A stretch of DNA of 64,000 nucleotides from Takakia lepidozioides (lineage: Eukaryota; Plantae; Bryophyta), in contig CM060732.1 in the NCBI GenBank assembly GCA_030704615.1, positions 63,426,001-63,490,000 of the forward strand, given 5' to 3'. The notes under the pieces were generated by a model. It saw only the letters and a list, made by a program, of their open reading frames with translations. It was not told where the DNA came from and ran no database searches. A program made the translations under genes and the position numbers. Below are positions 1-64,000 of the stretch, piece by piece; position 1 is the first letter of the stretch; each line of letters starts with the position of its first letter.

Positions 1-117
1 GACGTTGAATGTACCATTGAAGACATGTCAAATAGGAGAATCAAAAGAGCATTCATTGCGAGCCTCGCCTCACCTCTGATCTACCATATATAAATGAGCC
101 GCATAGCTTTGGAAGCT

Positions 118-538
118 TGTAAGCCCCATATTTGCTTAGCCTAGAAATGGCCCGTTTCATCCAAAACGGCCATACCCATCCATAGTATATTTTTTTGGCG
201 TATAAAGCCGTTAAACCGTTACAATGATATCTAGGTTAGGGTTAGTTTTGGCTGATGGCTCGATCCTGGCCCTTCATCAGATCCAGGGCTACAAGGCGGC
301 CATGGGCTTTGGCTTATGACGCCTCGCCACGCAGCGGGCCTGACACAAGGTCAGGCCGGTGTACTCGGGTGTTAGTGTATATGTGATTTTGGTGTACAAG
401 CTTTGGATGAGAGCCGCTTTGTCTCAGATCCGTGTGTTTGATCCTCCTCTCATCTGTTGTTTGCTCTTTCCGCTCGCCCCTTTGTTGTGCAACCTTGCTT
501 CTTGAGAGGAAAGGAGTATATACTTCAGGCTTGTTTTA
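118..538 (+). repeat. 5' long terminal repeat segment (B)
   Basis: Roughly 90-93% identical by eye to 6461-6919. Lacks a 35-bp block present in the 3' copy. Ends ...CTTGTTTTA directly before the PBS. Confidence 0.93.
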
Positions 539-554
539 TGGTGGAATCGTCGGG
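539..554 (+). promoter_or_regulatory. Primer binding site (tRNA 3'-end complement, Ala-like)
   Basis: TGGTGGAATCGTCGGG immediately after the 5' repeat. TGG is the complement of CCA, and TGGTGGA is complementary to the UCCACCA end of tRNA-Ala. Confidence 0.7.
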
Positions 555-1719
555 TACCATAGGCGTTGGTGGATCTTGCCCGCGCTGTCAGGGTTAGTTA
601 GGTCTTTTTCACGGGATCTGTTCTACATCCTGCTGCCTAAGTGGTTCGGTAATACGTATGATCAATGGCGGCTCCTCGCCTTGCCATATTTTCTCCTGCT
701 GTTGCAATATTGTCATCTCATGATGCGCGTTGGGGTGTGATTGCAAGGGATGGCTGCCGTTTCGTGACTTGTCTTGTGTAGCTCGCAGAAAGAGGGAAAG
801 CCTCTTTCTTCAGATTAGTGTGGCGCTTACTGTTGAAGCTAATCCTAGTGTGGAGATTGACCCTGCTACCACTTCTTATTATGCTGGTGTTGTTATTGTT
901 ACTCCTCCGGTTGTTGAAGCCACTGTTTTGCTAAGTTCTCTTCCAAGACTTACCAGCCTGGAGAATCCTTGTGGCAGTTTTACATAGACATCAAGTCTGC
1001 TGCTGTTGAGAACATTATTGCCCAGCAGAAAGAGATCGCATGGTCAAAAGGTATTTTCTCCTTGGCTTGCCCCCTGCTATTCAAAATTGGGCTCAGCTTC
1101 ATCATTTTATCAATGACAAAACCATGTTAGCAGAAATTAACCTTAAGATGGCAGACTTGGCTGACAGCAAATCAACGCAACATCATGCCAAATTTCAAGC
1201 TCTAATGGGCTCCGAGCTTGGCATGGCTGCAACATCTGTGTCGTATGTTCCTCCTGCTATGCATTGTAAGACATATGACTTCACCCTTCAAGGATTGACA
1301 GCACAGTAGGCAGTCTTAATGAGTCTGTAGCCATTTAATTTGCTGCAATGCAAGCCCACCAACAGCGTAATTGGTAGCCTCGTCAGGCACAAGGGCCAAC
1401 AAGTGGCAATAATAGGGGTCGCACCCAAACTGGGCAAGCATGTGAAGGTAATCGTGCTGCATGTTACATCTATGGATCTTTTGAGCACTAGACTAAGCAT
1501 TGTCCAGACAGGGCAGACTTACCAGAGCTAATCAAGAATAGGAAAGTTGCTAGTGGTTCTTCCCCTCCTTTCAACTAGAGAGATACCAACCCTACCTCTC
1601 TTATACCAGTTCAAGCTGTTTTATCTACTAATTTCAAGGCCTTGCATTGTCCTCTCAGCAGAAGGGTTGCTGACCAACAAATCAGACCCCTTATGGCTCA
1701 GTGCCACATCCATGAACTA

Positions 1720-2015
1720 AGCTTTCCCTGCGTGATTGATACATGATGCACCATATCTGCTATCCCTCTGAATGTAGTAAGAGTCTTTGGTGCTCTGCTT
1801 CAGGAATTGAGGTTCCGATTGCTGATGGGTCAAGATATGAGCCTCTGGGATTAGTTACTGTGCCCATCAAGATTCACAAGAAAGAGGTGGTGGTGACCTG
1901 CATAGTTACAATTGGGGAACAATTCCTGCTAGGCCTTGACTGGATGACTGGAGCTGGTGCCACCATCAGCCTGACAGACTATTCCCTTCGCTTTAGCAAT
2001 GGTGAGGTGGCATGA
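1720..2015 (+). pseudogene. Retrotransposon aspartic protease remnant
   Basis: VIDT* (degenerate IDTG) at ~1732-1746, IADGS flap and LLGLDW motif in ORF 1743-2015. Confidence 0.85.
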
Positions 2016-2239
2016 AATCGTGGTTCCTTTGAAAGCAATGAAAATCAAGGCTGGGTCTGCTACAGCCAATCTTTCCAGAGTCCAAGCCATGGTCAAAGAG
2101 GTACAACAAAACTCTCACTCCACCCTCAATTAGAATGATTTTTACAAGTTTCAGCCTGATCTTCAACTCTTATATCAATGGCATGTTCCTAGTACTGGTG
2201 GTAAAACAGGGATGCCCATAGCTATTCCAAGGAATTCTA

Positions 2240-2830
2240 CCCTGATTTGTGCACCTCTCAATATAACCATCCCTGCCATGACCTAGAAAGTGGTCAAATC
2301 TGGCATGGCCTTCCTCTGTCCAGCTGCTCTTTTCCTGGAAGTTGAAGGCTGGAGGAGATTGACTGCCATTAGCAAAATTGCAACATCATAAATTGTAACA
2401 TCAATTGTGTACACACTGATATGAAACATACTTCTTTTTCAACCATATGACTGTGTTAATGAAATCATCATAAACACATGAGCTCTACTTCTACAAAAGA
2501 ATAGAAGGAAGGGAGCTAGGGTATCTCAGATTTGCAGCACCTGAATGCCAGCAATATTTTAGACTGATGTACAATGCAGTTTGGAAAAATGTAAGCATCA
2601 AGTATTGCTGCTTAATTTTCCAGTTCTGCTATGTACCTTAAGCTATAGTAGCAGCAAGTAATGGTTTGGGAAGAAGTTATACCGAAAGTTCTCAAACAAG
2701 GCTAGTCGCCACAGGTGTTCTAGATAGGGGATATAGGCAAGAAGTCAAGATTCTAATTGTTAACCCTGAGCGTTTCTCTGTGACCATTAAGAAAGGGCAG
2801 GTCCTGGCTCGCATCACTGCCTTACCCATT
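2240..2830 (+). pseudogene. dUTPase-like domain in pol, interrupted by a ~330-bp insertion
   Basis: N-half reads LICAPLNITIPAMT*KVVKSGMAFLCPAALFLEVEG (~2242-2350). C-half reads ATGVLDRGYRQEVKILIVN...VTIKKGQVLARI (ORF 2666-2944), matching dUTPase motif III (GxxDxxYRGE) and the motif IV region. Confidence 0.75.
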
Positions 2831-3029
2831 TCTGAAATACAAGAGGTGCAAGCTGGCTTTGGACTAGAGGCCATAGGCATACAACATGGCCCCTTGGATG
2901 CTGTTGCTGCCTTTTGCTGCAATTGCACCACCACTTGTTCCTGATCTCAGTCATGAAGGTAAGAAAGCCCTCGCCAAAGTGCTGTCTGAAATCAAGTTGG
3001 GTACCACGGCAAAGAAAGAGAGTTGAGAT

Positions 3030-4370
3030 GTTTATTGCAAAAAATCTAGATGACTTCAGCTTGGGGTCCACTGATTTAGGACGCACTCCCATCATTCAAC
3101 ATGACATTGTTACAGAAAGACCTCCTATCAAACAATTTGCTTACCGAGAGAGTGTCAAAGAACGTGCTATAGTCCAAGAGGAAGTCTAGAAAATGCTTGA
3201 TGCTGGTGTGATTAAGCCATCAGTTTCTCCTTGGGCTAGTCCTATTGTCCTGGTTGGAAAGAAAGATGGCACCACCCGCTTTTGTGTTGACTTCAGGAAA
3301 CTGAATGACATCACTAAAAAAGATGCCTACCCTCTGCCTAGGATCAATGAGACCTTGGATCAATTGCATGGTGCTACAATTTTCTCATCTCTTGATCTTG
3401 CATCTGGTTTTTGGCAAGTTCCTCTCACTGAAGCAGCCAAAGAAAAGACCTCGTTTGTGTGTCGCATAGGCAAATACCAATATGAGACCATGCCCTTTGG
3501 TTTATGCAATGCCACCTCCACCTTCAAACGCCTCATGGACATTGTCTTGGAAAATCTTCGTTGGGAATGTGCCTTAATTTATGTAGATGATATCAATGTG
3601 TATTCAACCAGTTTTGATACCTACTTGACTGACCTGCAGCGTGTGTTCAGCAAATTACGTACTGCAGGCCTCAAAGTAAAGCCAAAGAAGTGTGAACTAT
3701 TCATGCCTGAGCTACACTTTCTTGCATATCCTCTCCAAAGATGGTTTGCTTCCTGATCCTGCCAAGCTTGAGTCTTTTTGGGGCTTTCCTATTCCCTAGG
3801 ATAAACATTGTATCAAATCCTTCCTTGGTCTGGCTTTTTATTATAGACGCTTCATTAAGAACTTTGCCAAGCTTGCCCACCCTCTAACCAAGGTGTTGTG
3901 CAAAGATGCCAGGTTTGAATGGACCTTCTCCCATCAAGCTGCCTTTGACACCCTTCGCAAGGCTTTGTGTTCGGCTCCCATACTGATGTTTCCCAACTTT
4001 GAATTGCATTTCTTGCTTCAGACTGATACATTAGATGTTGCCATCTCTGCAATCTTATGTCAAGTAAGAGAAGGTAATGATCATGTAATAGCTTATGCAT
4101 CTCGCCGTCTTGATCGTCACGAAATGAACTATTTCATATCTGATAAGGAGGGTCTGGCCTTAGTATTTGGTGTGAAGCATTACAGACAATATTTGCATGG
4201 TAGCGGATTTGTGGTGGAAACTAATCATCTTCCACTTAAAGTGCTTATGAAGCCAAGAAAACTTCATGACAGACTTGCTAGATGGGCTATGTACTTGCAG
4301 GAATTTGACATGGATATAGTCTACAAGAAAGACAAGGAGAACACAAATGTTGATGCACTCACACGGGTGG
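3030..4370 (+). pseudogene. Reverse transcriptase and RNase H (frameshifted)
   Basis: SPWASPIVLV, RFCVDFRKLN, LDLASGFWQ, MPFGL and YVDD in ORF 3193-3756. RNase H TD(T), KEGLA, T(N)H and NVDALTR in ORF 3893-4552. Confidence 0.95.
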
Positions 4371-4846
4371 ATCCTCCTGTCAGCAGGCCTATGCTCACCT
4401 TGGATGACCTTGATGCTGCTGATGCAGCCCCTCTTCCTGATCCTGCCCCTCTTCTCAACCTTCTGTGTGCAGATCAGTACCCATTGGCCTTGGATTCACA
4501 TGACATATTGGTTGCTTGGGGCTGGTCTAGCCTTCTCGATGATCCTGGTTGATTTATTCGTGTGTTAGTATGTGTGGTGGATCTATCGCTTAGTGAGAAT
4601 TCGGATAGTTTGATAGCAGTTCTTTGTTATATTTCAGCTCTTCTATTTCTTAGGCCCCCCGAGTTTGTTGTAATTCAGCTGCTGCACTCCGGTGTGACTA
4701 TTGGCTTGAGCCTCAAGGCCTGATTTGGCTGTTCATGAGTAGTAACAAATGAGATAAAGGTATCCCTGACTGGAGATCATAGGTGCAGGCACTCCAGACC
4801 ACCTTCTTTAAAATCCATTGTCTACCTCTTACGTGCAGTGCAGTCA

Positions 4847-6090
4847 TGGATGATCAGCTACATGTTGCGCTACTCCAGCAATGCCAATCAGGGCGTTCGT
4901 CAGCTGGCCTTTCCGAGTCCTGGCGTAAACAAATTCTCTATCATGTATCTACTCACCGTTTTATGGGTGATAAGCTTTTCAAGGAGCTCACTAGAGGGGG
5001 AGTGCCATGCTACCTGGAGGTGCCACCACGGAGCCAGCTGAATGCTTTATTGGAGCGTTTCCATTGTTCCTTGTATGTAGGTCGCCTTGGTATCAAGAAA
5101 ACTGTGGCCCGCATCCAAGAGGTATACTATTGGCTGGGAATTCACCGAGACGTCACCGAGTTCATCTCTAAGTATGAAGGTTGTCGTGCTAACATTGCTC
5201 TCCCTAGGGCCCGGATCTTGTATGAGCTGCAGCCTTTGCCTGTTACCCATGCTTTTGCTCGTGTTGGCATTGACTTAGTAGGACCCCTCGCACTCACATC
5301 AAAGGGTCGAAGCTACCTTTTGTGTTTTGCTACCGACTATTTGACTAAGTGCGTAGAAGTCCGGCCTTTGCGTTCCAAGGTTAGTGATGCTGTAGCTCAG
5401 TTCTTCTTCAATGAGGTCTTTATGCGGCATGGGTGTCATAGGGAGATTCTAACGGCTCAAGGCAAGGAGTTTTGTAACCAGCTCCTCACGGTGATTTGCT
5501 TCAACTTCGGTGTTAAGCATTCCACCACCGCCCCATACCATCCCCATACCAATGGCCTCACGAAACGCTTCAACCAAACTCTTTGCCGAATGTTGGAGAA
5601 GAATGGCACACTTACCAGGGAGTGGGGTACATTTCTTCCCCCTATTCTCTTTGCTTATCGCACCGATGTGCATGCTAACACCAAGAAGACTCCTTTTGAG
5701 TTGCTGTATGGTCACAAGTGTGTCTCAACTTTGCATTCTACCCCTCTTATCTCTACTGTTGCTGATCCGGTTGATCTTGAGACCTTTGTTGAGGATCTTC
5801 ATGCTCGGCATGCGGTGTCTATCCATGATGCCAAGACGAACATTGGTAAGGCTCAGCTTACCCAGGCCCGTAATTTTAACAAGCGTGTCAAGTATTCTAA
5901 CATGTTTCAGGTAGGACAGACCGTGCGCGTTCGATTATAGCATGGCAAGCATGCATGCAAATCTAAGCTCAAGATCGACGGTCCATACTTGATCTATCAG
6001 ATTTTACGTGGGCGACGTGCTCTCGTTATTCCACAAGGCTCTAATACTGAAGTGCGGGATGAACTTGTTTCCTTGACAGACTTGGTGCAT
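4847..6090 (+). pseudogene. DDE integrase (catalytically decayed)
   Basis: ORF 4783-5940 has GIDLVGPL, LT(A)QGKEF and NGLT(K)RFN: the second D and the E are substituted. The HHCC zinc finger is degenerate (H..GR..YEGC). A GPY-like motif follows the stop. Confidence 0.93.
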
Positions 6091-6448
6091 TCCGAGCTAG
6101 TTTTTGATCTTATATAATGTGGAGGGGCGCACGGTGGGGTGATGTCTTGATCTTCTTAGCCGATCTACTTCAGCTTGATCCTCTTCTTTTCTCAGCGACT
6201 TAGTCTTAGTTTGCGGATGGTGACTCTTGGGGTCGTAGGACTTGACCTCTCTAGGACTTCAAACATTTAGTTTCATTTCATATCACCATCTGTACTCCCT
6301 GCACGGTTTTCCTAGCCAAGGGTTTTGTCCTCGGCCCAACTTGCGGGTGCCAGGTTTTTCCTTAGTAGGTTTTTCACCCAGCAGTGGAGGGTGATATTTC
6401 TCTATTATTTGTTTTCCTTCGCGGAGCTCAAGATTTTTCGTGGGGGGT

Positions 6449-6929
6449 AGGCTTCACAGATGTAAAGCCCCATATTTGCTTAGCCTAGAAATGGCCTGTT
6501 TCATCCAAAACGGCGATACACATCCATAGTATATTTTTTTGGCATGTAAAGCCGTTAAACCGTTACAATGATATCTAGGTTAGGGTTAGTTTTGGCTGGT
6601 GGCTCCATCCTGGCCCTTCATCAGATCCAGCGCTACAAGGCGACGCTGTGGGCTTTGGCTTGTGACGCCTTGCCATGCGGCGGGCCACTAAAGCTAGGGC
6701 TTTTGTATAAAGACGGCGCCCTGACACAAGGTCAGGGCGGTGTATTCGGATGTTAGTATATATGTGATTTTGGTGTATAAGCTTTGGATGAGAGCTACTT
6801 TGTGTCAGATCCGTGTGTTTGATCCTCCTCTCGCGCGTTGTTTGCTCTTTCCGCTCGCCCCTTTGTTGTGCAACCTTGCTTCTTGAGAGGAAAAGAGTAT
6901 ATGCTTCAGGCTTGTTTTAAGGCTTCACA
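6449..6929 (+). repeat. 3' repeat block A-ga-B-A
   Basis: AGGCTTCACA (6449-6458), GA, B copy (6461-6919, with TATAAA at 6706-6711), then a second AGGCTTCACA (6920-6929). Confidence 0.92.
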
Positions 6930-7181
6930 AGCTATCTGCGCAATCTTGCAAACACTAATGCGTGGGATGCAGATCCTACAAAACGGATGCCTACAAAGTA
7001 TATTACATCCAATCCTTGAATGATTGAACTTCACAACAAACATCTTCAAAGTCACCTAGCTGTTTGCTGGCCAGTCTAAACAACACAATACATATGCCAA
7101 AGAAGTTAGCCAAACCGGTAGCAAGATACCATCCACCTTTAGATGATGTTCAAGTATGACCTTTCAGCTGTCATTCCAAGG

Positions 7182-7654
7182 GCTGGGCTAACAGAGCGAG
7201 TTTTTCCTCTAGAAAAGGAGGAAATTCTGGGCAAAGCCCTCTTGTTACAATCAAATCCTTGTATCAGGAACCAAGGATCCCCAAAAACCAAATGATCAAT
7301 AGCAACTTAGAAACTGTCATTCAAATTCAAATTCAAGTGATTAACAGATTCGGGAAATGTGCATATTTGTGAAAACAACATGCCATGATCTACCCCCAGT
7401 TCACTGAAACTGTAGATGAATCACAGTTTACCGGGATGGCAGTTTTGGGGTGATTTCGGCTAAGATCACACACTTTGAAAGAACAACAGCTACCGGAAGT
7501 CACAACCAAATACTCAAAACAAGTGTATTTTCAGAAACTAAAGGGGAAAAGTAGGCATACCGCTGTACAACTCCAATTGCTGCCTGCAAGGGGCTTAGGC
7601 CAGCATATGGTACCCCTCCTGTCAACACATCCCTACCAACATGATGGTAGCTGT
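7182..7654 (-). pseudogene. Duplicated fragment of the STY kinase gene (exon 11, intron, part of exon 12)
   Basis: Collinear and highly similar to 16457-16933, including intron sequence. Encodes [24 protein letters not shown] / [22 protein letters not shown]. Confidence 0.9.
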
Positions 7655-8464
7655 GAGTGGCCATGTGAAGATGAACTGAATGGTCCTCTGCCAGGTACAA
7701 ACTCACTTCGCCCAGGCGATGAACTGGATGGACCTACCGTTTGGCAGCTACAAACGGCTTGCGGATGGTCCCCGATGGTCTTCTGGCAGGTACAAAATGA
7801 TTTGTAACCAAACATGCACATACGGTATGCTTCTGCAATCTTTGTAATTTTATTTGCTGTAACGTTACGCAATGGACGTGAGAGGGAACCTCGCCGTCGC
7901 GGGAGGGGGCGGGTGGGGTCACGCGCACGGGGTGGCGCTTGTGATGTATAGACGCATTGTATTAATAGATAGTTGGATGTGAAACAGGACAATGTGGTAC
8001 ATCGAGATAGAGTTGACTGCAGAAGACTGAAAAGGTCCACCATTCCAACAATCCATAGGAGAAGAATCTGCAGTTCCAGCCAAAGCTTGTATACATTTAC
8101 TTCCACATACCCCCCCTCTCAAATCAATAGAGGAGGATATGAGGATTTCAAGATTGTGAAGCTATGAACCTCCATATAATTCAAACTGTCCGAATGTCTA
8201 CCAAAGTACAAATGCTCGTTTCTGACTGCAAACTTCAAGCAAAGCAACAAAAAACGTTTCCTTAAAAGAATGTGTCTACTGACAGCTTTCAAAGCTCACT
8301 TTATTGCTAGGAAAGCTTGTTAATGCAGCGCTAAAGAACAGTGTTTGATTTACAGTTACTTGGAGGTAGTGGAGTACATATGCTTGAGTTTCCAGTTTTC
8401 AAGAGGCATTTGTGCTTATCAAGCAACAAACCATGGAATGGAGGCATGCTTGGCAACTAACAAG

Positions 8465-11400
8465 CTAGTTAAGTGCAAAAGCCTCAAGCGGGCTGGATTT
8501 GCTGTTACCCGCTTCTTGCTGATGCGATTCTAACTCTCGGATATGACCTGTGTATTCGTCCCATGTGAAGGGCCGATACTTTTGTGGATGATCAGCATCG
8601 ACAAGCTCGGCAGGAGCAGAAATCTGTGTCTCGGACGCAACTGAACAGAAGAAGATCATTGAGATCCGTGACTCTTTTTCATTCAGGACTGCTCTGTGCT
8701 GCACGCTTCTGAACCGACCGTTGCTCCAAGCCTACAGATCCATGGTTGAGTGGAAGAGCAGTCCCAGGGTCATCATCAGAAAATAGAAATTGGATATTGT
8801 CTTCAGGCCGCCCGCACATTGGGCATTTACAATCTCACTTTCCTCTCTGCATCTGTTTTTTGTTCAAGGTAGACTACCCACCCCGAGCTCAAATTTCAGT
8901 CTAGTGCCAAGGGTAGGTAGGCACTTCAGGTCATCCTTAAGCCCGAGTCACAGACTGGAACCAAGTTCAGAGAGGTTTTATGCCTGACTTCATTTTGTTT
9001 GGACATTCTGTGTGCTTCCAACACACTCCTTAGACAATTCAGCCTCCAACTCAGCTTCTCCAGCAGGGTCAGTTCCTGCCTGATGTCCAGGTACTTAAAA
9101 TCTCCTCTACCCTTTTCCGCTTGATAGTCCAGCACTAGATAAACAATACTACCACATCAATTTCAGCCTCCCATTTTCAGGTTTCCTAATTCTGACAGAG
9201 GGCATTGGCTACAGTAGACCAGCCAAAAGAGCAAAGTACATTGACCGGATCATGTAGACGGTGTACACATATACCCCAGTATGCTGCTGCTACAGGGCCT
9301 GGCACAGTATATGAGAGATTAATTCGCTATCAGATGTCATGTTGGTTCACTAGGAACCTTCATGGACGTACCATTCTCCTTTTCTTCACAGACCATGTAG
9401 TAGCAGATAGTGCAAGGCACAAAGTCCTAATTCCACTTTGGCATAAGGAAGGATAATCCAAAATAGACTATCAAATTCCTCCCAAGAGAAAGATAAGAAA
9501 TAGATATATGCTGCTTTCAGAAGTATCAGAGAGATTGTACTCATAAGATGTTGTTTGCTGTAGCCTTGTGGCCATTGACCCCGCGCCCAGTTTGAGCGGG
9601 AACAAAAGGGACAGAACCTACCTCTGTCAGGGGCTGACGTTGGTAGTAAGACTTACCTCCATATAAAGAATTAATCCGGGTTTTCCAGATATCCTCTAGA
9701 AATCCCTTCACACAAGCATCAATCTGCTGTGTGTGATTTGCCCAAAAACTAGGCCTCAGGAGGGCCTGGGCTTTTGGCTCAGCCTCGAGACTTTCAAAGT
9801 TGGTAAACAGGGGTACAGGCACAATTCCCTTAATAGATTTGAAGAGAGCGTCTCTTTGGTGAGAGAACCCCGGACTGTATCAGAAAATGAATACTGTCTT
9901 CAGATTGCCCACACAACGGGCAATTGCACTCTCCCTTTCCTCTCTGCTTCTGTTTGCTGTTCAAAGGTAGGCTTCCTGCCCTGAGTTTAAATTTCAGTCT
10001 AGTGCTGAGAGTGGGTAGACTCTTGAGGTCATCCAAGAGAGAGAGAGAGAGAGAGAGAGTGTGTGTGTTTGTGTACGTGTGTACTCATAAGACTGTTTGC
10101 CGTGGCCATAGACCCCGTCCCCAGAACAAGAGGGAACAGACACTACCTTTGTGAGGGGCTCACTCCAGTGGTGGGACTTACCTTGATATATCCAATTGGT
10201 TCGGGCTTTCCAGATTTCCTCTAGAAAGCCCTTCACACAAGCATCAGTCTGCTGTGTGTGATCTGCCAACAGTTACACCCCAACAGGACCAGGGCTTTAG
10301 GCTCAGCCTCCAGATTTTGAAAGTTAGTGAACATAGGTGCAGGGACTATGTTCTTGATTGATGGTCCTGAAGACGGTCGGTCTCTGATGAGAATACCCTG
10401 GACATTGTCTTCAGGCCGAGGGGATGCGCTAATATCATTATTCGGAAACCACATCCCATGATCCTCATCTAAGGTGTCCATGTAGTTCACCATGCACCCC
10501 AGAAAGGTTCATGAATGTGTCTACTTCCCAAGTCAGTTAACCCACAGTAAATAGATCGGTAAAATCATAGAGAGACAGAGAGACGAACCTGCAGAGTATC
10601 ACCAACATTGATAACAAGGCCATCAACACGAGGCTTTACAGTTACCCATGTACCATCTTTTCCCATTATTTGGAGGCCTCCAACATGATCTTGGTGCAGT
10701 ATTGTGAGCATGAAAGTATCAGTGTGGACACCGACGCCAAGCGTCTTTGAGGGTTGTAGGCATGGTGGGTAGCTGGTGAAGCGTGCCAGGGACTCATTTC
10801 CTTTCTTAAAAGGTTTGGTGAAGGTTGTGTGGTTTAACCCAAGACCTTCAGCGCAGAGTTCCAAAATTTGCATGGAGAGATTTTCTGTGGCCTTGAAGTA
10901 CGCTTCCACGCATGTGCTAACACAAACAAAGGGGTTGAAAAATGTTAAGAAAAGAAAGAGGGAACTTTATAGCATGGAAAATCCAACAGACTGTGGGACA
11001 AAATATATAACAAACAAAGAACTAGAAAAACCACACTAAATTGCTGCACATAGATGGAGCACCTCTTGGAGGTGGGTCGGTGTGGGTGGGTGTATGTGTG
11101 AGGGTGAGAATAAAATGTACTCATGAGATGTTTGAGTGGCCTTGTGGCCATAGACCCCCCACCCAGTTTGGACGGAACAAGAGGGAATTAACACTACCTT
11201 TGTGAGGGGCTCACTCCAGTAGTGGAGACTTACAATGGTATAAATAATTGGTTCAGGCTTTCCAGATTTCCTCTAGAAAGCCTTTCACACAAGCATCAAT
11301 CAGCTGTGTTTGAGTTGCCCAGAAATTAGACCCCTAGAGGGCCAGATAGGCTCAGCCTCCAGATTTTGAAAGTTGGTGCACAGAGGTGCATAAGACTATG

Positions 11401-13864
11401 TTCTTGATGGTCCTGAACAGGGTCGCTCTCTGATGAGAACACAACAATCATCAGGGCTGTCTTGGACCATAGGGCTCTTTCTACTATATCATTCCATTCT
11501 TTAGAAAACCCCGCACTATTAGAGTTACGTTCACAGCCAAGATGGCTATAGTGCGTTTCAAAGGTATTCACAATCTCAACCATAGAAGTCAACACTTCAA
11601 CCTTGTCATTCCTTAAAGCGTGTACTTGCTGCTCATTTTCCGGCCCGTACAAACGCTGTAAAGCCAACCAGAATCATTACCATTGTGGTGGTTCAAGCTA
11701 ATGTCACAGTACAACTCTTCACATTGTCTTCTGAAAGGAATTCTATCTTGACCTCTTCCCTCCAGAATTTCTCTATGCTCCACTTTCTAATAGAATGTTT
11801 TACAGATCTCTTAGTGTTAAGAATACACCTTTTGACCTCAGAGTGAAGAGTCCACCACTATCGGTTCTATCAATCAACACTTTGGCATACTGAGGAAACA
11901 ACTCCTAATCTACTATGATATAATCCACAATTGAACAATCCCAAGTTTGGGTTTTTTCACTGGTCCACTGCAAATGGTCCAACTTCAAATTGCTTCCTTT
12001 GGCTAGTCAGCCAAACGGAAGTTAAAGGTGCCCCAGCCACAAGCCAGCCTTTTCATACAAATTGTCTGTTGTCGAGGTTGCTATTGCTCCTAGACATCCT
12101 AAAATTCTGCTTTAATGGGTCGCGTGCAGGCTTTGATTGCCTTGTGTAAAATTTGAGGATTGGCATGCCATATCCTTTGTTCACAACTTGATCAGTCACA
12201 TGCAAAGGTAGGTCTGACTGACATGGTCTCCTTGCATAGACCTTTGGGTTTGGGAGCTCTATCGTAGTTCTTATAATTTGCTCTAACCAGATCCCATTGT
12301 CATGACGATTATCAAAGAACAAAGCTATCTCCCAAATGAATGACTTTGGTTACAAGACAGCCCTTTGAAATCTACACTGATATCATCAGGTAAAATCACA
12401 CCACACTTGAGTTGAAATCACAGGAAAGATCTTCAGCAGAACTTATTTGCACATCTCAATCACAGGTACCTGAACTCAGTATAAGCAGGCTTTCCCAAGC
12501 CATAGACTTGGAGGGCATGTTCTTGCAGCTGGCCCTGCCTTCCCCAAGCAACTTGGAATCTTTCAAACCACGGGCGTCCAGCATACCTAAAACACAAGCA
12601 TAACAAGCTGGTAAAGTACATAAACATTATCAAAGCTTGATCCGCTTGCTCTATCTCCCACCCCCTCCCCCTCAAGACGCCTTACCATGCTGCATCTCTG
12701 TATCCAAATCTAGTGTATCCAAGTACTCCATTTCCACCTTTAGCCCAATGTTTTAAAGCAACCCCTTCATCGAAAAGAGGGAGAGGGACTAGCCTGTAAC
12801 CAGCGATTCCATATCCAGATTTACCGACACCAACCGCTCTCTTTTTCTGCTCTAAAGGAAGAGCGAAGTACTCAGCAGCATGCGCCTGCGTTCTTTGTAC
12901 AAGGGTGAGAGGAATGCCATGGTTGATGACCTGGTAAGAACCAGACATCACCTCAAATCGGTCATTTGAAATGGATAAGAAAGATGTCATGTCTGTGGTG
13001 GATAGACCACCCTGAGAAACAAAGAATTGAATGACACAGGAGGTACATGACAACACGTTCCCTTGAGAAACTCTGGAATGAATCTGGAGTGAAGGCTGAC
13101 CTTTTACAACACTACCGGTGCCAAGCTCAGTTAAGTTAATTAAACCAAAGATACTTTGACTGGTGTACCTGGAAGAAGCCCCACTCTTCGCATGCGCTGC
13201 AAATCTCTTTCACAATCTTGTGTCTCCCAGTTTGCCCTCCCTGTAAGCATAGTAACAAAGACCAGATCGAGGGTAAACTTCACAGCAAACGACTGAATGG
13301 GAAATCCATCCCCTTCACTACTGGTTGTGTTCACAAGGTGGGAGCATCTGCTAGTCTATACTTGGGATGTCTTTAAACCCGTTGCACCGCTCTTGCAGGC
13401 AATGGAGCATCATTTATCCACCCCCTCTTTAAACTTTAAATTGGACATGGAGACGAAATTCTGTAGGTATGATTACTTAGTTCGGCATTGCTGTTCAGCT
13501 CGCAGGCAATCCACCATTCATGGTGCGCCCCATGGATACCACACCACCACTGTTACTCACAATCAACGATGAGATGTATTGTCTTTTCATTCAATTTTCA
13601 TGTAACTGATTCCGGCCTGCTAGCCTCACGTTCACACACGCCAAAAGTTACCGTGGTGAGCCCGGACAGGTCAATGACAGGCAAGCTTTCGGATCCCCCA
13701 TAGTCGTTGTGGGCTACGGAGGGGCGCACATGCTCGGGCCACTCATAGTCAGCCATCAACGAAGATCCCTGTGTGTGTGCCAGTGCCGCCGGCACACCCA
13801 CACCTGCTCTACCTGATTCCCTCCTTGTCTCATGTGCCTGCTTCAAATTTCCACTCTCTGACAT
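8465..13864 (-). CDS. 2-oxoglutarate/Fe(II)-dependent dioxygenase, DOXC class (GA20ox/GA3ox-like fold), ~374 aa, 5 exons
   Basis: Exons 13864-13652, 13240-13169, 12930-12686, 10916-10589, 8731-8465; all GT-AG and in phase. Motifs: LPVIDLS, ACEEWGFFQVINHG, HTD, GGLQI, NVGDTLQAWSNGRFRSVQHRAV, RIS. Confidence 0.93.
8795..9190 (-). mobile_element. LINE ORF2 C-terminal fragment (intronic)
   Basis: Homologous to 9890-10036 and 36215-36400; LKFxLxxGSLP followed by a CxxC zinc-knuckle region. Confidence 0.7.
9537..10036 (-). mobile_element. 5'-truncated LINE 3' end
   Basis: ORFs 9830-10036 (RLKFKLRAGSLPL...CPLCGQSEDSIHFL) and 9541-9822 (...GRGVNGHKATANNIL*). Terminates TCTTATGAGTACA. Confidence 0.8.
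10081..10420 (-). mobile_element. Second LINE 3'-end copy with (CA)n(TC)n tail
   Basis: Paralogous to 9541-9850. Ends TCTTATGAGTACA, followed by the microsatellite at 10037-10080. Confidence 0.8.
11116..12350 (-). mobile_element. Internally deleted APE-class LINE (endonuclease remnant + linker + 3' end)
   Basis: SIVDYIIV at 11911-11934 and a degenerate GDFN-like motif at ~12015-12036. Linker-like ORF 11326-11667 is fused to the same 3' end as the other copies (11116-11445). The 5' boundary is uncertain. Confidence 0.65.
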
Positions 13865-13886
13865 GGCTGCCACTAGTCAGAAGCAA

Positions 13887-13921
<35 letters not shown>
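13887..13921. repeat. (GT)(GA)n microsatellite in the 5' region of the dioxygenase gene
   Basis: Read directly from the sequence. Confidence 0.9.
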
Positions 13922-16030
13922 CAGGACAGAAACTCTGGAAGATCAGCAGCAGCTTGACGTATCATTCAAATCTAATCAGCTCCCTTTCCTACGGGCTTGC
14001 TTGTGAGCATTTTCCTTAGATATCCGCCAGTTTGGGGTATTACCAATTGGAATACATATAGCTCGGTTTGCTTTAGTATGAAATATGAAATTGGTTCGGA
14101 ACTTGCATACACAGCTGATCTCAGGTTACTAATTTTAGGGCGGATATCCGTCGGGTACTGACGGGTATCATTGGCAGGGTATAGAATATTTTTTTCACAT
14201 CTTCATATCCTGATGACTCCATATCCGTTTTACACCTGTTAACAAACCGCGCTGCTACCCGAATTTCTTTCCGGCCCGCACGCTGGCATCGCTCTCTTCT
14301 CTCTCGCCGTGCGCAAACGCTGTAACCGCAGCACAGCACACCAGTCGAATGCATACTTGAGCAGCATTCCAATGCAAGCCTGAGGCCAGAGCTTTGTTGG
14401 ACATGCAGCAAATGATGTGTCTCCCCAAGAGACGGAATTCTCTACTAGATGTGGAAGTTTTATGGTTTGGTGAGCTGTTGGGTATGAGGTCTAAATGGTA
14501 CAGAGTAGGATGATATGCAAAAATATGTGCAGATCTGCCAGTGTTGTCGACATTTCTTCTGCCTTTCCATGTGTCTCTCATAATCTGCACTCCTTCTGGG
14601 GTGATGTTTTCGATATAAAGTGATAGGGATCGCAGTAAGCCTTGGGTGAGCAAATACAAGACACGTTTAATAGCACAGCATGACAAGCTGCTGCAACAAT
14701 TCTTTCAGACTGAGGCTATATAGTTTCAGACTGAGGCTTCACTCTGCACATGACTGCTGAGCAGGTGCTTTCCCATTAGTCTCTATAACCATGCTTTGGC
14801 AGGGAGGTTCGAGAAAGAGGTAAGACTCCACTAGTCAAGATGCTTCGGTGATGTCTAATGAATTTGGGAGTTTGTAGGTTTATGTGGTTCACTTGGGTTG
14901 GTATGATCTGTTCAACGGGAACTTGCTTCTAAGTTCTTAAATATGTACTGCATCCCTCGCCTAAACAATGAGCAGCTCCTTCTGTCGAACTGTAGGTTTG
15001 TGAGGCACCTCAACTTTCTAATCTTTGTGCCTGGACCTGTCAATGTAGTGGACTTCCAAAGATTAATTCTTTGAGTCAAAGGGTAGATGCAGACTTAGCT
15101 TAAAGATTTATATTAGACCCGCCCTCCGACCTCAAAATTAGCTCTGTACATTGTCTTCTAGCTTTACTGTGAGTTCTACCCTGTCATTCAACTCTACCTG
15201 CAGAACTAATAAGTGTACTTGAAATTCCCAGGTCCCTGAAATTCCCATGTCCCTGTGTCATTGCACTTGGGGCGTCAATTTTGAAACTGTAAGCTTCAAT
15301 CATATATTTGCTGTTCCACTGGGAAAAGATTCAAACACACAAGCTCATGTTAGAGCGTGACATGAATAGGGACAGAAATCTTTGACATCTCACCACCATC
15401 AAATAACATAGAGATGACAGTGGACATTCCTGCCATGTACCTTTCTAGAAAGACACAAGAGGTTAATCTTTTTGCACACGTGCATTTCAACTTCCATTCC
15501 ACCTCCATTGTGCCATGACCAAAGGACTCAAGCACCTCAAGTCTAGACTTGTCAAGAGTAATCAAGAAAGCCCCGATCACAAAAGTTACCACATCTTGTC
15601 ACTTCACGCTAGACTCTGGCAATAACTCGGAGCTGCAAACTTAGCTAAGGCTGTAATTGATGTACAACTTTGTCCCAGTATCGAAGCCCGATATCCCTGC
15701 TAAACTCAGGCCCAAATAAGAGCCTCTCAAAGGGATTTAAATATTACTGCACAGGGAGACTCCAGGTCAAACCCCTCCACTAGTTCACATGAATAGATGT
15801 GAGAGTTCTAAGTTAGGGCATATTAGTAACCAGCAAGGCACTCCATACTCGTGGGTCTCTAGACGTTCCAACCATTACTTTTACTATGGGTGGAAGAGGC
15901 TGGCCTAATCCTTGTGCACAAGAGTGTCATGTTGCCCGGAAACTATATACAAAGTTGGATGTCTCCTTCCATACAACTCCTAGAAGGCAGTCCACAATCA
16001 GCATGAGACCGGGGTAAAGAACAGAGGTAG

Positions 16031-19000
16031 TCATGAGGAGCTGGAGGCGGGGAGCTTTTTCTTCCCAAACAAGCCTTTACGGGGTGAGACAGCCGAGGAT
16101 ACCATTCCCTCTAGCACTGCCAGTACCTGCAAAAGCATTGTACGCCACATTCCTGACCATCAGACCTCTCTACAGTTTTATTGCAACCTATGTTCGATAA
16201 ATGCTGAGACAGGCAATATGCAACAGCGAACAAGTTGATAAATCTCAAGGTATACAGATTCTTCGTTTACATTGGCCAGGCTGGGCTTGGCCTCAAAAAG
16301 TTAGTGACAAAACCAAAGGAAAAGAACGTGAACACAAGCTTGACAACCAGACAAATAGTCTCTGTCACAGACAGCATACAAATCAGGAAGGCCAGCAGAA
16401 TTCACAATGCACCTCACTGAATTCAGGCCGCTGCCTGGGGTCGTGGTTCCAGCAGTGCTGGGCTAACAGAGCGAGTCTTTCCTCTAGAAAAGGAGGAAAT
16501 TCTGGGCGAAGCCCCCTGTTGTTACAATCAAATCCTTGTATCAGGAACCAAGGATCCCCAAAAAACAAACGATCAATAGCAACTTAGAACTGTCATTCAA
16601 ATCCAGGTAAATTTATATGCAAGACAAGCTGTGAATATTTGTAAGAACAACATGCCATGATCTACCCAGAGTTCACTTACATAGATGAATCACAATTTAC
16701 ATGGATGGCAGTTTTGGGGTGATTTCAGCTAAGATCACACATTTTGAAAGAACAGCTACCGGAAGTCACAACCAAATACTCAAGCAAACAAATGTATTTT
16801 CAGAAACTAAAGGGGAAAAGTAGGCATACCGCTGTACAACTCCAATTGCTGCCTGCAAGGGGCTTAGGCCAGCATATGGTACCCCTCCTGTCAACACCTC
16901 CCTGGTCCATGTTACCAACATGATGGTAGCTGTTAGTTTCATGTGGAGAGATGTGCCTTTACTGTTCCATGTGCACCTTGGCTATGGCATAACCTTCAGA
17001 CTAACCACACAGTATACTAAAGTCCTGGAGCTGGTCAACGGGTTTTCCCATCACTGTACTGGTACCAAACTCACATAATGCCCCACAGCTGATAACATTC
17101 CAGAGAGTGAGTGTTGCTTTAACAGCTGGATTGGCTGGATATGAGTGATTTAAGGCAAGAAGACAAAAGGAGGGACGAACAAGGAACTTCTATCCATGGC
17201 ATGCTGAAAGAGGTCTTCAGAAGAAGGAAAATGGAAAACCAGCTAGAAAAGAAAAGTTGTCAGAAGAAATGAAATGGTGCTTCATAACATCCTTTCCTTC
17301 AGAAGGAAGGAGAAAGAAAGGTTCATTACATCTGCAGAAGAGGCCCCATGGGACAAAGAGCAGTATGATGAAATGGTACTTTATCACGTCCCTGGAAAGC
17401 TTAACGTGAGAAACAAACGGAAAAGGAAAAGAGAGGGGCCCTCCACAAGCAGCCCAAAAGCAACTATTGCTCAAAGGGTTTGTCTAAGAGTCAACGCCTC
17501 ATGCACATAAGCTGCCAAGCATTTCGGATGCACATAATGGAAGACCTGTGAGAGATTGGTTACCATGAACAGACAATTGAATATCCCATGGATCTCATAG
17601 TACAATGGCCAGTGAAAGAAGAAATCATTTCTTTTGTTGAAATGTGTATTAAAACATTGTGTCTAGGTAAATAGACCCTGTGATGGAACGGCCCCACTGT
17701 CTTTCTTGTATCCTTCTAGAACTTAATGTCAGGTGGTCATGGAAACCAGCCAACCATACAACAAAATTGCAGTTCTATCCAGAGACATTCTTGGTCTCTG
17801 CGAAGATAGAACCTTGCGGCCCATTTACCTGTCTGCAGCTCATCTCCCTCACTTCTAAGGGAATTGGGGAGGTTCAGCCAGTCTGCGGACAGAGGCCGGT
17901 AGGTGGGACAAGCTTTAACGTGAGGAGCACCACCTATGCCCCGAGTGAGCTGGGAACATCAGCAGCCTTAAGGAAATTCTCAGGAGATCAGGAGATTCTC
18001 AAAGATGGAAAGCCTCATATAGGTGTGCTGCCAAGCATTTCTGATCCTCGTAATGAAAGACCTCAGCAAGGGATTCGCTGTCCCACAATAGGCAATAGTA
18101 TCAACCCTGGATAGCGTAGTAGAGAGTAGAGTGTAATCGCATCTACCGGTTTCTATCCGCAGCTGTGTGAGTCCCACCAAACCTTCCCAACACATAGAAG
18201 AGATGGAAGTTCCAGACAGGTAATTGGGCTGTAAAATTCTATCATCAAGGAGGACCAGGAAGTGTCCTGGTAGAAAGAAACTTCCATGGGAAGCTCAGAG
18301 CTCATGGGAGGAAAGGAAAGGAGCTTTATACCATCCATGTGAAGTCAAAGAGCTTTTGGAAAGAAAAAAAGAATGACAAGAGAAAGGAGCGGGGACCTCA
18401 ACAAGCAGCCCAAAACCCACAATTGAGCATCCAGAGATCCTCTAAGGTGGACAGCCTCATAGGTGTGGGAGGAAATGGAATGAAATGAAATCCCAAGTGC
18501 CCAGGGGACACCAGTGGGACAACACAGAAGGAGGAACGAAAGACAAGGAAGAAATATAATGCATCCATGGAGAGGGATGGTGATGTACCACATAGTGATG
18601 CCAAATGAATAGACATCTGCCTTGTGGTCATACGGCTTATGCTCCAGCACCTTCCAGAGTCCCAAACATATGCCAGTGTCATTAACAGATACATAATACT
18701 TTGGAGCTACATGAATACTTCAAGTCAGATGCCTGGCTTCAAAACTTCTCCAACTTCAAAACTCCTGAAGGAGTAGGGATGCCAACAAGTCCATTCATTC
18801 AATTTTCTTACATCTCTAGTGAGATAATTCTTTACCAGAAACCTGAGTAAGTACCTCTTGCTGCTAGCAGAGGCTTCATTGTTCATAGGCACCTACCATT
18901 CTGTTTACATCTTGGCCTATTAAAAAGAGACCACTACATGAAAAAACCAAGATGAAATGCAGACAAGTCTCAACACTACCACTCAACATTAAGTTATCAC

Positions 19001-22000
19001 ATGAGACAAGGACATTGAAAGAAGTAAATCAAAAGCTTCACAAAATGCGCTACTTGAAGGCAGAGGGTTCACACTAGTTGTTGATGTATATAAGGCAGCT
19101 CAGGGACTTGAATATTTACCTCAGGCGACATCCAACGGTAGGTGCCTGTCTCTGCGGTCATTTCGGCGGGCCAAAAAAATTTCCTCTTATCAGGGCCCCT
19201 GACAGGAGAAGGCTTCAATCGAGCTACGCCAAAATCACAAACCTTCACTACCTGCAATTCAAATACAGATCAGTACTGTCCACACCCCTTATGCCCCTTC
19301 CTTTGTTGGTCGCCCCCTCAACAAACAAGTTCACACAGATCAAATTGAGGCTTTACGAAGTGCCTTACATTCTGTTCATCAATGAGCAGATTTGCAGCCT
19401 TCAAATCCCGGTGCACTATTCCTCTCCTGTTCAAGCAAGATAGAGTGAGAACTTTGTATGGACTGGGAAATGAATAAGGGACGAGTCCTTTTGTCACAAA
19501 AGATGCTCAAGAATAAGAACTGAGTTCACCGTAATACTGGACGAATCTGAAAGAGGAAGAGTCCAAGAAGCCAATACATGATCATATGGCACATAAAACC
19601 ATTATTTTCCATGGTTAAGAGAAAAGAGATCACACCAATGACCGTATCACATTTCACACATGATTGTAAGAATGACTGTTAAGTTACAAAAAATAATCAC
19701 TTAATTCTGGACCAAAATCATGAGTGATAGAATTACATGGAACTCTCAGGCAATAGCGAGAATTAGAAAAGAGAAAAGAAGACAGACAATAAACTTCACT
19801 ACAGTCTAAAATCAAGGCAGACGCAATACAACCTGTCTAAGCCATCAGAAACAAGAGCTATACTATGAAAGACATCACTTTCTCTCACTTGTGTAGGAAA
19901 TCCATTCCCCTGGCACAGTCTCGAAACACTTTCACAGCTGCTGCAACATCTAAGCCACCCATCCGAACATCTAACAGATCTCGCACACTGCTCCCACCAC
20001 CACAGAAGCAGCACCAGGTAGTAGCATGTCAATATGCAACACCAATGACATCTCCTCTTTCCATATTCTATGTGTATAGTTCAGAGTATACCACTAAACA
20101 TTGTGTATAAGGATAGTGTACATTACATATGTTTAACCACTAGACCAAGCATGGTCTGGTGGGTACATCGGTCCCATGAGTAAGACTTTCTATTTCTGCA
20201 TGAGGAATTACGCCTTCATGCAGTAGTGGGGGTATGATATGTTCTTTGATTTCTGTAGTTAGACTTTGTCACATGGGCCTTGCTCTGCCCACAAATGTAA
20301 AATCTCTTTCATCTCTCCCTCTATCTCTGGATCCCTCATCCCTGGTGAGGACTCTAGCTAAGAGGATCTGAAGAGCTGAGCAACTTGCACAGATAACTCT
20401 TGAGCAATATTTGTAGTTGATGTATTTGTCGGCCTTTGGATTCTACAGTGATGTTCTATACCTTTCCCCTTTGGACCTTCGACATACAATTCCTTTTCTT
20501 CCCTTGGTTTTGATAGTTCTATGTGTTTCTACTGTGTCACTTGGGCTACTCGACCTTTTGCGAACTAAATTTCTGTGTCTTCCTTCTCTCCATCACAATT
20601 TGCATGCTGGCAGCCCAACAACCTAGAGACACCCCGTCAACTGTTCCAAGGCTGATTGCAAATGGAATAGAAAAGAGTGAAGGTCTTAGAGGAATCATAA
20701 AAACTGTGCAATGCGCCCCCAAACCCAGCGGAGAAGGAAACTGACATACCTCCCACCAGCCATGAGTTCAGTGACAATGCAAAGCTTGGGCCAGCATGAG
20801 CATGCACCGATGAACTGCAACAAGTTTTTATGCCTGACGAGTCTGCATTCATCTCCAATTTACTGCTATGTCAACCTCCTCTCCGCCACCCATCACTCAG
20901 GTCTGTCATGCATGAAGGATGATGCCAAATTTAGTACTGTGTGTATCTACTTCAAATTTCAATGTTGCTAAGAACTTTTCTCAATAGTAATAACCACGTG
21001 TATTTTATGCCGTATACATCCAGCTATTGAGTTAAAGACACTGAACAGCACACTCAAACTGCTAGTACAATAAAAACCTGTATTAAGGGACCTCAACAAT
21101 GAGCAAACACTTAAACCGATGGACCAAGGAACTTGAGAACATTCTAAACCGAAAGACATGCGCAAATAATTCAGATGGCAAGCTGAATTCAGCATAAACA
21201 AACCTGAAAGTCAAAAGAGAAAATGTCTTTGAAAAAGCAAAGATCAGAATCAACTTATGTGAGCTGCTGCCTGCAACAGTTAGAAGTTGATACAGATACT
21301 TCCACTTCTGAACACAAATTTGCACAGATAGGCTCTCAACATACTGAAAAGATAGCTTGCCCAGAAAATGGTTACCTCAGGATAAATACCTCCTGCTTAA
21401 ATATCTGCAGGCGTTCTGCTGCTGGAACTGGCTGCCGGGTGTCCGAATGTATGTCCATGTCAATGATTTTAATAGCTACATCTTGGCTTAAATATTTCCC
21501 TCGGTATAAGCCGCCTGAAGAACCATTCCCCAGCTTTTCGCCAACCACCAGCTGAAATAGTGCCACAAACTGGATGTTACTTGGACCACTGATGCACTAT
21601 ATCAGGATTCGCAGTAAGGTGAGAAAGCATTTCAGAATTGCAGAAACCAAGCTTTGACAGCTGATAGCTCAAGTCTTCGAGATTGAGTATTCTTGGCCAC
21701 ATTTTACTGCCAGGTCAAGTCGCACCAAGGATCTGACATAGACATAAAGAAAGAAACTTTACAATGAAACTTTTGTCTTCACAAAGAAGAGAATTTTTTT
21801 CACTGAAACCTAAGAAACACAAATGAATTTCTACCTCCACTTCTGGCATGGTAAAGCAAGGCACATCCAATGCTCACGCAGTACTTTAAGCCATCTGCCT
21901 GTCACATTCTGATTCAGAAAGTCCCTTGAGTCCCAGTGAGTGATTCAGAACATTGGGTAGACAAGAAGTTAACGCTGTTGTAGTTATCCCTTATGTCAAG

Positions 22001-24915
22001 AAAGTTATCCTTGGAGTTGTAAGGTAAGCTGGTGTACTGTGCCTTAAGAGAAGAAACCAGCATCAAAATACACCAAATGAAGTAGGCAACATTGGTATTT
22101 CCACAGGATATCCAAATTTGCTTTTGAGGTCCAAGCTGGAGAGAGAAACCATTGACATACCTGATTGAAGTCAACAGCCCAATCTTCGTAAGAAATGGCT
22201 TCTGCAGCTGCACGCAACTCGGCATCATTATCCCAGGGAGACTTTTTGTCCAGCTTGTTACTCAGAGCTAAGAGAACTGCTTGCCTAAGGTCTTCTGCCT
22301 GCAATATTTGGCCAAGGTGCTTGTATCACAAACAAGGATGTACCCAGACTTTCCACTTTTACAAACACGAAAATGTTAATAGAGTGGATTCACAAATTCT
22401 GTGGCAGCCGATTGTATATGAAGCAGTCAAGATAATCTCCAAACAAAACAACTAGTGCATGGCATCAGGAGGTTTACTGCAAGAGGAATCCATCCATCCC
22501 AATAGTGTAGAGCACAATAGACACGAGCTGCCATGGCACCATCGCCTAGCGGCTGCTAGTTAAGGTCCTTAAGATGTTGTTAGCTTAGGTTTTCACAAAC
22601 AAGTATAACCCTCATTTCCATTAATGATGTGGTATCTATGGTACTACTCCTACTCTGCGCATGCACAACCAATATGGTAATGCTCAAATCCTTTCTGCAA
22701 GTATAAGACTTTAAGTACTTCAACATCTCTTCAGGTAGAAAACAGCTGAGGAAGGTCGTATCTTGGCTTCAAATCAAGCTATAATAATAGGCTGGATCTT
22801 GTCCCTTGAAAGCCTACAGCCCTTACCGGAACAGCAACCAACCATACTACTATATGCCCCCAAAGTGAAAATGTTCTCAAAAATTGTGACATGAATGTAG
22901 AAACCCTGGGTTCAGATAAGCTAACCTCATCACCAGGCCACCCCTCGACTACAAACACCTCCAATGCCATTCCATCTGTCGTGCTGAACACATGAGCTTC
23001 CTGCAAAAGATGAACTCAACACATGTAAGATCAATGTTGTTTAAAGAACAAGTCACGGTGGGAGAACAAATGAAGTTCCATGTGATCCAGATCCAAAGAA
23101 GCACAGTTGACACAAGACAAAATACATCCATCAAGCTCCAACTTCTCTATCAATCCCAATGGCCAAACTTAGAGCATCTGGTAAAAATTCATGCTGGAGA
23201 GTATATAGTGAAGGAGACTTCTGACAGCTCCTCCAGACACACCTTGATATTCAACTGGAGCATAGAATTACTCAGTGCCGATGTAAAAGACTTCAAGAGC
23301 CCATGCCTATCTGATGTAGCAAGAGTGATTTCATATCCATAAGTTGGGCTCGCATCCTCATGCTCACTGTAACAGCCAAGGGCATCCTCGTCCACGTGTA
23401 GAGGATTGCTGAAATTCCCAAACATCGGCCGGGGGATGGGAATGGGGAGGCCGGTGCTGCCAGGGGGTGTGCGGGAGGGAGGAGTGGCATGGAGGGGAGG
23501 GGTCCCATGTGGAGGTGTCGACCTGGTAAAAGGTGAACCCACAGGGTGGACTTTTGGACTCCCTCCATGTCCCATGTTTGCAAGATTTGTGGTTGAGCCA
23601 AAGGCAGGTTTGGGTATTTCAATCCCACGGTGGTGGTGTAAGGCACTGCTCTTGAAAGCATCACCAGGAGGAGATCCAGAACCTAGTTGGACTTTCCGTA
23701 CATGCACTTGAGGGATTGGGAAGGGGTCTCCCGAGATCCTGCTGCTGTTACTGAGAGCCTCAGCCTCACGGGCCCCTTGAAGCAAATGCATATGGAGTAG
23801 CACATCCTCATGTCTTTGAGCATCAATGTTGAAAGTGTACCTGCCAACTCAAAGAAAGTATGATGATCATGATTTCAAACCTTAGTAGAATTGAACCATG
23901 ACAATAGCTGTTGTTGAATAGGTTTCTTCTGTCTCTCTCTCTCTCTCTCATCATTCTAATCAATCTGCCATTCCAAAGATGACTACAAGTAAACTGCAAT
24001 GGACTTACATCCACAGTGCTCTTGCTGCAATGAGTATTACAGAGGATTCCAACTTACACACTATCTGCTACTCTTTGTAGACACGGTGATGAAATTGTAG
24101 TTCAGCATATACCAGTGTTTTGGTGACGCTGTAGTTAAGCAACTGCATGCCTGAAGATTATGGATCCTATAAAAGCTGAGAGACGCAAAAGATGGCCATA
24201 TTCTTTGACTTATTTAATCCAACCCTCTAGGATGAAAGAAAGCCGCCCCATGCAATGTGTGGACATGATCCAGTAAAGGGGAAAGCAACCTGAGTCTGTA
24301 AAATGTTTAGCCTTTTATAGGTCGGTCCTTTGTGAATAGGTAAGGCATTACTCTCATACATGGGAGATCTCTTCTAGTCCTCATAGTGTCCGCTCTTCCT
24401 GAGAGCCAGACCAGAAATGACAGGAAACTATATGTTAATACCTAGTTAGCAGGACTGCCTGCCACCTTCTGTCAACGTATATGATAATCAACAAGCGCAA
24501 GACATCTTGGATGTGGGAGGATCTAGACACCCAGACATACGAAGAGACTCTACCTAGCCGGCAAGCGAGCAAAATGGTCGCGAAGCTCGACGCACACATC
24601 CTCATATCCATACGCCCGCACCCTCTCAACAACTTGCATCACCACTCTCTGCAAGGCATTCAAAGATACGAGGGATCGGCCTTTCTTGTCTTCGTCTGCA
24701 AGCCACGAAGGGCTCCCCATTGCCTTCGAGGAGCCCCGACAAAAACCGATCGAATTGAAGTATCCTTCACTGAGACAACTTAAGGTCCGCCTATTTGAGG
24801 CAGTTGGGGGATGAAGAGGCTGCTGCAAATGAGATTCCAAATCCTTGCTGCCATTGATTCTGTCCTTTGCTCTATCCTTCACTACCGCTCCGGAGCCATT
24901 CACCTTCAACTGCAT
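16031..24915 (-). CDS. ACT-domain Ser/Thr/Tyr protein kinase (STY8/STY17/STY46 family, Raf-like), ~687 aa, 13 exons
   Basis: Exons 24915-24554, 23840-23243, 23000-22926, 22298-22161, 21551-21376, 20842-20750, 19987-19889, 19426-19369, 19251-19120, 18650-18589, 16901-16830, 16515-16413, 16126-16031. Motifs: HFARLPARY...HEDVLLH, ACT-domain [49 protein letters not shown]. Confidence 0.95.
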
Positions 24916-25668
24916 ACTCACATTTTCTTTCTGTACTTGAACCTATTGCTTCCAAACAATCCGAAACGGAAATCTCTAGGCTCTCCCTTTCTCCTCGCGC
25001 AGCCGCCACTCTAACAAGACACCTAGACTCACTCACTCACTCCTTGAGACCGACTCGAAAATGCTCCTCGGTCGTGACTCGTGACGGCCCCTCCATCTTC
25101 TACCTCCACATGTACAATTCACTCATTACAAGCACAATCTCATAAATTTCTTTCCATTACTCCCCCCCCCCGTACTCCCGTTAACGAAAACAAAACGGCT
25201 AATATCACGGATATGTACAGAAATCTCGCAGCACGGTTCAGGAGAAGACGAGAAGCTAGGTGGAGGGAGCAAGGTGATGACGGGACAAGAGAAAGAAAGA
25301 GGACTAGACTGCACGAGGCTGCAGGAACTGCCTGCGGTAGCAACCGACAACTGCAGGCTCCTGCGCAGAGCATCCCCACCCCCACACACGCGGCACCTAC
25401 CTACCTACCTACCTACCTCCCTGTCATCGCTCCAACACGCCGCACACCCTCGCGAGTCGCTACCTACCTCCCTGCGTTTGAGTGGCCCGACCGGCCCACG
25501 CTTTCCCGCCCGCCAACGTTCGCAAGCCACCGTGGCAGCCCTGCAGGCCCCACACGCCCGGGCCCCGTCATGTGTCTCATGGTATACGGTAATACGATGC
25601 GGCCGCCCTGACCGTACGCCCTGTTAAGCTAACCAAAGAGTTACTTAAGAGTTCTCACAGTTAAGGTT

Positions 25669-25846
25669 AGCCAGTGGTTAGCTCAGTGGGAAAGTGTAGG
25701 TGATTTTGGGTTCGAATCCTGCTACGTTGTCGGATGTGGTATAATCGTATAATCTTCTTCCCCTTCCCTGGGGCGGTGATTAAGGGGCCTGTTTTTTTGA
25801 TTGGTTGCTCCCGAGTGTTTCCCTTTCCAAAAAAGGAATAATAAAA
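25669..25846 (+). mobile_element. tRNA-derived SINE (degenerate)
   Basis: Box A TAGCTCAGTGG (25679-25689) and box B GGTTCGAATCC (25709-25719). No intact cloverleaf. The 3' body AGGGGCCTG...GCTCCC...TTTCC is shared with 45581-45795. A-rich tail. Confidence 0.7.
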
Positions 25847-27816
25847 GCTAGGCTACGCCCATCCACAGTGTAGCTAAGTGTAAGCAATGAGCTGATGTGG
25901 CAGCTAGATTTACCTGTCTGCAGCTATGCTACGTGGCAGGTAACTTTCCATGTCAACAACTAATTTAAGGGTTGAATGAAGTTAAGTGCTCACTTAACTT
26001 AACAGCTGTGAAAGGCTCACTCTTGGGGAGTTGGAACACTTGCTTCCCCTTAGTGATAAATCCAACCGGTCAAATTTCCTAGCTAAATTTCCTAAAATTT
26101 CAATTGTCACTCGGAAATTCCTCGGACCCAGCATGTAACTGGCTGCCAATTCTCCCCGTTCGTTGGGGTTACTCTATAAACTAGATAGGTATCCCGTTAA
26201 TACTACTGACATGTATATGTTTTCCATGTCTTCCATATTGGGTAGGGTAATATTTGGGGGTATTAGCCGTGGGCGAGTCCAGTTATGTACAGATCCACTT
26301 ACTTGGATACACCCCCAGGGGTTATCAGGTTAGAACATAGACATAGACCGCAAAACAGTGAACGCAACGATATGCAATGCAATGATAAACTGCAATGTTT
26401 GAGAGTATTTAGAGTACTATCAATATCACAAAAGTTATTGCTGCAAACATCAAATGGCTCCAATTATGTCATCCACCAACCACCTTAATTAACTAGGAGC
26501 AACTTCATGTATTGTCTACTACCAGCTTTCGGATGTGGTCTTAAATATCAATGGGATGAAACGTCCCTTTAGTGTGTAGGTTGGTTGTTGCCATACTCCC
26601 ATTTTAGCTTTGATGTGGTCCTGCAGCTCCCTCCAAGGCCCTACAACAAGCTCCCATGCTGCTTTCAGCCTTCCATGTGGGTCCTGAGAAAGGAGACACC
26701 GGTTTGCTACTCGTGAGTGACAAAGACCCATGTTGCTTTCATCCTCCCATGCTGGTCTTGTGAAAGGAGTGGCGGGTTTGCAACTCTTGAGCGAAAGTGA
26801 CACCGCCGGCACTAATGTAAAAGTCCCCAAAGGTCATGATAATCTTACATCCTAAATACAAGTTTGGAATTCACACACTCACGCCGCCCATGCCGCGCAC
26901 ATGAGTCCGTTTTCTTTGTTTTCCCTCTTTCGGGGAAAGGGGAAAACACAAAAGACCCCCTAATCACCGTTTTCGGATTAGAAACAGCAGAGGGCAAAAA
27001 TTAAAACCCTCAGACTCAAAAGACCCATAACACACAAGAGGCCGGTAGGTTTGTCTATCAAGAGTACATTGTCTTCTTTTCTTCTTTAATTTTTCCTTAA
27101 CAGCCTTGACACACTGAGGCGATGGAAATTGGAATGACTCGTCAAAGTATATAATAGTAAAAACAAAAAAATAAAAAGTAACGGAGCCTATTTACGCATG
27201 AACACCTAATGTCGTGGAGTACAACCTATTATCATACCGTGGATTTGTGCATTGAAGGCAGGCATGGGAACCCCAATAAATGCCAAGTAGTTATTAGCAA
27301 GGAGCGACAAAGATTGACTGGGTAGCCTTCGCTTGTTGCTTCTTGGTCGATGAGTCATGACCCCGACCAACGCTTTGCATTCACGCTTGACGTGCCGCCG
27401 ACATGTTTCACGAGAGCAAGCAAGGGGTCCTGCCTGCCAAACCGCTCCCATCTCAGACCTAAGAAAGTTACTGACAGGAGGCGTCATCTCTTTCGTGCGT
27501 TGCGCTGGAGGCTGTCATACGTGGAGGGGGACCTCTAATCATCAGTCTTGTCATGTTTGAATACCTAGCCTTTCATTTTAGATTCCTAAAAGGTCTGCAT
27601 GGCGCAAGAGTGAGCCTGGCTCGTATGGGTGATGTGGTTATGTAAGTATAGGGGAAGGGCAGCTGTGATAAGGCCTTTCCACCGTTCCAGAACGAGTTCA
27701 CTACGTTCGAAAACAGGTGAAAGGGCCTCATCAGCTGCTCTTCACCGGCGTGACAGAAAACCAACGGGTGAGTCCCTTCATGGGCCCCGCAAAATCGTCA
27801 CCTTACCAATTTCGTA

Positions 27817-27974
27817 ATGCCCTAGGGGATTAAAAATAATTGGATCTTCCTCATTTTAACCCCTTGAGCTGGGGAGCCTTTTGGTAAAAATTTGAAAAAC
27901 GATGCTTTGAGGTGGAAATGGTGGGGCTGCCATTCATCATACAGGATTAAATTATATTTAATCCCCTAGGGCAT
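27817..27974. repeat. 158-bp element with 25-bp terminal inverted repeats (MITE-like)
   Basis: ATGCCCTAGGGGATTAAAAATAATT versus AATTATATTTAATCCCCTAGGGCAT (24/25 complementary). No TSD found. Confidence 0.7.
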
Positions 27975-27984
27975 CTCGAGGGGC

Positions 27985-28440
27985 AGATGCGGTGACGACA
28001 ATTGATAATCAAAATTGGCTTTCTGTGCATGCATATGTAGTGCAGGACTGGAAAATGGTTTGTATTTTGCTCACCCTTGAGCTAGTGGTGGAAGGGGGAA
28101 ATGCAGATAATTTGAAGTATGTGATCGGTGCTTTGTTGAACTATGGTGGCCTAACAGAAGGAGCAGGTTCTCCTACGAGGAGCTGGTGGAGTTTCAGTAT
28201 TCCAAGCCATAAGGGCAGTAGTCACAGTGCAACTCAAAGATCAGCAATCCCCTCACATGACTGCATTCATTGCATGGCACACCATACCAACTTGGCTCTT
28301 CATGGGTACCATATTTGGCCATGGTATCCAAGTTGGAGGCTCTCTTGCACGCCTTGTATGGGTATTTTCCTAACTCCCCAAAACCTTATTTGGAATTTAC
28401 TAAACTTGCTGTGAGGTCGTTGAAACAAAGAGTTGCATGT
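27985..28440 (+). mobile_element. hAT-family transposase relic
   Basis: VTTIDNQNWLSVHAYVV...LELVVEGGNADNL; IHCMAHHTNLA (hAT CxxH motif); LEALLHALYGYFPNSPK...EFTKLA. Frameshifted. Confidence 0.8.
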
Positions 28441-28796
28441 CACCCTATGTTGCAGTGGGCAAAGTCTATATGATCAATTCCTCCGTATGGTACTTTGAAG
28501 ATTGGAGTTTCTGTCAACTGTTTTTGTGCTGTCATTCCTGTATTTCAATGGGTATTTGTGCATGATCAGGTGCTGATACGCCAATAATGCACCAATACTT
28601 CAATTTTAGCCTGCACGAGTTAGTAGATGTGGATTTCCATTCGCCACTTTGTGTTTACAAGCAAATGGATGACCACACAATCCAGCCACCATATTCAGGA
28701 TCCGTAGCCACGCTTTTCAAGAACAAATACATTATTATAGCCACACGCAGTGAACCTTTTCCTCCCAAGATGCCAATCGTGCCTCATTTAGAAATT

Positions 28797-28986
28797 AGAA
28801 TTCATGAAAAAAATCCCTGAAATAGCTTAGACTTCAGTGTCAAAATCTAGGTGGCTTTGATGCGGTCATGGTTCAATGAACCTAGTCAGATTTAGAGTTC
28901 AAGAAAGAATCCCTGGAATAGCTTAGCCTTCAGTGTCAAAATCTTGGTTGCTTTGATGCAGCACGGTTCAATGAACCTAGTCAGAT
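28797..28986. repeat. ~95-bp imperfect tandem duplication (2 units)
   Basis: AATCCCTG(A/G)AATAGCTTAG..TTCAGTGTCAAAATCT...GGTTCAATGAACCTAGTCAGAT occurs twice, head to tail. Confidence 0.9.
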
Positions 28987-31603
28987 GAGAGTAACTCTAC
29001 AGCAAACTGTTGTTGAACAAGGGGCTCCCACACAAGAGGCTATGTACTTGCTCTTTCCTAGGGTGATTTTGGGTTGTTGTTTTATACTTTTTCCACGGTT
29101 TCATGAATCATGCCCATCAACCCTCCAAAGGCTAGGCTTAATGGATAAGCCTAGTTCTCCCCTTAGGCAAGATGTCTCCACAATGCCTCTATCCCTTGCG
29201 GGACGGAGCCAACAAATTGCATGTGTGAGTCACTCCTAACTTGTGGCTTGCTTTGTAAGCTCTCAAGGTTATTTTTTCCTTACACCTTCAACTTCAAGGG
29301 CCTCTACCCCCTTTTCAAAAAAAAAATGCAAGTTGCATATGTTAACCCCTCAAGGAAGAGAGGTGTTTTTGGGTTTGTGGACAATTCCGGGACCCACCCT
29401 CACACGTCAGCGGCTACCTGTCCACCAACGTTCATCCAATTGGATGAACCGTACAAACTGCTTCCTACCTACCAGATGCACAAGCCCTCCAAATGGGGAA
29501 ATTCTATCGTGTAGTTTGGGAGATTATAACATTTGAAGACGGTGCATTTTTTTTTAAATGGAAGAAACAAAGAAAAAGTTCATGTTTGACCAAGCAAATT
29601 ATCCATGATCCCAAATTTTCCTGGGAGAAAAAGTGCTATATTCCTGTGAAGTGCACAATCCCAAACCCTCACACCAAATTTCACCCCAATCTGCCAAAAT
29701 GAAAGGGGGGGTGCTTTGTATGTGACTGGAATGGGGGTCCAAAAAGAGAATTTGCAAAGGAAATGGTATAGGCCCCATTGGGACCCCAAATTCTCCTTCA
29801 TTTGGGAATTCCAACGGTCAGTCCCTCATAGACCAAGAACTACACAAGCCTGCCCAAGAATTTCCCAAAAATTCCCTAAATTGCATTTGGGATGTGGGAT
29901 TTTGTGAAATTTCCGGCCTCCTTCACGTGAGGCAATCAGTGGCCGGAATGTCGCCTCAATCCGGCGAAGTTTTCCGGGCCACGTCGAGGTTCCCCATTAT
30001 TTGCCAGGGCCAGCTCATTCGAGCCGTCCCCTTGTTCGTCGGCTTTTAGGGGAGGGCCTCACAAGCCCCCTTACTCCAACCCTTGCATTACCCCTGCCGC
30101 AAAATCCCACCCGCGTGGCCGCTGCCACCTGCCACGTTGACGGTCAACTGCAGTGCCCCCTCCACCCAAAATCCTGCAATTTCCAAACTTCAAGAAATTC
30201 CTGACGGCGAAGTTTTTCTCTGTTGGGGGCGCCATAAAGACCTACATGTGCAGCTCGTTCCGCACTACATTTGGCACCCAATACATTGACAGTTGTGGCC
30301 TGATGATAACTTATAAAACATTCCTGCCATCCCAACATCCTATACAGGAGTAAGATCTGGTGGTGATGTAATACAACCTCTTATCCAAACACTGTCCAGA
30401 GATTCCTTCTCAGCTTGTATGTGTCTGCCAAGTTGGTGGAGATGGGTAGTCACAATTTCCTTATTAATAGTGATGCATGTGTTTATCAGTCAGTGAGGTG
30501 AGCCAGGGTTCACACTTTAATGGGCACTTGAACTTCTTTGAGCTAAAACTTAAATTGTCATTACATGATCTGAAAAACTAGTTTATGAAAAAAATGCAAA
30601 GCAAACTTTTCTGTACACCTAGTTGTCAGGTGATTGTCACAATCAAACGTAGAGAGTCGAGGACCACAAAAGCTCTGGCACAATCTACTTGGCACATTCT
30701 GAGAAGATAGTTTAGTTGTGGTGATGATGGTCCGTAGTCCTTTGCTGGGCAAAGGACAGACAGACTGGGGCTCAGATATCAAAAAAACAGCAAGGATCCC
30801 AGAAAGCAGCCCAACAATTCCATTGAACAAGGCACGTCATGCATGTGGATACTTAGTTGAAGGGGGACATTGCAGGCAGGCAGGCCCGTGCCAGGGAGCT
30901 GCTGTTGACCAAGCGAGCATCTGCTATTATAAGTTCCACAATTGAGTAGAGGAGGTGAGGGCAAGACTGGTCATAATGCTGGTGTGCTCAACTTTAAAGG
31001 GAACTACTCATCGATTGTCACATCTTGAGCTGGATATGAGATTTTGCGAGGTTGGCAACAAGATTTTTTACTTTGAGCACAAAGAAGGGATCATCTCAGA
31101 CCCACCCCACAAGGAGCCATTTCCATGAAGCAGGAATCTACCCACCCACTCTATCTACATGTAGATAATTTACTTTCACCCATGTAAGGACAAGAAGGTA
31201 GGCTTGCCACGAGTCTTGTTCTGGGAGTCTCCAGCTATCAGAAAATTTGTGCATCATACCATCCAACTAGTTTCAGGAAACACTTGAAAGACTGTATGTT
31301 AGAATGTTTCGCACTGAAGTGCATGCATCACCATGGACAACCCATCAAGTCTGGATGGTAATGTGAGGGTGAACGCACCCATAAGTTCCCAGGGAGCACC
31401 GCAAATATGTGTGCCCTTAAGAGAAAAATTATGATCAATTGGATACAGCTTGGTCCTCATAAATGTGATCAATGTGCAGGCGAGTGCACTTGGTGCATCA
31501 CCTACATGTGCAAGAAAAGCAGCCAACTCCCAATACTGACTGTACCTTGCCTCTAGGTGAAAATGCCCACAGCGAAACCGGCTGGAGAAAAGTAAATGCT
31601 ATG

Positions 31604-34600
31604 CTAGAGTTCCCCATCACTGACATTTTGTGAAGTCTCCACTGTCACAGCCTGCTCTACAGCTTCTTTCCTGTATGAAAGGCAATGGCAAATTTGTCAC
31701 ACGGAATTCTTCATAATTTGTGCCCAAATAATACCACCATGGGAAAAACAGAAAACACCTTCGATACCCCCTCTAGTTTGCGAGTTTAGGTTTCATCCCA
31801 AGCTCTCCATCTCCAAACAACCGAGTACAGGGGTCAGCCATCTCATGCAATGACTGGAAGATCCACAAAGCTGCCTTTATTTACAAAGGTGAGTCACTCT
31901 GTTAGAAGCAGCCTTGTGTGAATGCTGTGGCTCCCTTCCTCTTCCCCCTCCCAATTTCTGTCCGAATCCACATATTCACAAGGCCAGCACCGCACTGTCT
32001 AGTGAGAATATATGTCACAATTTGACCTCACAACACAAACTCAAGGGTTCTTGGAAATACATACGACAACTTCTTGCAGTTTTTACTGAGCTCTTGGCAC
32101 AAGACTCGCTCCACATCACCTGCTTGGATGTCCCCATTTCGGATCTTGTCTGTTAACTGTATCATGCCCAAGTGTAGCCCCACCATATTATTTCCATTAA
32201 CCAACTACTACCTCCTGAACTGCTCAATGCTTAGGCACAAGGACACGGGCTATCTTTCTCCACAGCCATCTAAGTCAAGTCACAACTTTGTTGAGGTGTG
32301 GGAGACTATGCCACTGCTGAACTGTAACGTAAACGTAGCCCTTAATCGACACATTTCTGCAACAAATAGCCTGGGGTGGTGTACCAACCAAAGTTCACAA
32401 GTTTCAGATCCTGCTAGGGGGAATCCCCCTGCAGGGTCAGTATCATACAGTTCATGTGCCTCATGCTCCCAGGACATAATGGGTATACTTTTTTACTCCT
32501 ACAGAGTACCTCTGTCTCACTGCTTGTCTTGTTAATCCAGTCAGCTATTACATCACCACAAGGAGAGACGTATCTTTAGCATCCCAAGCAAATATCCCAA
32601 GCAAATAGAGATCATCTCACATATATGATAGGGATCGGACTATGTAGGACCCATAGTGGTATGGAGTTAAGGAAGCTACCTCCTCTTCAGTTGTCTCGAG
32701 TAACCTGGCACGATCCCCAAAGGTCATGTCAGCAACAGTATTTCATGGTCGACTGCCAATAAAATGAAACAGAGCAACATTGCTCAAGAGGGGCTTTGTC
32801 CAGCACTAAAGTGAACTACAGACTCAATCCAGAGTAAACAGAGCATTACAAAGCTTTCATTCAACATGAACATATGCCCGAATAAACTTTGGGTCCAAAG
32901 CCAGGGCTGGCACAACATTCAGGCAGGCTCTCCTTACATGAGGCTTGCTTTCCAAAGAGAGCACTAAAGGCTTGAGTACTTGTCTGTAAGAGTATTTCAT
33001 ACCAGGAATCTGTAGCATTGACAAAATTGCTCTATTGGAGCTCCCTTACAGACTTGTTTCGAAGGAGGGGGTACACGAGGTGTGGGAGGAATCTCCCGAG
33101 TGCTCTCTTGGAAAGGAAGCCTGATGACGTTGCCCTCTTGAAGCTCCTCATGTGGTTGTCATGAGAGAAGGGATATAATATAGCTGAATTTGCTAATGCC
33201 CCACATGTTGCGGTGGAAATTTCCCTTACATTAGAGTGGTAACATAATATGGTGTCCCACTGTGGAGGGGGAGATGTCTACTTTGCATGGGAGGATCCCC
33301 AGGGCACCCTTTGGGTACTATGTCATGTTACCAAGATTGGAGCATTGTGTCACATCTGTGGCTTTACCATGTCACCACTCATCTTCAAGCCATAGGTTTT
33401 CCCTTGAGAAGAAGGTCCACCAATTTAATAGCAGGAGGCTAACTTTATGCCACTGTCACTCCTTGGGCCCTGAATGCAGCCCAGAACAAAATCTGTCTGT
33501 CTCTCTCTTCCAGCAGCCCCTCCAACCCAATCTGCTGTTGAAACTGGACACTTGATTTTATAGCTAAGAGGCTACAGAAAGCACCACATACTAATCACTA
33601 CTCTCTCTGAGCTGTCCCTAGAAAGGCAAAAGAAACAGATAAGCGATGCAAGGTATCTTGATAGACTGGCAGTTGTGAGATTACAGATCCAGTCCTCACC
33701 CCCTCCCTTTCTTCCCAAAACTAGCTTCCCAAACCATCATGGCCATAGGATTTCAAAGAGACTTGACTACTCACCTACCACAAAACTCAATGATAGCTTT
33801 GGAATGTGTTTCAGCTTCCTGCCTATCTGCAGTACACACAATACCCACCGTCTGTCACCTTACACCCGTCAAACGAACACAGGACAACACAATACAACAC
33901 AAGACATGAGACTGGACTTTTTATGAAAGAAGCAACCCAGGACAACTAGAGATACATGTTCACCCACACATGTCTGCCTCAAGGCCAGTTTGACATCGGA
34001 TGAATACCTACCACCCACGGCCTATACCAGGACAAAGGAGGTTCAGACCAGTGTTGCGCGGATATCTGATTCAGCCTCAAACCCCAAAGGAGCCCAACCC
34101 AGATATATATATGTGGATCTGCCGGAGGTCAAAAAATCAACTTTCCGCCTTCGTTAAGAACCGCCGGATATGAAGATAGGGGATAACCGGATCCGGTTGA
34201 GAACCGGCGGTTTTGTTTGTTTTTTTTATTTGATTTGAACCGGAACTAGTGGTCTTATGAACCCATATATCCGGCATTTAAAACCAGAGGTTATAATCAG
34301 GATAATAGCCGGTGAGGCGGGTCATAGTTGTGGGCTGGCCCTGTCTTCATTTGAACGCGCATATTTATAACCATTTAGGCTGAGATTTGAATGGACACTT
34401 GCATTTTCTGCATTATCTACAATAGAAATCTCCTAAGAGCACTCTTCTATGTTCTACCCTAATAAGTGTAACTATTTTTTTATTAGTATCTTTAATACAT
34501 TAGATTTTTAAGTTTGGGTTATTTTATTTTATTAAAATAAACTTCGATTTGTTTGATGACCGTATACTGAACCGCCAGAGGCCATCATGACAGAAACTCC

Positions 34601-35823
34601 ATTTGTCCATAACCGCATAGGGTTAAATTTTGTATTTGTTGCGAACCGGTAGGATATCAGAAACAGGAAAGCTCCAAAACCCCGGAACCGGAGGATGTGA
34701 ACACAAAGTTAAAGTTAAACATCCGTAACCGGCTGATATAAAAAGAATAAAATAACCGCACAACACGGGTTCAGACCTGCAGAGGAAAACTGGGCAGAAA
34801 CTGATCCTATTTCCAGGCATGAGTCACCTGAGCAGGGTATTGCATGGCTACAGATCACCCTTTCAATACAGCAGCTGGTTAAAAGTCTCAAGAGTAGACT
34901 TCAGACACAAAAAGGTAGAGGGAGTACGTGATCTGATGTTTGGTAACTCTGGTAGGCTTGTTTGAGCCTTCAACCATAGCTCCTTTCCAGGGCTTATCTG
35001 CATCATACACCCGCATCAACCCAGTATGGTCTTACCATATTTTCACACAATTTGAAACGATCACGGTACACAAAAATTCATTACACAGTGCAATAGAGCC
35101 CACCCCCAAAAGGGGCCCGTGCCCGCAAGGGGAAGTGGCTCTTGTTTACGCTAACTTCGGTTGGTGTCATATATATACAGTGCAATTGGAGGTAAAGACT
35201 TACAAAATGAGCTTAGGACTAACATCCTTCAAATCAAGTCTAAATGGATACGACAGTAAGTCGAATTAATCGTAATAACTTGTGTCTATGGAAGAATGAT
35301 ACCATGATCTCCATAGAGCAACAGATTGTGATTAAAGATGCAGTAGCTTCATGTCAATGTCTACACACATGCATGCTTTAATCCAGTGGATCAAGCTCTC
35401 AGGGATTGCCTAGCTGCATTGGGAGAAAAGAGAAATAGACATTCCCAATAGACAGCTTGTCTGCAAACTGTAAGCACACTATGATCCTTATATAGACAAC
35501 AATATTAACTGAACTTAAAATGCAATTTTGGGGGACAAGCCAGTGGTCGCATGGCAAAGAGAAATTACCCTATTAAGAATGTACTCCTTCATCTTTGTGC
35601 ATAGCCCATCTAAGAGCTCCACCACCCTCAGCTCACTGACTCTGGCAGGCATGCACGCATTGTCTACACACCAGTGAAAACCACTTCAAGTTGGATAAGA
35701 TGCATCACGACTTCCAATGACTAAACAGTCCTTGGCACTGACTGCCAGGGGGCACCTGAGGCATGGATCAGGGGGTTTACTGATGATCGACTGAAGGTTG
35801 GCATGTACACGTTGAAAATGGTG

Positions 35824-35862
<39 letters not shown>

Positions 35863-36488
35863 AACAATCAAATCACACATGGGCCAATCACAAACACATT
35901 GATGCTTGTGTAACGGGATTTCTAGAAGATATCTGGAAAACTCGGATCAATTGTCTGTTCCAAGGTAAGTCATACTACCGGAGTCAGCCCCTGACAAAGG
36001 TAGTTTCTGTCCCTTCGTGTTCCGCTCAAACTGGGCGCAGGGTCAATGGTCACAAGGCTACGGCAAACAACGTCTTATGAGTACATTCTCCAACCATCAA
36101 GGTAAGTCACATCAGCCCCTAACAAAGGTAGTTTCTGTCCCTTTGTGTTCTGCTCAAACTGGGCGCGGGGTCAATGGCCACAAGGCTACAGCAAACAATG
36201 CCTTACACACACTCTCTAACCAACAAATTAGGCATAAAACTTGCCTGAACTTGTGTCCAGTCTGCGTGGACCTTAAGGATGACGTAAAGGGACTACCTAC
36301 CCTCGGCACTAGACAGAAATTTAACCTCAGGCCGGGGAGTCAACCAGATGCAGAGAGGAAAGGGAGATTGTCAATGACCAATGTGCGGGGACAACCAGGG
36401 TATCCTTATCAGCGAGAGATGTCAGACATCCAACGAAATCAAACAAATTGTGTATATCAAGGTAAGTCCCAGTACTGGAGTGGGACCC

Positions 36489-36521
<33 letters not shown>

Positions 36522-37718
36522 AACTTGAGAACAACAACCACAGAAAGCTCAGAGAGCTTATGAGAGCTTAAAGACAGAATAAATTATTACGTCACGCAGA
36601 GTGGGAGAGAGACTAAGTGAGGAGGAGGGATGTAAGTCACTATCATACACTTCGAGCCAAATTATTAGAGGAAAAGAATGGGACAGGGGAGATGCAAGTG
36701 ACTAGGATATACTTGTAATCAATTAATTTGCCTTCACGTTGACCCCTGGAGTCAAGCCGATGCCGCATGTCCAAGTGGTTTCTTGGCCTCTCCTGAATTA
36801 CACCACATTGGGTCAATCGCAAGGACTTGATGCATCAAATTTCTTTTCATTTTCTCTTTACCTGGAGACACTGCCACGATTCTCACTCCCGTGAACACAA
36901 ATCCGGTTGCTAAGATTGTGTCTGTAGCATTCGCCTGAACACAGATGTGAATAATGTGGCCATTTTTGGACTGACACCCACCAAACCATGGAGAGACAGA
37001 GAGCGCTGACACACACAGGAAACCCAAAGAGACTGTGCTCACAATCTTTAATATACATCCAACTTAATTCAGAAAATGGAGCACAGTTGAGCAAAGTAGA
37101 TATACTCATGAGATGTTGCTTACATTGGCAAGCCCGATTTCCAGCTCCCCCTGCACATAACCGATCTTCAATCCTTCACTGATGTTTGGCAAATGAAAAT
37201 CTCTATTAAGAATAGCTCTGCCAATCCTTTTGTGTCCAAAGAGTGTTCTCCGTGTTTAGGGCAATCTCAAAATACCCCGTACACCAGCAATCGGCTTCAC
37301 AGCACCTTCCGAATAAAAGCGACTACACTTACGAGTCTTCTTCGAAATATCACATCTTAGTCACCTGTCACTGATGGAGCAGCTCTAAAAACCGAACCTG
37401 CAGCTACTCCACTTACCACAAACCACAAAACCAAGTGTACTTACGCCTCTATCAGAACTAACTGACGGGTGCACGCACCCACAGGGATACGCCTGCACAA
37501 TTTGTCCACAGATCGTGTTGTCCAACGGTGACTGTTATCCCCAAATTTGCTACAATGTGTGGGTATATGCATGTTTGAGAGAGAGGGACAAAGAGACGCA
37601 CAGCAACGGCCTGGCAGGCAGAGCATTTGTTGAAAGCAACGCAAACTGCCGGGGGCGTCCACAGCTGCAGAAGAAGCAGCAGCACACACCATGCCAGCCT
37701 CCCGCATCTACCCTCCAT
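31604..37718 (-). CDS. Canopy-like (CNPY/MSAP, saposin-like) ER protein, ~200 aa, 9 exons
   Basis: Exons 37718-37602, 37150-37124, 36792-36713, 35641-35569, 34997-34928, 33826-33775, 32704-32680, 32156-32065, 31670-31604. Signal peptide, KCSACQAVAGELE, ERPRNHLDMRHRLDSRGQREGKLIDY, SELRVVELLDGLC, FCGRLLE, LCQELSKNC, C-terminal DGEL. Confidence 0.9.
34049..34768. mobile_element. Non-autonomous hAT element (720 bp) in a CNPY intron
   Basis: Perfect 8-bp TSD GTTCAGAC (34041-34048, 34769-34776). TIRs CAGTGTTGCGCGG / CCGCACAACACGG. CCGG-rich subterminal repeats. Confidence 0.9.
35095..35176 (+). mobile_element. 82-bp retroposed 3'-end fragment with (TA)n tail
   Basis: Flanked by the direct repeat ACAGTGCAAT (35085-35094, 35177-35186). 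Homologous to 41291-41350 (-) and 41830-41884 (+). Confidence 0.65.
35880..36490 (+). mobile_element. Scrambled array of LINE 3' fragments between (CT)n and (GA)n microsatellites
   Basis: Same family as the dioxygenase intron copies (GRGVNGHKATANN; the 3' end occurs twice). Microsatellites at 35827-35859 and 36490-36516. Confidence 0.8.
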
Positions 37719-38180
37719 GACGTGCCTCTCGTGCCTCCCCGTCAGGTGCCCCGTGACTGCTCTCGAGCCCAAATCTCTGTCTGTGTGTCTCTCTCTCTCC
37801 CTCTCTGCTGTAGCTTCTCTTGTTGTTGGATTAGGGTTCAGACTACAGACTTGGAACAAGCAAAGAAACAGTGTTTATGCGAGCGCGTGGATGAATGTAA
37901 CAGAGAACCTTGTTTGAGGCCCACAAACGGACACTGTTCCCCATCGATAAATCCCGTGTGAAAAACATAAACAGATGAAAAACAATCAGGGATTCAAACA
38001 ATGCAAGAATTTTCTTATGATATTTGAGGCCCTGAGAGTCTGGCGTGACTTGGAGATCAGACTTGAGTCTGAGGCAAGGAGTATACATTTGGTTTCATAT
38101 TGAAGAAGAGAGATTATCTCGTGATACAAGAAAGACAGAGACAGAATCTTTGTGGTTACGCATGCTGAAGTCTCTGGTAG

Positions 38181-38185
<5 letters not shown>

Positions 38186-38227
<42 letters not shown>
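38186..38227. repeat. (GA)n microsatellite
   Basis: Read directly from the sequence. Confidence 0.95.
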
Positions 38228-38230
<3 letters not shown>

Positions 38231-38704
38231 CACACTGCTACAACCACCCCAGTCGCATGTTCACTTGTTCAGAATGCTTTTACAATCGAGAGCTATATTC
38301 AACCCATTGAGATATATATCTAGAGCCCGGGACATGAGGGAGATAACGCTCCATTGTATACATTTGACATCGGACTGTAGGATTGCTACCCATAATTGGC
38401 ACCAGCTAGGTGAGGCTCAACTGATCTACATCTGTTATGAATTCAGTAATCTATGATCATTCCAGGTTCACTATCAGTCCAACTACTTGGTTTAGCCTAC
38501 TGGCAGAGAAAGAGAGTTACCAGAGGTTACCAGAGCCGAGCTATCAGATAGGATCTGGCTAAGGTCCATTATCGCAATCTTCGGATTTGTAAGGATCGGG
38601 TCTCCATATGACATCATGAATCAGAGAACCCATACAAGCATAAACTCCAAAGCTCAAAGGAGTTGGAGGCACGTGATCTAAGCTTATCGTAGCAACTTCT
38701 AATT

Positions 38705-40805
38705 TCAAGGTGCTATATGGATGGGGTGCTGTGGATTTGGAGAGTCAAATTTAGAAGCTTTCTGGGCTTGAGCAGCATAGATTGGTGCCACCGGCTTGCT
38801 CAGACTCCCTTGGGCCAAAAAATAGTTCCACCGATCTTGGGTGAGATATGCGAATCCCATAAGAGAGAGCTGGATTGAGAACAAGATGTTGAAAGTTCGA
38901 ATGCTTTTTGATGAAATTAGCTCATAAACATGCATGCCGATGAAGATGTTGATGAATCCCAGAATAACCCCTCCTGTTCCCAGCAACCAGTGAAGGGCAT
39001 ACCAAACGATCCGCGACCTGTCGCCACTGCAGTACCAAAGATAACACAGTGATCGATTAAAGTTGTAGACTGTTGGCCAGTTCAATTACAAGATTTGTCT
39101 TCTCAGCCAGGAAATTCGACCTTGGACGTGCCAGGGTGTCTTTATATTACAACTTCAGCATGATCTGTATGTCGGGTCCTAAATTACTATTGGAGGGGGC
39201 AGCTGATCCTGCAGCGCCTTCCCTGGGATATGCATTCTAAAGCCTGACCGACAGCAGGACGATCATAACAACCAGGAGATCAAGAGAATTCAGTTATTAT
39301 TCATGTAAGAGAAACAGATCAGAATGAGGGAGAGCTGTACTGTGTTGGGCGGATGAAGCCAACAATTGGAGCTAGCCACACCACTATGTACAGGGCTAAG
39401 CCAAGCCGTTCATGTGTGTAGGGAAATGTGTTGTCCCACCGCAAAAATCCAACCAGGGCTCCTGCTATCGAGCCCAGGACTGCAGCAATCTGCAAAATTT
39501 CGAGGAGTTAAACTAGTCCTGCGTGACAACCGTCGACTCGTTCTAAACGGATAACACCATGTCCTTGGAAATTGGTGGATATAAAAAGAGGACCTTTGAA
39601 CTGTCAAGATAATTTGGGATTTGCTATGCTGCAATCTGTACTGAAGGTCAGAGGTGGCATTGAGCATACCTGAATGAAGAGATGTAGATAGTATAATGTC
39701 TTCACTCTCTCTTTCGAACCACTCTCCCTGGCATGCTTCGTGAACCGGACTAATATGATCGCCAGTGGCATGAGGAATCCCATCGATGCCCACATGAGGA
39801 ACCCATGTACTCTAATCCAATGCAAGGTCTGTGCCTGCCACAATTAAACGGAAAGCATTGTCAAAGAAATACTTGCAGCTCAAGAAGGATATCGGCCTGT
39901 GTACAGCTCTTATAGGACTACCTGGCTTTCACTCATAGATTATCGTATGTCGCAAATTAAATCAGATTCTTCTTCCTATTTCTCGCGTCGGGCCGGCGTG
40001 CATAGATTCAGTATAAATTCATTTCCCAGTCACGACTTCTAATTTGTAACTGCCCAGAGACAGACAGTTAGCAAACAGCATTCAACCAACAGACATCTGA
40101 TACACCCAAATGAGGACCGGTGCGGAAAGGTATACATAACTCCAGTGTGTGATTGAGTTGACGTGACAGGCTTGTACTCTATTGATCGTATATCCCCTTC
40201 TTTCGATAATCACAGGTAACAACACGCCGACGTTCGCAGGACTAGTAAATGCTTACTTATACATCTCAGGTTTTTAGTTGACAAGAGTCAGGACTAAGAG
40301 CTCGCCCTCCACTCCAAGAATGTGAAACAGTACGCCTTTATATCAGTATTCTGCCTAGAAAAAATTATATAGGCGATTGCAAGCCTATTCGGAATCTGTC
40401 ATCCTTAAGTTCTTTTTCACACTTAAGTTTCACACGGTCCTTCCTGCAACTCAATGATCGATTTTCACCCAATTAAGAAATATTCGACACAGTACACTGC
40501 ACACAGTTAAGCTGATGGCCCAACCACAGGCGCTGGACCCGTACTGATAAGAAACTCCGTAGCACCAATTACGGATGCAAAAATCCCATACACCCAGCGC
40601 CTTCATATGTGTGCTGCAGGGAATTCTTCTGCAGACAATTCTAAATTCCTCTGACTAGTCAGTACACTCGGTGCTGATCACGACACGCTGGTGAATTCTA
40701 AGCAGAAACAGCTGTTCGCCAACATACCTGATCCTCAGCATGGACTGCTCCTACTCCAACCAGGAAAGCGAGAACACGAATGAGCCAGGAATTTTTGAGC
40801 TCCAT
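38705..40805 (-). CDS. Cytochrome b561 domain-containing membrane protein, ~237 aa, at least 4 exons
   Basis: Exons 40805-40728 (signal peptide), 39834-39670, 39489-39341, 39026-38705. Four heme-ligand His: VHGFLMWASMGFLMP, YLHLFIQ, THERLG, ALHWLLG. An extra micro-exon in intron 1 cannot be excluded. Confidence 0.9.
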
Positions 40806-41290
40806 GTTTGCTCGCAAGCTGGGAGCACAGAGAATGCTCACAGCACACAGCTTGTGTCCTCCAAATAGCTGGCTGGTGGCCGGAGATGGGAATATCCAGG
40901 TCCATCTCGTCTTTACTTACCCACCGTCGATTCTCAGAGACTCAACACGATGGACGGCGTCTGTCTCACGATAACAATTTTTCTGGCCACGAATTTGAGG
41001 TCCCAAACGGAAATGGGTGAGATTTGTTTTGTGTTGGGAGGCCACGTGATGCAAAAGGGACGTGGGCGGGTCCTCTCTGTCCACTCTATATCTTGTACCA
41101 TTTAAAGGACTGTTCCACCTCTAACAATTTGTCTATTTTTTTACTTTCTCTTTTTTGGGATTGTAACCCTGTAAAATTTTATTCATAGGTAAGGAAAAAA
41201 TTACCTTACAAAATGCCATGAAGGCTGAATAACTTAACTTGGTTCCACTAGTCTGTGCCAACAGAAATTTGTTTTTACTTTTGTGTCATT

Positions 41291-41884
41291 TATATATGAC
41301 GCCAACCGAAGCTAGCGTAAATAAGAGCCTCTTCGCTTACCGCACAGGTCCTTCTGTGTCATATTGTAAGCCTCCCGGCCCTGGGTGGTTATTTGTTGCA
41401 CACTATTTTTTCTATTTTTTGCCAACATATAGGCCATTTTCCCTTTGTGTATGTGTATATATATGTCATACTTGAACACCTTCAATAAGTCTTCCTAAAA
41501 CCCTTGATACAAAAAATAGAGATCTGAACTTGCAATATAGTTCCATTTATCCAATTACTTGTTTATATATTAATATATTTTTTGATTATATTGTGGGGTG
41601 CGGTGTTCTGGGGATGGACGACTAGGTTACTTTGAAAAAGGTTTAATTTTTCTCTTGTCATCTTGTGTAGAAGATAATAAATTCATTAATGGTGAGAATA
41701 TTGTGAAGTATGTTACTTCCATGGAGAATATCCTAATGGTGGTGCCTCTATGATTCTTGACGTTGCCACTAGATCACTGGATCATAGTTGGAGTGTCTCC
41801 AACTAAACATGCATCATGGGTAGGGCTCTACCCAGAGGGGGGAGAGGCTCTTATGTACGCTAGCTTCGGCTGACATCATATATG
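41291..41884. repeat. Inverted pair of a ~50-bp dispersed repeat
   Basis: TATATGACGCCAACCGAAGCTAGCGTAAATAAGAGCCTCT versus GAGGCTCTTATGTACGCTAGCTTCGGCTGACATCATATA. Confidence 0.7.
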
Positions 41885-44800
41885 TATATATATCATCGGT
41901 GTAGCCAAGCTATGGTTTCCAAGTCGTCCCCACTCCCCATTACTCTGTTGCAATAAACTGTTGGTTGCGATATTTTATCGTTGTATGGATCAAAAAATTG
42001 CCTATGTCGGATTGAGAGCGGCATGTCTCTTCCGTTGGACTCGGTCTCTCCAAAAGCATACAAATTGTCCATCATAAGAGCTGACATGCAATAAGAGGCT
42101 CTACAAATTATACAGGAATGCAACAATTACGGGCGAGGCAAATTCCATATATCATACTTACTTGTAAATTAATGATCATTACGATGAACTTTTCATTTTT
42201 CTTAACTATATTCCACCTCATAACATATTCATTGGTCTGATAGAACAGCCAAATCCCCTTCCTAACCCACACAAAAATGAAAATAATAGGAATAATGTAA
42301 GAACTTAATGGACGCCTGCGATCTGAGGATACTTTTGCGGCAGCATGGGTTCATCCGGCGAGCCACCTATCAGATCCTCCCCACCCCCTCTTACTGATCC
42401 GGATTCACTATTAAGTACATTAGAAATGCAAGAGGTGGACAAATAGTGTGAGTAACCTACTGGTAAGGTGATTGCAATATAGGTGGTTGCTTTGTGTAAC
42501 CCTAGCCAGTGTAAACCCGGGTCTGTGTAACTCCAACTAGTGTAACCATGGGTAGTATCACTCTGCGTCTTGTGTAACTCCTCTAAGACAAATTTGGATT
42601 TAGTTAATTTTTTAGACCAACTGCGAGTTAAACCGAGTAGAGTTACACTCCCTTCTGTAACCCCGAATGGAGTTACATTGCCCGCCGTGTAATCCAAACT
42701 GGAGTTACACTCCTTTCAGTTCCATGTTACTCAGAGAGGGTGGGAAAGATTGACATGCCAGAAACCGGCGCACCATCTTGTTAGAGATCACAACGTGTGC
42801 ATTAAGTTCTTACATTATTCCTAGTGTTCTCCCCCCAAAATGGAAATAAACATATAAAATAAACAGAAAATGGACTAATATGTGTCATAAAATGAGGATG
42901 TTTTGTGGTTCTCTTTTTAGAAAGGAGGGATGTTATGTAACCCTTAACTGCCTAGGCAAGTTGCAAAAAGCCCGACATTTGTCCAATTTTTTTTAATTTT
43001 TTGTTGGCAATTATGTTTATGACCAGATGGCCCACCCGCTGGCATTCATGCCTTGAATTCGGATAAAAGCAGGGCCTTGCAGGATTTCTGGAAATCCAGG
43101 TGGTCATCTATTTCCCTGTGATGCCCGAGGTGGCCTGTCCGGCTTGCGGCATGAAGGCAGCCCGGCGTGATAGCCCCACACAGGGTGAAAGAGAATTTAG
43201 TTGACGTGGCCCTACCCAAGGTGTTGGAATCTTCCGCCCCGGTGTAGGTAATTCCCAGCCTGAATGGCCCAAAACTTGCTGGTCTAACTTTTGCCCAACT
43301 TTTTCCTTAATATTCCACTAGTGGATTTTTTAGAAAATTCGGTGGAGTGCATATAGCATTGTCACCGCTGCGATTTCCAAAATACATTTTTTTCTTGGTC
43401 CTAAATTTTGGGTTTGTCCATTTTGAAGTTCAAGCATATTCAAACCCCACTTTGAGTAAAAGGGGGCATTTAAAAAATTTGGGAATTTGGCCTTCAAATT
43501 TCTGGGGACCCCTCTAACAAGTAGAATCATTTTGATGGCAACCCGTGATGACTGGTTAGTTTCATTTTGATGGATAGGGAGAATACGGCCAAAAGCCCCA
43601 AACTTTGCGGATAACTGATAACTACATAACTTTCTGCCATGACTACCGTACTCTTTACACCGACATTCCAGCTCGCCCAAGACATCCAGATCAGAACGCC
43701 CAACCTTATAGTTTTTTACTATATCTATCACATTTACGCACACATTCAACTTATAAGTATCCAACCCCAAGGTTACAAGAGAATGTTGTCTTCTCGCCTT
43801 ACTAATTTTCCTTGCCATGGTCTTCATGTACAAGAAGGGCCGAATTTGAGGATTTGTTACAGTCAAGATCAAGGTCGGAGAGGCTTGTCTTCATGCTCGT
43901 GATGATCTCATCATCCATGATCCATGCAGACCATTCTTACATCCTTAAAGGCGTCTTTTCCTTCCATAATGCATTCATGTCATCCGATAGGGCCGTTCGT
44001 TTCATCCAAGAGGCCGTTCTTTCTCATCTGGAGCTCCAGCTCTTCTTCTTCAATTAAAGAGAAGGATGATGTATCACTCCGTCATTTTCAGTTAAGTATG
44101 TTGGGTATCCGATGGGAGCACGGCGGCTTGGACCCACTACACCATATCCGCGGCCGTCACCTAGTCTGTAATGATTGACCCTTACTTTGTTGTGCACTTT
44201 CATTGGCTCCATCCGTTTAAAAGAAAAGTGTATGACACCTCCCAAAAGTAAGCGCAACTTATGGAAAGGCCCTTCCTGCGGAACGGTGGACACCTTTGTG
44301 ACACGATCTGTGGATTGAACCCACGACCACTTCCAAGGTGGTATGTGCCCATGGCTACGATTTGGTTGTCACTCCATCAATAGATTTATGTGGTGGCATG
44401 ATCTATAATTTGCAGCCTTGGGACAAAAATTGAGTCAAAATATTTCGAAATGTTGGGAGGGTCCCACGTCAGCAAAGTTATGTGGTTACTGGATTTTTGC
44501 ATGAGCATGGTCCTCAACTGGCAACGTGGTTTAACATAGGCCATTTGGCAGATAATGGCCCAGCACTGACCGTTATAAAGGTATTGTACGGAACTATACC
44601 TTTGCGATAAAGTGGGCCTGCCGTGAAGGAGAATCTGGTGTCGTGTCTTCTCGACCATCTTCAACTATTTCGGGAGTCTTCTCGTAGTTTTTCTTTTCTC
44701 TGTATAAAAATGAACCATGGGAGTGACTCCACTTCGCACGTGTAAAGCATGTTCACACAGGGTCCATGAAACGATTGTACGGCCCAAACTGTACGGTCGT

Positions 44801-45580
44801 GCTACTTCCTACTGTGGTTGCACGCCTCTATATGTTTCAAACAACAAGGTGTCATGGAGGCAGCTGAGTCCTGCTTTCATCCAATAAGTAAATAAATGGG
44901 GAATCAGGGTGCTATTGCAAATCGTGTTTGTGACCATGTGAACATCCTGCAAGACTTAATTCGGCTATTGTTTTCATCTATCATGTTAACATCATTTGAA
45001 GCAAGGTCCGTGGAGACCACAAGCAAGATGACTAGCCACTTGTTTTATTGTATTCCGACAAGAATATAAATACATTTCAAATCATCTAACATGTGAAATA
45101 ATTATATTATCCTACAGGAAGCTTCTAGGAGTTAGTCAGTGCAAAAATGGCTGTTGAAGTTCTCTTAGTTTTGCCCCATCAAACCGAAGGTTACGGCGTA
45201 ACACACACTTAGGTCTTGCCATTTATGTAAGTAGAAGATTTAAAAAAATTAATTCTTAATTATAATTTAACATATTTATTATTACTATGGTTACAACTAT
45301 CATTTTGGTTCTGAAACTCAATGCCCAATATTTTATATCCAAGTACCAAATATGTAGCCCAAGTTGGAGACACTGATCCAAGCAAAACAACTTTATTATT
45401 GCATGTAGAAACTCAAATATAAATATAAATAATAAATAAAATCTAATATATGGATTAAATTATGTGTTGACAACCACAATATAGGTATAGGGAATAGTAA
45501 AGAGAGCAAAAGATATCTAAATTCGATATAATTTTAAATACAGAAATTGTCCATGCAAGTGTTTATATATATTTATATTT

Positions 45581-45795
45581 AAAAGGAAACCTGGGAGCGA
45601 CTGCTCACAATTCAGGCCCCTGAGGAGGGGGAAAAATTAACCCCCTTTCAGATAAGCCATTAGGCACACAGGTGGAAACGTCACCACCAGACCAACCGGT
45701 CACGAATAATCCACACACCACGCAGGGCAACGGGTTTGAACCCCAAACCACTAGGGCGACACACTATGCACTTACCAGATGAGCTACCAACTGAT
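45581..45795 (-). mobile_element. tRNA-derived SINE, second copy
   Basis: On the minus strand: box A TAGCTCATCTGG, box B GGTTCAAACCC, 3' body AGGGGCCTG...GCTCCCAGGTTTCC, then an AT-rich tail. Confidence 0.7.
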
Positions 45796-46339
45796 GTGCT
45801 TTTATATTAAGTTCCATGAAATCTTGTTCATGATTGGACCTCAACAACTACAAAAGCAAAAGAATTTCAAATATTAAAAAGAACAGCTTTTCAAATGTGT
45901 TTGTCATATGGTTATATGGTAACGGAGCCTTGAAAGAAATCCAGGCATATACGAGAGATACTACAGGAGAGAGTTTTGGTTATTGCCTCATTAAAGATAT
46001 GAAAGACATGAGACATGAGTGATGAAAGGGAAGCTAATTGATGTTCAGCGAAAAGATAAAGTTATTTGAAAGTTAATTATCCATATCTCTGGGAGAGAGG
46101 AATAGACATAGGGGAATCATCTGGACCTCTCACACCATTAAGGCCAGAGAGTACATCACCCATATCGGAAGAACCAAATTTGGATGTCACTTCTTCTTAT
46201 TCTTTACAAGAAAGATTAAGGGATTTGGTACAAGAAGAAGATCAGCCACGAGGGGAAAATTGCAAGGACGGATGATGGCTTTACCATATTGATTGTTTCA
46301 TTAAGTCTTACAACATACTACCAAGTTTGGTGGTATATA

Positions 46340-47100
46340 CTGATTAGACAGATATCAAGCTTTGTTCCTATGACTTGGGAAATGATATCGGAGGTGATCG
46401 AAGAGGCTCAAAAAACATGGCCAAGTACGTATTGATCATAAGAGGGCGGTGAGAACTTGTGTATCTTCTACAGCTAGTGGATCCATATTGCTACCTCTAT
46501 GGATTATATGTACAGAAAAACTACCCAGTCTTTTCCTAAAAGTCGTGAGGCAAGAGTGAATCTAGGTGTAGCTTTCCATTGGGCTTTGTCAACCAACCAT
46601 TGATCGACATTGGAGACATGCAAAGAGTTTGTAAGTAGAAAATATTTTGATACCTTACTTAGACATAGAAGCAATAAAAACATGAATCTACCATATTCTC
46701 AAAAAATGGTATGGCTAATTGATTGCTAGAATATTGATTCACAAAGTTTCAGCTGAATTTTTAGCTTGGATGAAATGTGAACATCCACGCATCTATGTTC
46801 TATTTGTTCCAGCTGGTTATACCTCTAAGTATCAATCTACAGATGTAATATTACAAAAGTCCCTATAAAATTTGTTTTAGCTGATCAACGTTGGTTAACA
46901 AAGAGTCCAAAGAATTTACTGCAAACAGATGTTCCAACAAAGAAAGTGGTAGTGGATACATCACTTGGAATTTTGTGAAAGAACGTTGCAATTTTATTGT
47001 TCGAGGCCTGAGATAAAGTGAAGGTTGATAAACTTATAATATGATAGTGCATGATTGGGCAAAATATGACATTATTTGGGCATTTGATAATTTAGTCTTG
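46340..47100 (+). mobile_element. pogo-like (Tc1/mariner, DDE_1) transposase relic
   Basis: Fragmentary translation: CVSSTASG..LP, ALSTNH*STLETCKEFV, QKMVWLIDC, EFLAWMK.EHP, LFVPAGYTSKYQS.DVILQK. Many stops. Confidence 0.75.
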
Positions 47101-50100
47101 CAAGCTGAAGCTGTGCAAGCTAATCAGAATGCTTCCTTATCAGCCTATAAGAGCTCAAACTGGCTTTTAGCCTCCACTTGAGTTTTCTAGATACCATTAT
47201 CGAAACTGCAGACAGATCTATCCCCTAGTCCTCTTAGGTCGTAGGTCCTCCACCTCCTCCACTATAATTAATTATCCAGTCTAATATCATCCATAAAGTC
47301 TGCAAATTTCTTGTGATTGTCTCAGTTGGGTCTCAGATAGCTTTCTTTGGTATATACATGTGTAATTTGTACTTTTATAGGTTTTATACTACTCTTTCGA
47401 ACCAGTAGTAAGACTTATAGCACTTAAAAGCACACCTAATTTTGATGAAATGCCATAGATGTTTTTGGACCATATGGATAGGGGAGTCATATTGGAACTG
47501 AAATTCTACAACATGCATCAACCGAAGTCATTGTATTGATTGTACGTGTGGAATATTTCAATAAAACAAAATAATACGGATATAGTGTGTGGAACCAATT
47601 TAGTGTGAAAGTAACACTAAATCCCTAGGTGTTAACTTACTGACTTCTGATTATTATTCTTGTATTATTCATCAAGTCAAACAGATGTATCAAGGACGCA
47701 AGAAGATGAGTGACATGTACTGGCAGATTCGTGATCACAGATTATACTTCACTAATGAAGTTTCTGACATGCTAACGAGTAAGCAACATATCCAGCAGCT
47801 GCGTCAGGATCCGCCGAACTCTTCTTCCACGAAGAAGACACTGAAGAAGAAATTGGATTCGGTTACCCAGTGCCTCGATATTTGCCGCGAAGTTACAAAT
47901 CAATGGCCCGTACTGGAATGACCAACGAGCAGTATTGGGCGATTCTATGCTTGGCAGTCGAGGGTAATTCTAAGTTTCATGATGTAGAATATCGAAAAAG
48001 GTGGTGAAAAGCTGTGCTGCAAAGCAGTTTTATGTAGTTGATGGCTTGGACTTGGGGGATGCTATTATGTGTCATTTTAGCACATTGTTATCAAATCCAA
48101 AAGAAATGTATTGTTCAATGACATGTTATCTTAATGGTTGATATTTTCGTGCAGCTTTGACATTCCAAAGCCAATAGAATTGACACGGATATATGGCCTG
48201 ACGAAATGCGTACAAAAACCAATAGTTTGACATCTCGGAACTTTGAGATGCATGTTTTTTTGTGCTCACTGCTCATTAAAAAACAACCCCTATCGCTACT
48301 AGTAACTTAGCCTATACACCACACTTGACTCCGGACAGTTCATCAATCACTGAGTGTTATAGGATCCTTACAGCATGTATTTAGGAAGCAGTAGACACGT
48401 CGTCTCTCACTCAATTGCTCTCTAGGGATCACTATTGCCTTATAGTTTCTTGCCAAGAAGCTATGTTGATTCATGCATACATGCATGAGTCTTGATTCTT
48501 GATTTGTAATAAACAATCTTCTATGTTTGTCAATTTCACTTACAGTTTTCAAGTCCTCCGTCAACCGTTAATTGAACCTGTCCGACCTTCATCAATGTAC
48601 TTTGTGTAATTTAAGGCCTTTTTGGAATGGTTTTAAATTTGACCTTCCAGATCTTTATCCCACATCGTTTGCAGCTGGAGTTCTTCTTTGTTTATATATC
48701 TATACTGGCGGAATGTGGCCAAACCATCCTATTGGTTTTATTCGGACCACATGAGGCGGGTCCAAAGGATGACGACCGGTGGTTTGCAGCCGATTTTGTG
48801 ATGGCGCACCACATTTACAAAGAGATTGCATGTGAGCAAACTTGGCTTACATGTGTGGACGTTGTTGTAAAGGCTAAGAAGGGGGGCCTATCTGTGGGGG
48901 CACCCAAAACTGGATAGAATTGTGTCGTTTATTAAGGATGACGAGCGTTTTTATACAATGTGTCTTGCAAACTAACTAGCATGTCAGATGAGGACAAACT
49001 AATTGTCCTCAGTTTGCACATGGAGAGTGGACGAAGACTAATGAGGTTTGTGTTGACAGTGATTCTAAAGGGGCTTTTAGAATATTGACTCCCGAAGAAG
49101 TCAGTGATCTGTTAGCGTCATTTGAGCAGTAGATCCCCTAGACTAATTTCCCGTATTTGAGGTGAGGACTAAATATGTGAGTTAAATGATCTCATTAATC
49201 AATATTACGATGATATTTATGAATCAATTGACGGTCGTCTGGACATAGTTTGGAGTTCATTTTAGACAGTTATGACCATTTTTGGATCACCTTCGGCGAA
49301 CAGTTTAGATGCCTTCAAACATAATGGAATTTTGTAGACTTTAGGTATGTTTGAGAATTTCAAAAATTCCCAATTCTCACTTATTTATTGCATAATGAAT
49401 TTGTATTATTTATTGCCGAACTACCTTTCCATTACGGTAGTTCAGATGGAGATTTTATAACAATATTTCTAAAGGGATATCGCTTTTAGCTTTGTATCTT
49501 AGCCTCTTCTTCCACTTCATGATGGAAGCCTTGGAGCATTTTTCTCTATTTCATGCATGTTATGTGAAAATGACTAGGTGCAACCCAAACCTTGAGTATA
49601 ATAAGAACAATTTAAAGAACAACCAAAAACAAAACCTCACATTGATAATTGGTTGTCGAACTACTTTTGCCCAATATCCAAATTATCTATCAGGGTATTT
49701 ATCCATTGGTTATCAATAAAAAAAAATTCAAAGATCATGTATAGCCATGATTTCTCCACGCAAAATGTTGAGGCAACATGGGAGATGGTTGTATATTCTC
49801 AATTTACTAACAACTGAATATGTGTCATCTCCCACATATGCATCTTTTAGGGAGGTATATATATATATAGCGCAGGAAGAAATTTTAAGGAAGAGAGGTC
49901 TGTGAATTTTGAAATTTGTATGATAAAAAATGTCGTGATGTTGCTCAGCTTGGAGCTGCCAATTTCCATGGCTTAAGGTAGTAACACCCAAATGTGTGCA
50001 TTTAGTGAGTGTGACTTATACAGGAGGTGCACTAAGGAGATAATGGTACCATTGGAAATTTAGTAAGGTTGAACTCAAACCATTTGAACTCCATTAGCTA

Positions 50101-51440
50101 GTATACGTACATGGGACCCACTGCCCTGCTGCTCACTTCTTATCTACGAAACTATATTGTGGAGTATCTTTAGATTTGAGTTGCTGCTAACAGTGTTCAA
50201 GTCAATCAGGAGAGGCAAATGGGGGTTTTAAGTGGAAAGTAGTCAGTTTTGATGCCCGCATTGCTGTCTTTCATGAATCTCTTTGGCCAGACTTGATTTC
50301 ATTGGTGGGCAATTTAGGGACCATCAATGGGTTTGACTTTGGATAAATTGAACACCACTATAGAATGCACGCCAAGTCATTGGCAAGTACTTAGGAAGTT
50401 ATGAATTGCTCAAAGAGGGCACGTTTTTAGATGCAGCAATTGTGTATGTGAGGCTGTTGCGAGCTTTGCATTAGATGTTTTATTACTTCACATTAGTTGG
50501 GTCTATTGCATACACATAGGCAGATCTGTATTCAGACTTTGATAATTTTTATCAAATGACCACTTGCATAAAAAAAAAACTGTAATCCATATGAGGCACA
50601 ATTTGTTGTGTTGTCACTTTCTTTAAATGAAGCAGCCGTCGTGGTATTTGGAAAATAAAATCTGCCCAAATCTGGCCTAAGATTATCTGGTAGGTGCTTA
50701 ATTATGTGCAAATCGTGCTTAGTGTAATCTAAAAGCTTTACTGACAACCATGCAATTACAAATCCAGTAAGTACATAATCGAGTTGATCTTGGGTCACCA
50801 AACTACCATATCTGTAGGCAATTTCTGCCTTTGGTGGTTCTTAAACAAACTAATGAAATCTGTTGATCCATTCAAGGGCCTCAGTTGTCACCTTTATGTA
50901 CAAAAATAGGGCTCCACATTTAAGGTCACTGCCCTGTGCGCGGCCTTTGGGCAAGCCCGCCATTTGGTTGTTACTACCTTACATGGTTGATTTGAGGATA
51001 TATGTGGGATGTTTGGATCGGTGCATAAATTGTGGCTGTGGAGCAAATAAGTGTTTTAATTGTATAAAGAAAGTGGAGTGTATTTGTTATATGGTTTAGG
51101 TATTCCATGTAAGCTGGTAATAGTGGAGGAGACTCATAAATGTTGATTGAGAATTGAATGTGGCTAAAGTGACCATCCAAGGGGGTTTGTCAACAAAAGA
51201 TGATTGTTGTTGGTATAGTTGTTTTATGGAATAAATACGATAGGTGAAGGCTTCCGTGGATGTAAATGGAGATGTTATAATACGAACACTTATTTGTTGT
51301 TATATAAAACAAGATAAAAAAATAATCAAATTGAATAACAAAATCCTCAAAATGGCATATATCAAAAAATATAACATTGATAACAGAACCATCTATTTAG
51401 GTTCAACAATAATTTAAATAATTGTTTTTGAATGATCTTA

Positions 51441-51756
51441 CTGTACTTACCTAGCTTATTAGGCACTTCCGCGCATAATAATTAATAAAAATGGAATATT
51501 ATTAGGCAGATTCGTTTTTATTATTTAGGCACCTCACCTAGGTAATTTCCAAACTTTAGGCATGTATTACAGTCGACCCTATTGTTGAGATAATGTTTTA
51601 AAAAAAAAACATAATGGTTTTGAAAATAGATTCCAGTAATTAGGCACTTCTCAGGAAAATTTTCCAAGTTTTAGGCACATCTTTCAAAAATGTTCTAGAT
51701 TTAATTAGGCACTTGATTTTGAATTAATTATTGCCTAATAAGCTAGGTAAGTACGG
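51441..51756. mobile_element. Tc1/mariner (pogo-type) MITE, 316 bp
   Basis: TA on both sides. 25-bp TIRs CTGTACTTACCTAGCTTATTAGGCA / TGCCTAATAAGCTAGGTAAGTACGG (1 mismatch). Internal TTAGGCA repeats. Confidence 0.9.
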
Positions 51757-53780
51757 TATATATCAAGTGATCAAGTTCATTGACATATCTTAGCAATTGA
51801 ACCAATATGACCAACTACAATCATTAGTTTAAACGACATTTCTCTCATTGGCAACCAAATCAACTTTGTAAGTAAGTTTCATTGATAGAAAATTACAATC
51901 TATCAAACACATTTATAATATTTTTTAATTGATGTCATAATTACTAGAGATTTTTTGTTATCAAGTACTACCAATTCAAGACTTATGTCTTCAAGCAAAA
52001 GATTAATGGCATGTTGGATACATCATGAACAAGTTTTTGGCAAGACAAAAAATTTAAATTGTCATGCCACAAACCGAAGACAAGGACGGTGACATAAGCC
52101 GCGCTTCTTCCAGCCCAAGACCTCAAAACGTTACTACAAATCCAAAGAGCACCACTTAGTTTGTCGACGTGGTTGGCTTGGATTGAATTCCCTACATCGG
52201 CGGTGGAGATCCGTTCCTGCCCGGAACCCTCAACCTCCCTCCTTCCACCAGTCTCTCTGGCTACATTGTTGCCTCCCAAGGTTAGGCTCAGCTGTTGTCA
52301 CTCGGCTCCATCAGAAATGACTCGTTTATAGTGTCATTCATCAAACCTACATTGCTCCCTTCCAACTTTCCTCATTGGGTATTTCCAACTTTAGTGCTAC
52401 GCAAGCTAGTCCCATAATTCAACTCGACAGAGCTACTATAGGCCAATGCCTCATGAAACTTTGGGTCCTTTATTACCAGTGTCACACCCTCCATGATTTG
52501 CAAAGATATCTCTGTTTATTCTTCCGCGAAGGAAAACAAGTGTCGTATTGGATGTTTATAAGTATCACGACTCCACTATAGGAAATTGATATAAATCTTA
52601 TCCTCACGAGATCTGAATTTCTCTTGCACACTAAATGTGTTTTGAGATCGAAATTACGGGTCGAATTTGTAGATGTAAGCCACATGAAGATTAAGTTTAG
52701 TCGTATTCTATTTCTTGATCGTTCTAGTTGCACTCTAAAGGAGACTAGTGAACCTATAACTACAAGCAAGCATAAGCATAATTGTTCCAGCAACACAAAT
52801 GTCCCGCGATCCTAAGCCAAATGTCCTGCAAATACCCTAAGCCAAATGACCTTGGGCCGAACCTGTAATAGCCCTAGCCCATATGATCAATCATGGGTTG
52901 GAGATACATGTATTTTTAGTATAACTATATATACTTATTAAAATACATTAGTGCTAGGTCAAAAATATCCTATGCCTTTGTAAGCTTAGTCCTGGTTATT
53001 TTTACCAGGACTCCTTTATTTTTTATTTTATTTTTACTCCTTTATTAATATCCTTTTAAAAAACAAAAACAAAAAAACACCGCTAAAAATTTATAAATTA
53101 ATTAATTGTTTATTTATTTTTAACAGAAAGGGGAGGAAGCCCTTGAGAACTTTATTGATAAATATTGAAAAATTTAAAATATTAAAATATCAAAAATAAA
53201 TTTAAAATTTTAGAAAAACCATCGCTGGCCCAGGTTGAAGGGGAAAATAAACTCCCTTTCAGGCCATGGAACAGCGGCTGGCCCAAAGGCAGAGAGCCAG
53301 CTACGGACCAAAAGAGCTATACTGGAAAAGATTCCAAGATTCCAAAAACCACGTGCCAAGCTTTTTAAAAAACAAAATAGAAAGGGGGAAGCCCTTTAGC
53401 ACTTTATTCAATTTATTGAGGGAAAAAAGCGGTGTTAAGTTCCTTGGAAACAGAACAAAACAAAAAGACAAATTATCTTACAGAATATTGCAATAATACG
53501 ATAATCGGCGGTGGCAGGGTCCACGTGTACGTCACGCCCTGTTTCTTGTGCGTTGGATGTCCCGTGAATAGATATGTGGGCATCCAAACCTACGATCAGC
53601 ACGGAAGGCTCGGCCCGAGGCTGGAGCCGTGCTTCCGAACCTGAGATATGGTATGCCAATTCGAGCCCCAAGGGTTGAGGTGCGGGGCAGAGATGGTGGC
53701 AGGAAGAAGGTGCGGGATGTTGCTAGTGTTGCACAATCTGGATTGAGCGATTGCAGGAGCAAGGATTGGTAGCAGGAGGC

Positions 53781-56700
53781 ATGGCAATGGCGGAAATACG
53801 GACTGATGGCGTGCCGAATTGGAAGGAGGAGCAAGCTTTTGAAGGAGATACACAGGAAGTCTCGGATTCGGACATGCTCACACTTTCCGCACACGATCGG
53901 CAGGGATTTGATGTCCACGACGGTGCTTGGGCTCGCCTAGGTTAGCCTTCATTATTCTCCGGGTTAGAAGAAGGTTTCAATCTTGTGGTATTGTCTGCGA
54001 GTGATTTCTTTGTCAACAATTACCTGTTTTGCATGGAATATAATTTCCAAGTAAATCTTTGTCTAAAGGGAGGATTTTTCTTTTTCTCTCAAAACGATTC
54101 CTAAGTGCACGAGATGGAGATGTGCAATTGTGTTCGTAACGAGTCAGTGTTCAGTCACTGGTATCTGATTTTCTGTAGAAGTTGAACGGAATCAGTCACA
54201 ATAAAGTGCGCCTAATTCAAAAGCTTAAGAGCTCAATGACGTAATTAAGCGTTTATGGTCTAAATTAGGAGTAACTGTAATGACCACAGCACTTTTGGAA
54301 CTGCTGTGGTATGATGGTGGGCGATGGAGGAGCAAATGTGAGTGTCAAAAGTTGCATGTTGGGCTGCCAAGTGAGATGGTTTATTGTTCTGTCAAGCCTT
54401 ATTAAACGTCCATGAATTGAAAGTGGTATCATCCCTGGAGTAAGGTGAGCTAAGCTTCCACATCTGTTTTGTAGTCTGAGTGTGTTTCTAGAATGTATTA
54501 CAGGCTGGTATCCGAAAGGCTGAATGCAAGTGAGATGAATTTCATGTTTTCACTATGCTGAGATGAATGTCTGTCCACCAGTATCAATCAAGAAGATGTA
54601 TCCAAACATTGAAGTGAAGACGGATGAAGTTTCACTCGGCCGGTCAGAAGCAATGGGTGACAAGCGCGTCAGTAAAATGCACTGTCGAATATGGAGGCAC
54701 CAGGAATCTGGAGTTGTCCATATTCGAGATCATAGGTCAGTAAGTGGATGAATGGCTTGACTGTAAAGTATCTTCATATTGGAGCTGTTTCACTCTGTTG
54801 CTGAGGGTTTAGGGTTTAGTGGTTTATCATAATTGATGGGAACTTTGGAGTTGTGTGTGTCCTATACTAGGAGTGGCATAGGTATGATGCCCACTCTACT
54901 GCAGGATCACAATCAGGCTGGGATGTGGAAGGTATTTTAGATTCTGTTATCCCAGGTTTAGTTTTTGTGGTGATTCTGGCTGGAACAGCATCAATGGAAC
55001 AATTGTCAGAGGGATTACATTGAAGAAGGATGAGGTTATGACACTTGAGCAAGGCGATGATGTGGCCCTGGGGCCTCCTGGTTCAGGTAGTGCTTCTTAA
55101 TTGTTTCTTTGAAGTGTCACCAGCTTCCAGGAGACATTTAGGTCTGTATGAGGGAGGGTAGAAGTTCTGTATGCAAAGTTGGGTTGAGGTTATTCTGGAG
55201 AGCCTGACTTATATGTTCTGGGATCAACAATCCCAGAGCTGTTTGGGAGGTTGGTATCAACCCATGAATCTCCCACATAGTGTTAATCATTTGTACACAA
55301 CCAATGAGAAACTGGGTCACGGGACTGATGATTATACTCGTGCACAGTGGATGAGAGACTAGCCATGGGGCTCTGGAGTCTTGACACTTGAGGGCAAATT
55401 GATGAAAGAAAGAGAGGTGGAGAGAGACTGATGGATGGATAGACAAACTGACCAAGAAGTGGGGCATTTTTTACTCATAAATTAGGCCTGCCGGCATACT
55501 TCTTGCAACTGCTGGGCGATGCACAACACCAGCCCAGGAAACGTCAGGTATAACCAATGAAACCACCTATCTTCCTTGTACCAATTGACTGTCACTGTCC
55601 TCTGAAAGTAACGTGTCCATGCCTTCTTGCTGGATTTTTCATTGAGGGCTGTGTGTGCAGGTTTTTAGGCAGTTGACTTCATTTTACGTCAGATCTTGAG
55701 GGCTCCAATCAGAATAGCTTCGACTTCTGAACCTGAATCCATGTACCTGTGCTCCCATGACAGTCCTCAGCCATGGAGGTGAGCAATGGTGGGTTTGTCG
55801 CTGAGGCTGGAGTAAATGGAGATTGTCCCGATACCAAGAAGCCAAAGGTAAAGTGGTGTGCCTCAGCTTACTCTATATCAATAGTGAGCAACCATGTAGT
55901 AATGTCTGAGCAGAGTTCCTGATGCTTTTGCAGGTGATAGATTCGATGGAGACTGAGGAAACATTGAAGTGTGGTATCTGTTTGAACATCTGGCATGATG
56001 TCGTCTCCATGGCACCTTGCCTTCATAATTTCTGGTATTCGCCCTTCTTACATATGCAAACACATGGATTGCATCAGACACACTTTTCCTCTTACTCAAG
56101 CCAGATTCATACTTGCCCTGTCCCTTCCAGTCTGTGCTATATGTGGCAGGCAGGAGGGACGGTCAAGACAAGGTTGCACGTTTGCTGCAGTCCCTCCATG
56201 GTCGTCCTTCCTGTGGGACCTACCATGTGTCCTCAAGTGTGAGCAGCCTTGTTTTAGCCAGGCTACTGTCATAAACACTAAAAGACTGCATATACATATC
56301 AAAAGAGAGATGTGGAGTTAGGCAGCCAAATGGCACATGTGAATGTTGAAGGAGGGCCCAACAGGGGCTGGACACCGGGATGGGCCGACACAGCCAGGGT
56401 GTCCCGTACCCCTGCTGCGTCTGGCCTGGCTGTGAGCTTCCACCTTTCAGGACGCACGCACGGGCCCCCAAATTTTGGCGAGTGTGAACGTGGCTTCACA
56501 GAAGGATTGCCACATCTAGCATGAGACAGTTTCTCTTCTCACTAGCACTCAGTAAGCCTAGGAGGGCTTGCCAACTTTTGAGACATCCATAGAGCCAGCA
56601 TCAAAGAGTATTGGTCAAATTCTTTCTAATAGATAAATAGACTATGATTAGATGAGCTAAAACCTCCACAGATTTGCTAGAGGGGAACTGATCATCTCAA

Positions 56701-59700
56701 GTTTATGACAATACAAAGCATCTTCCATTTTCTGTGAGTTTTGAAAAATTCCATCTGTGCTGATCTCTGCTCTCTCTGCTGGAAACAGCAATGCTTGTTT
56801 TTCAGACTGGTATCGGATACAGATGGTCACTGGGGTTTGCAAGTGCCCCCATTGCCGGGTCCCTGTAGTCTCTGTTGCCCGCAACCCCACTCTGCGGGTT
56901 CTTGTTGAGGTTTATTGTTTAACCTACTGAAACACTTGTGTTTTTTTGTTTATGGTTGATTATTCCTCTGCCTCTGTTGCTAGCAGCCCGGTGCACAAAA
57001 ACAACTCCATCTGAGCTCAGGCTCTCAGTTCCACTAGACTATTCTTTAAAGTCATCACTCCAATTGAATGGCGATGTTTTACATAAATGAGTGTCGATTG
57101 TCTAAAATTCTGGGGTGGTTGGCAGGGAGTATTGAGGGAGAAACCAGATCTTCGTCGCTCTGCAGAGGAAATTGCAAAACTGGATGCGGCCTCCCTCATC
57201 AAGTCTGACTTTGTATGGAAACACTGTTTTTGTCTCATGTCCTGGTCTTCCTGATGATACAATGGTACTTTTATCTTGCTGGACATTTTAGGTTTCCACC
57301 TTTTGAAGCACATGCTAGGAGGCCATAGGGAATTGAGCAGAATTAGTTCCATGCAGCTTTAAAATAAAAAGCAATGTGCTGCAAGTAATTGTGTGAGATA
57401 GTACTGTCCATGGGAGCCATAAGCTGATCTGGGCAATAAAGAGAAAGGACTACAAGAAGTCAATGCATGACATCTTGTATCACTTTTCTGTTTCTTTTTC
57501 TTTCGATGTGTCATTGTACTCTCCAGATTCCAACTCCATTGGGAAGATACCCAGGCAAATCCAGAGCAAATTACACACAATGCTGGCATAGGCGAACTAT
57601 GAAATCTAAGCCCATGACTAGCACTCTGCCAGCTGATGAAGGCATATTAGAGACCAGTATCATGTACTGGCCAAATGCCAAGTTTTGTTATCTAGAAAGG
57701 TGTTGTTGCTCAACTGAAGTGCATTTTGCCTTTACTGCTGCAGCATCATGCAGTCAAGTGTTGCATGCTCTAACGGGGTATACATTTCTCAGATGAAGCT
57801 TGCAGAGAGCATGCCATTGCACGCTACACAACAGCCAATCAGTGCTACTGACAGCGATACAAGTAGTGAGGTTGGATTGCCTTGCCGTCAGTGTGAACTC
57901 TCTCCAGATGGTGTGATACTCAGGCCTCACCTTGTCTTCCTGAGGGTTTACACCGAAAGGATGGATGGGGGTGTTTTCGGGGAAAATGGGAGAGATCTGA
58001 GTGAACTGTGTTGGTTTTACACTGCATAAACTTTGCCATTTTTGATCTCAAGGCTTGTTAATTTTGTATTATATACTCAAGTTGAACTCAGAGCCAGGGA
58101 TGGGTGGGTGGGGGTGGGGAGTTAGTAATTTTTAATAAGCAACAATGCCAGTTATGGGATTCAGTTCTGCCATTTCCTACCCAAGTATACAATACACTCA
58201 GTATCAAATGCTCATTGGCCTGTGCTGAACTTGTCCATGGGGTATAGGAGAAACAGCAGCAGTGAGTGGGCGGTTCAGGTGTGGACCAGAAACTAACCAC
58301 CTGCAGTGCAACTCTTGTTTCTCCAATTTCCCAGCACGAAATGATATCGATATTCCCCAGCTTTGTATGGCCTTCCATAACTGTCATTGTCCCCCGTCTC
58401 TCCCCAACCACTTTTTAACAGATTTATGCAATGTATTATTAACTTATTTTCCTGTACTACTACTTAAGTTTACATGCCATACAGTAGAGGGAGATGCACA
58501 ACTGCAAGCTCGAGTTCATGTCATACTAACTCCATTATGTGTTTACTGTTTACGGTGCAGGTAGAGGGTGTGGGCATCCCTATTGTGCCACATACTGGCA
58601 GTCTCAGAACCTGCCATCAGCAAGGCCTGTTGCACCATCTTGCACTGCTGTGCTCAAACCGGTGTGCCTCTCTGCTCCCCCTCTCTCTGCAGGTGGTGAA
58701 TGTCTAAACACTCTGGTCATCAATCCGCCAGGAAAAGTAGTACCTCTCCTTGCTGTCTTGTTGTGTGTTTATTTTCCCTCTCACCTGGGTCCCAGGCGCT
58801 CTCAGATTCTGTCCCATTTGCAGAAGTATTTTTGTGCAATTTACTGAGAAAGGAATCAAAGGCAGCAAGTAGTGTGTTTCACATGACCAAAGGTAGAAGC
58901 AATGCTCATAGGAGGGTTGATGTGTGATAATTCTGCAGATGAGTGAACGTGATGTCCAAACAATCCCTGGTAGAACATTCTGGGGTAATTCCTTGGAGCA
59001 ACATGTAAGCCCTTTCATCTCACAGTAGTGGAGAAGAGATGAGATGTAGCTTGCAATGACATATTAGTATCGTTTGTGAGTTCAACCAGCATTTCAAAAC
59101 TGGCACAAGGATTCTGTGCGGTGGATTTCGAGGTGCAATTGACCTGTTCTGGGTTATTTGCTCAGTACTCCTAGAAAGAAAACTATATGTGATGTGCAGG
59201 GAGTAGGTGAAACCTGTAGGAGATCACTTTTGAGATGAGCTGGATCATCTCTCTCGATCTCTCTTGTTTTCCGGGCTGTTGAGTTTGCATGCGGACAAGT
59301 AATGGCAGTTGCTGTAAAATAAGTTTGTAGTTGCAGCTGAGTTGCAGCGATAAGCTAAACCCTGGTGGATGTGGAACCCCACAAAAGGCTCCGGGAGGGT
59401 TAGTTTCCCACAGTGTCAAGGGCCGTAAGGCTATGGCTTGCAGGGGGGGGAAACCGCATGAGGACATTCTCTCTTGTTTTTCTCTCGAAGCTGAAGGGAT
59501 TAGATAGCAGAATGCCATTAAAAAGCTTTGCATAACCGTGCATTGAAAGGTTCACTGTGTCAATTATGCCCCACTCACAAAACGATGGCTCGCCTTGCAC
59601 ATTGGTTTACATCAACCATTAATGTTATTTGCAAACTTTGTTTGTGGCTGCAGATAACTCGTTTGTATATTATGGAGCAGAGATTCACATTGCAAGATAT

Positions 59701-61144
59701 CCTGAGGGATTGGTTGAACAAATTAGATAGTGGTGAAGCTGGTACGTTGTCACTAGTGATTGGCTTTTCAATTCTCTATTTTAGCTAGACTGGTGATGAG
59801 TTTGCCAAGTCATAGTGTATATTTCGCTGTAGCCACATGTTACATAGAAAGTACACATAATATAGCCTGTAAATAGTGAAAACACTCAAAATGTGATCGA
59901 ATTTGGCGAGAAAAACATTCAGATTGGGTATCTTGAGAGATTAAGGAAGTGTTACCCCCAGGATCAATGACCAGAGGTTCTGCTTTTGTTGTTGGTCAGA
60001 GGGGATGCTCATGGAGTAGATCTTTGTCTAAGTTGTGTGTGAGCTTGGTCAAGTTTTACCAGGGCCTCAGCAAGCACTACATCCCACTGATGGAACAATG
60101 AACAAGCCTTTAGCCACAGTCAACATGGTTCTTGCATCTGTGTCACCCTTTACTGCAATACCTAAAAGAGGGAAAAACCTGGCATTATTCATCCTGACTG
60201 CAGGTCCAGTTCCCATACCAAATGCTGACCAGTCTTCGGATACAAGTTCCCCCCTTATCACCTCAACAACACCTCTATGCGAGTGCGTGTCGTACTTATC
60301 TCTATTTTTTCTTTCATCACCCTTTCAGTTTCAGCAGAAGTCTCCCGATTCGGCTTTTCTCATTCATAATTCTAGCACTAGATTTGCTCCTAGACTAACG
60401 ATGAACTCAAGAATTCTTGCAGTTCTGGCACAAGGAGTGCTAGGATATGAAATCTCTACAATTTGTGGGTTTGAGTTGACGCTACTCAGTAGTTTGACCT
60501 AGCTTAGGGAGGTCATACCCACAGAATTTTCTACTTCTAGCTGTAGTGATAATGTATTTGCATAGACATTCACTCTCTATCTGACACAAACATGCGTGGC
60601 AGTAATTGTGCAGAGAATGTGGTGGCACACCTATTATATAAGTTCCGACTTTCTGTACCCAAAAGTGTAAGCTCCCAACTCTTCTCAAAGAGTAAAACTA
60701 CAGTACACTTCCTTTGTATGTCCATGTGTAGACCAATCATCGTGTGCTTGCTCTCTGCTCTTATGGTCTGCTTTATTTTGTCATTGTGCAAATTTAAGCA
60801 TAGAGACTAGCTGATATAAGCAAGACTAGCTAGAGAGTATAAAAGTATTTTTCTGACTTGCCTTGCCATAGCGTTTCTGGTGGTAGATCGCGTGCTCATC
60901 TTGTAGAAAGATTGCCTTGTGGCCGTAGGGTCATGTGCCCAGAATATTTGGAGCAGCTGAAAAGAGGACAGGATTGCTGTGGGTTTGTTCCTGTTGTTGG
61001 CAGGAGCTACCTCCAGAGGCAGCAGGAAGGGAGGACTGCTGGTATGGATACCTGTGTAGGACCCAGCATCACCGAGAGCTACATGCACGCAAGTTCAATC
61101 ATGCGTGCGAGCCAAAAATGGGCCGCACCCTAACCATAGCTTGA
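53781..61144 (+). CDS. CHFR: E3 ubiquitin ligase CHFR homolog (FHA, RING, Cys-rich, PBZ), ~541 aa, 16 exons
   Basis: Exons 53781-53940, 54582-54735, 54989-55086, 55486-55547, 55764-55847, 55934-56034, 56789-56909, 57126-57212, 57793-57910, 58263-58364, 58561-58661, 58939-59004, 59654-59741, 60204-60282, 60603-60666, 61004-61144. FHA: GR..SKMHC..SINGT. RING: CGIC..PCLHNFCNAC..CPHCR. C-terminus: REDCWYGYLCRTQ...HARKFNHACE. Confidence 0.92.
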
Positions 61145-63704
61145 CCACTCTCTCTCTCTCTTCCCTTTTTGTGGGTGGAGATTCCAGAAAATGGGGATAC
61201 AATTTTTGATCAATACAGTCAAGAGAGCCCAAAGTTGGATGGCCAGAACCACCCATATACGATGGACCTATGAGTAAAGAAACAAAAACTTTAGGCTAGG
61301 CTAGGAATGGACAATGAACATGAAACCCAGGAAAGCCCAGGAAAGCACAGGTTTTGTAAGTCAAGACCAACCAGCGGTCTGCGGATGTGAACCATCAGCT
61401 TTGTTCTCGTCTTCCTGATATGCAAGTCTGTCTTTTCTAGGCTGACCCTGCTAGATTCCTGCGCATCACACTGACTCCTCTCCCCCAACAATCCCTCCCT
61501 CTTTTTCTAATCCATGCAAAACGGAGAGAATTTGTGACCACCAAGGCTGTGGCACTCAGATTTCTGCCTTAGAGCGAAATGAAATGAGCTCTATGGTCCG
61601 AAGTCATTTAGAGCGGCTGGTTGAGAAAGCTAAAAGGCAGGGCAAATGGGATTTTCTTCAGTCTGGTTATTTATGGTATTTTGCAGTGTTGATTGAATGG
61701 TAGCTCAAAGTCCAGAGGTGTCAGGAAGCATGCTGCTTCAACTTGCTCTGTTTTCTTTGGCACATGAGTTGGGATCTGGTGGGATCTGGTGGGTCAGGGT
61801 GGGCCCTTTGTTCTGGACCAGGTCATTCAGTCGGTTTTGATAAGAGAAATGGTCAAAGGAACCCCCATGGGCACCTTGCTATGCTGACTGGTCCTCAACC
61901 ATGAGCGGATGGCAGATGCTGCTTCCTCTCCAGGTTGTGTTTAGGGTGGGTGTAGTTCAGACAAGGAATGTCTTTCATGTCCAAAGACGTGTATTTGGGA
62001 AGAGCTAATTCTAGAGGAAGCACCCCAATCTAGCACACACGATCAGTAGACAAGGTAGACCAGTTTGTAGCACAAGAACAGTACTGAATCCCCAGCCCTT
62101 CGTTGTTTAGGTTGCAATAGGAAATAGCTTGAAATCAAATGCCCAAACAGGATTCAAATTCAAATCTATCCTAGCCCAATGTTTTCCATGATGAGTGGGT
62201 GAAAACCCCCATTGGATAAAACCTATTTACAAGGGAGAACTCAAGCTAGGGAAAACCCACTCCCATGTAGAAAATGAAATCTTCTTACTGGAAGACAACA
62301 CTTCTCATGTTGATACAAATAAGATTGAACTCCAATTGAGAGTGAACAAGATCCGTCAAATGCACAGGATCAGGGGGGATCAGGGCATTGATCAGGAACT
62401 CTCCGGCAGCATCAAAGCAAGTCTCTCAAGCAAGAGTTGACACAACAATAAAGCCCATCAAGCTTGCGATTGGACTTGCGAAATGACCATGCTGCATAAA
62501 TTTGTGGCAAAGAGTTTGCTCCTCAAAGGACTTACCAGAATAATGCAACCGTCAAGTTTGTAATTGCCTCTAACTTATATGAACCTTTTGCAAGACTTTG
62601 ATGCTATACTTCACCTCGTCTTCCATGACAACGCATCTAGCATGCAGCGTCTCTAAGAAACAAGTCTAAATCTACATGTTTTGTCACGTAAGAAGGTAAG
62701 AAGATATCGCAATCAGCAACAGCAGGTCACTTGGGGTCGTATACAAATCGACTAATCCACGCCCTCATTGATGTTTGAGCTAAGGTCTACGTGAGTGAGC
62801 ATATCTTCAATATCACCAAAACGGAGATAGTGAGACAAACCTAGTTGAGCCCACGTCAGTGGATCTCGATTTACTAAATGGAGTTTAATTTCGTGAGAGG
62901 AGATCTGCGAGTGGAATCTTTCAATAGCTATCCATGTCACACTGTCCTATGCCACCCCTTCGCGGATATGCACGCATCTATTTGGGATTATGGCAGCCTC
63001 GCATCTCCACGCCCACGTAGCATGGGGTGCGTAGACCTCGAGCACACCTCCTCACTGCATTAGAGATTTAATTACGACCATGCAGTTGAAAGGTTCGGGG
63101 TTATAGAACTCATTAATGTGCTCTGCCAAAATAGATTCCTTCCCATCGATAAACGGGCGATCCACAATGTAGCTAGTCTAAGGATGATGAGTACAATTTA
63201 CATTTTTTAAGCAACCGACTTGGAATGATACCAGGCGAAGCAGGGCTTCTTAGAGGCGACAAAGACTGGCGTCACTCAGGCTTTGAAATGCCTATTTCGC
63301 CTCTACCAGGTATATATCCCTTTAAGAGGTCTTGGTGAGCTCACTGCACCACAGCTAGTGTTCGTCTCAGATTCTAAGAATCCAATGCACTTTCTCTCAG
63401 TGTTTCCGCATTGCCCACCCGCCAAGCCACGAGGACTTGGACTCTCGATATCCATTTCAAAATCGTAGTAACACGCACACATGCTGCCTACTCTACTCCT
63501 TCCTCTCAACATTCTCACAATTTCTCATATTTAATCCAAAACTTGGATGAAAAAAACCACACATTTCCTGTTAAAAATATTGGTACTTGACGTCTCGACA
63601 AAATGTTTTGGCTTATCTCAGATGCTTTTGTTCTTCCGGGTGCAGTTTATAGAAATATGTAGAGCAGTTTCATTCGGGCCTGATTCTAGAGTGGTCCAGG
63701 AATA

Positions 63705-64000
63705 ACTGTGGCCCAGGAATTAGAGTGGGACGCTTATGTAAGAAGGCCACGTGTATTAAGGAATGAGATGAGGGGGTCTAAAAACAGAAGGGAGGAATTG
63801 GCCAAATTTAGAATAGGGAGTCTTGTAAGGTTGACAAGTGTCCAGGGCCTTCTAGAAGGGTCCCAAGGTCGGCAGGCTTCTAGAAGGGTCCCACCGCCCT
63901 GAGACGGTATATAAGGGAGGCCCCCCCCCCTCTTACTACCTACTAATTTACTACTTACTAAATTAGTAAATAGTGGGCTCTGCAAAGGCAGGGCCCCCCA
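63705..64000 (+). mobile_element. Probable LTR start, truncated by the window edge
   Basis: CTTCTAGAAGGGTCCCA is repeated at 63849 and 63877, followed by TATATAA-GGGAGGCCCC. No partner LTR is visible. Confidence 0.35.

What the first reader, a model, noticed from the sequence alone, without database searches (positions are those of the whole stretch)
118..6929. Gypsy element with permuted 'split' LTRs, consistent with integration of a 2-LTR circle at an internal palindromic att site
Seen: the 5' repeat B (118-538) runs straight into the PBS with no terminal CA. The PPT is followed by A=AGGCTTCACA, then GA, then B (6461-6919), then a second A (6920-6929) and the TSD. A-ga-B (GGCTTCACA-GA-TGTAAAGCC) is a near-palindromic CA|NN|TG junction. 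Established: the PBS and PPT define the cDNA ends, so the reverse-transcribed LTR here would be [A-ga-B], whose ends lack the TG...CA needed by a DDE integrase. Split direct repeats of this topology are known from tyrosine-recombinase Ngaro/PAT elements with circular intermediates, and retroviral integrases can cut palindromic LTR-LTR junctions in vitro. Inference: cDNA ends are ligated (creating the B-A junction at 6919/6920), integrase cuts the palindrome inside one LTR, the GA is lost, and insertion leaves a 4-bp TSD. That yields exactly B-internal-A-ga-B-A, i.e. a DDE retrotransposon that integrates via a circle.
Basis: partly seen in the sequence, partly recalled or inferred. Interest (0 to 1): 0.88.

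Follow-up and report, generated by a model that had tools for sequence, protein, structure and literature searches.

The report
Retrotransposon that integrates via joined ends
A family of gypsy-type jumping genes in a seedless land plant keeps the last ten letters of its right-hand tip inside the element instead of in its first terminal repeat, so each new DNA copy likely has to join its two ends into a circle that its integrase would then cut open for insertion, a route that the HIV literature treats as a dead end or a back-up.

Summary
Confirmed, and family-wide. The element reads TSD-B-PBS-gag/pol-PPT-A-GA-B-A-TSD. Public contigs show diverged sibling copies built the same way: B runs straight into the PBS (6 of 6 listed spanning pieces, 3 studies), A-GA follows the PPT (13 of 13 listed spanning pieces, 2 studies), and many different flanks abut TG at 6461 and CA at 6929. 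It has a DDE integrase and no tyrosine-recombinase hit. Ordinary reverse transcription cannot make the terminal A, so the cDNA ends are likely joined, and integrase likely cuts the CA|GA|TG junction. 4-bp TSD and tRNA-type PBS fit the Selgy lineage (not placed by phylogeny). No circle or cleavage was observed; contig tables were truncated; no second full-length copy was obtained. The scan noted the same architecture before in another genome (e1-7226295). Ten literature searches listed no description.

The parts
114..117 (+). left 4-bp target-site duplication (AGCT)
   Evidence: sibling flanks RGCY-like
118..538 (+). 5' repeat B: LTR without its last 10 bp; carries a 35-bp deletion that removes the TATA-like box present in the 3' copy
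   Evidence: alignment; TATAAA at 6706 in the 3' copy; context
539..554 (+). primer-binding site (starts TGG, flush with B); likely tRNA-Ala type
   Evidence: a sibling PBS 16-mer is complementary to the CCA end of a tRNA in 2 of 120 viral loci, one Ala(CGC), one called Arg(TCT); host tRNA not tested
1740..2015 (+). aspartic protease remnant
   Evidence: 37% identity, E 2e-14, to the protease region of relative P0006
2642..2944 (+). dUTPase-like domain between protease and RT, shared with relative P0006
   Evidence: PF00692 E 5e-7; P0006 E 1.5e-8
3190..3756 (+). reverse transcriptase (broken by stops and a frameshift)
   Evidence: PF00078 E 6e-33; tblastn
3800..4552 (+). RT C-terminus and RNase H
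   Evidence: PF17917, PF17919
4783..5940 (+). DDE integrase (H2C2 + rve), downstream of RNase H; decayed, two of three catalytic positions substituted in this copy
   Evidence: PF17921, PF00665; best PDB hit Ty3 Gag-Pol E 2e-22, then foamy virus integrase; alignment
6442..6448 (+). polypurine-tract-like G6 plus T, preceded by a T-run (function inferred)
6449..6469 (+). internal att junction A-GA-(start of B): CA|GA|TG with 9-bp arms, 1 mismatch
   Evidence: kept in diverged siblings
6461..6919 (+). 3' repeat B
6920..6929 (+). terminal A, the right att tip ending in CA; identical to the internal A
   Evidence: B-A-flank in siblings
6930..6933 (+). right 4-bp target-site duplication (AGCT)

Best explanation
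This is a Ty3/gypsy retrotransposon family whose right att tip is stored next to the PPT, and which likely integrates only after the two ends of its cDNA have been joined precisely and its DDE integrase would cut the CA|GA|TG junction beside the join. Shown: the split anatomy in many copies, TG and CA ends with short RGCY-like flanks, a DDE integrase. Inferred from standard LTR reverse transcription: tRNA priming at the PBS and plus-strand priming at the PPT give a linear cDNA with A-GA-B at both ends, whose right end lacks CA. Inferred: the plus-strand 3' end (end of B) is linked to the A at the left end, by ligation or by an end-to-end template jump of RT (sealed or nicked circle). Inferred: integrase cuts after CA on each strand, which leaves the usual 2-nt 5' overhangs from the shared GA, and inserts with a 4-bp stagger, giving B-PBS...PPT-A-GA-B-A. 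The PPT-side junction appears unused, likely because a full right att needs B's end in front of A, or because joining and cutting are coupled.
For: B abuts the PBS in 6 of 6 listed pieces that span 538/539 (23 pieces shown, 198 hidden; X2, X5, X6 = 3 studies; 2 have 31 or more letters on both sides; 6-31 differences from the window copy). A-GA is kept in 13 of 13 listed pieces spanning 6449-6460 (7 distinct contigs; 32 shown, 2812 hidden; 2 studies; none 12 letters shorter). Heterogeneous flanks abut 6461 (12, 9, 13, 2 contigs in X1, X2, X3, X6) and 6929 (9, 9, 9, 2); X1-X3 are one sample. All 10 contigs listed as running on behind B carry an A-like 10-mer in register, then flank; none then a PBS (4 studies). 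Terminal A equals internal A. At 2 of 24 listed LTR sites both window B copies share a letter that differs from 97% or more of sibling depth, as expected if both came from one template by strand transfer. No tyrosine-recombinase family among 45 translated frames of the element. Precedent: HIV-1 integrase cuts a 2-LTR junction after CA on both strands (PMC1905944, passages); IS3/IS30/IS21/IS256-type transposases insert from a circle junction with a short spacer (PMC3299598, passages).
Against: No circle, cDNA end, transcript or cleavage was observed. No second full-length copy could be fetched, so both ends are linked in one molecule only in the window copy. The contig tables are truncated (49 and 7 indel rows, 284 and 21 loose-end rows hidden), so a minority of canonical copies or of by-products is not excluded. 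The PPT is short and the T at 6448 must be left out of the join. For HIV, linear cDNA is described as the only precursor of the provirus (PMC3148978, passages). The 2 shared LTR sites could also come from gene conversion.
Confidence: 0.65

Rival explanations
1. One reading: host end-joining makes a free 2-LTR circle and integrase cuts either A-GA-B palindrome; 1-LTR circles are substrates too.
For: Same product topology; 2-LTR circles are made by NHEJ (PMC3148978) and can be re-linearised by HIV integrase (PMC4372172, passages).
Against: No PPT-A-flank group among 24 loose-end rows shown and no 6929-to-6461 joint in the joint table; B|A in register in 10 of 10 listed contigs plus the window, whereas NHEJ junctions of plant retrotransposon circles carry small indels (PMC9324142, passages). 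Hidden rows weaken both points.
Confidence: 0.15
2. No joining: the RNA spans the whole element from first TG to last CA and is copied end to end into a ready linear substrate; PBS, PPT and internal junction are relics or accessory.
For: Would give the same anatomy without a circle; transcript ends are unknown (contigs cannot show them).
Against: tRNA-complementary PBS flush with B; TATA-like box in mid-B; letters private to this copy shared by both B copies (2 of 24 sites); nothing would then keep the internal A equal to the terminal A.
Confidence: 0.1
3. The integrase makes the join itself, as in step I of IS3-type copy-out/paste-in: the 3'-OH at B's end attacks the bond just in front of A, then the junction is cut in a second step.
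For: Would explain the exact join, the loss of the T at 6448 and use of one junction; DDE precedent in PMC3299598.
Against: The donor end would lack CA; no such activity was tested; nothing unusual is evident in the integrase alignment.
Confidence: 0.08
4. One-off rearrangement or assembly error of a canonical element.
For: Only one full copy in the window.
Against: Diverged siblings in up to four studies show the same junctions; an intact TSD flanks the element.
Confidence: 0.02

Closest known systems
Ty3/gypsy LTR retrotransposons, non-chromovirus lineage Selgy (Neumann et al. 2019, PMC6317226)
   Same: PR-RT-RH-IN order, 4-bp TSD (96% in Selgy), tRNA-Ala PBS (90% in Selgy), short element, no chromodomain, seedless-plant host.
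   Different: 5' LTR lacks the CA tip, which sits beside the PPT; 6812 bp against 4432-6724; dUTPase-like domain. Whether Selgy elements are themselves split is untested: they were called by TG/CA at element termini and TSD, filters that a split element might pass (inference).
Retroviral 2-LTR circle junction cleavage (HIV-1, foamy virus; PMC1905944, PMC4372172)
   Same: Near-palindromic CA-N-TG junction cut by integrase after CA on both strands.
   Different: There a back-up route from host-made by-products; here the junction is encoded in the element, the spacer is 2 bp, and the route would be obligatory.
IS3/IS30/IS21/IS256 copy-out/paste-in insertion sequences (PMC3299598)
   Same: DDE enzyme inserting from abutted ends separated by a short spacer: the closest functional model.
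   Different: Bacterial DNA transposons; the junction is made by the transposase from chromosomal DNA with a host-derived spacer, not by reverse transcription with a fixed GA.
PAT/Ngaro split direct repeats (A1-B1-A2-B2) and the DIRS-1 internal circle junction (PMC4157794, PMC7192593)
   Same: Same repeat topology; an internal copy of the end junction supplies a missing end.
   Different: Those use a tyrosine recombinase and make no TSD; this has a DDE integrase, PBS, PPT and TSD, and one repeat is only 10 bp. Convergent.

Membership tests
Ty3/gypsy LTR retrotransposon | PR-RT-RH-IN order with DDE integrase | tested here: met
Ty3/gypsy LTR retrotransposon | PBS after the 5' repeat and PPT before the 3' repeat | tested here: met
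   (sequence only; priming not shown)
Ty3/gypsy LTR retrotransposon | Element ends TG...CA with a short TSD | tested here: met
Ty3/gypsy LTR retrotransposon | Two complete LTRs, each TG...CA, so that the linear cDNA carries both att tips | tested here: not met
   5' repeat lacks A in the window and in 6 of 6 listed spanning sibling pieces
Selgy lineage | 4-bp TSD | tested here: met
Selgy lineage | tRNA-Ala PBS | tested here: inconclusive
   complementary to a tRNA CCA end in 2 of 120 loci, one Ala, one Arg; phage tRNAs, not the host's
Selgy lineage | Clusters with Selgy references in RT/RH/IN trees | not testable with these tools
   reference FASTA too large to read; RT tree of 62 rows (2 dropped for short coverage) puts it with 5 unnamed proteins at 100/100, among mostly unnamed and animal gypsy RTs, far from the one grass element
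PAT/Ngaro (YR retrotransposons) | Split direct repeats A1-B1-A2-B2 | tested here: met
   topology only
PAT/Ngaro (YR retrotransposons) | Tyrosine recombinase instead of integrase | tested here: not met
   no YR family in 45 frames; rve integrase present
PAT/Ngaro (YR retrotransposons) | No target-site duplication | tested here: not met
   4-bp TSD
IS3-type circle-junction insertion (works-like) | Enzyme cleaves abutted ends in a circle junction | not testable with these tools
   geometry fits; needs biochemistry or circle sequencing

The most novel reading that the evidence does not exclude
A whole lineage of gypsy elements in mosses and lycophytes (possibly Selgy itself, mis-bounded by LTR finders) has made circle-junction integration obligatory: a retrotransposon that inserts like a copy-out/paste-in IS, and the first natural element to live by the 'circle with two LTRs as precursor' route that was rejected for retroviruses.
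Probability: 0.5. Interest if true: 0.9.

Novelty: new variant of a known kind. Interest (0 to 1): 0.8.

Why it matters
Linear cDNA is taken as the only precursor of LTR-element integration and 2-LTR circles as dead ends or back-ups (PMC3148978, PMC4372172). Here the anatomy rules out direct use of the standard linear product, and every insertion records its B|A join in the chromosome, so the circle question can be tested from one genome assembly plus circle sequencing. It would also link retroelement integrases to the circle chemistry of IS3-type transposases, show convergence on the split-repeat design of PAT/Ngaro, and mean that LTR annotation misplaces ends in this lineage.

Tried and rejected
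No whole genome is held. Full-length relatives were sought without success: 0 loci in viral contigs, 0 matches to a clade-specific RT motif in metagenome and genome contigs; 11 and 3 more distant RT loci held no LTR pair (all 11 and 3 self-compared), so they serve neither as support nor as control. The five closest RT relatives came without accessions, so their ends are unknown. No RNA holder was listed as such; X5 and X7 are only guessed RNA; nothing is concluded on expression. Summed contig depth (about 1e4 on the LTR against 50-70 on the flank in X1) was not used as copy number. The one listed piece with 14 gap letters across the junction is 12 letters longer than the window, not shorter, so it is not a canonical copy; where its insertion lies is unknown. 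The joint '6817 to 6787, GA' in X2 is a local duplication inside B, not the att junction. Other hits of the 9-mer arms in the window (10632, 11657, 37293, 56492) are not element ends. The PBS-tRNA scan was mostly chance: 117 of 120 loci had no overlapping tRNA or tmRNA call, 1 overlapped a tmRNA call. A 5-bp TSD reading was rejected. Literature: ten full-text searches listed no gypsy element with such ends, judged from titles and abstract starts; subscription journals and Repbase are not covered; Yang et al. 2023 was not opened and is cited only through PMC12951756.
Full report
Observation. The stretch 118-6929 reads AGCT | B (118-538) | PBS | gag-pol remnants | G6-T | A (6449-6458) | GA | B (6461-6919) | A (6920-6929) | AGCT. 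The 3' unit B-A is an ordinary-looking LTR, TG...CA with 9-bp terminal inverted repeats; the 5' unit lacks its last 10 bp, and those 10 bp stand next to the PPT. The two B copies differ at 28 of 421 aligned sites and by 38 gap columns (K2P 0.07). The two A copies are identical, and only 8/10 like the inverted start of B. The 10-mer occurs nowhere else in the window.

What it encodes. Pfam finds a dUTPase-like domain, RT, RNase H and an H2C2/rve integrase in gypsy order; a protease remnant is seen against relative P0006. The integrase is closest to Ty3 and foamy virus integrases among solved structures and is decayed. No tyrosine recombinase, ligase or other enzyme family was hit in 37 further frames on both strands. 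The RT groups with five unnamed proteins at 66-72% identity, support 100/100 (62 rows, 2 dropped). A host kinase exon points to a seedless land plant. A 4-bp TSD and a tRNA-type PBS fit Selgy (4-bp TSD 96%, tRNA-Ala 90%; PMC6317226, passages and supplementary table), but no Selgy sequence was at hand. A sibling's PBS is complementary over 16 nt to the CCA end of a tRNA in 2 of 120 viral loci, one Ala, one Arg.

Is it a one-off? No genome is held, so public contigs were laid on the two junction regions (10 runs listed, 6 laid; X1-X3 are one sample and may be the window's source; X5, X6, X7 are three other studies). On 6200-7000, unlike flanks abut 6461 in 12, 9, 13 and 2 contigs and 6929 in 9, 9, 9 and 2 contigs (X1, X2, X3, X6), so there are many insertions with TG and CA ends. 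Of 32 pieces shown (2812 hidden), 13 span 6449-6460 (7 distinct contigs, 12-28 differences from the window); none is 12 letters short; three distinct ones have 31 or more letters on both sides, one of them from X6. No joint or listed gap removes A-GA (12 gap rows shown, 49 hidden). One X6 contig runs from B's end straight into a PBS. On 430-690, 6 of 23 pieces shown (198 hidden) span 538/539, in X2, X5 and X6, with 0-3 gap letters: none holds the 10-mer; two bridge with 31 or more letters on both sides. Ten contigs in four studies run on behind B, all with an A-like 10-mer in register and then flank, none then a PBS (18 loose-end rows shown, 21 hidden). The split form is thus the family's normal form; a minority of canonical copies cannot be excluded.

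Mechanism. By standard LTR reverse transcription (established knowledge), the minus strand starts at the PBS, so the right cDNA end is B's last base, without CA; the plus strand starts at the PPT, so the left end is A-GA-B. That both B copies come from one template is supported by 2 of 24 listed LTR sites at which both window copies differ from 97% or more of sibling depth (only the best-supported rows were available). The terminal A therefore has to be regenerated in each round from the PPT-side A, which requires linking B's end to A at the other end (inference). Cutting CA|GA|TG after CA on each strand gives two ends with 2-nt 5' overhangs, the normal processed geometry, and insertion gives exactly the observed element (inference). 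HIV-1 integrase does cut a 2-LTR junction after CA on both strands (PMC1905944, passages), such circles can feed integration after drug removal (PMC4372172, passages), and IS3/IS30/IS21/IS256 transposases insert from junctions with short spacers (PMC3299598, passages). A circularisation step in second-strand synthesis is reported for fly LTR elements (PMC12951756, passages), but that circle has one LTR and makes no B|A join.

A free circle holds two A-GA-B sites. Use of the PPT-side site, or of 1-LTR circles, would leave PPT-A-flank ends. No such group is among the 24 loose-end rows shown, and no 6929-to-6461 joint is listed (284 rows hidden; contigs show presence, not absence). The joins seen are exact in 10 of 10 contigs plus the window, while NHEJ junctions of carrot retrotransposon circles carry small indels (PMC9324142, passages). 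The sequence in front of the two A copies is unrelated, so B's end may complete the right att only after joining. I therefore favour a precise join (ligation in the particle or an RT end-to-end jump) with use of the new junction only (0.65), over the free circle (0.15), a full-length linear copy (0.10), integrase-made joining (0.08) and a one-off (0.02).

Against the reading. No intermediate, transcript end or cleavage was seen. Both ends are linked in one molecule only in the window copy: searches for full-length relatives failed. The PPT is short. For HIV, linear cDNA is called the only precursor (PMC3148978, passages).

Comparison and novelty. It is a Ty3/gypsy element by its proteins but fails the two-complete-LTR feature. 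It has the repeat topology of PAT/Ngaro (PMC4157794, passages and section 5) and an internal junction copy like DIRS-1 (PMC7192593, passages) but is not a YR element. It would work like step II of copy-out/paste-in transposition. Ten searches listed no description; coverage is open-access only, and two large supplements of PMC6317226 could not be read. The attribution of the old circle-precursor model to Panganiban and Temin (1984) is recalled, not read. The scan's note e1-7226295 reports the same architecture with a different tip in another, probably moss, genome; it is an unchecked AI note that I could not test, and look-ups by sequence and place found nothing. Verdict: real, family-wide, new variant of a known kind, interest 0.8.

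Noticed in passing
window 2642-2944: dUTPase-like domain between protease and RT, also in relative P0006; not listed as an extra domain for any plant gypsy lineage in the Neumann 2019 table.
   Followed up: partly
element flanks: Insertion sites look biased to RGCY (AGCT here; AGCC, AGGC, GGCT in siblings; pooled flanks read GGCC on both sides).
   Followed up: partly
window 338/339: The 5' repeat has lost 35 bp including the TATA-like box, between short GC-rich matches; this copy is probably silent.
   Followed up: partly
tree: The RT clade of the element sits among mostly unnamed and animal (sponge, fish, arachnid) gypsy RTs at 55-61% identity rather than near the one flowering-plant element sampled; sampling is too thin to argue for transfer.
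   Followed up: no
X3, behind 6933: Five contigs share the four flank letters and then diverge (agreement 0.5); their pooled letters include a PBS-like word, unexplained.
   Followed up: no
window 8785-11442 and 35880-36496: Three partial tandem copies (spacing about 525 and 1050 bp) of an unknown repeat, with an inverted copy 26 kb away; no Pfam hit of note.
   Followed up: no
window 7174-7671 and 16447-16949: 500-bp direct repeat pair, 87% alike, 9.3 kb apart; no gypsy RT hit between them.
   Followed up: no
window 41292-41883: 592-bp element with 41-bp inverted ends in a TA context, MITE-like.
   Followed up: no
window 23189-23848 (-) and 12682-13209 (-): Host exons: a protein kinase whose best relatives are moss, lycophyte and liverwort proteins at 48-56%, and a 2-oxoglutarate dioxygenase N-terminus.
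   Followed up: partly
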